52,408 nucleotides of DNA from Thelocarpon superellum. Lineage: Eukaryota. A program made the position numbers and the translations under genes. The notes under the pieces were generated by a model. The model was not told the origin of the DNA. It did not search any database and saw only the letters and a program-made list of their open reading frames with translations. Where the stretch lies: the NCBI GenBank assembly GCA_026025795.1, contig JAPEUG010000083.1, positions 1 to 52,408 of the forward strand. Reading direction: 5' to 3'. Of this stretch, positions 1 to 52,408 are shown one piece after another; within the stretch, counting starts at the first letter, position 1; every line of letters begins with the position of its first letter.

Positions 1-644
1 AGCTGATCGAGATTAGATATGCCCTCAATCGGCGGCACACGCACTCACTTATCTGGTATAGCTTGAGAGGAAGCTCCTTGTAGGATTGACAGATCCCCGC
101 TACCAATGACGTGATCTCCTCTTCGTGGGTTGGTGATAGGAGATAGTCGGATTTCCGGCGGTCTTGCACTCGAAATAACTATATGAGCGCGTGTGAGCGG
201 GTTAGACAGAGGGAGGACAACACTGACCTCACTCCCGCCCTCTAATCTTCCCGACTTCTGCCATAGTGCCGTCGATGACACCGTGGATAATGCCAACTTT
301 GAGGCCCCTACCATCATGAGCCCTGTGATTGATATCGAGCAGCCCCCATACCCAATCTTCCCATGTGCTTGTCGATTAGTGTCTCAAGCTTCTCTTGAAC
401 CCGAAGACCCAACGGCAGCAGATGAAAGAAACCAGAATGCGCCTGACGGGTCAGATTCTCTTCCATGACGTAGTCAAGCTTCTTACCTGACGAAGAAATC
501 CAGCTCGCATCAAGAGAGAGTGAGAATCTGCACATGTCAGGAGACGCTTAGAGACTGGTCAGGAATCTTACCCTCGCCTTTCTCCGTCGCTTTAGCCGGC
601 CCCGTCGGTATCCATATCTTGGACAGTCGAGATCTGCTATCCAT
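1..644 (-). CDS. AIM10: Mitochondrial prolyl-tRNA synthetase, 5' part (runs off the left edge; an additional upstream exon is possible)
   Basis: Spliced minus-strand reading [79 protein letters not shown] matches the class II ProRS motif-1 region of fungal mitochondrial enzymes; GTAAG...CAG introns. Confidence 0.85.
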
Positions 645-1032
645 CTGCGAGCTTGATCAGAGACTTGCACCAATGGCGTAGAGGAGCCCCGCACAGACAT
701 GAGTAGCACGTGTGGTGTGATGGTCCAGCTTGGTGAGCCCTCTTGCTCTCATACAGCTCGGAACCTCCGACAAGTAGCGGATGAATCGAGACGAACGCCA
801 TCGCGTGTGATACATTGGATGCCCACGGCCGACGGGGGGTGCCAGGTCTCAATCTAAAAGATGAAGGCGACAAGAAGCCATTCATACGCAGATCATCATC
901 CAATCAGACGGTCCAATGAGTTCATGATGATAAGTGTGTACCCTCCTTTGACTGGAGATATAGGAGTACTGGATGTTCGGCCTCGCCAACTTGTGACGGG
1001 CCAAAGGAACTGTGACTGGGATGCTGTCACGG

Positions 1033-1061
1033 GGTCACCTGACTGTACAAGTCAGGTGACC
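1033..1061. promoter_or_regulatory. Perfect 12-bp inverted repeat (GGTCACCTGACT-gtaca-AGTCAGGTGACC) in the divergent ProRS/MAK21 promoter
   Basis: Read directly; each arm has an E-box-like TCACCTGA; regulatory role is inferred from position. Confidence 0.45.
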
Positions 1062-1304
1062 ATGGATTAGCCTGGGTATATCCCACCGTAGGCTAGCTAG
1101 CTAGAGAGGACAATCAACTCATAAGCATCCTGCCGAAGGCATAACAGATACCACGGACCAACCGAGCTTTCTGGTGGAGATCCGATATCCACGGCCACCA
1201 CCACGAACACCACCACCGCCGGGCGCACCATCGACTATCCACAACCTCCAACCCGCACAACATGAACTTTCTTGTGATACCGTGAAGCTCTGCACTGGGC
1301 AATC

Positions 1305-4300
1305 ATGGCCCTGCCCTCGTTCGATGAACAAGCTCTGGCCTCTTTGACCAAGAAAATTCAGACGGAATTCAGCCAGTCCAAAAGCAAGACGACTACGCCC
1401 CACAAAATTCCGACGAAAAAGTCCAGGACCGCGGACGCTCCTCCGGCCAAGACACCAGCCGCACCATCGTATGAAGCAAGGCCCAGATCCAGGCACATCT
1501 CGAACGGGAAGAAACGAGACGCTCGAGGGCTGTTCAAACAAGACTCCGATGAGGCGACCCACAAGACACCCAGTGATGGCCGTGGCAAGAATGGAAGTGG
1601 AGCGGAGAAGGCGGGACAAGACATCTTGGAAGATATAATTGCTTTGGGAGGAGAGAGAGAGGACCTGGAGCTGATCGATGGCCTTGACTCGGCCTCGGAA
1701 TTGGAGCTGGAGGAGACAGGGTCGAGGAAGGGCTTGAAGAAGGACCTAGCTAGCTTCGTCAAAGAACTCGGCATTGAACACCAGAAGCCTCAGGATCAGT
1801 CCAGCGACGAGGAAGATATGGAGACGCAGGATATCTTGGATGGGGAGAACGAGGTGCGGAAGACCGAGCCGCCGCCGAGTGCTCCCGTTGTGATTCAAGA
1901 TGCCAATACCACCCCGCTCAACCCCGTCCGCAAAGCTTCCACCCGTGGCTCAAATGCCGCCCGACTGGTCAGTGCACGAGATGGTCAATATCTTCCACAC
2001 TGACGTCGTCACAGATCTTCGAACCACGTCCCGACTGGCATGCGATGCAATCAGATGGTCCAGCTCAAACGCAACCGCCCCACCCTCGCCCCCCTCCGCA
2101 CCTGGTCACGGCGTTGCAGAATCACGCCATGGCCCTGCTGAAAGCCGACAACGAATCATACGCTTCCAACCACCTTTCCTCTTCGTCAAACCGCTTCTTG
2201 TCCACCATCATGACCTCCGGTACCCTCTCGGATAAGATCTCCGCGCTCACGCTGGTCGTCCAAGAATCGCCCATCCACACCATGAAAGCGTTTGACAATC
2301 TTCTGGGTCTTGCACGCAAACGCAGTCGGGGGCAGGCCGTGACCGCGCTCGGCGCCTTGAAGGATCTCCTTGGTCAAGGCGTGGTCTTACCGGCGGATCG
2401 ACGGCTCCGCGCGTTTGGCGATCAGCCTGGTCTCCGGTCGGCCCTTGCCACCCTATCACATGCCACGTGGAAGCCGGGAGATGCCTTGCCCGCGCCTGTC
2501 ACCGACCTTCACCTGCTGCTGTGGGCCTACGAGGATTGGTTGAAGCGAAGTTATTTTGAGATGATCCAAATCCTCGAGACCTGGTGCAACGACGAGGTCG
2601 AGTTTGCCAGAGGTAGGGCTGTGCAATACGTGTGGGAGCTCTTGAAAGAAAAGCCAGAGCAAGAGGCCAATTTGCTTCGTCTCTTGGTCAACAAGCTGGG
2701 TGACCCGGACAAGAAGATCGCGTCCAAGACGTCCTTCCTGTTGCTGCAGCTGCAGACGAGTCACCCGTTGATGACGCCCGTCATCATCTCGTCCATCGAA
2801 TCCGAGCTGCTCTTCCGACCCGGACAGAGTGCTCACGCACGATACTACGCCATCATCACCCTAAATCAGACCGTCTTGAGCGACAAAGAGCAGCCGGTGG
2901 CCGGCAAACTACTCGAGATCTATTTCAGCCTGTTTGTCGTCTTGCTGAAGCAGGTCGACGGTGCGGCCCCTCCGGACGCGAGCCAGCCCAGTCGAAAGCT
3001 TGTGCCGACGCAAGGGGGCGGGGGAAAGGCGGGCAAGCATGCCCGGCGAAAGGCGGAGCGCGAGGCCGTGGCCGTCCAGGCCGATGAGGCATTGACGGAA
3101 AAAATGATCTCGGCCGTGCTGACGGGCGTAAATCGGGCCTTGCCCTTTGCCGCCAGCGACGACAAGATCTTCGACCGTCATCTCGACACGCTCTTCAAGA
3201 TCACGCACTCGTCGAATTTCAACACCAGCATCCAAGCCTTGCTCTTGATCCAGCAACTGACCTCGACCAAGCAAATCGCCTCGAATCGCTTCTATCGGAC
3301 GCTGTATGAGTCCCTATTGGACCCGCGCCTCCTCACCTCCTCCAAGCAAGCCATGTACCTGAATCTGCTTTTCCGATCGCTCAATTCCGATCTCAACGTG
3401 AGACGGGTCCAAGCGTTCGTCAAAAGACTCCTCCAGGTCGTCATGTTACACCAGCCGCCCTTTGTCTGTGGGACCCTGTTTCTGATCAGCGAGCTGGAGC
3501 GGACCTTTCCTCGTCTTCGCAGCGCCATCGACCAAGCCGAGGAAGTCGAGAGCGATGACGTTGAGATCTTCCATGACATGCCGGATGAGCAGGATGCCAA
3601 TCCTGCGAACGGGAACATGACTGTCGGAGTGACAGCCCCTCCCCGCGCCTCACCGGTCCGCCAGGCCTACGACGGTCGCAAACGGGATCCGGAGCATAGT
3701 GGGGCCGACCAGAGCTGCTTGTGGGAGCTGGTGAGTGGCTACTCGTGCGTACAACACCTTGCCTGCAGCTGACGAGTCCTAGATCCCTTTCCTATCGCAC
3801 TTCCATCCATCCGTCACCCTCTTTGCCTCGCGGCTGCTGCAAGGCCAGACGATGCCACCCAAGCCCGATCTCTCGCTGCACACCATGATCCATTTCCTGG
3901 ATCGCTTTGTCTACCGCAATGCCAAGTCACTGTCCAGCCCACGGGGTACGTCCATCATGCAGCCATTGGCGGGCGAGGACAACCGTGGCATGCTACTCTC
4001 CAGCCGAGACCGCAGCCGGGCGCGAGCACCGCTCAACAACGAGAAATTCTGGGCCAAGAGGGCCGACGACATTGCCGTGGATGAGGTCTTCTTCCACAAG
4101 TACTTCAATCAGGTCGGAAAGGGTGGGAGCAAGGCGGCCAAGAAGAGGAAAGAAAAAGGCCGCGACGAGGCCGCGGACGGACAGGCGGAGGAAGAGGAGG
4201 ACAATGACGCGGAGATCTGGGAGGCGTTGGTCCAGTCTCGGCCTGAGCTGGAAGGCAGCGAGGACGGAGATAGCGACGTGGACTTGGATGACATGCTCCA

Positions 4301-4610
4301 GGATGACGAGGACGAGGACGAGGACGACGATGAGGACGAGGACGAGGCGGACGAGGCAGATGACGGGGAAGAGGAGAATCTGGCCCTCTGGAGCGATGGC
4401 GACGCGCTCCTCCAAAGTGACGACGAAATCGCCCCTGGCATGGACGCGGCATTCCAAGAGGAATTGGAGGAGGGCAACCTGGCAGGCGTCCCACCTACGG
4501 ATGATGCGAAGTCGGTCTCGGGCAAGGGCAAACGCCGCAAGCTTAAGCACCTGCCCACCTTTGCGTCCGTGGACGACTACGCGGAGATGCTGGCGGGAGA
4601 CGACGACTAA
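1305..4610 (+). CDS. MAK21: Ribosome biogenesis protein Mak21/Noc1 (CBF/CEBPZ family)
   Basis: ORFs 1305-2003, 2045-3772 and 3852-4610 joined by introns 1968-2014 and 3731-3782; motifs SGTLSDKISALTL, LKEKPEQEANLLRLLVNKLGD, YDGRKRDP, FLDRFVYRNAK, acidic tail, LPTFASVDDY. Confidence 0.95.
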
Positions 4611-5134
4611 TAGTCCTACATTCTCGTGTTCTACTGATGATGAATATGATGAACGATGCTTAGCATCAGCAACCCTCGCTGCCTAGAAACTCACATCTGA
4701 GCGCAAGATGACCCTCCGTACGTAGCGCGCGAGATGGTTGATACCATCCGTCGGAAGGGAGGCTTTAGACGGGAAGTTCCGCAGCTTTGCCTCGACCGCC
4801 ACGTTTGGCGATGAGGAAGATGCCTCAACCCGCCGCTCCGTCGCTTCCGGCAACTCATGTCCCGGCTTGAGCTTGGCTTGGCTGACCCTCGTTGGGCAGG
4901 ATGATTGGATCCCAACAGACCTGCAGGGTCCAGCTCACGTCACGTTGTTAGCGGCCTCTCGACCCCCGTGGCGCGGAACCGGGTCCGCCGTCTCTCCGTG
5001 CCGAGGTCCAGGACCCAGGGGCACAAGAATTTGATTACTTGGACTATGTTACTGCTGCCCTACCACGGAACCGACCATAACATACTGTGGGCCAATTGCT
5101 TGGAGGTGCAAGCAATTGGCTAGCTCCACCCGCC

Positions 5135-6279
5135 ATGCATCGTCCCCCACCGTCAACATGGACGGGCAAGGGCCCCGAGATGATGGGCAACATGCTGCCT
5201 GGCCATCGTCTCGGCCGCAGGGTCTTGCCGCGTCACGCCGTGCCTAGTCCATGGTCGACCCTTTCGCGACGCCGTGCTTTCCACCCATGGCCCACGAGGT
5301 CGGTGTCCGGACTGGCTCGTCCGCGAGCGTCCTGGGTCTTAAATGCAGCGCCCGGTGCCCGAATGTTACCACGCTTGCAACGATCATTTCGGTGTTATAG
5401 TGCAAGCGCTGGTAGGACAGCCAACCCCAGGGCGAAGGTGAATGGTGACAGGTACTGAATCTGGCTCTAGGTATTGCAGAGGCCGCCCCACCACCACGGT
5501 CCTTCGTCCGACGCGTGCTCACTGTCTCCGCCATCGCGCTCGTCTCCACCACCTTGGGCTTCGCCATGGCGTCCGCACCCGCGCTCAAGGCCGTCAATGG
5601 CATGATCAACCCGCCGACCGACGCCGAGACGCTGACCATGTTTGTCCCGGCGGACGAGCGGTCCAAGGAGATCGAATCCTTCATCACCACCCATCCACTG
5701 GCCGTGGAGCTCCGCGCCGATCCCGACTTTTCCGAGTCCCGGCCACATCTCAAGATCCCCGAGGCCCTCCGCGGCCACAACCTGACGGGTGGGACCTTGG
5801 CCGGCCCGGACAAGATCGTCGTCCCGCCCTTCACCTGGAGCGAGAAGAGCGGAAAGAGTCTGGTCTCGATCTCCTACCTGGGCAAGGATCTCTGTGGTCA
5901 TCCAGGCATCGTGCATGGCGGCCTCCTGGCGACGATGCTGGACGAAGGCTTGGCTCGATGCTGCTTTCCCGCCCTCCCCAACAAGGTCGGCATGACGGCC
6001 AACCTCACAATCAACTACCGAAAGCCCGCCGCGGCCGATGCGTATGTGGTGCTGAGAGCGAAGACGGTCAAGGTCGAAGGACGCAAGGCGTGGGTCGAGG
6101 GCCACATTGAAACCCTCGTGGACCCCGGCAAGACGCCCATCATCTTGGCGGAAGCATCGGCATTGTTCATCGAGCCCAAGCAAGCGGCCGTACGTTCCCC
6201 GGAGCCGCCCTCCCTGACTAGCAACGGGCTCAATGCTAACTTCAACCAGACCATGGCTCGAATCTACACCTCTTCGTGA
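5135..6279 (+). CDS. Hotdog-fold (PaaI/THEM4-like) thioesterase family protein, probably mitochondrial
   Basis: LCGHPGIVHGGLLATMLDEGLARCCF...GMTANLTINYRKP motif; introns 5412-5470 and 6190-6249; Arg-rich N-terminal leader; start ATG uncertain (5135/5180/5192). Confidence 0.85.
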
Positions 6280-6609
6280 TGATAGCGAGCAGTCAGATAG
6301 AATGGCGCAAGCATTCTCTAGAACAATGCATAGACCAATGGATACGAGTAATCACCCTGTGCCGACCGATCTTTGGGTCATTCTCCCGCTGGCGACTACA
6401 GTGGCCCGTCAGCCAATCACTAAGCTCGAAGATGCTTACGTAATGACTTCCCTGAGGTTCACAGCGGGCGAACACATGAACCACCGTGAACCAAGCTGGA
6501 GCTGCTAGAGAGACACAGCCCGCGGCGCCCGTCAGATCAGGAGATCAGGCCACACATCTCCCGATGGTGCCGGTTGCAAAGGCCGCGCACACTGACCACC
6601 GGCCCGAAC

Positions 6610-7967
6610 ATGTCCGCCCCCACGAGGTACCTGCTCGTCTCCCTCCCCACGTCCATTGCGCCCTCCAACCAAGCCGAGGAAGCCTTGGCCGCCCTGCGCG
6701 CCGCCGTCACCAACGATTACGGCGCCGTCGTCCCCTTCAACCTGCCCGAGTTCAAGATTGGCACTCTGGACGCCTTGGTCCATCAAGCCGACGAGCTGGC
6801 CAAATTAGACGCCGTATGCGAGGGCGTCGTCGGCAAAGTCAACGATTCCCTCCGGACCATCCTCGACGGCGACGAGGCCAAGATTGCCCAACAGAAGACT
6901 GTCAATGACCGTCAGTGGTATTCATGCGCCGAAGGCAAAGTACGCATGGCAACTGGCTCGGGGCTAACTGGTGTGACCTAGGGCCCGTGGACCAATACCT
7001 GCGTGGCTTCTCCTGGAACAAGGTCAAGTATCGAGCGGACAAATCACTGGCCGAGTTGATCGACATGCTCCAAAAAGAGGTCTCCAGTATCGACAATGAC
7101 GTCAAGGGAAAGCTCAATCAGTACAACCAGGTCAAGACCAACTTGGCCGCGTTACAGCGAAGGCAAACGTAGGTCGAACCGTCTGGTCCCGCTACGGGGG
7201 TGACTGACGACGACCCAGTGGTAATCTATCTACCCGCTCCTTGACTCCCATCGTCGACCCCTCAGTCCTGGTGCAGGACTCGGAATATATCGAGACCCAT
7301 CTGGTCGCCGTGCCGAATCAATCTACCAAAGATTTTCTCCGATCGTACGAGACGCTTTCGCCCATGGTCGTGCCACGATCATGTTCCCGTCTCGCGGCCG
7401 ATGACGAGTTTACCCTATACGCCGTGGCCACCTTCAAAAAGCATGGACCAGAGTTTGTGCACAAATGCCGGGAACGGAAGTGGACCCCGCGGGAGTACAA
7501 ACACGTGGAGGGCGATAAGGAGGGCGAGCAGCGGGAAGTCGATCGAGTCAACCGCGACGAGCGAAAGGTGTGGGGCGAAGCGCTCCGGCTGGGTCGGACC
7601 GGCTGGTCCGAGAGTGTCATGGCGTGGATCCACGTCCTGACCCTCCGCGTCTTCGTCGAGACGGTCCTCCGATACGGCCTGCCGTTGAGCTTTGTCTGTG
7701 GACTGGTCAAGGTACGTCAAACACACCACCGTGATCCCACGTCGCATGCTGACGCCACGACAGACGACGCCCAAATTGGCCAAAAAGGCGCGCTATTCAT
7801 TAGACGCGTCATACTCGTATCTCGGAGGAAACGCGTTTGGTCGAGACAAAAAAGGTCGCATCACCAAGGACGACGCCTCCGTCTCGACCGAAATGGCCGC
7901 GGCGGGCCATGTCGGAGAAAACGGGGAATACTCGGCGTATGTGTGCTACGAGTTTGAGATCAACTGA
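6610..7967 (+). CDS. VMA5: V-type H+-ATPase V1 subunit C
   Basis: FNLPEFKIGTLDALVHQADEL, FSWNKVKYR, TGNLSTRSL, YETLSPMVVPRS, LRVFVETVLRYGLP; three GT-AG introns. Confidence 0.95.
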
Positions 7968-8065
7968 GCACCGATCTCTATCTACGACCATCTGACCTGT
8001 AATCATCATGCACTTAGCGTCATAGGCATCTCATCTCTCCCGCTCTCTTGAGAGGGGCTGCATGC

Positions 8066-8854
8066 TCAACTGGGCGGTCCAACCCCCCGGGCCTGAACCG
8101 ATTGTAAAGCTAACAAGCCCTTCGACTGCAAATACTCGATGATGGTCGCCACGGCTTCTTCCACCGTCAACTCATCACTCCTGAGATGAATCTCGGGCCG
8201 TTCGGGGGCCTCATATGGCGCCGAAATGCCCGTAAACTCCTTGATCTCGCCCGCGCGCGCCTTCTTATACAAGCCCTTTGGATCTCTCTGTTCCGCCACC
8301 TCGAGCGGCACATCCACGTAGACCTCCACGAAGCTTAGGCCCTCGTCTCCCTCTCCCTCTCTCTCTCCCTCTCCCTCTCCCACATGCAACCTCCTCGCAA
8401 GGTCACGATCGGCTCTATACGGGGAAATAAACGACGTGATAGCGACCGTCGCCGAATCCGCGAACAGCCTCGCGACCTCCGCGATCCTCCGAATATTCTC
8501 ATTCCGATCCCTCTCCGAGAAGCCCAGGTCCTTGTTCAGGCCGAACCGCACATTGTCCCCGTCGAGCCTGTAGGCCGCCACGCCCAGATGAAGGAGATGC
8601 TGCTCGAGCGCGGTTGCGATGGTGGACTTGCCCGAGGCAGAGAGGCCCGTCAGCCAGATGGTCAAGCCGCGTTGCTGGCGCAGCGCGGTACGTTCCGATC
8701 GTGTGAGGCCTGACGCGTGCCACGTTATGTTCCTGACGGTGCACCCATAAGAGTCAGTATGGCTTCCATGCGTAACCCCAGTCTCTACCTTAGGTCACCA
8801 TAAATATGGTCTGAATATCTACGGGGGCGAGGCTTAGTGTGCTTACGTTGCCAT
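8066..8854 (-). CDS. MET14: Adenylyl-sulfate (APS) kinase
   Basis: MAT|NITWH across intron 8733-8846; P-loop [57 protein letters not shown]. Confidence 0.96.
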
Positions 8855-9757
8855 TGTGGATGAGGGCACCCGTGCTGCTTCTGGGAGAGCGCCCGATGGT
8901 AGGTAGGTGGAGTGCTACGAGTACGATTGAGGACGTTGACAAATGTTTGGGAGCTCGCCCTCGCAAGTCGAGCCCCGCCAGACCACCGCGAGGACCCACT
9001 TACTTGATTGGGTTAGCTCATTCGCCGGACTTTTTGGTGACTTCGTCTTTCGCGGTGACACATGGAGAAGAAGACAATCAACATATAGAGTTCTCCTAAA
9101 GCCTTTTCTAGAGCGAGAAAATAAGAAGGGGAAAAGATTTATGGAACCCGTAGTTGAGATAATGGCGAGATCCTCCGCTAGCCAAATCGTTACACATGAC
9201 TGGAGGCTCTCCTGTTCTTCCAAGTTCGCAAGAAACTCTCCCCTGCCAGCCACATATCATCGACATAATCATATACTTGCCTTCAATAGCAGGAAGAGGC
9301 TATTCCTCATGGCATGTTCTTCCCGCGTTTGGTCTGACGTGGCCAGATTCTTACGGAGTACCTCTCGATTTCGTCTTGCAAAAGGGTGATCCTGATGCCG
9401 TTGTCTATGTGGCAGACGCCGGGATTGTTCATCCTGACCAAAGCTGCTCTTGACAAGTTTCTGCGCCCGTCGGTCACGCTGACCTCCTGTTCCGGCGTAG
9501 AGGTGATCCCGCCAGCCGAAGCATCGTAGAGAATCCCAATTCTTCCTTTACACAAGTTGATCTTCGCGATCTCCTTACTCGCGAAGCACCCTCGTTCCTT
9601 CTCCTTTCGACATCATGATTCCGACGGGAATTGATCTCGAGAGGCACGCCGTGCCTTCTTCATTCGAGATGTTGATCTTGCGCCCCCCTCGGAAGTATTT
9701 CTATCACTGTCTGCGGCCGCCTTTGGTTCTGTTTCTTCTTTTCCTCCTCCGAACATC

Positions 9758-10768
9758 ATGACGAAGTTCATGGAGTTCGCCCGGCGCCTGGCCTTCTGGG
9801 CCGTCTCGTCCTCTCCCCGCCCCGCCGCAGCCGCCGCATCACCTCTCTCCCTCCCCGTCGCCGCCGCCTCTTCCTCCGACGAGGCCTGGGCGGAGGCCGA
9901 AGGGGTTGAGCGCAAGCTCAACCCCTGGACAGACCGTCTCGTCGGTCTGGTTGCGGGCCGCCGCGCCCAGCGTCGCCTCTTCGAGAGGCGTTTTGACGAG
10001 CACCATCAGGGTGCGGGCCCAGGTAACAGCCTGACTGACGCGTTTCCATCCCCCCCACCTCCCCTCACTTGCACGTCTGTCCTGGCTCACGCGTCCTTCT
10101 ACTCAGCTTCGGCTGGAGCCATCTCCTTCCCTCCTCGTGCCGCCTCCCCTCCTCCTCCTCCTCCTGGCCTCCGCCGTCATCCGGAGGCCGCCGTGCTCCT
10201 GCCGATGCCCCAGCAGGCGGATCTCGAGTGGTTCGTTGTCCTGCGGGACATCTTTCCAGCCTCGGAAGAGGTGGCAAGGGTCCCTAGGACCATCAAAGAT
10301 TGCTGGGGTCATCGGGGGGAGCACGATGAGGCCAGGCTCCGAGAGCTGGTCGCCCACGACGAGACGTTCCAGACCAACGTCTGGAAGATGATGTGCCCCG
10401 GGGCGCACTCATCGGACGGGGAGCTCGTCTCTGCAGGGGGCGTCGGAGGTGAAGTGGCTGGCGACCACTTCATCGTCGACGCCTCCGGCGAGCTCGTCCA
10501 CGGGGGAGGCCCGTCATACCTCCTCAGTGGACCCGTCTCCTCCTGCGACGCTTTCGTCGCCCCGTTGGTCGGCTCGGCCAACTGTTTTGCTCAGGGGTTA
10601 TCTTCCCCGGGCTCGCCCCCTCTGGTCGCCTGCCGCCCCTCGCCTGTGCCCGCCCGTACCCTTGCCCTTGCTTCCTGTCGCATCGCGGTGCAGGAGAGTT
10701 GGAGTGGAGATGACTCGTTCTGTCCGGTGGTGTTGACGGGGGGCAAGGGTAAGGGCCGGGCCGTCTAG
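9758..10768 (+). CDS. Hypothetical protein (336 aa, Ala/Pro/Ser-rich, no recognised domain)
   Basis: Long ATG-initiated ORF in good context (catcATG) preceded by a pyrimidine-rich tract; no family motif recognised. Confidence 0.4.
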   Translation: MTKFMEFARRLAFWAVSSSPRPAAAAASPLSLPVAAASSSDEAWAEAEGVERKLNPWTDRLVGLVAGRRAQRRLFERRFDEHHQGAGPGNSLTDAFPSPPPPLTCTSVLAHASFYSASAGAISFPPRAASPPPPPPGLRRHPEAAVLLPMPQQADLEWFVVLRDIFPASEEVARVPRTIKDCWGHRGEHDEARLRELVAHDETFQTNVWKMMCPGAHSSDGELVSAGGVGGEVAGDHFIVDASGELVHGGGPSYLLSGPVSSCDAFVAPLVGSANCFAQGLSSPGSPPLVACRPSPVPARTLALASCRIAVQESWSGDDSFCPVVLTGGKGKGRAV

Positions 10769-11203
10769 TGGAAAGCGTTCGGCGATGAGGACGAGGATCA
10801 GGATGACGAGAATGGAGGACGATTACAGCAACGACTATGACGACGAGAGAGACGACGCGTGAGACGACAGGTATGGGAGGAGTGTCGGAGTTTGTATGGT
10901 CATCGTCATCATCATCATCATGGTGGAGAGCAGACAGCGGGCGCAAGGGACTCTTGGACGGCCAGAGTTTTGTTGCTTGTTCTTTCCTGTGATCTTCATT
11001 CTTGTTGATTCTCCTGCAAGTACATTATTATTGACGACGCTTGACGATACCCATCCCTTGACGACGACGAAGACGGGGGTGTATCAATTCACAAGGCATC
11101 GCTGTTCGTGAACCTCTCCTCTTCTCCTGTCTTTCGATTTCGAATTTCGTAGGATGGCGAGGTCAGCAGTACCTACTTACAAGGGAAAGACTCAGAGTAG
11201 AAA

Positions 11204-12102
11204 TCAATCGTCCCACACGGCCCTTCTCGCCCGTTCTCCATCTTCCAGCCTCCTCCTCTCCGCATCCCGCGCGTCGTTCCGTCTCTTCGTCTCCTTGTCA
11301 CGCAGCGCGCGGTCGTATTCACGCTGCTCTTCGGTGCGTTTCGGCGCTCGCACGCCCAATGCACCTGCTATGAGCCGTTTCGCGACCGCGTCTGTTTTCT
11401 CGGGCCGGGTTGCGGTCGAGGTGGAGGCAGTCGCTGCGGAAGTCGGGGCGGCGTGACGGGGAGGGGTAGTGGCGGCGGCGGTGGACGAGTAGGGCGGAGA
11501 AGCAGTGGCAACGTCCAGGAAATACTGCTGGGCCGTGGACGTATTGAACGCCTTGTTGAGCGACGCAGGCACCGGTGGGGGCGGCGACTGGTGCGTCTCG
11601 TAGTATGAAGACGAGCCTGAGACGGGCGTTGGGGGTGGCGCACCCGGTATCTCCATTGCGGCGCTGTTGGATGTGCCTGCGCGTGGCGTTGTGGGTTCTG
11701 ATGTCTCGTTCTCATTCTCGTTCTCGTCGTCATCGTTCTCGTCTGAGGTCCGTGTGCGCGTGTTGGGTCGAGAAACGGTAGGCGAGGAGGGAAAAGAGGA
11801 GGAGGACGAAGGTGAAGAGACGTCATCGTCCCACGAATCCGCGACGGGTTCTGTCGCTGCTGGCTTTCCGGCCTTGCTTCTCGTCGTCTTGTTGGTCTTG
11901 CTCTTACCCCCCTTGCTCTTGCTGGTGCTGGTGCTTCCTGCTTTCGACGGCGTGGCTCGAGCATTGCTGCGGTTGGGATCTATGGATAGTTTCGAGATGG
12001 AGATGTTGAGATCTGTTCGTGTCAGATGACATGTCGCCCGGAAGGGAGTAGACCGGTGTCAAGTGCACGTGAAGTTGTACCTTTGGATGGAGGGGGAGGC
12101 AT
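11204..12102 (-). CDS. Conserved-looking fungal hypothetical protein (low complexity; VADSWDD motif; C-terminal RPEKTDAVAKRLIAGALGVRAP coiled region)
   Basis: MPPPPSK|DLNISISK via a GTACAA...CTGAC...CAG intron gives a continuous frame into ORF 11204-11656. Confidence 0.75.
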
Positions 12103-14317
12103 TGTGCGTCGACTTGAGCAAGGAGAAGAGTACCGAGAGCACTGGTCGTGTGCTAGACGACCGACGGGAGATGCGGGGCCAATCTCAAGCTCATGGATCG
12201 CTTGGGAACAGGGCGACTCGGACAGTGAGTTTTTCGGTCTATAAGCAGGAATACGATGATAGAGTTATGCTCCGATCGGGCATGCTCTGGTTTTGAAAAG
12301 CAATGTCGGGGGTTGGTGAGGCTGAGCGAGCTGCGTGTGAGATGGCTAGCTATCTGCTACCCCACAATTTCCTCCTTCCATTGCAAAGCGAGCTAAGCCA
12401 CCCTGCGGTTAGCTTGGCGTCATGTACGCACTGATTCACCCAATCATGTAATGCTTCTTCTGCGGTTCTCGTCCTCAGCACTTTATTGTTTTCATCGTGT
12501 TCTCGTTCACCGCTACCATGCGCACGTGGTGAGCAGCATGTGAACCAATTTCTGCTTGTCCTTATCATCTCCCACTTCCGGGACGCTCTCTCGCGCTTGC
12601 CTGCCAGATTCATTCCAGTAACACTGTCGGAGCGGTGGCAGGATGATGGTGGAGAGAGCTAGGTATTGTATGAGCCAGTTTTAAGGCGTCGTGCAGATGT
12701 CTCGTATCAGAGACTTGGCTGGACATAAGACCCATTTGATTGACGGTTTCGTCGAATGAGTGGATCTGTGAGTGGCCGACGGTCAGGGTGACGAGGCAAG
12801 ACAATTTGATTGTCGACGCATGAGACTGTGTGATCAATGACAGCCGACTGACCGAGACGACAGGAATGAACCGAGCCTACCTACTGTGACAGGCGACATT
12901 GGTGATGTGTGTCTGAATATGTCACGTAATGTAGCCGTGTTCGAGCACACCTAGGCGATGCTGAGGCCGTGGTGTCGGCCAACTGGGAAGGCCACGGAGA
13001 GAGACAGACCGTAGATGAGTACCGTATCATAGTCGTACACCGTATGACCCTTTTCGAGGACATACATAGATCAGCTCTGTCCTCCAAATCCCGTCGGTTC
13101 TCGGGCACGGAGGTGGTTGTCATGTGACGACGTCCGACATTGTGGCCTTGCAACTTTTAGCTTGCAAAGTGGACCTGCAACCTGGAACGAGCTGTCTCGG
13201 CAATGGAGCTGCCGGCCCGCACCGTCACCCCGTCGCACCGTCACATTGTCGCAAGGCGGCGACAGCCACACCACGACTCGTTCAAGCAGCTGTGCTCTTT
13301 CCAACGGCGTAGGAAATATGGCACCTGACCTGCAACGATCGGCGTACTTGTAGTAATAGCATCGTGGAGGCGAATGCACTAGGAGGAATAGCATCTTGGG
13401 TCATCGAAGCCACGCATCACGCAATTCCATCGATCAATCCGTGATCCAATTGCTGGCCAACTTCTGCCACTAAGAAGATCTCTGCGTAAACGGGCCGCAG
13501 AGCTAACGAGCCTGTCAGCCTATCGCCCCGCATGGCGCCGTGGCCGAATGGTGGCGCCGGCGGTCGACGGACCCTAGAGAAACAGCGGGGAAAGGCTGCA
13601 GATCCCACGGGCGAATGACGACGGCCGAGTGCTCCAACCGCCACTTGGATCCCGGACACTGCATGAAGCTACCATTACCGTGACCACCACCTCACTTCTG
13701 TCCTATGCATACCGTCCATGTCCATGCTGACATTGCCGGCTCTTCTGCATGTATGCGTACGATTGCAAGCGGACGGATAGCTTGTAGGAATGAAGTCTAG
13801 CGGTCGAAAGAGAGGTGCCGTCCTTCCAGCCCACACGCGGTAGGCGAGCGGTCCACCTAGCATCCACCCGCACGACTTGTCCGCGGTAGGGTAGGCGAGT
13901 CTCGGCCATGGCACTCCCCTACTCCCGTACGCCCTGCCAGATGGATGGGCCGACCTTGGATCACCTCGACGCAGGCTATGCGGCAATCCCTGAATGGGAT
14001 CCGATCGGCTTTCGTCTCCACACTCAGTGACATGATGCCATACCGTGTGCCAGTTGCTCCCACCTCGCTCTCCCACCCATGTCCTGTCCAGCCTCTGATA
14101 TCTAACGCATCGCTCCCACGACCTGCTCCTCAAGCTCATTGCCCATCTACCCCACCGCGCGGACCAACATTCCAGACGTGCTACTCTCCCCGCTGCGGCG
14201 TACACCTCTTGAGCCACTCGATCAATCAAATCTCATCTAGTGGTTAATGCCGATCAGCTTCTCTACCCGCAGTCCCTTTTACTACACCGCTCGCATTCAG
14301 TCGATTCGATTGATTAA

Positions 14318-16088
14318 ATGGCGTTAGGCGAGAAGTCGGAGATCGTCGACCTCCCTGTCGGAGGGGATCGTGGTCTTTTCGACGATCCTTCCTCCACCGG
14401 TGCCTACGATACGGAAAAGAATCGCACGGATGGCCCGAAGCTGAATCGTATTGGTCCACCGCTGAAGGGGTCGATCCCTCAAGTGTCGGACGCGGACTCG
14501 GTGGATGTGGGCACGCTGGTCGAGCTAGAGGCTGGCAACGCGATTCAATATCGAACCTGCAGCTGGCCCAAGGTGAAGCTCATGCGCTGGGGCAAAGACG
14601 CATCTGCTTATCGTCGTTAGACCGCCGCCCTACTCTTCTCCGAGTACATCTGCCTGGCCATCATGTCCTTTCCCTGGTCTTATGCGGTCTTGGGCTTGGT
14701 TCCCGGTCTCATCTTGACCGTGGTCGTCGCGGCCCTGGTGCTCTATACGTCGCTCGTTGTCTGGTGGGTACCTCACGAGGGGCGGCGAGACGGCACTGAC
14801 ATGGCGCAGGGAGTTCTGTCTGCGTCATCCGGAAGTGCGAGATGTCTGTGACATTGGACAGATGCTGTTCTGGGGACAGTCATGGGCTTGGTATTTTACC
14901 GCCGTCATGTTCTTGTTGAATAACACCTTTATCCAGGTGAGAGAAGCTCGAGATAGGGGGAGGGGAGACCTGGCTAACCAAGGTAGGGCCTCCACGTCTT
15001 GGTGGGGGCGAAATACCTCAACACAATCACTGGACATAGCGCTTGCACCGTGGCCTTTGCCGTGATCGTGACCATCATCTGTTTCATCGTGTCACTTCCC
15101 CGAACTTTCTCCACCCTGGCGAAACTGGCGACCGCCTCGGCATTTTTTACCTTTGTCTCCGTGCTCCTGGCTACTATTTTCTCGGGGATCCAGACGCACC
15201 CAGCTTTGTATAATGCGGGGGGACTGAGCACAACGACGGGCGTGGAGCTGACGGGCGAGCCCTCGTTCAAGGCTCTGCCCCTGGCGGGCACGACCTTTGT
15301 TGGGGGCATGAGCGCCTTTCTGAACATCAGCTACACCTTCATCGGGCAGATTACCATCCCCAGCTTCATCGCGGAGATGAAGAACCCGAGAGATTTCCCG
15401 AAGGCGCTCTGGGCCGTCACCATTGCCGAGGTGATTGTGTTTGGGCTCGTGGGCGCCGTGGTGTACGTCTACACGGGGACTCAATACGTGACGACGCCGG
15501 CGTTTGGGTCGCTCACACCTGTCTACAAGAAAGTCGCCTTTTCCTTCATGATCCCGACGCTGATCTTCCTGGGTGTGCTGTACGCATCCGTGTCGGCACG
15601 CTTCGTCTTCTTCCGCCTCTTTGACGGGACGCGACACAAGAGCTCGCACACTGTGATTGGATGGAGCGCATGGGCGGGCATCCTGGCCGCGACGTGGATC
15701 GCCGCCTTTCTCATCGCCGAAGTGATTCCCTTCTTCTCCGACCTACTCTCGCTCATGAGCTCGCTCTTCGATTCCTTCTTCGGCTTCATCTTCTGGGGCG
15801 TGGCGTGGATTCGCATGCGCCGCGCCGATTACGGCCCGGGATGGTTCGGCCGACTGGGCCTCGGCGGTCATCTCAAATTGCTGCTGAATGTGTTGATCAT
15901 CTTGACGGGCTTGTTCTTTCTGACAGCTGGGACTTATGTGAGGACATTCCATCGTCACTGTTGACCCCGATGGAGCATCAAGCTAACGTGATGTGATCTA
16001 CCCACAGGCCTCGGTCGAGAGTATCATCCTCAGCTACCAGGCGGGCGACGTCGGTTCCGTCTTTTCGTGCGCCGACGATGGGTTGTAG
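14318..16088 (+). CDS. Neutral amino-acid permease (Aa_trans/AAAP family, mtr-like)
   Basis: IQYRTCSWPK|TAALLFSEYICLAIMSFPWS, FCLRHPEVRDVCDIGQ, FIAEMKNPRDFPKAL, many TM segments; four introns. Confidence 0.92.
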
Positions 16089-16171
16089 GAACCGCGCCAC
16101 TCGATAGGAGGGAGTAAGTAGGAAGGGAGAGCATAATTCAAGCACGTGCGAAGAAGACCACAAGGACCAAG

Positions 16172-17837
16172 TTATTCCCGGTAGTAGCGCGAGGGCACAA
16201 AGGGCATCTTGGACACAACCGCCCTGCGTTTCTTCCCGCGCACCACGACAGCCAGTTCCGTCCCGGCTTTGTGGAATCCACTCTTCACGTATCCCATCGC
16301 TATGTTCTTACCCAGGGTCGGCGAGGGACAGCCTGAGGTGATGGTTCCCACCTCTTCGCCCGTAGAAGAGGAAGGGGAAGAGGAAGAGGAAGAGGAAGAG
16401 GGATCAACCACCGTAGCGCCTTCACGCGCCGGGGCTCCATCGACGATGAAGCCCACCCTGCGCCTCGTCACCCCCGTACCTCCTTCTTTGGCGGGCTTCA
16501 ACTGGCGCAGGACGACGTCGGCGCCATGGAACCCGCCCTCTTCCGCGCGCCGGTCCTTGCCGACCACCCAGCCGAGCCCTGCTTCAACCGGCGTGGTGGA
16601 GTCGTCGAGATCGTGGCCGTAGAGACACATCCCTGCTTCCAGCCGTAGACTATCCCGTGCGCCCAGGCCCGCGAGGCGTAGTTGGTCTGGGCCGGCGGTG
16701 GAAAGCAGCGTGCTGGTCACGGGCTCCGCGAGCGATGGTGGCAGAGAGATCTCGAACCCGTCTTCGCCTGTGTATCCCCCTCTTGAAACCAGCACGGGCG
16801 TGTTCTCTGGAGAAGAAGAAGAAGAAGAGGAGGAGGAGGAGGAGGAGGAGGAGGAGGAAGGGGAGAGACGGAGGGAGAGGAAGCGCGATTGTCCGAAAAA
16901 GAGAGAGTCCAGATCCGCCGCGACAGGGTCAACGAGGACGCGTTCGAGGATGCTGGCGCTCAAGGGGCCTTGGAGAGCAACGAGGCCCCATCCCTCCAGC
17001 ACCTCCCACTCCACTTTCTCTCCCCCAGCAGCATGCCACGCGCGGATATTCTCGGCGAGATATGCGAGGTCTTTGGCGCGACAGCCCGCGTTGGTCACGA
17101 TGTAGAACAGCTCGGGGCCGAGGCGCGTGATGACCGTGTCGTCGACGATGCCCCCCGTGCCGGGATGTAGGAGGCAGGAGAGGGTAGACCGGTGTGGCGC
17201 AAGGGTCACGAGTGACGCGGGCGTCATCTGTTGTAGGAGGCCCGTGGCGCCCGGGCCGGACAGGCGGTGTTGGACCCTGGGAAAGGTTAGTGGAGGGAAG
17301 CGGTCTTTGATAGTGGAGGTGAGGGTGGAGGTGAGGGTGGAGGTGAGGGTGGAGGTGAGGGTGGAGGTGAGGGTGGAGGCGAGGGTGGAGGTGAAGGTGA
17401 GAGTGAATAACAGCCACGCACATATGCCCGACGTCGAAGAGACTGGCTTTCTCTCTCGTCCACCGATGGCTCTCGCCCACGCCTTGGTCGGCGTATTGCA
17501 CCGGCATCGCGTACCCCGCAAAGGGGACGATGGAGCCCGCCCGGGCAACGTGGAGATCATACAGCGGCGTGCGCCTCAGAGGCTCGCTCTCGTTCGGGGT
17601 CGTGGCATAGTGGCGCGTATCGAGGCGGCGGAGGGATGGGGCGTCGTGATGGGCGCGGTGGAGAGTTTGAGGGCTGGTCAACGACGGCACTTGGTAGCTA
17701 GGGCTGGGGCCATGGCTGCGGGCATGGCCGCACCGTCGTTGCGTTCCTGTCCCAATTGCTCGAGTGCCGGCCCAATGGCATCTCGTGGCCTGGCTCGCGG
17801 CCCGTGGAATCACTCTTGCCATGCCGTAGGTCCTCAT
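16172..17837 (-). CDS. GCV1: Glycine cleavage system T protein (aminomethyltransferase), mitochondrial
   Basis: LRRTPLYDLH, VPFAGYAMPVQY, SLFDVGHM|VQH (intron 17277-17421), SRGGYTGEDGFEI, GLGARDSLRLEAGMCLYGHD, ITSGCPSPTLGKNIAMGYV. Confidence 0.96.
17313..17396. repeat. About 7 tandem copies of the 12-mer GTGGAGGTGAGG inside the GCV1 intron
   Basis: Read directly; last two copies carry single substitutions. Confidence 0.95.
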
Positions 17838-17904
17838 CGTGGTGAGGAATGTCCGCGGGGGCGGTTTATCCCTCGCGTGTGTTTCTACACTGGTGGGGCC
17901 GCCC

Positions 17905-17928
17905 TATATATGCTCGTACGCAGAGTCA
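17905..17928 (-). promoter_or_regulatory. TATA-like element plus TGACTC (Gcn4/CpcA core) upstream of GCV1
   Basis: TATATA at 17905-17910 and GAGTCA (=TGACTC on minus) at 17923-17928, 70-90 nt upstream of the ATG. Confidence 0.4.
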
Positions 17929-18090
17929 CGCATCTAGTGGGGCAGATTTCACGCAAAGGATTCCACAATCCTCCTTCCCGCTCTTGACCTATGCGAAGAT
18001 CTCGCCTCTCGCCTCACGCCTCACGCAGACACAGACACAGACACGCAGCAATGATATCTCCGCTGTGCTTGATATACATGGATAGAACCC

Positions 18091-21000
18091 TCAAGAGATT
18101 CGCATCGTGAGGCCAGGCGCACGAGGATCATACTTTTCCGTCGATTCCACATTCCACATGCCCAAACTCGCCCCCATGCCCACCTTCTTCGAGCTTCGTT
18201 TCTTCCCGTCCTTCTCCTGGGCCTTGAGCATCGACTTGCTCGTCATTGCCAGCGAGGTGACTAGATCCTGCAGCCGGCCCGATCGGATGAAGCATGGCAG
18301 GAGATCCGATCCCTCGGCCGCCACCAGGGCGGACAGCTCCATGCTCCGCAGCAGAAGATCCCGCTTGAAGGAATTCCCGGCGTACTGAAGCACGCTGTTG
18401 TACGCCAGGATCACATTCGGTAGATAGGCGTTTCGCAGCTTGACAAACTCCGCGTCATCGTCTGTGACACACGGTCAGTCATCTCCGCACCCCCGGTAGA
18501 ATCATCCACATACGTCCTCGAAGTCCCACCAGCCAACCCTCGAGCAATGGCTGCACCGCCGAGATCACGTCGTCTGTCGCCTTGATCACATCCCCTCTCA
18601 CCTTCTTGGCCTTGGAGGAGTCGGTGTTGCTACACACGAAAGGTCAGCAGCCAATCAAGGAACGGAAACATCACACGTACGACGCGACCCGGTCAATCGT
18701 CGACTTCCACGCCTCCAATGCCACCAGCGCAATCGCGAGCTGTTCCAGCTGAATGAATGTCTTGGCTTGCGTGGCAAGCACTTCGGCCGTCAGGCGACGA
18801 TGCTCGGCCCCAGCCTTTCGTCGCGCCCGCTCATCAGCCTGTTGTCGGTGACGGGTCGCTCGCGTCGTTCGTGGTGTGTCCGGCACCGCCGGTTGCTCGT
18901 CTTCTTCCTCGGGCATGTGGACGTTGACGTCGACCGCCGTGCCCAAGATCGCCCCAGACTTGGCCAACGAGATCTGCGAGCTGGGCATCCGTGCCAGCAC
19001 GTCTCGTGCCGCGCTGAGATGGCCCAGCCCGAAGAAGCGTCGGTAGAGCAGGGCGCCCACCTCGAATGTGAGATTCCAGCATCCATCCACGAGCAGAAAC
19101 CACTCAAAGCTCCGGATCAGCATGCGGTCCTCCGGGCTGATCTCGTCGCCCATGAAGCCGCTCTTGATCTGGTGCGCCGGATGGGACGCGAGCGCCGAGT
19201 CGTCCAAGATGGCGTTGACCACGCTCGGCTCCTTTTCCGGCTCATGCACGCCGTCCGAGCCCAGGTCAAGCAGGAGCAGTCGCAGCTGCATGTCGACGAC
19301 CTTGGGCACGTTGATTCCCAGCCCGTACATCAACGCGATCAGCTCTCGCTGGGTCGACGAGGCCGTTTCGTCCAGCAACACCCGGCTCAGCGTCATCCAC
19401 TGTCGTTCGGGCGAGAGCCGTGCGGCATACACCGGGATCATCAGTAGCTTCCCGGCCAAGCGTAAGAAGTCTATGTAGGCCACGATGATGTTCTCGGCCG
19501 CAATCTCGCGATTGCCCGACCCGACGTCGAGGCCCAGATCTTGGAAGAGCAGGAGCATGTGCGCGAGCACACGAAGCCCGTCAAAGTGGTCCGGCTCGAT
19601 GTACGCTGCCGCGGGAGGCGCCTCGTCCATGGCGGGGATGATCTTGGAGTAGTCGTCCCGATTGGCGACCTGGGCGAGGAAGAGTCCCTGGTGGTAGATG
19701 AAGTCGCGAAAGTTCTTGCCGACTAGCACACCCTGCAACATCGTCAAGGGCTGCGTGGCGTCGTCCTTGGTCACTTTGTGCACCTTCAGGTGCTCGACTA
19801 CGCGTCGGCCCGCCGTGTCCGGCTCGCCGTGGTAGAAGACGGAGTCGAAGACGCCAAATTGCTGGGTCAGGGCGGGCGGACACCGGTCGGGAAATTTCCG
19901 GCGCAGGTACACGTCAAATTGGCCGAGGAGGAGGGAGTTGTAATGGGCGAAGATGAAGTCGTCCCAGCTGCGGCACACCTTATGTACGCTGGCGAGGTCG
20001 CCACTCAGGACCCCGTACACGGCGCGCTCGTAGTCATCGATGCCCCCATTCTGGGAGAGGGCAGCGCACATGCGTCGCCACAGCGCACGCGAGGTACTGC
20101 CGTTCGGGATGGACGAGGCCCGACGGTGGCTGAAGCTGGTGGGAATCATGCCACGCATGCTGGCCCCTCGCCACCCTTCCACTCGATCCTGACACCACTC
20201 GCGAATCTCGGACCAGTCCCTCCCGCGCCGTAGCATCTCCCAGCACGCCAGCCAGATGGCGCGCTCAAAGTATTCGTCTGCCTTCTCCAGCACGTGCGAC
20301 TGCCGCGTCACAGCGTCGGGATCGAGCTGGGTCACCAGGCTCTCGGTCCGGTCGGCGTTCATCAGGCTGGCCGCGATCCCGGGCGAGTCCGGGTCCAATG
20401 GCTGGGGCCAGGAGCGCAGCCGTTTCTGCGCCTTGATGGCTTCTCGTGTGTATAGCCAGCCATGCGCCCACAATCCCCGCCCTCGATCGGCGCCGCCCTC
20501 GAGCTGTTCGACCAGCAAGTCAATGTCCTTGCCCGATCGCTCAGCGTTGTCCTTGACCCAGGTGAGGACGACCTGGCGCTCCCGTGCCGTGTCATCCTCG
20601 ACCAGGAAGTGCTCCCACACCTCTTGCTCGGAGGAAAAGCGGTGGATCTCCCCGAGCTCGGCCAGACGGGCCTGCTTCTCCGTGGCCGGGTCCAGGGACG
20701 GCGGCGGGTACTGAATGTCGAGCATCCCATGGAGCAGATCCCAGGTCTGCTCCTCTCGCTCCCAGTGCTGCAGGTCTTCCACAGTGGTCTCCGTCGGGTA
20801 GGTGGCGAGTTCCAGCGACGATTCTGCCTCATCCTCGCTCTCGGGCTCGGAGACGTCCTCGGTCGGGTCGCGCGACGTGGGCCCTTTGATGTCTTTGACC
20901 CGCTGATGCCAGCCTCGGTGCACCTGTTTCTGGCGCTTGGGCGCATGACGACTCCCCAGGCGCTCGACGGCCTCGCGGGCGATGTGACGATACTCGTTGA

Positions 21001-21613
21001 TGAGATCGAAGGTGGCGCGGTGTCGTGGTGCGGAGCCGGAGGGGTATTTTCGCGGATTGAGCCGGTCCAGCTGCTCGGCAAACTTCTCGACCTCTCGGCC
21101 GACGCGGTCGGCGGCAACCTTGAGAGGGAAAAAGGCCTCTTCGTAATGCTCGGGTTGGAGGAGAGCGCTTGGCGGAAGGAGGTTGAAAGCTGCGAGAGGT
21201 CAGCCAGTCGTCGAGTGGCATTGGACCTTCTCGACCCGGTCCTTTCCGTGGTCTCACCTTGCTCATTCTCGTCATCCAGGTCTTCTCCGTCGACGTACAT
21301 CATGTCATCAGCTGATGCGTCGTCGGACTCTTCGGAAGATCCTTCAGGCTAGGGTCGAGGGGTGTCAGCGTCACGCGTGCTAGATCGCTCTCGGGGTTGC
21401 CTGGCCGGCGTACCCTTTCATATTGCCACGATCTATCACGTCCATTCTAGTGAACACCTTCAGTCAGTGCTGAACACGCATGGACGAGGAGATGGGCGGA
21501 CGCGGCGGAATGAAGAGGACCATGCGGAATACAGGTGGTGAACGTACCGGACGTGCCACCTTCTCCAAGGGCTCCACCGCTTGGTGGGCGGCTTTTCGCG
21601 TGACAGGTGCCAT
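18091..21613 (-). CDS. NUP84: Nucleoporin Nup84/Nup107
   Basis: MAPVTRK.. small 5' exons, PLKVAADRVGREVEKFAEQLD, WEREEQTWDLL, GWLYTREAIK, LVTQLDPDAVTRQ, YERAVYGVLSGDL; several GT-AG introns at both ends. Confidence 0.93.
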
Positions 21614-21939
21614 AGCCCTTGGCTGTCTGGCGCCGCGTTGGCGAATAGGCGTGAGGAGGGTCAGGCCATGGACGGGGAAACAGCATCAACAAAGAGGATG
21701 ATCGGCGTGCTGCATTGTCGCCGGCAACTTTCTTGGCCAGGAACAGCGGGAGTACTACCAGCAACCAACACGCCGGAAGTTCCCGCACCGTCCACCACCA
21801 CGCGTGTCCAGCACACAGTCACTAGCCACTTTCGCGCTACGGCCACGACGCAACCCCCATAGGGCCGTTGGATGCGAGTGCGGGTGCGAGTACTTAAGCG
21901 GCCGAGGTGCCGGCAAACTTCTTGCTCTTCTCCAACAAT

Positions 21940-22104
21940 GACAATAGGCAATCATTAGAGTCTCGGGTCAGAACATTCGTTCCATGGCTGGCCAAATCCC
22001 TTGAGGGTTTCTCAGCGTGCTCACGGTCGCCTAAGAGTCACTCGGCACCTCCTGATCGATTTACCTGATCTCTTTGGAGGCGTGAAGGTCAAGCAGAAAC
22101 AGTT
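21940..22104 (+). ncRNA. snR11: Candidate H/ACA box snoRNA, snR11-like (guide for the LSU rRNA uridine equivalent to yeast Psi2416)
   Basis: Lower stem TAGGCAATC(21945-53)/GGTCGCCTA(22025-33); pocket arms TAGAGTC(21956-62) and GCTCA(22019-23) complementary to LSU rRNA UGAGC-U-U-GACUCUA; AGA hinge 15 nt after the pocket top; second hairpin CACCTCC/GGAGGCGTG; ACA at 22099-22101 (alternative 22111-22113); ends approximate. Confidence 0.7.
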
Positions 22105-22262
22105 GGTGGTACATGATGTTGATGATGTGACGTTGATGATGCTGTTGATGATGTTGATGAGGATGGTGGTGGCGGATGGTGGAAATGGGCTTAGTGTCTC
22201 CTCCGTTTCTCCTACATTCTTTACGCCAACTCCGAGACGAGAGTCTTATGTACAGGCTTCTC

Positions 22263-22784
22263 TCACTTTCCGCGAGCGGTCTCGATCGATTTCGGCGTCG
22301 TGGGATTCCATGTCTTCGCTTCTTGCGCTCGTTGCTTCATCTTCAGCCTGAGGAGATGGGCCTTTGGACAGCTGACGGTGGCGGCCTCGTCGCCCTGCCG
22401 ATGATAGAACACGTTACAGCATTCGTACAGTGCATCAACCTGCCCTCTGCATTTTTCTTCGTTGAAGTTATTCTTTGCTAGACAGTCTGCGACGGTTAGT
22501 CACCGGACACGCGCACCTGGATGGGGAGCGGTCGCGGAGTGGGCCGGAGAACTCTGGACGGGTAGCGGGGCTCACCTTGGATGGCGCACTACCCGTAGAC
22601 CTCATCGTTATCGTTAGTTTCCCTTGCACGGTACGACAAGAACAAATCCGGGATGCACCCGGACGGACGCTCGACATACCGCTCGTGGATGGCACGGTGG
22701 GTCCGTGACAAGGTCCTTTTCAAGTACCTGGATACATTAGAGGCTGGTAGGGTCTGCGTGGGATCTCGTTGGTCAGCCTACCAT
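22263..22784 (-). CDS. CMC4: Mitochondrial Cx9C-motif protein Cmc4 (MTCP1/p8 family)
   Basis: Exons 22782-22784 (ATG), 22680-22727, 22576-22588, 22263-22486 give MVLEKDLVTDPPCHPRACAIQDCLAKNNFNEEKCRGQVDALYECCNVFY...SCPKAHLLRLKMKQR; all introns GT-AG. Confidence 0.9.
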
Positions 22785-23527
22785 GTTTGAGGGTGGCTGC
22801 TGGTATGAGCCAGCTCAATCATGTACGTCTATGTGACCTGCCGGGGCCCTCCTGGACAGCATCTCGATAATGAAGGCGGCCCTGGCTGTAGCTGACCTCT
22901 ATCTTACGTAATATTGCCGAATGACGACGTTCATGCCAACCCCGCTAGTCGGTGTTAGGCCTTAAAAGCGCGCGGCTTCCACAAAGGCGTTACTGGTGAA
23001 TCGTTGAAGCGCCTGCGGCTGCTATCTGCATCCCGGTGGCGTGTGAGATCCCCAGTACCTCTCTCTGTTGGCGGCGCGACGTTTGTTTTCTCCACCTGCC
23101 CACTGCCTCCTGTCCCCCGCATCCACAGTCCAGCGTCCACTGCCCACCGCTCCCGGACAGTCCCATAGATCCACTTTCCGCTTGGTCCTCGCTTCCCTTG
23201 CCTTCTTCACTGGCACGTCGGACCGTTTGCCTGACCCAGCCGGGTGACAGCACCGCCAGATCCCGCGATCGCCGATTCTTTTGCTGGTGCCCAGCTCACG
23301 AACGTCCGCCTCTCGCCTCGGTCGACGTGGATAGAGCCAGCAGACGGACCTCATCCTCACCTTCACTCACCCGCGCGCCCACGATCCACGATCCACGATC
23401 CCCCACCTTACACTGTTCAGCATACCACCGTCGCGCCGCGAGCCCTCTCATCTCTCATCTCTCATCTCTCATTTAAGCCTCTTCTCTCCGCCACCCACTC
23501 GCAGTCTCATCTTCGCGCGTCAGCATC

Positions 23528-23883
23528 ATGTCGGGATCAGACCAGGGATCGCCTCCGGCGAGCAAGCCCGAGGAGCACGCGGTGCCCGAGCACCTCAACA
23601 TCAAAGTGACGGATAATAACAACGAGGTCTTCTTCAAGATCAAGCGCACCACCGCCCTCAAGAAGTTGATGGATGCCTTTTGCGAACGTCAGGGCAAAGC
23701 CCCCAGCACCGTGCGGTTTCTGTTTGACGGCAGTCGAGTGCGGCCGGAGGACAGTCCGGATAGTGTAGGTGGACTTCAAAGATATACCTGCCCGGATAGT
23801 CTCCTGACTTGTGTTGCTCCTCACAGCTCGAGATGGCAGATGGCGACACGCTAGAGGTTCACCAGGAACAGATTGGCGGATAG
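23528..23883 (+). CDS. SMT3: SUMO (small ubiquitin-like modifier)
   Basis: EHLNIKVTDNNNEVFFKIKRTTALKKLMDAFCERQGK..VRFLFDG..PDS|LEMADGDTLEVHQEQIGG*; intron 23765-23826. Confidence 0.97.
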
Positions 23884-24254
23884 ACGAGACGAGACGCGAC
23901 GAGATGAGATGCGATCGTAGAGGCCACGAGAGGCGCCTTCATCTTTGTGTTCCACCCCTACTTCTTTCTTCTTCTTCTCTTTTTCATTCATTTTCCTGTC
24001 CATCTTTCCCTCCTTCCTTCTTCATCATCATCTTGTCTCCTCTCCTCTCATCCATCCGGGGTTTCAAACGAACCGGCACGATACCGTTGATGCCATGAAG
24101 TCGTGGTGGGGTGGTGATGGTGGTGTTGAGGGTGGTCGGGGCAGACGTGAAACGGAAGGAGCAGCAGACGAAGAAACAGACAAGTTTTACATGCATGCTG
24201 GTAGGTCATGATGGAGAGGAAAAGTAGACAATGAGAATAAGACCAAGAAGAGGA

Positions 24255-24401
24255 AGTGGGAGTAGGAGTGGGAGTAGGAGTAGGAGTGGGAGTGGGAGTG
24301 GGAGTACAGGAGGAGAAGGACGGGATGGAGACAGAAGAAAGGGAAAAGAATCTGATGATGCCATGTGGTGTCCCGTTCCCCGTCCTACATTGCCTAGCTG
24401 A

Positions 24402-24436
<35 letters not shown>
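24255..24436. repeat. Microsatellite cluster: (GGAGTR)n at 24255-24306 and (CCTG)n at 24402-24436
   Basis: Read directly in the SUMO-PMC1 convergent spacer. Confidence 0.9.
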
Positions 24437-24437
<1 letters not shown>

Positions 24438-25171
24438 CCTAAGCATCTATCAATGTATCTAACCATCCTATCCTACTCTCTGCATCCGCTCATCCGCTCG
24501 CCCTGCTACAGCGTACCGTACCTTGCATGCCCTATGTATCAAAGTACACCGGTTACCTTCCTTATGTGGCTACGGAAGAGTGGCACGAAGCAAGCGTGCG
24601 TGCGAGCGAGCGAGCGAGACTGGGTTTGAGTCTGCGTCTGAGTCTGGTATGTATGTATGGCTTCTCTTCTGTTCTCTCCTCCTCCATGAAAGGAAAATGA
24701 ATGGACAGAACGCCAGGGCTGATACATTTGAGCCTTTTCCCTGCATCGGGCATCCTGCGTCCTGCGCTCTGCATCGCGCCAGCAACGACATCAACGACGT
24801 CCAACGCCTTGCCGTCTCTGCGCCGCGGCACGAGACTGGCATTGTAGCAGTGCAGACCTTGAATGGCAGAGCTCCTGATGTGTGTATGCAGCATGCATCG
24901 AACAGAGAATGGACCGGGGAGAACAGACAATGAAGAGTGGACGCCTGGAACGCGCCCTTGATGCCAGCCAAGATGACATGCACGCCATGCAAGCCATGCA
25001 AAGGGACAAGACACCCACGCCATGATCAAGTGGGGAAGGGAACAGGGATGGCCTGCGGGGTAGGAATCGCCAGGGCGAAAAACATACAAGGAAACGAAAG
25101 ATGGAGAGGGAGAGCATTGGCTGGGGGTGGATCTCGGTGGACCATTCGCACCTCCTTCATAGCGCGCTCCC

Positions 25172-28100
25172 TCAAAGCTTGGTGTGGGATCCAGGCGCGT
25201 CCAGGGTATCCCCATAGGACGGCGCCAGGCCCGGGACTTGACTCGGAGGTTGTGTGAGGTTTGGTCGGGGCTCGATCACGATCGGGTCGTCGGTCTTTGT
25301 CTGCGGATGAATCTCGATGCCTTCTGGATCCTCCAGCTCCGATCGAGTTATGGATCGCGAGAAGCGAACCGATTCCCCGTCGCCGTGCGCACGCTCGATC
25401 GGAGACCAACCCGCGATGCTGCCCGCCACGATCCCGGCCATGGCCGCCGCTGGACCAAAGGCCGAATTGGACCGTGATCGATCACGTCGTCGAGAGCGCG
25501 AGTCAGGGGTGTTGGGCACCGAGAGACCCACCTCGCTGGCGCTCGTCAAGCCACTCGGTGTCTGCGGGGCGATAGAGCTGCTCCGCGACCGTGTCCGCGA
25601 GCGCGGGAGGATGGCCTCGCGCGGATTCTGCAGTTTGAACGCCAGCGCGTTCAGTCGCCCTCCTCGCACGCGTTTCAAGAAGGTGAGCTCCTCGCGGATC
25701 TCTTCCAGCGCTTGGTTCCACTCGAACCGTTGGTCTTCGTCCGACACCACCACCTGCGGCTGCGGCGGCGGCGCGTGCTTGCGATGGATGCGCTGGGGGA
25801 TGAGCTTGGCAAAGGCCGCGTCGGGGATGAGGCGGATGAGCACGCCAATGGGGATCGACAGCGCCCCGAGGATGAGCGAGTAGAGCCATTGCGCCGTGTT
25901 CAGCCGGTGGATCGAAAAGGCCGCACCGCCAAAGAAGCAGATGATGACCTGCCCGCCGATCATGATGACGTTGATGGCGATGAAGAAGTAGTTGCTCGTC
26001 AGGCCTTCGAGCACATTGAATTTGTTATCCAGGCGACGACAGCTAAGCCGGGTGAGCGAGAGAGAGCAATCCACCATGGAGCATGACTTACTTGAGTTGG
26101 TTGAAGATCTGCATCCACACAAACACGTTGAAGACGAGGGTCGGAAGCTGCAGCTGTTCGCGCTCGCTGCCGTACGAGAGGATCGTCGTGCCGCCAAAGT
26201 AGATGAGGAAGGTGATGCCGAGTTGGTAGATGGCTTGACAGATGATCATCTTCCACATCGTGATGCTGATCAACGGCGCCGTCTTGGGCTCAGGCTTGCG
26301 GTCGAGGATGGTGCGCGTCGGCGGCTGCGTCGCCAGCGCCAAGGCCGCGAAGGTGTCCATGATCAGATTGACCCACAGCAATTGCACCGCCGTCAGCACC
26401 GACGCTTCCTGGTCGTTGGACACGGCCGAGACGAAGGCGAGCACCACGGCCGTGATGTTGACCGTCACCTGGAACTGCAGGAACTTCTTGACCGAATCGT
26501 TGACCGCCCGGCCCCACATGATGGCCTTGATGATGGAGGAGAAGTTGTCGTCCATCAGGATGATGGACGACGCTTCTTTGGCCACCTCCGTCCCCGCGAT
26601 GCCCATGGAGAAGCCGACGTCAGCCGTCTTGAGCGCGGGCGCGTCGTTTGTCCCGTCGCCGGTCACCGCCACCGTCTCCCCGAGCTCCTTCAGCCGCTTC
26701 ACCAGGATGCGTTTGTCCTCGGGACTCGAGCGTGCGAGCACTTGAAGCCGGGGAATGACTTGATCCATCTCGGACCGACCAAGCTTCCGAAACGCCGGCC
26801 CCTCCATCACCACACCGCCCGGCGTGTAGATGCCACACTCTTCCGCAATAGCCCGCGCCGTCAAGAGATTATCACCCGTCACCATGCGCACGTACACGCC
26901 CGCCTTTTGACACGTCCGGACGGCGTCAGGGACTCCCTCGCGGAGCGGATCTTGGATACCGACGAGACCGAGGAACACCATGTTGCGGAACACGTCCTGG
27001 AATCGGGCCTGTCGCGCGTCTTCCTCCACCGTGCGTGCGTCCTTGGGCGGCCACTGTTCAAAATCCCGGTAGACGAGGGCAATGGTCCGCAGTGAGCGGG
27101 AGGCGTAGCCTTCAATCAGTCGGTTGAGGTAGTCCGAATCGTCCACCGAGATGGGCACCTCGGAGAGTTCATGAGTCGGGTGTGGAATGATGCGGGCGCA
27201 CGTGGCCAGCACAATCTCGGCGGCCCCCTTCACGTACATCCGGAAGGTGCCGTCGTCCAGCTTCACCACCGATCCCATGCATTTGCGTCCGGAATCGAAC
27301 GGCACAAACTGTACCACCTCGGCGTTGGCACGCACCTCTCCGAGCTGACCCATGCCTAGATGATCCCGCGCGAAGCTGAGCAGGGCCGTTTCGGTCTTGG
27401 ATCCCACGTACGACGGCTGTCCATCCGCGTCACCTTCAAAGGCCGTTGAGTTGATCGCGATGGATTGGACGAGGAGCTCCTTGACGTCGTGGCTCAGTGT
27501 CGTGACCACCTCACGCGCGGACAGCTCGCCGATACGCGTCGAGATTTCTTCGGCATCCTCGCTGCCGGCGATGCTCTTGCCCTTGGCGGGCGAATCCATG
27601 CTCTCGTCAAGCCCGAGCTTCTTGTCCCCGAAGCGCGACGTCTTGCCCACCGTGCCGGCCACCACGGTCATCTTGTTCTGTGTCAGCGTGCCCGTTTTGT
27701 CCGAACACACCGTCGTCGCGTTGCCCATCGTCTCGCACGCCCGCAGCACCCGCACCAGGTTATTGTCTTTGAGCATCTGCGTCGTGGCAAAGGCAAGCGC
27801 CAGCGTAACGGCGAGGGGCAGCCCTTCAGGAACGGCAACTACCACGATCGTGACGGCGACGATGAGAATCTGCAGGAAATTCTGGCCTTTCATCGATGGC
27901 GGGTCGGTGTCGTGGGGGAGCTTCACGAGAAACTTGATGAAGAGGACGACGAACAATACCAGCGCCGCCGCTCCGCCCAGCTTGGCAATCTGCTCGGCCA
28001 AGGTGTTGAGCTTCTTCTGCAACGGGGTGGTCTCCGTGCCCTCTCGGAGCGACACTAAGATCTTGCCATAACTCGAATTGATGCCGACGGCGGTGACGAG

Positions 28101-29486
28101 GAAGGTTCCCACACCTTCCGTGACCTTGCTGCCCGAGATGATGAAGGGATCCATTTTGCGCACGTCCTCGTGAGATTCGAGCGCGTGCGCGACGTCGTCC
28201 GCCGGCGTCTTGCGGAGGAGGTCCGATTCTCCCGTGGCGTGGGACTCGTCGCATCGGATGCCGAAGCCCTGAATGAAGATCCCGTCGACGGGAACCACGT
28301 CGCCCGGCGCCAGGTGCATCACGTCTCCCACCATGACATCGTATATGGAGATCTCTTGCGAGCGACCAGAGCGGATGACCTTGACATTGCCACTCTCCTT
28401 CTTGCGGTTCAACTTCACGAACTGCCGCTCCTTCTGCCAGTCGTTGGCCGCGCCGACGACCACGACAATGATGACGGCGGCCATGATGGCCACGCCATCC
28501 ACCCATTCTACCTGGGGTTCGCCATTCGTTGAGGGCTGGCCGAAGGTTTGGTACAGTCCCAGGGCCAGCGAGATGACGGCGGCGATGGTGAGCAGGATGA
28601 GCACTTTGTCGTTGTATGCGATCCACGCCAGCTGGAAGATGGACTTGACCTTGCGCTCGGGGAGGCGGTTCGCCGTGAAGACGCGTCGCCGGTCGAGAAA
28701 CGAGTCATCGGCGCGTTTTCGGAAAGAGCGCGCCGTACTGCCCGTGGCGGATCGCTTCATGCGTCTGGGCGGCGCATCATTCGAGTCGTCACTGGTGTTG
28801 GTGCGCGATGTTGCGTCGCGGAAGGAGACACAGCCATCGAGCGCCAATTCGTCCGAGCTGAGACCGGCCTGTCGATCCGTCCGCAACCCCTTCTCCAGCC
28901 CAGCCAATCCACCGACCGCGTAGAAGGCCGACAGGCTCTTCGGATTCATGAGCTTGGTCATCTGGCCCGGCGAGAAGGCAAACTTGTTGTCTGGCACGCT
29001 AAAGTCACCCTCGGTGCCCGGATCGGGGTTCAGGGCGTCCTGGGCATTCATGATCTCGTCATTCGCCGCGCCGTGGTTGAGGATGTTGAGGGATGTAGTC
29101 TGGAGGGGCGGATCCACGCCCGTGAGCGTCGTGGTCTGGGTGCCATCGTCGGAATCAACCGAGCTCCGCCTCGAGCGCAGGCTCGGGACAACGAGAAAGT
29201 GGGTGTCGTTGGCCTTGGCGGACGGCGAGGAGATGTGATGTCCGGACGTGGGTCGGCTGTTCTTGCTCTCAAATGACGAGGACGGCTTGAGATCGGGTGG
29301 GGATCGGACGGCAACGGTCGCATCATCATCAGATGAGGCCGTCGCACTACGATCTGCGGCCGAGGGATCCACGGTGGCCGAGGTATCGATGGTGATGGTT
29401 GGCGCTCGCGGTCGGCGATTGGAGGTGGAGCGGGAAGGGGAGGGGGAAGACTTCTCGGCGGGTGCCGGAACGTCCGGGGACGCCAT
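25172..29486 (-). CDS. PMC1: P2B-type calcium-transporting P-type ATPase (PMC1/PMCA-like)
   Basis: DESHATGESD, VAVPEGLPLAVT, CSDKTGTLT phosphorylation site, KGAAE, MVTGDN, TGDGTNDAPALK, LWVNLIMDT; intron 26043-26091. Confidence 0.96.
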
Positions 29487-32400
29487 GTCGGCGAGACCTC
29501 CACGAGCCACCGAGCGAAACAGACCCACTCAACGCGATGGCGCCACACGCGCTCCTTATGATCCAATGTCTCCTGGAAGCGTCGGCATCTCACCCCGATC
29601 CTGATCCACACGAGCCGTCTTATCAGGGACTGCCGGCGGTCTCGCGGATGTGTGTTCCCCGGGTGTTGCTTGTTATTCGTCCCCGGTGGCACTGGTGTTG
29701 GTGGATGGACCGTGGGTGGATTAAGGCGCAACGCTGTGGTGAGGGTTGGGTCTCAACCGAAACGGACAATGGTCGACGCGCACGGATGGCGGCGAAGCTG
29801 AAGCTCGGCGGACGTCGTCAGCGGCGCCTTCGTCGCTCGCCACCCACCCGGTCAACGTACGGAAGTGATGATGCACCACGCCCGGGGCGCAGCGATGATT
29901 GAAGAAGAGGGCGAAAAGATCTGACCAGCAGCGGCAAGGTGGAAGGGGAGGGTGAGAAGACTGGGAATTCCCAACGCGCTCGCCAGCCGACGACAACCTC
30001 GGTGTCATGAACTCCACAATCACCGGGTGGATGGAGGTCTTGGCGACGGGGCAGACCGACGGACTAGCTGGGCGCTGGATCGGGGACAAGTGACGATGCG
30101 TCGCCGTGATCGCCGTGGTCGCCGTGGTCGCCGTGGACGCACCGAAGCCGGAAGTAATGAGATCAAGACATTTGATCGGGCGTTTCCTCTCCAGACTAGA
30201 GCACTAGAGGGCGATGGGCCAAGGGCGCAGTGTCCCTACAACCGGCGCTTTTGTCCCTTGCGGGCAAGTGAGAGCACCGCCAAGGACGACGACTGAGGCT
30301 GTGCAAGATAGTTAGTCGAGCGTCCAGTAACGCGGAATGCGATTACGAGCCTAGTCCCAACCCGAGTACCAGTATGGGAGCTCGAACGTTGGAAACCCAG
30401 TGAAGAGGCAGAGAAGCGGGAAGGTGCAGGGGCCCAGCGCAGGGATTCGCCTGAGCCATACGGGAAAGCCGTCTAGCGGGACACACGGTTTGCGCGGGCC
30501 AGGACGGTAACCGCCGGCTCGTCTGACTCCACCTACAAGTACGAAGTAGTGATTTTGTACAACGATCGTGAGCGACCAGCTCGCTTGGACGCGTCCACGT
30601 TCAAGATGCGGAATTCAAGGAAAACAACGCGGTCTCTTCTTGAGCCTCCATCAAGCTTTCGTGGGAGATGTCGCCCTATCGTGCAAGGGACTGCCTGGAC
30701 CGAGACGAGTGCCTCCCGACACCGACGGAGGGAGGACCAAGGTATGCTGACCGGGTATGATTTGTGCTAGTGGCATGGCTATGATGGGGATTGCCCCAAC
30801 CCAATGCCCGGGGCCAAAAAAGGCCGGTGGAAAATACCAGACGAAGCGCGCATCTCAAGGTGGTGGAATGATGAATTTAACCGCTTCGCTACCCATACCT
30901 ACAAGCGGTCAGCAGCTCGCCACGTCGCTTTGGCTACCACCCCTCATCGTACGGCTACTCACCACTCGTACATCTGCCTGGAGCCGACCGTGACTGGTGC
31001 ATGCACGTCGTCGCGCAAGCCTACTAGGCGTGCAGCGATACAAGGTATCAGATTATGAGCAGGTGCAAACTGCTTTTTCAGCGACGGACAACCCTGAGAA
31101 GCTCCCAATGTTCAATACAGATCGTGCCCCCCAAGTCTCCACTTCCAAGACGTCTCGCATCTTCCTGGATCCTTCGAAAGCGCAGTCACTGTGGTCCAAG
31201 CTACTCGGCCCCACATCACAACGATTCGGACACCTCGCAATCCCAAGATCCTTACATTATCGCGTAGATCGATCTGGCGCGGGCTTGTTTGGCAGCAGTC
31301 TCGATGACGATGGTGCTTCGGGCCGCTCTACAATCTTGCGAAGCGGCCAAGCCTCTCGTTCTTGATCGGCACAAGATCAAGGACGGCCGTTGGAGCGTTC
31401 GCGAGACACGGTTTCAGTTGGCCTTGGTACTGTGGCGCAGGCTCTTTGCCACCCTGCCATAGCCTCCTGTCCTAAGGTAGCATCCGAGAAAGGGCACACT
31501 CAGAAGTGCCGATACAGGGTACAGAGAGACTCCTGATGACCCGTGCTTTGGGTGACTTTCCTTGGAGCAGGCAAGCACCGATCTCCTTCTCGAGCTTACA
31601 GGCTAGGACTTGGCCGTAGCAAACGAGCGTCTTGGTCACTCGCCCTGGAGCTCACTGGTCGTCCAGCATCCTGACTTCGACGGGATCTGGGATGGAATGT
31701 GGCTGACCAAGAGATTGCCCCACTTCTCGGTGATCATCTACGTGAATTGAGGGAGTCGAATGTCTTTTTGCATACCAGCCGTTGTAGAGAGTCAAACGCG
31801 TCTCTCACGTTCAATTCGAGACCCAACATTACCAGATTCAAGACGACCTTCAGGTCACATTGCACTTGTTCTTCGGTCCTGGCCCAGACCTAATACTCGG
31901 TGAGGGGGCTGAGCTCAAATTGGATCCGACCCAACTGGACAAGCTCTCGGTGGCTTCTCCTCTCTACACCTTTTCATCGATGAAGATGGATCCTCAGGCT
32001 GTTTCCGCTACTTATCCAAGGCGAAATGACAGTTCTCGCTGCTGGACGGGCAGTCAGACAAGATGTTGACGGCAAAGAGCATGCGTGGAAAAGGAGCCTG
32101 CAGCGCTGGAGGCCGCGGAGCTATGATTCGAACTACCTAACCTATTCAGTAGCACTGAGTCGATGGAGACGCTCCGCGGAACGGTTCTCCCGCAGACGTC
32201 AGGTCCAAGGCAGTGGGTATGAGAAGCCGGGCAATAGTCGGACAAAATCAAGCCTTGGCCGCCGCTCAAGCAAAGGTCCCTGGGTAAGAATGTCCAACCT
32301 GCACCAGGGAAGACGTCCAAAAGTCAAGAAAGATTGGATCATGGTGTAGCCGTAGCTCTGTCAAAGTAGCCCAACGCCCCAATGGTACAAGTATGTCAGT

Positions 32401-32833
32401 ACAAGGATGTCGATTGAGTATGTTACTTTTACTGGTCGGAAGCGACGAAACTTCCCGCCTAGAAAATGTTTGTGGGCAGATCACTCACATCCTGGTCGGT
32501 GCCTGCGCTGTACGACAACATCACCGGTAAGACATGCCCCAACGTCGTCGGCGCGCTTCTTCTTCACAAACTAGGTGGATGGGCACGCACGACTGGCCAG
32601 CAGGTAAGGCAGGGGGATGGCTTGCATGATGACCCTCGAAGGCTCAAGAGGCGGTAGGCGGCACGCGCCGCGCACCAACAACTGCCGACTTCACTACTAC
32701 CGAAACTGCTCGGTCAGTGTGGTGTTTCGGTGAGCGCCGACCGCTGGTAAGACGTCAGGCGCGCTGATCCGGTAAGGTGAAGCCGGCCAGCGGTGATATG
32801 ATTCGTCGCTGAATCATCCTCAACCTCGACCTT

Positions 32834-32868
32834 GGCCTCAGACCTCCTGAGGCCTTTTCTGTTATAAA
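32834..32868 (+). promoter_or_regulatory. 8-bp inverted repeat (GGCCTCAG-acctc-CTGAGGCC) followed by TATAAA upstream of the cyanamide hydratase gene
   Basis: Inverted repeat 32834-32854, TATAAA 32863-32868, ATG at 32957. Confidence 0.45.
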
Positions 32869-32956
32869 GGCACTTTCACCCCCGCATGCGTGAAACATAG
32901 ATGGCTATGGCATCATCTCCCTCGATCCTCGAGCAGACTCTCCCGTCCCAGTAAAC

Positions 32957-33809
32957 ATGCCAGAAGCCATCCTGGCGTATGGCTTTACCGCTGTTCCGCG
33001 GAACGTGGACGTGCTCTTACAGGGCCAGACGAGAGTACATGCGCCGAAGGCAGTCTTGGTGGCGGACGTGCCGCTGCCAGACACTCCACTGGCGGCGGAG
33101 GTGCTGACGTACGCCCAAACGAAGCTCCCGGTGGAAACATACAATCACAGCATGCGCGTCTACTACTTTGGTAACGGATCCTGACCGAAGGATCCTGCCC
33201 CACTCGTGCCGTCTGGCTGTTCACGGGCTCATCCTCGGGGGGGTAGGCAAGGCTATCGCGCACGAGCAGTTTCCCGACTGGAGCTTCTCCGACGAGACGT
33301 ATCTCCTGACGGCGCTGCTCCATGACATTGGGACGACGGCGACGAACCTGCGGGCCAGCTTGATGTCCTTTGAGTTTTATGGCGGGCTCCTGGCCCTGGA
33401 GCTGCTGCACTCGGAGCTTCATGCACCGAAGGCACAAGCCGAGAGCGTTGCCGAGGCCATCTTTCGCCATCAGGATCTGGGAGGGACGGGCAGCATCACG
33501 ACGGTGGGCCAGCTGATCCAGTTGGCGACGATTTTGGGTAGGTCCGCAGCCTGTGCGAGTGGCCGCGGGTTCACGGGCTAAGCTTGTGGCGTCCTACGCA
33601 GACAACATGGGCGAGCACTCGGCACTGGTGCACCCGGACACCATCAAGGACGTCACCGCTCATTTCCCACGCCGGCACTGGTCCTTGTGTTTTGCGGCGA
33701 CGATCCGGGAAGAGAACCGACTGAAACCCTGGGCACATACCACCGCGCTGGGGCCCGAGGATTCCCCAACGGTGTGTTGGGCAATGTGCTGATGGCGCCA
33801 TACGACTGA
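32957..33809 (+). CDS. HD-domain cyanamide hydratase family protein (Ddi2/Ddi3-like), with an apparent 1-nt frameshift near the C-terminus
   Basis: YGFTAVPRN, TYNHSMRVYYF|G, LTALLHDIG, MSFEFYGG, AESVAEAIFRHQD, LIQLATIL|DN, FPR..W..CF, KPWAHTT; introns 33171-33246 and 33538-33601; as assembled the frame stops at 33792, the family-like tail ends at 33809. Confidence 0.9.
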
Positions 33810-35909
33810 GGGACGACAGGGCCATTGTCTGCGGCGTCATCCGGCAGACCCTGTGCCGTCGGCTCGACTGGTCGGACTGCGCGTCCGCGGTCCACGGTCG
33901 GGGCGATCCAGCGTCGGGGATGAGGCCTGGAGACAAGTGCGAGGCGGGCGTGAGGTGCATGAATTATGTCACGGCCAGCCATCTTATTTATTTCGGTGAC
34001 GAGCGGCGTCATGCCCGATACGGCACCACCGTTTAATGAGGCATTAAACCGTGCCTCGCGTGGCGGTGGGCGGCCATCCAACGAGCCAACGAGCCAACGA
34101 GCCAACGAGCTTGCGAGGTCGAGGTGTGGAGACGCCGTCGTAGCTACTCTGGGCAGTTTTGGGGCCGACACGCGAACGTCAACGTCCATGTTGTTTGCGC
34201 GGGCAGCGTCACATGCGCCCTGGCCGACGGCGGCGCGGCCCTCATTACGGAGACGACATGCCGGAGGCGAGCGGAGGATCTAAGCGGGACGTGTCCAGGT
34301 CCTTCGTAAAGTGGATGGCTGGGAGCAACGGACGAGGGTCACAACAAGACTGCGTCAGATCCACCGGATAATCGCGACGCAGGGACCAGCGCGACTCCGA
34401 ACTACCCAAATGGGCATCACGCAAGCCGGCGCCGGCGCCTGACTGGCTGCGTCGGCGACGGCGACATCTCGCGAGCGCGATGGTGCCCCCTGACGCTCAA
34501 TGCGAGCGCCTCTCATGCCCTGGTGCCGTGCACGATGTCGAGGAGGCCGCATGAATCACCCGGCCCCAAGAGTGACCCAGTGACCGAGGCTGAAGCAACG
34601 GGCACGAGGAGCCGACAGGGGCGGGGGAATAAGGATGCCATTTGCAGCAGCTCATACGTCTCACGCTGCCGGCTCGAACGCGTGTCGAACTGCCCTGGAC
34701 GGTGACGGCCGTGGACCACGGCGGCCGGGGCCTAACGGGGGCGGTCGGCGTCCCAGGTCCTTCGAGAAGCACGCGAGAAGCGTGTGGTGCATTAGCCGAG
34801 GCGCCGTCTCTGGGGAACAGCAGGCCCGCCAGGGCCTGTGTGGTGGCCGCCGCGTCGGCTGTGCGCGTATGGTGTGAGGACGAATACTCGTAGGTGGCAC
34901 GGTGGTTCGCGAGGCAGATGGTACCAAGTACGAGGAGACGCCAGGAGACGCCAGGAGACACGAGGACTCATCGCAACGGGGCAGGGGTATTCGGGCCCGG
35001 CAGCGATGTCGTCGTCATGTCACATCGTGTTAGGGCCGATGGCGATGGCGCCGTCAGACGTCGTCGACCAGTCAGCGCTCGCCAGGCCAGGTGGTCCACG
35101 CCGAAGCTCGAGGGACCCAAGCTCCCGCGTGAGGCGTGAGCATGGTCCAAGAGCCCTCGATTGGGCCCGGTCCGTTCGTCTCTAGGATTCGCCGCAGGGA
35201 CGCCGGCGGAGCGCAGCGGCGCGGCCACCTGCCTGGTATGAGTGATTTGTCCCCGGCGACGAAACGCTCCGTCCACCGCCCCCCAGCGCCCGCTCCTCGC
35301 GCCTCGCTCCCCGCGCACCCCGGGCGAAGCGGGGCCTCCTGGCCGGCGTCGCTAAGACCTTGGGATGGTCCACGAGAGGCATTTCTTGATATCCGATGCT
35401 CACGGACCCCATCTACCCTCCTCGACCTTCCTCCGCCGCCACGGACTAGCCCGCAGGCGGACATGGACACCCGCGTGCGTTCCCACTCAATAAGAGGTTC
35501 CGGCGCGCCGGCTCCCTCTGGCCGCCGGGCCTCGCACGGCGGATCTCGCAACAACGGTGATCCGGAGCCAGCGCCAGGTCAGCCTCCAACCCCTTCCCCC
35601 CTCCCCCCCTTCCCTTGCCCCCACCCCCCCGGGCGTGGGCCATGCATGGTCAAGGCTTGTTGTGCCTAATTTACTGACACCATGACACGGGGGCCAGACT
35701 CGGACCATCTCTCACGCGGAAGCCCCCCTCGAGCATTAAGGCATTAACACGCCACCGCCCACCCACACCCGGTTGTTTCTTGGACTTCGCCCATCGTTGG
35801 TGGAACAAAGGCCCTTCAAGATCCCATCCTTCCCCACATCTTTGCCAACGTCCTGCAGCTTGTCGAAGCGTTTCCGCCGCTCCCGGACGTTACCACGCTG
35901 ACCGCAACG

Positions 35910-37004
35910 ATGCGCGCGTCCCTTGCGGCGGCGTCATGGCTGACGCTGTGCGCGACTGCCACGGTGGCAACGGACTCGACGGACCCGCAGTATGCCGCCT
36001 TCATCGCACCCATCAGCGACGAGATGTCGGCGCTGCCGGCCGCGAACGTGAGCAAGGCCGAGATCGGGCCGATGGAGCTGGGCAAGCGTCAGTTCAACTG
36101 CCCGTCCGGCTACGCCTCCTGCGCCGGCCTGGGCGGCGCCAACGCGGGCCAGCAGAACACCTGCTGTCAGCCGGGGACGAACTGCCAGCTGGATCAGAAC
36201 CGCAACGTCGCGTGCTGCCCGAACGGACAACAATGTAACGCGGATCTGGCGCAAAACGGGTACAATGGCTTCAACGGCTACAACGGCCTGACCACTTTCG
36301 TCACCAACGGCGTCTTGGTGACGTCGCAGATCGGCGGCTACAATGGCTTCAACGGGCTCGAGACGTGCACGTCGAACGGCATCATCATCACGGCGATCAA
36401 CGGCCAAGGGTGCTACGGGTACAACGGCAATGGCTACAACGGCCTGACGACCTACACGTCGAACGGGATCGTGGTGACGGGGTACAACGGCAATGGCTAC
36501 AACGGCTACAACGGCTACAATGGCTTCCTCGGCGCCAGCGTTACCACGTACACGTCCAACGGCGTCCTCCTCACGACCACCTTTGCCAACACGGGCGCGG
36601 GCCCAACGACGGAAGCCAGCAGCATCACCAACTCCTACTTCACCTATCCCGCCCTCCCCACCACCTTCCCCAACGCCGCCGTCTGCTCGGCCGCGTACGC
36701 CGACTGCCAGACCGACTACCAGAAATGCACGGCGCAGCTCGGCGGCGGCGGCAACGGGGCGACCATCACGCTGCCCGGCGGCAACCAGGTGCAGGTGGGA
36801 GCGACGGTCACGCTCGGTCCGACGGCCACATCCATCTGCTCGAGTCTCAGCCAGTCGGCCTGTCGCGGGCTGGCACTCTCGAATTGCAATACCTACGGTG
36901 TCAATGGCGTCAGCGGCAACATGGCCATGCCCACGGGGGTGGCGCCGATGTATGGGGTGGGTGTTGGCGTGGCCTTGGGCGTCGCAGGCAATCTTATGGG
37001 TTAA
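35910..37004 (+). CDS. Secreted, probably GPI-anchored Cys-rich cell-wall protein with NGY-rich repeats
   Basis: Signal peptide, Kex2-like LGKR, Cys cluster CPSGYASC..CC..C..CCPNGQQC, second Cys cluster CSAAYADCQTDYQKC..ICSSLSQSAC, hydrophobic C-terminus. Confidence 0.85.
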   Translation: MRASLAAASWLTLCATATVATDSTDPQYAAFIAPISDEMSALPAANVSKAEIGPMELGKRQFNCPSGYASCAGLGGANAGQQNTCCQPGTNCQLDQNRNVACCPNGQQCNADLAQNGYNGFNGYNGLTTFVTNGVLVTSQIGGYNGFNGLETCTSNGIIITAINGQGCYGYNGNGYNGLTTYTSNGIVVTGYNGNGYNGYNGYNGFLGASVTTYTSNGVLLTTTFANTGAGPTTEASSITNSYFTYPALPTTFPNAAVCSAAYADCQTDYQKCTAQLGGGGNGATITLPGGNQVQVGATVTLGPTATSICSSLSQSACRGLALSNCNTYGVNGVSGNMAMPTGVAPMYGVGVGVALGVAGNLMG

Positions 37005-38345
37005 GCATCATGATATCCACCACCGAAACTGGAGTCGTGTGACCCGGGCCTGCCTCTGTCGAGAGGCACCCGGCCCAACGGTGACTGCTGACCGCGCACT
37101 GCTGTGCTGTGCACCTGCTGGGGGCTGTGCGGCGGCCGGGCGGGCGTCGCGTATCATGGACTTCATGGGACTTGAGAGGACTTGGGGTCGTCTTGCTATG
37201 CATGTGTCTGGAGTTGTACCAGTTGATTTATGCCTTTGTCATTCGCCATCCATCACCTTTCTAATCCTCCTCTCCCCTTCTGAGTGATTATAACTTTTTG
37301 CCTGTCTCCCGGGTCGATCCATTCTTTTGCCCGCAATGCCACCACTATGCCACCACTGTGCCATCTCCATGGCTCGTCCGTCGCAGCAGAATGCCGTCTC
37401 CTAGTTCCGGGGTGCATCACGACCGTCAATGCCATGAGTGAGCGTAGGGGTGATGTCAAACATGAGTTTCATAACTGCCAGCCGTTGACATTTCCACGGA
37501 AGATCTGCGGTGGATGCATGCGCGTCCTTGTCCGCGACACCACCGTCCGCGATGAGTCAGGAAAGCTTCGCCCACTCGCCGTCCAGTCACGGGCGAGGTG
37601 GCTGGTGGCCTTACGTAATCATGATGTTCAACTGCACGGACGTTGGATACGGGAATGTTAAACCCAACAACCGATGGAGCCCCCCCGGTCGATATTGGCA
37701 ACTTGGAGTACTTTGTATATGCATGAGAAATTCAATGGTGGTCCGTGGGGTACAACGCTTGCCATCTTTGGCAGATTGCTCTCTCATGACATGGATGTCA
37801 CCTGATCAACCCAACATGTCCGCCACGAGGCTGCTCGAGCTCGACATGGCGGGTACCGAGCGGTAAAGGTGGAGCTGGAGTCTGCTGCTCATTCACTCTC
37901 CAGCTTCGGATTGGCGTAGATCTTGACACTCCATTTGGTCTGTTTCCACGCAGATCTTCTACTTGCATCTCGTGAAAACGACATTTCCGTCTCCATCGAC
38001 CATGAAGGTCAACAACCTCTTCTCTCTCCTCACTCTTCGATATGCTCTGAGCAAGAACAACAAACACCGGTCAACCTGATCTCCTCGACTCATCAACCTC
38101 ACTTCTAGTGTATTGCCTCGAGGATAGCTTCTTGACTTATCATCGCGAGGTCACGGTCGCACATTCGTTCGCCTGATTGGTCATCTGAGGTAGGTCTCAT
38201 GTCCCACAGTCGCTCCTGGTCTCGTTGGCTAAGTTGCAACTTCCAGTCTGGCCATGGACCTTTCCACTGAAGAGACAGACTCTTCCGACTCCTCCGCCAT
38301 CCGTACCGTGATACTGGAAATCCAAATCCTCCCACGGGCAAAGCG

Positions 38346-39456
38346 GTGACTTCCATCACCGACGAAACATCGCCCCCGCCATCAGCCCACGCTGCCAGCC
38401 AACCTTCCGCGGTCGCCTTTGGAGTTATCGGGCGGAGCTACGTGGACAGCGGCGCTTCAAGCCCTTCTCTGACCCGACTCCCTTCCGAGATTCTTCTCTC
38501 GACCTGCCGGTTCCTGGATCATGCCAGCCTCAAGAGCTTACGACTGGCGAGCTGTCGGTTCCCTGACTTCGGGGCGGCCACTCTTTTCAAATCCCTCAAA
38601 TGCCGAAGAGGCGCGACCCGTCCTGACTTTGGAGCTTTGGATCGGATCATACACCATGTACAGGACGTCGCTCTCTGGTATTTTTACCCACATCTTAAAG
38701 TAGACCCATCTCCACAGGTCCCGTCTCGGGACCCGGTCGCAGGCTTCGTGATGTGCCGCCTTTGTTGCGGCTTTAGTAATCCATCGAGACGGTCCCAAAA
38801 AATCATATAGGCGACGTTCGTCCTCTTCACGCCCCCCAAACTTTGCAATCAAGCCGTTGAACCTTTCAACAACGATCTAAATTCCGTCCTTGGATGTGCA
38901 ATTCACGTCGAACGCCTGACAATCCAAACCTCTATCATCCTTTTATCATCGCGCCTCCGCCGCCTTGTATTCAAGACGATATTTCTTGAGGACTGGCGAA
39001 CGCGTACTTCACTCCAGCACCTGGACCTCGCGAAATTCATTGTCCACGAAGAGGAATTGACCGATATGGTCGCCTGCCTTCCAAGTCTACGCAATGTATC
39101 TTCGTGACTTCAAGATGAAGGGGCAGGGACCTGGATGGGTTTTAAAGTGCTCAAAGGTTCGAATCAAACCGAGATAGGTTGGTTCCCGGACGATCGGGTA
39201 TTCGGAGAAGACGCGTTGGAAGAGACGGAGGACGAGTTGGAAGAGGAGGACGATGGTTCCGATGAGCAAAGATGAAGTTTTAGAAGAGGAAGAGGAGGAG
39301 GCAGAGGATGCGTTGGAAGAGACGGAGGGATCAGATAGGGAAGGCGAAGGAAGCTCGTTCCGAGACCGACGCAGACCATCTATCGACGACAAGCGGAGAG
39401 ATTCCTTCTCGTACAGTGAGAACGCCACGGACCGGAAGCAATTGGACGCGGATTAG
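38346..39456 (+). pseudogene. Probable degenerate F-box/LRR-like gene with acidic tail
   Basis: F-box-like LTRLPSEILLSTCRFLDHASLKSLRLAS; downstream LRRLVF/LQHLDL/LPSLRNV segments; in-frame TGA at 39105-39107 and frame change in the acidic tail; no clear ATG. Confidence 0.55.
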
Positions 39457-39677
39457 GACCATGACCTGGGTCTTTCTTCCCCTGCCCCATTCTTCCCTCC
39501 CTCCCTCCCTCCCTCCCTCCCTCCCTCTTCTTCCCTCCCTCCCTCCCTTCCTCCCGTACTGGGTTCTAGAATCCTTCAAATAGATCGTGGGTCATCACAA
39601 CCCTGAATCTTGCATCCACCATGTACACTTTACGTTCGACTTCACCGTCGTAGACTTGCCAAGTTCGCCCGTCGACC

Positions 39678-41245
39678 CTACTCAAACGAATACCGCAACC
39701 ACTCCCCCACGGCCCTCAAGCTCTCCCACCTGACGGCTTCGTCCGCCTCGTCCGCCATGAGCGCCATGACGCGACTCTTCAGCCCCAGCCGTTCCAAGCG
39801 GCCCCTCTGCTCCGGCACCTCGCGCACCAGACACCCGACGTCATTGCACGCGATAGCGAGCACGTGCTTCTCGCCGTCCCATGGCTTCGACAGGATGGCG
39901 ACCAGGCGCTTGGGCAGATCGCTCTGCTCCTCGTCGATGATGCGTCGTGCGTTCTCGGCCCAGAAGATGGCGGACCGGTGCGGCGGCGACCAGTGCAGGT
40001 GGCCTGATCGCACCTCCGTCGCGTACTCGTCAAATGTCGTCTGCGTCTTGGTGTACTCGTCTAGCATGCCCGTGAGGTTGGTGAGGTCGTCGACTAGGTC
40101 TGGGTCCGTGAGATGTCGCCCTTGCAGGTTCTGCAGGATGCTGGGCAGTCGGGCCAGCGTCGCGGCCGGGAGGAGCGTGGTGCGGTTCGTCGAGAGGAGG
40201 TTGTAGACTGTGGATACCAGAAGACGCGTCGTTTTTTCTTTGGGTGAGAGTCGCAGCAACTGCGTGTACAGGGGGATGATCTCGTAGTCTCTATGTAGGG
40301 TTAGCAAGGCGGGACAATAGGAGAGGCGATGGCGAGAGGACGTAGGAGGGAAAGTACCTTTCCAGTCCGTCCCCGACCAATTCGCCCTCGAAGCTGAGTT
40401 GCCACATCACCAGCAGAACGTGATAGAGCAGCTGGAGGCCCACGCCCCCGCTGATGCCGACTTCTGTCGCACCTCGGATGCTCGATGCTCCGCTCCACAA
40501 GGTCGACTCCTCCCCGTTCTTCGTCACGCCCGCTGCTGCGCGGAGGATACTGATCATCGGACCGACCGTCTCGCTTTTCTGCCTCCAGAATAAGCCTCTG
40601 GATTCTTTCGATCTTAGCACCGCTGAGTATTCTTGGACCGCAATGTCCTGGAGCCCGCTGTCTGACCGGTCCGACAGCATCGACAGGTAGGAGTAGAGGT
40701 TCGGGAGCGTCTTGTACGTGGCTGGGAGCGCCTTGGATGTGGTGACGAGCGCACTCGAGATCAGACTCGCCAGAACCGAGGACGTGAGTTGTGGGATCGG
40801 GTCCTCCGGGTTGGAGGACTGCGTTAAGAGGTGCGCGAATGGCCGGTACGGGTGCGGATGGGCGAGCAGAGCCGCCGTCAGCTGTGGAATATCTATCCGC
40901 CGTTAGTCTCGGATTCAAGTCCTGGAAGATATGTCAAGGCAGAGCCACACCATCTATCAGGTCGCCCGCCAGGACGAGAATATATTGAACGACGTCGCCG
41001 CGTTTACCGGCCGATTCCAATACACTTGGACTCTGCTCATCTCCCAATAGCAATACTCGAAAGGAATCTACATCCGCGAGGACGGTCTGCTTGCGTTGCT
41101 CCCGTCGCACCTTGTCGATGGACTTGATCTTTGTCAGGTCGCCCTCGGTGATGTGTCCCGCCCGCACCGCACCCTCCCATGGGATCGGTCGCGCACGGAT
41201 GTTGTTCTGGAGAGAAGACAGGTAGGTTGGCGGATCTAGAGACAT
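39678..41245 (-). CDS. VMA13: V-type H+-ATPase V1 subunit H
   Basis: MSLDPPTYLSSLQNNIRARPIPWEG, GLQLLYHVLLVMWQLSFE, KEKTTRL, FDEYATEVRSGHLHWSPPHR..FWAEN, LAIACNDVG; two introns. Confidence 0.95.
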
Positions 41246-41671
41246 GGCGAGGGATGAGGTGAGGACCACTCGATCGTGAGCTGCCCGGCCGACAACGAAG
41301 CACCTGGGCCTCTATGGTCACCTGGGCTCTCGACCGAACGGTACTCGTACGGGGACCGTATGTCGAGGTGATGCTACGGGCGCTAGCGTCTTAGGCGCAG
41401 CATACGAGGATTCGTACTGCTCCATCGGAGCTTCTCGCTTGCTCTTCCTGGTCTCGCTTCCAGTTACTTGGTATACTATGTGGACAGTCGCGGAGGGACC
41501 CCAAGATATTTCTCCCTGCCTTCATGACACCATGCGTTGCATCCTGTCCCAGGCGTCTGCTCATCATATTCTAGCACAATGACGAACATTGGTTTCTCGG
41601 CATTCTCCTGCAAAGCTCCACCCGAGGTCGGTCCGCATGGAAACGCTCCGTTAGCTGGCTGCAAATTCCTC

Positions 41672-44213
41672 CTAAGCCTTCAACCGCTTCTCCTCGCACT
41701 TGACGCAGACGGGAGTCTCCTCGTGGCCTCGCAAGAAGTATCGTCCGTCGTCAAAGTCCCCGCCACACTCCTGACACGCAATCAGCCGGGCCACGTACGC
41801 GGACCGGGACAGACTCACCAGGCAACGGAAGCATTCGACGTGCCACTCAGCGGCCAGGGCCATCACAACCTGATCGGTTACCGGCTTTCGGCACTTCTTG
41901 CACTTGGTGGAATAACGGTTCGTGTGGCAGGTGATGCACCATGCATATCCATCCTTCTCAACAAAAGGAGTCACGGCGTCAAACGGCTGGTCGGGCAGTC
42001 AGCAAGCATCCGGCTGCACCGAGTAGGTCAATGGGCGTACTCACATCGCCGCACTCGGCGCAGAAGAAATGGCCTGCATGCCACTCTCCTCCGCACGCCA
42101 CAATGACCTCGCCCTCAATGGGTGTCTTGCAGCTCCGGCACCTGGGACTGTACAGCTCGTGGAAGTCTAAATGGCAGTAGAACCGAAGTCCATCGTGCCC
42201 GTCTTCGGCCTCCGTTTGCCCATCTGCCTCGTCGACAGGCTCGCCATGTGCTCGCGCCTGGATGCGATCGACTCGCTCCGCGCGGCTGTTTTCGGGCTCT
42301 GGGTAGAACGCGACGCACTCGAGACCTTCCCCGCACTTGAAACAGATGAAGCACTCGGGATGGAAGCGCACTCCTGCCGCACTAACGATCCGGCCCGCGA
42401 TCGGCAGCTGGCATTGAGTGCACGACGCCGTAGGACGTGGTGCCGCCCGTGTAAACTGGGACGAAGTCGTCGATGCAGGGGCCGTGGCGAAGTGATGAGG
42501 AGGCGGTCGGGCGAAGGGGTTATTTCGGCTGCGTGGCGGACCAGACTCCGATGTTGCCTTGGGTTCATTGATGGTTGGAATTGCTGGTGGTCTCATGTGC
42601 GATGGTGGGTCCTCAGGAAGATTGATCGCAGGCACTGGCGGATCCTCAGGGAGGTTGATCGTGGGCACAGGCGGCCGGTTCAGAGCGCTGTCCTCAGAAT
42701 GAGGCAGGGTGGACCGCTTCTCGGGAGCCCTGCGTCTTGAGGAGTTCATCGGATTTTTAGCATTCGGTACCGAAGCTGTAGAACCTCGGTGCGGTACCCG
42801 GACGCTGGTGGCTTGCCGAAGGTCGTCGCCACGAACTTCCATCCGCTCCGCTCCCGCGCCCTCCCTGCCACTCCTTGCCGATCGCAAGTCAGCGCCTTCA
42901 TCCGTCACGGCGGCTGGAGGTGCATTAGCCACATCTTGTGGCCGTCGAGACTGTTTCTGAGCCTGCGCATGAGCTGTGGATGGGCCAGAACGAGCGGATG
43001 GCTGCCTGATGCTCGAAGGAGCATCTTGAGTCCGGCGGCTTCGGTCGAAAGGACTCCGTGAAGCGCCCGGAGCGGGTCGCGGCACCGCTCGTCCCTCTGA
43101 GAGATTTGTAGCCTCAAGGTCTAGGTCTTCATCGGGCTCCTCGTAGATCTGATCCTCGGGGTTCCGGAAGAGCCCCTTGGTACTGTTGCTGCTGACATTC
43201 CGAGACCTGGGTCCGCTACTTTGTCTGGGCCTGGCGGCGGGAGCCAGGACCGGCGGATTGGTCAAACTGAGGTAGGCCTTCTTCTGCGGCGAATCCCATA
43301 GCTGATGAGCCTTGCTCACTGCATCAAACGCAGCTGCTCGTGCCTCGCGTGACGGATCAGAGGTCCACTCCGTGGGGCTCTGGGGCTTGATCGGCAGGAT
43401 CTCGTCGTGGAAGACATCACCATCTCGCACAATCTCACTCGGCAGATTCTCTGCGTCTTCATGTGGAGGGACGTAGTCGTGGGCGGGGCGCACATCCGGA
43501 GCGGCACTCTGGCTTCGGCCGTGATGCGTTGACTTCGGCTGCGCTCGGTGAAACAACGGCGCGGGGACAGCCTGCGGCGCACCAGGATTCTGATGCCGCC
43601 ACATCAGATCTGCAGCCTGTTCTTGCGCGCTGATGTGAAGCTGTTGCATATCGAGATCATGAAGCGCTTCGCGAATGGCCCGGACCTCCTCTTTCTCCCG
43701 CCGGCGTTGCTCATTCTCCACGTACATTGCCCGGAGCGTTCCACTGGAGGTTCGGGATGTGGCCGAGACGTTCCTCGAACCGATCCTTCGGTGTGGTCGA
43801 GATGAAATCGAGACGCCGCCGATCGAGGGTGCGTAGGAATGTCCAGACATGGCCGAGTGGGTTCGGCGGTGGATGATTGGATTGAGATTCTCCATCAGCG
43901 GGGCGGGATCCCCCGCGTCATGTCCGGCAGGAGCTTGTTGAAGGGTGACATTCGTGCGCGACGGTACGGCGAAGTTGGCCGGGGTGATAGGCGAAACATT
44001 TCGACCCGCCGGGGCTCTGAACTCCTCAGGGCGGGGAGGTTGGTAGGAACGCAAGTCGGACAGATAGTTCGCTGGACCCGGCTCGTATCAGCTCCCGAGC
44101 TAGGTGTCTCTGTGGTCGCTGCGAGACTCACCGACTTGCTCCTTGGTCATGTAGGAAGAATGGGGGCCATGGTGCTTGAGACTCGAGTCTCTGCTCTTTG
44201 CTCGGTGAAGCAT
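41672..44213 (-). CDS. LIM-domain protein (three C-terminal LIM domains, long disordered N-terminus)
   Basis: SYMTKEQV|ANYLSDLR; CTQC..FHPECFICFKC, CRSC..WHAGHFFCAEC, CKKC..WHVECFRC..CVKC; introns near 44070-44130, 41980-42043, 41775-41818. Confidence 0.9.
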
Positions 44214-44920
44214 GGCGAAAGGAAGGCCCCAAGGTGGGAAGTCTCGATGGGAAGATGGGTAGCAGGGAAGAGTCTGGGAGCGAAGGAAACCACGGCGAGG
44301 GTGGAGACGGGGACCTTGCACGGAGGGACAAACGCGTGCTGGTTAGGCTGCTGATGCCTACATCTGGCGTAGCTGTATCCACAACTTGGTGGGGTGTGTG
44401 ACCTTCTCGTTCGAGAGATTGTTGATCTGCCGTTGCACGGGGCAACCAGCACGCCGCACGGTGACGCCACACAGCAGGCGACCTTCCACGAACCACCCTG
44501 TGCCCCGCTGTCTACCATCCGAGCCCCGTTTACTCCATGGCAACATGCAAAGCTCTAGTGAACTTTCAGTTGTTGTCAAGGCACCTGACTGATTACATTT
44601 TCGTGTAGAAGATTTGTACTAGAAAAGTGACGATACACCCAAGTGTGGGTCATTGTTGGTGAAGAGCGTATACCGTGACGTAAGCGAACTTGGGGTGCAG
44701 CACTTTTTGCCTACAGGTGGGAGCGAATGTGAAAAGCACAGGACAGGTTCAGGCTGCTCGTCAAGCGTTTCCATTGGTTGGACACATGTCCTCAATGCAA
44801 GCCCTCCGTAACACTGTGGCTCGGCTCATGAATGACTGTTGGGGCAACAGACAACAACTGCAGCTGCACGGGCACGGCTGTCTACTGCAGGCCCAGCAAG
44901 GCACGATTTCGGCCTTGGAT

Positions 44921-45709
44921 CTACTTCGGGTATGGCTTCCCGAAGATCGACTCGTAGATGGCCTCTCCGACTCCCGTCGCGCTTTGCGGGTTCTGGCCGG
45001 TGATGAGACGCTTGTCATCGGATACAACCACCTTGGCCGTCCAAGGTGCTCCTTTCACGTACTTCCCTCCGCTCTTCTTCTCAAGCTCGTCCTCGAGCAG
45101 GAACGGCATCAGACTCGTGACGCCACCTTGCTCCTCTTCCTCGTTGGTGAAGCCGGCGACGGGTTGGTTGGCAATAAGGTACGACCCATCCGCCACCTTC
45201 AGGTTGAGCAGCGCCGCTGGACCGTGGCAGACGGCAGAGACGATCAAGCCAGATTCATAGAATTCTTCCGCCAATGCGATGGAATCGGCATCCGTGACCA
45301 GATCGAACATGGCTACAGCAACGGTCGTGTCAGCCGTGGCAAAGGGAGACGAGAGAAGAAAGACTCAGGGATGTGACAACGTACGTCCGTGGCCGCCAAC
45401 GAAGAAGATGGCAGCATACTCCTTAGCATGGTGGAGAAGCGACTTGATCGTCACCGTCTTCTTCCACAGGTCGGACTGGTTGTTCAAAAAGTCGGTGGAG
45501 ACCTTGTCTTCCTTGAAGGCCTGGACCGAGCCCGGATCCAGAGGCGCTTCCCCACCCGTCGGTGAGGCGACAGTGATATCGGTGTACGGGTGCAGGACAT
45601 GCCATGGGTGCGCGAATTCCGGAAGATACCATCCCGTCGGCTTGTCGCTATTTCCCAGCTTGCTGTGGGAGGTGAGAATGAAAAGAACCTTGGGCTTTTG
45701 GGTCGACAT
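44921..45709 (-). CDS. HSP31: DJ-1/PfpI family, Hsp31-like glutathione-independent glyoxalase
   Basis: KVLFILTSH..TGWYLPEFAHP, FFVGGHG|PMFDL, catalytic AVCHGPAAL, GFTNEEE, LITGQNPQSA; one intron. Confidence 0.92.
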
Positions 45710-47501
45710 GGTGAGAGGATCGTTGATTGAGGATTTCCAAGTAAGAGACGGTTGATTGATGTTCAAGAGCGCGTGAAATGATGTCGAACGAAAGGATGCG
45801 GAGGACGAGGTTTTTATCCATTGCGCGACCATGACGTCTGAGCGGACCCCACCATCCGAAAAACACCGTAGCTCCCGCAGCGGAGCCGAGGTACCCGCGT
45901 CGGCGCAACTTCGTCCGTCGATTGATCAGCATTTTCGATCATTGGAGACGATTTCTTACCAACATCAAGTCTAAAGAGAGAATCTTACGAGAGGCACGGT
46001 CCCAGCGAACGTTGGAGATTATCGTGGAAAAGTATCGGAAGCAATCAAGCATTAATCTCCTCAATTGGGAGACGCGTCCATCGACACACTGCAACAGCGG
46101 CCAACGCTGCTCGCTACGCACTGTAATGGTACGCGTACGGGCGTGGATGGGCGGACGGATTTGACGGACTTTTCGCTTCCAATGGGCGTAACGCAAGTCC
46201 TCTGTAGCATTTAACTCCGATGCATCCATCACACCCGTGATTGGGCGCCATATGCTTACCAAGGCTACCTGAAGGGCTACGGCTCGGGGAGGAATGGGCG
46301 GCTTTCCGAAGCCCAGCTTCGACCACGCCACGATCCGAAGCCTGGCTCCCGGTGCATGGAAGAATTTCAGTCTCCTGGGATCGGGAGGAGTCTATGTCCT
46401 CGTGGCTTAAAATTCTTTACTTCGTACTCGTGTCGTGGTTTGGAATGAGCATTCTTTGAGTCGGCAGAAAACCCACCCAGTCTTGGAGTTGGTCGCGGGG
46501 GAAAGCAGCTATATAGCGACTGCATCGTCCTCACCGCCATGAGCAAGGGAAGACGATTCTCACCGCCGCCCCACCACCCACGGCGCGATCCCCGCCAAGT
46601 TCCGAGGGCCGGCAGTCGTGCCTGAGAAACAGTCGGCCGCCGACCCAGCGCCGCAGATGATGAGCCGACGAGGGTATCTACCAATCCAAAGAGATTCCTC
46701 TGAATGCGGCTCCTCTCCCCGGGTACTTATGCGCCAGGATCCTCAGGTGCAGTGGGGCTGCGCGACGCAGACCATGGGCGCCGTGCAGAGGAGAGGCCCA
46801 GGAAGTTTTCTCGCTTGTGGTCGATGCCGACCGGGGCTCGTCAAGACCATCACCCGAACAACCAGCCTTCAGGTTTTCCCCGTGGCCGAAGCAACGCTAG
46901 CCCCAGATGGGCTGCCGTACCCCACCTTGACCGTAGCGACGTTAACCCATGGACACTTGGACCAGGGAACCCGGGCGCTAGTGCGCTGTCCAACCATCCC
47001 ATTATTCTCGTGCTTACCGGAGAAAGGGTAGTCACTCGAGGCACCAACCTCGTCCACCACATGTACAGCCTCCCCAAATTTCGAATCTACACCGTCTTGG
47101 CCAGCTTCATCTCCCAAGGCTGTGGCTGGGAGGAGGCTGGAAGACCAATTTGAGCCGAATAGAAACCCACCACCTGCATTCCCAAGCCTCCGCTTCGCAT
47201 CATCCAACCTCAACCGCTCCGTTGCTCCATTGCTCCGCACCGGCATTGGCGCTTGCTTGGAGATCCCCTCGTCCATCACCAGATTTGGACGAGCATCATC
47301 GTGCCCTCGACCAAAGCAGCATCGCCACCGGATGCTGTCGACCCTCGGAGTGGACTGCTTCACCTGTGTATGAGGTGGACCGCCAGCATCTGCTGAGTTG
47401 GGGACCAACGTCCCGACACGACATACCGTCGTCGAGCTTCACCATCTCTCACCTTCCGACGACGACGACGACGACGACGACAACCAACATCGACCAACAC
47501 C

Positions 47502-48739
47502 ATGCAGCGCTCCCAATCGCCTCCACGACTACTGTCGCTCTTCGTCGCACTTCTCTCGACGCTGCCGTCAGGCCGAGCGACGCCATTGGCGAGCAACGTG
47601 CCCTTCGTCGAGATCGCCAACGCCATCTTCGTGCAAAAACGATGCGCGAATCCCTGCGGGTGGTCCGGACAACTTTGTTGCGGAGCGAATCAGCAATGCT
47701 TCACTGACGCCGCCGGGCAGGCTCAGTGTGGGACCAGCGCCGAGGGGACAGTGGCAGCCATAGCCAGCAATGGAGGTGGACAGTGGCAATATTACACCAC
47801 CACCTACGTCGAGACCGACGCTGTGACGCGGACGTCGACGTACAGCTCCTTCGTCGGTGGCGGTGCCACGGCCGCGGCGGCCTCACCAACTACCTGGGCA
47901 CCCGCGGCGACGAGTGCCGCCGCGCAGTGTCAGGCGGGCAACATCCCATGCGGCGGCATCTGCTGTGCCGGCGGCCAATACTGCGCCTCAGCCGGGCAGT
48001 GTGCGGCGGCCAGCGGCGACTTCAGCTCGTCGGCGTATAGCAGCTATCTCGCCACGACTTCGCAGACCTTTTCGGCGCCGGTAAGACCGACGAGCGGGTC
48101 GACGAGTACGACGACGGCGACAAGCACATCCACCGAGGGCGGGACGATGACGAGCGGACCGACCATCTCGCCCATCGGCACCGCCGGCGGGATCGTCACC
48201 AGCACGGGCGTGATGACCAACAACGGGGGCCTCAGCGGGGGCGCCATTGCGGGCATTGTCATCGGTACCATCTTCGGCGTCGCCCTCCTGCTCGTCCTTT
48301 GCTGCTTCGGCTTCGGCGTGGCTGGTGTTCGCACCATCTTCGGCGGGCGGAAGACTCGACGAGAAACGACATACATCCGCAACAGTCGGCACTCCCACTC
48401 CAATTCCGGAGGAAGGCGTACGACGTGGTTTGGACAAACGACTGGATCGCCTCGACCAGTCATTCGCGAGAAGAAGACGTTCGGTGGCTTCGGCCCGATC
48501 CTCGCAGGACTCGGAGGACTTGCACTGCTCCTGGGCCTCAAACGACGACACGATCGAAATAAGCGGCAGGACTATGAGAGTGAGAGTGATTACTCGTACT
48601 ACGACACCAGCACAAGTGAGCCAAGGCTTCCCTCACACTTTCCGTCGCGTGACTGACCATTCCTCCAGGCAGCGCAAGCACCGATCCACGATCGCGGAGC
48701 TCGAGACCGTCGAGACCAGGCGATCGACTTCGACGGTAA
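47502..48739 (+). CDS. Type I membrane protein: signal peptide, Cys-rich modules, Ser/Thr stalk, TM helix, basic cytoplasmic tail (Mid2/Wsc-like topology)
   Basis: KRCANPCGWSGQLCC, CGGICCAGGQYC, GLSGGAIAGIVIGTIFGVALLLVLCC; intron 48616-48668. Confidence 0.85.
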
Positions 48740-49309
48740 CGACGGATGACGATCCCGTCTGCGTCATGTCGAATTCGATACTTCTCTCTATCTTGCTGCA
48801 TTCATGAGCCAAGCGAGGCTCCGCGGCGTTAAACAGCGATGATTGTTGAACGGGTGGTTGACTGGGTCATGAAAAGCCGTCGCTTGATAGCATGGCACCG
48901 TATGGCATCGCATGGGCAATGGGCGATGTATCGAGACGGTTCCGAGGGGACGCACAATGTACATAGTAGAGGGTAGACACACCACTCCCTAATGGACGAA
49001 CCAGGTGCGGAGAATAGAGACACGCAAGTGCTGGATAGTAATGTCTACCCAATATTACGGCTCCTCATTCATCCACATGGCTAGTGCTTCAACGCAATAC
49101 AAGTCGCTCGCAGTCAACGCTGACTAAGACGCACAACGTAGCGAACCAGCGAAACGGTAGCCGACTCTTCCACCCACGCTCCGCTCGCTCTGGCTGCACC
49201 GAGTGCCATCAATCAGAATATCGAGGAGACTCCAGCGTCCCGTCCATCATCACCCTCTCCATCTCCTCGACAGTTCGCCGTCATCATCACCACCACCACC
49301 GCCGCCGCA

Positions 49310-49819
49310 ATGCGGACCGCATCCGCGCTTTCCTCGTCCTCCGCGGCCCTAGCCCGTCTCTCTCACACACGAGCGCGACCAAGTCCTGCCCTCTACCTCG
49401 CGTCCCCCATCTCCCTCTCCTCCCTCTCCTCCCGACATTTCTCCTCTACCCGGCCTCAATTAGCAGAGGACCCCCACGCGGCCGCCGGAGACTCACCCTA
49501 CGAACCGCCGAGCGGATGGCTCTGGGGGGTGCCGCCGGGTGAGAAGTACAAGAAGGAGGGCTGGGAGGATATCTGGTTCTATGGCTTCTTTGGCAGCTTG
49601 GGGCTGGGCGTGGTGGCGTATATTTTTAAGCCCGATACGGCGTGAGTTTGTCTTTCTTTTCGTCCCCATTCTCCCGGGGTGTGGGCGTCATTGGAAAGAG
49701 ACCCAGCTTGCTGATGTTGCGGATCGTGGTGCAGCATTCAGACTTGGGCTCTGGAAGAGGCCAGACGCAGGTTGGAAAAGGAGGGTATCCTCGAAGATCC
49801 ACGCCCGGACATACAATAG
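49310..49819 (+). CDS. NDUFB11: NADH:ubiquinone oxidoreductase ESSS subunit
   Basis: Mitochondrial presequence; YEPPSGWLWGVPPGEKYKKEGWE..AYIFKPDT|AIQTWALEEARRRLEKEG; intron 49642-49734. Confidence 0.92.
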
Positions 49820-50077
49820 AGTGGTGGGGAGAATGAGAGGGGAGAAGTTGTCGGGGATAGCGGAGATGGATCTTGATGGGGCAGGCGGGAGGGATTGGAG
49901 GCATCTACAGGTTGCATTGCGTGTCTAGCTACTTCATCCTTCGATTCTGTCTAGAGCGACGATGGGCATCTTCTGTTGGCAGGTCTCTTCCTCGGACCAG
50001 AAATAGAGGGCGAGATGCAAGGTTATATCTGGTGTTGTCGATGGACGACTCCTTACAAAGTCACTGGTCTAATCCAA

Positions 50078-51578
50078 CTACGCTGTATCATCCGGTACTT
50101 TGAAACTACCACGATGTCAGTACTTTTCAAGCGAGGTAGGGAAGCCGGGCGACGGAGGGGGGGCGGGAAAAGGGCAAACACACCTCCACTCATGCTCGTC
50201 GTCCCCGTATTGCCTCGCTTCTATCCACTGCTTCATTCGCGATGCAATAGGGCCCGCTTCTTCTTCGGCCTTGAGGCCACAAGGCACGAGACTTCCATTC
50301 CAGCTGACGTTCCGGATCGGACTCACGACCGCGGCAGTGCCGGATCCAAAGACTTCCAGCAGACGCCCGTCGGCTGCCCCTTCCGCAATCTCCTTCATGG
50401 TGATGTCGCGCTCCGAGATGAGCCAGCCGTCCGGCCCGAGTTTCTCGCGTGCGAGCCCGAGGATGGAGTCGCGCGTGACGCCGGGAAGAATGGTGCCGTC
50501 GAGTGGGGGCGTGACGAGTTCGTTTTGTCCCGTGGACTTGTCCTTGATGGCCACGAACACATTCATCGTGCCGACTTCGGTCACGTAGCCCTCTTCGCCG
50601 AAAAGCCAGAGGTTCTGCGCGAAGCCGCGCCGGGCCGCTTCGAGCTGTGGCACGATGCACGGCGCGTAGTTCGCGCCGAGCTTCATGCCACCGACACCTC
50701 CGGGCCAGGCACGAACTGCGTAGTCGGTTGCTTCGAGCGAGATCGCTTTGAAGCCGGTGGGATAGTAGGGGCCGACGGGGGAGGCGATGACGAAGAGGAG
50801 GGCGGATCCGGGCGGGCCTACGCCAAGCGTTCGCTGGGTTCCAATCATCGTCGGCCGGATGTAGAGGGAGTAGCCGCGCATTCTATGCAGGTAAGCATCC
50901 AGTGTAACAGCTCTGCTTAGGCCTTCAGACGACGTACGAGGGAATGAATCTCCGCTCGAGCGAGACGAATTTCGCAATGAGCTCGGTCAGAGCAGGCCCG
51001 TCAAAGGTAGGCAGGGCGAGTCGGGCCGACGAGTTATTGAACCGCGCCATGTTCTTATCCGGTCGGAAGAGTCGGATCTGACCCTGCTTATCTTGGTAGG
51101 CTTTCATGCCTTCGAATGCCTCGAAGGCGTAGTGAAAGACACATGTGGCTGGGTCGAGACTCAGATTTTGGTAAGGGGTGATTCGCGGTGCTAGCCATCC
51201 TTGGGACGCCGTCCATTCCATCGATAGCATATGGTCTTACGATACCTCTCCCATTAGCGATCTAATCCACAGCTTCATACAGCCAAGTCTTACAAACCAC
51301 ATACCAGTGAATGTCCGACCAAAGACCAATTCCTCGGGCTTGTGCAGCGGTTGCGGAGTCGTGGTTCGGGTAATGGACAGGGCTGAAGGATCGAGTGAAT
51401 TCAACACTGGTGCTGAAGTCGAGTCCACCTTGACACCGTATGATCGCCTGGTGCACTGTTCTATGCATTTTCTTGACGGCTTCGTGGCGGACGAGGGGAA
51501 AGCCCGGGCCGTTGATGGAGCGGAAGCTTGACGGCACCAAGTGGGGCCTCTTGCTACCATCCGCCGGAAGGAGTCCAT
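50078..51578 (-). CDS. BAT1: Branched-chain amino-acid aminotransferase, mitochondrial
   Basis: [44 protein letters not shown] (PLP Lys), [26 protein letters not shown]; three introns. Confidence 0.96.
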
Positions 51579-51652
51579 GATATTTGAGATCGAAGATTCC
51601 TCCCCTAGGACACGATCTGATAGAGAGGGGTGGAAGGTCCAGAGCGGGGCCC

Positions 51653-51740
51653 TTTATAAAGCTCCCATGCCGGGATGTTGACGACTTGAGTCATGCGAGC
51701 TTGAATACCAATTAGCCTCCGAACATCGGCCGCCCTTCGG
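51653..51740 (-). promoter_or_regulatory. BAT1 promoter: TATAAA, Gcn4/CpcA element TGACTCA, two CCG-N5-CGG (Leu3/LeuB-like) sites
   Basis: TATAAA (minus) 51653-51658; TGAGTCA 51687-51693; CCGAACATCGG 51719-51729; CCGCCCTTCGG 51730-51740. Confidence 0.65.
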
Positions 51741-52408
51741 TTCGCCAATGGCTAAACGATGGCCGGTATGTTAGTTGTTTGCCATTGAGTGCACACCTCT
51801 CTACATCCGGGATCATTACCAATGAGTGCGGGTGCTCCAGGACCAACGTACGAAGTACCGAGCTGCTTTATTCATGAGCGATACTTCAAAATATCCATGA
51901 GTCTTGATGATGTTCAACTGATCAACAAACCTGGGACAACCAAAGGACGTGAGGTTGGCGAGTTGTGGCTCAAAAATAGGCTCGCAGTCCCAGCACAGTC
52001 CACTTAATCCAGGTTTATTTAGGTTTATCTTGTTTTGTCCAGCGCAATACTCTCTTCCCACAACTCCGCCATGGGAAACGATCACTATTTCTGCGAATGC
52101 TGACGATCAGGTAGGTGCTCTTTTCACTTCGTTCCACGATTTGATGGTAGACTCGTACATGTGGTGAAGATATTGCGAACGCATCCGGGTGGCCAAGTGG
52201 AATAGTAACAGCGGCATCTTCCGCTGCCTTAGTTCAGGCCAAGTCCACGGTCCAGGAGGGACATGTACGAGTAGCACAGACCCGACCAACCGAACTTATC
52301 TAGAGCAGGGAAGGGGTCGGTCGACATGAGTCTATGTGAGCTTGACGATACTCGATTTCAGGATGATTAATTGCCGTGAGTGGCTGCCAGCCCAGCTTCC
52401 GAAATTCT

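Follow-up and report, generated by a model that had tools for sequence, protein, structure and literature searches.

A predicted box H/ACA snoRNA of the Nc ACA11/snR11 type lies convergent with CMC4 in Thelocarpon superellum

Between the genes for NUP84 and CMC4, contig JAPEUG010000083.1 of the Thelocarpon superellum assembly GCA_026025795.1 carries a short element on the + strand. An initial annotation, made from the sequence alone, read this element as the orthologue of the yeast H/ACA guide RNA snR11. The locus raises three questions: whether the element is a guide RNA, which uridine it would serve, and whether it is related by descent to snR11. The contig was analysed over positions 1 to 52,408, and this whole stretch of 52,408 nucleotides is referred to here as the window. 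The assembly comprises 19 Mb in 797 contigs, and the DNA of the window is fungal in type, with spliceosomal introns and matches to NUP84, CMC4 and SUMO. The anatomy, conservation, covariation, rRNA complementarity and synteny of the element, all of which were observed directly, indicate that it is almost certainly a box H/ACA snoRNA of ~182 nt, independently transcribed from the + strand, that guides the pseudouridine at the yeast 2416 position through its first hairpin. It is an ordinary guide-RNA gene, that is, a new locus of a kind already known. The predicted RNA and its parts are as follows.

21935-22116, + strand: predicted box H/ACA snoRNA of the Nc ACA11/snR11 type, with predicted ends
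21918-21933, + strand: tract rich in pyrimidines, directly before the predicted transcription start
21936-21942, + strand: 5' leader, CAAUGUC in the family and CAAUGAC in the window; candidate for accessory pairing with LSU rRNA just 3' of the pocket duplex
21945-21953, + strand: hairpin 1 lower stem, 5' strand
21954-21962, + strand: 5' guide arm
21963-22018, + strand: hairpin 1 upper part, a 2-bp stem followed by a junction with two sub-hairpins
21966-21973/21986-21993 and 21994-21999/22005-22010, + strand: the two sub-hairpins of hairpin 1
22019-22023, + strand: 3' guide arm
22025-22033, + strand: hairpin 1 lower stem, 3' strand
22034-22039, + strand: box H variant AGAGUC
22046-22108, + strand: hairpin 2
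22111-22113, + strand: box ACA

The guide arms were found where the initial annotation had placed them, with TAGAGTC at 21956-21962 and GCTCA at 22019-22023. Below them, 21945-21953 pairs with 22025-22033 in eight of nine positions, the ninth being an A.C mismatch, and the hinge AGAGTC starts at 22034, so that its first A lies 15 nt from the top of the pocket at 22019; both features agree with the earlier description. A search with the two-arm pattern gave one occurrence in the window and none in 100 shuffles, a count that shows rarity only, since the pattern was derived from the site itself. The second hairpin that had been proposed is likewise present, but the ACA implied by an end at 22104 is not the terminal one. 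In the family alignment that triplet (22099-22101) sits within hairpin 2 and was rejected as the terminal box. The box at 22111-22113 aligns with the terminal ACA of the family, hairpin 2 closes directly before it, and it lies 77 nt from box H (family range 69-85 for ACA-type boxes). The extent first given, 21940-22104, was accordingly abandoned, because its start cuts the conserved leader (21936-21942) and its end implies the internal ACA. The RNA is now drawn from about 21935 to 22116, its 5' end being set by the start of the Nc ACA11 cDNA and its 3' end by the rule of ACA+3. The snoRNA is present in one copy in the genome.

Folded as a single sequence, the window RNA is no more stable than its shuffles (z of -0.13 for hairpin 1 and +0.84 for hairpin 2), and the structure therefore rests on covariation in homologues. 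Homologues were sought with a two-part pattern of ~20 bases taken from the guide arms, which matched 92 stretches in metagenome contigs and two in 596 billion bases of prokaryote genomes; because these 20 bases are the search pattern, the invariance of the arms among the loci is by construction. Eight chance-like matches (six metagenome, two prokaryote), five truncated or aberrant ones and 46 that were more than 90% alike were dropped, leaving 35 for alignment. From these 35 sequences, with the window left out, a model (R1) was built. R1 gave a single match in the window, at 21933-22123 with 111 bits, of which the bases of the arm pattern could account for up to ~40. It also matched 86 of the 92 metagenome stretches and neither of the two prokaryote controls; the 86 include the 35 training rows and their close relatives, which are bound to match. 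The eight model-negative loci hold the same arm bases yet do not score with R1.

Covariation was examined in the 36 sequences, i.e. the 35 homologues and the window, over 23 named pairs in four helices. In total 89.2% of the cells were paired and 17 of the 23 pairs showed two-sided change, compared to 80.2% and 11.5 pairs in shuffles, with 0-2 of 500 shuffles reaching values as high. Slid controls were paired in 25-42% of cells, a comparison that favours the lower stem and the helices of hairpin 2, which were named by the author from the alignment. The lower stem of hairpin 1 (helix 1) was 87% paired with two-sided change in four of seven pairs, helix 3 in the upper part of hairpin 1 was 93% paired with such change in seven of eight, and helix 4 in hairpin 2 was 83% paired with such change in all six. 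RNAalifold, run on a MAFFT alignment, recovered the upper helices of hairpin 1 only, and neither the lower stem nor hairpin 2. Of the 35 homologues, 34 have a hairpin measuring 55 nt or more that closes no more than 3 nt from an ANA box, which is ACA in 29 of these. The pyrimidine-rich tract at 21918-21933 is also seen in the 36-sequence profile and may be a promoter element. In hairpin 1, towards the loop of its first sub-hairpin at 21983-21985 (alignment columns 75-78), an invariant C and U three bases apart were observed in 36/36 sequences, outside the search pattern; they possibly make a tertiary contact.

Box H, which has a constant position and was not part of the search pattern, provides a further conserved feature, as A1 and A3 are kept in all 36 sequences. 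Position 6 is A in 18 sequences, G in 17 and C in the window alone, so that, as the initial annotation had pointed out, the hinge departs from strict ANANNA, which has A at this position. In fungi, A1 and A3 of box H are reported to be conserved and position 6 to be variable (Canzler 2018, PMC5824354), and position 6 was therefore not treated as defining. The structure of hairpin 2 is kept while the arms of its pocket vary freely among the 36 sequences. The RNA was thus read as a single guide, and hairpin 2, to judge from the alignment, is probably non-guiding.

Which uridine would the first hairpin serve? A search of the T. superellum assembly found no LSU rRNA, and the pairing was therefore checked on the rRNA of other eukaryotes. 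The 16-mer quoted in the initial annotation occurs at seven loci in contigs of a viral collection. Three of them (L001, L002 and L004) are eukaryotic LSU rRNA fragments, situated at contig ends, in which the 16-mer falls at about positions 2416-2431 of the LSU_rRNA_eukarya model; the other four look like chance matches. On L001, L002 and L004 the two arms form 9+5 pairs around an unpaired UU at the position of yeast Psi2416, as the initial annotation had proposed. The 5' arm contributes nine pairs, one of them G.U, downstream of the target dinucleotide, also on segments of N. crassa 26S rRNA, and the 3' arm contributes five upstream of the target U. The rule for H/ACA pockets calls for at least 8 pairs, with the target U and one further base unpaired, 14-16 nt from the box (PMC2780460, PMC6800473). 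Judged on the LSU rRNA of other eukaryotes, the window pocket agrees with this rule, with 9+5 pairs, UU unpaired and a distance of 15 nt.

The register is fixed by neighbouring modifications. In yeast 25S rRNA, Psi2416 is assigned to snR11, Um2417 to snR66 and Um2421 to snR78 (PMC8307265, PMC5699541). The target motif has U at +0, +1 and +5, matching Psi2416, Um2417 and Um2421, and since Um2417 and Um2421 set the register, the LSU site predicted for the RNA corresponds to yeast 2416. The N. crassa 26S 12-mers printed for Um2379 and Um2383 (PMC2780460, supplement 4) carry the same target sequence as the motif. By the numbering of these neighbouring methyls, the N. crassa target would be 26S U2378. 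Elsewhere in the T. superellum assembly, on the minus strand of contig C30 (L106:1499-1512), 14 bases agree with the guide region of N. crassa CD5, an snR78-like RNA for the methyl five bases past the snR11-type target (PMC2780460). This match gave no hit in Rfam, and the 11-base pattern used to search for it was no rarer than its control; judging by the shared bases, it is perhaps the snR78 of T. superellum.

Taken together, these data suggest the following mode of action. The snoRNA would be expressed on its own from a + strand gene of ~182 nt. Its hairpin 1 would clamp the LSU pre-rRNA on either side of the UU dinucleotide by 9+5 pairs, 15 nt above box H, and would give the pseudouridine synthase of the H/ACA particle access to the first U (yeast 25S U2416). 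The second hairpin would serve as a structural hairpin without a conserved guide. From the family we infer that the RNA is expressed in T. superellum with about these ends, is assembled with Cbf5, Nop10, Nhp2 and Gar1 and directs the modification.

The surroundings of the snoRNA in the window are made up of three protein-coding genes.

18671-21190, - strand: NUP84 (Pfam PF04121, E 1e-139), divergent upstream neighbour, with a provisional 5' end
22263-22784, - strand: CMC4, exons 22784-22782, 22727-22680, 22588-22576 and 22486-22263; stop 149 nt from box ACA
23528-23770, + strand: first coding stretch of a SUMO-like gene (Pfam PF11976), beyond CMC4

CMC4 was identified by its last exon (Pfam PF08991, E 5e-21) and has four coding exons with GT..AG introns. 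Being on the minus strand, it converges on the + strand RNA. Its first coding exon (22782-22784) is the start codon alone and an internal exon (22576-22588) measures 13 nt, and both are easily missed by gene callers. A TGATGT-like simple repeat (22113-22175), which starts directly at box ACA, occupies much of the sequence between that box and the CMC4 stop.

The homologous loci, which had been picked by the RNA motif alone, were then searched for the neighbours found in the window. Of the 86 loci, 78 have CMC4 downstream in opposite orientation, as do 67 of the 69 with at least 700 nt of flank and all 35 non-redundant loci. Where 1500 nt or more are available, 47 of 51 loci have NUP84 as the divergent gene upstream, and SUMO lies beyond CMC4 in all 49 with at least 2700 nt. 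None of the eight model-negative loci carries CMC4, NUP84 or SUMO. In the two exceptions for CMC4, L027 and L032, ~1 kb of downstream sequence is free of CMC4 and resemblance to the family breaks off within the RNA; these are probably chimeric contigs, and L027 runs on into inverted NUP84 sequence. The loci are diverse, as NUP84 identities were 29-51% in 48 of them. The block of four genes, NUP84(-), snoRNA(+), CMC4(-) and SUMO(+), which spans 18671-23770 in the window, is kept across diverse fungal contigs (L008-L087). In L014, L026, L065, L070 and L075 the distance between the snoRNA and CMC4 is ~1 kb greater than in the other loci. The divergent pairs snoRNA/NUP84 and CMC4/SUMO may share promoters. 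Between the CMC4 stop and box ACA the median distance in the 35 loci is 91 nt, with a minimum of 24 nt and no more than 100 nt in 20 of them.

The same arrangement is found in yeast. In S. cerevisiae, SNR11 is followed by CMC4 on the opposite strand (PMC4378619), as the initial annotation had stated. The snoRNA-CMC4 arrangement, found in 67 of 69 loci with sufficient flank, is thus common to yeast and to loci of the window type, as had been claimed, the term Pezizomycotina being applied to the latter from their closeness to Neurospora. In rrp6 mutants, read-through goes with a fall in CMC4 expression by more than half (PMC4378619). It is plausible that overlapping 3' ends keep the snoRNA and CMC4 together. 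We found no description of cross-species snR11-CMC4 synteny in the literature searched, a collection that lacks most subscription papers and the Canzler supplements.

What, then, is the relation of this RNA to snR11? The initial annotation had put forward the Rfam snR11 and fungal H/ACA models as a check. No relevant match was obtained for the window or the site, either at the gathering threshold or at E up to 10, with RF01260 included. The window did not reach the RF01260 threshold of 42 bits, and a search of the whole genome with this model gave no match among the 24 scored of 213 candidates. The window RNA is consequently not filed under the Rfam snR11 model. The claim of orthology is supported by the shared target and the shared neighbour but not by a covariance-model match, and with the Rfam result negative, descent from yeast snR11 rests on that target, that neighbour and the statement by Canzler that the orphan Nc_HACA_11 matches snR11 at the sequence level (Canzler 2018, PMC5824354), rather than on sequence compared here. 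The yeast RNA resembles that of the window in its target position and in having CMC4 downstream on the opposite strand, and differs in that its RF01260 model has 260 positions and does not detect the window.

A closer relative is known from Neurospora. Nc ACA11 (EU780990) is an intergenic RNA of 176 nt that was identified by cDNA cloning and northern blot and listed as an orphan (Liu et al. 2009, PMC2780460). Compared by eye, it is identical to the window over blocks of 13 nt at the 5' arm and 9 nt at the 3' arm. It also has the leader, a two-branched hairpin 1, box H in the same position and a terminal stem followed by ACA, and it is intergenic and similar in length (176 nt vs ~182). In contrast, its box H ends in A where that of the window ends in C, one leader base differs and hairpin 2 has diverged. 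The window RNA is most likely homologous to Nc ACA11 and corresponds to snR11 of yeast. Since Nc ACA11 was cloned and has been matched to snR11 in the literature, a filamentous-fungus counterpart of snR11 is not new; it is already in print, its Neurospora homologue having been cloned in 2009. The available text of a paper reporting four new fungal H/ACA RNAs, with three assigned targets that all lie elsewhere, makes no mention of snR11 or CMC4 (PMC8216456), and a T. rubrum paper (PMC3890542) makes no mention of this RNA.

The failure of the Rfam model to recognise the window RNA, together with its length of ~180 nt against the 260 positions of the yeast model, would also be expected if a separate guide, not descended from snR11, had converged on the same uridine, the RNA and its target being otherwise as described. 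We consider this unlikely, as Nc_HACA_11 is reported to match snR11 at the sequence level (Canzler 2018, PMC5824354) and as yeast and the window-type loci have the same convergent neighbour, CMC4, which convergence of guides does not explain. Less likely still is that T. superellum carries a decaying or non-functional copy. Two changes in the window are unique among the 36 sequences, the C at box H position 6 and the A at the sixth position of the leader, and at 19 Mb the genome is small. Against decay, both arms are intact, the stems hold compensatory pairs, ACA is in place, the copy is the sole one, and box H position 6 is reported to vary in fungi (PMC5824354). That the element is a structure of the CMC4 3' UTR, which may overlap it given the median of 91 nt to the CMC4 stop in 35 loci, or a DNA element, is barely credible, since it is the + strand on which box H, box ACA, the pairs that include G.U and the complement to rRNA are all read, and since cloning in Neurospora yielded the homologue as a discrete RNA of 176 nt from the same strand (PMC2780460), which already largely refutes this reading.

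For the snoRNA of the Nc ACA11/snR11 type, the leader raises a further question. At least six of its seven positions match in 34 of the 36 sequences, compared to 8 of 200 control segments. Three positions are identical in 36/36 and two in 35/36; the leader is preceded by a pyrimidine tract and followed by a linker of 1-9 nt to the lower stem. The window is alone among the 36 in having A at the sixth position. As the leader opens the Neurospora cDNA, it is part of the RNA there. Three other roles were considered for it. A general 5' signal of H/ACA RNAs was rejected, as only one of 20 printed N. crassa H/ACA RNAs, inspected by eye, starts in this way. The start codon of a micro-ORF was rejected because linkers of 1-9 nt keep no frame. 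As for pairing inside the snoRNA, a full 7-bp partner was present in only 3 of the 36 sequences.

A partner for the leader is found in the rRNA. In the Rfam LSU consensus, two bases separate the pocket duplex from a downstream 7-mer that pairs with the leader of the family in seven of seven positions, with one G.U. The LSU fragment L004 pairs in the same way, whereas complementarity in the other two fragments is 6/7 and 5/7, and the window's own leader variant pairs 6/7 with L004. A second, similar 7-mer lies in the LSU near model position 2601-2607. The continuation of fungal LSU rRNA past the pocket duplex is, we presume, a perfect complement of the leader. Both spacer bases and the G that opens the pairing are also present in the printed N. 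crassa 26S segment. Such pairing would keep a helix of domain V open while Psi2416, Um2417 and Um2421 are installed.

Box C/D RNAs are known to form extra base pairs beside a modified site (van Nues et al. 2011, PMC3116282; PMC8522698). The leader is similar in being a conserved snoRNA stretch outside the guide and complementary to rRNA beside the modified site. Unlike the C/D pairings, which were tested, the candidate here would be formed by a 5' leader preceding an H/ACA lower stem. A limited literature search met no case of accessory pairing by an H/ACA RNA, the passages available from PMC8522698 and PMC3116282 concerning C/D RNAs. We propose tentatively a joint reading, to which we give slightly less than an even chance, in which the leader is an accessory guide, so that the RNA holds ~21 bases of pre-rRNA, and in which the snoRNA-CMC4 pair predates the split between budding yeasts and filamentous ascomycetes and is held together by overlapping 3' ends.

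The practical gain from this locus is in annotation, namely 86 loci, a working model and corrected ends for a guide that Rfam misses in filamentous fungi. The deep snoRNA-CMC4 microsynteny provides a link between yeast snR11 and Nc ACA11 that is independent of sequence. If the leader pairs as proposed, it would provide an H/ACA equivalent to the additional base-pairing described in box C/D RNAs. In either case it offers a cheap and specific test of H/ACA accessory pairing at a site where three modifications crowd within six bases.
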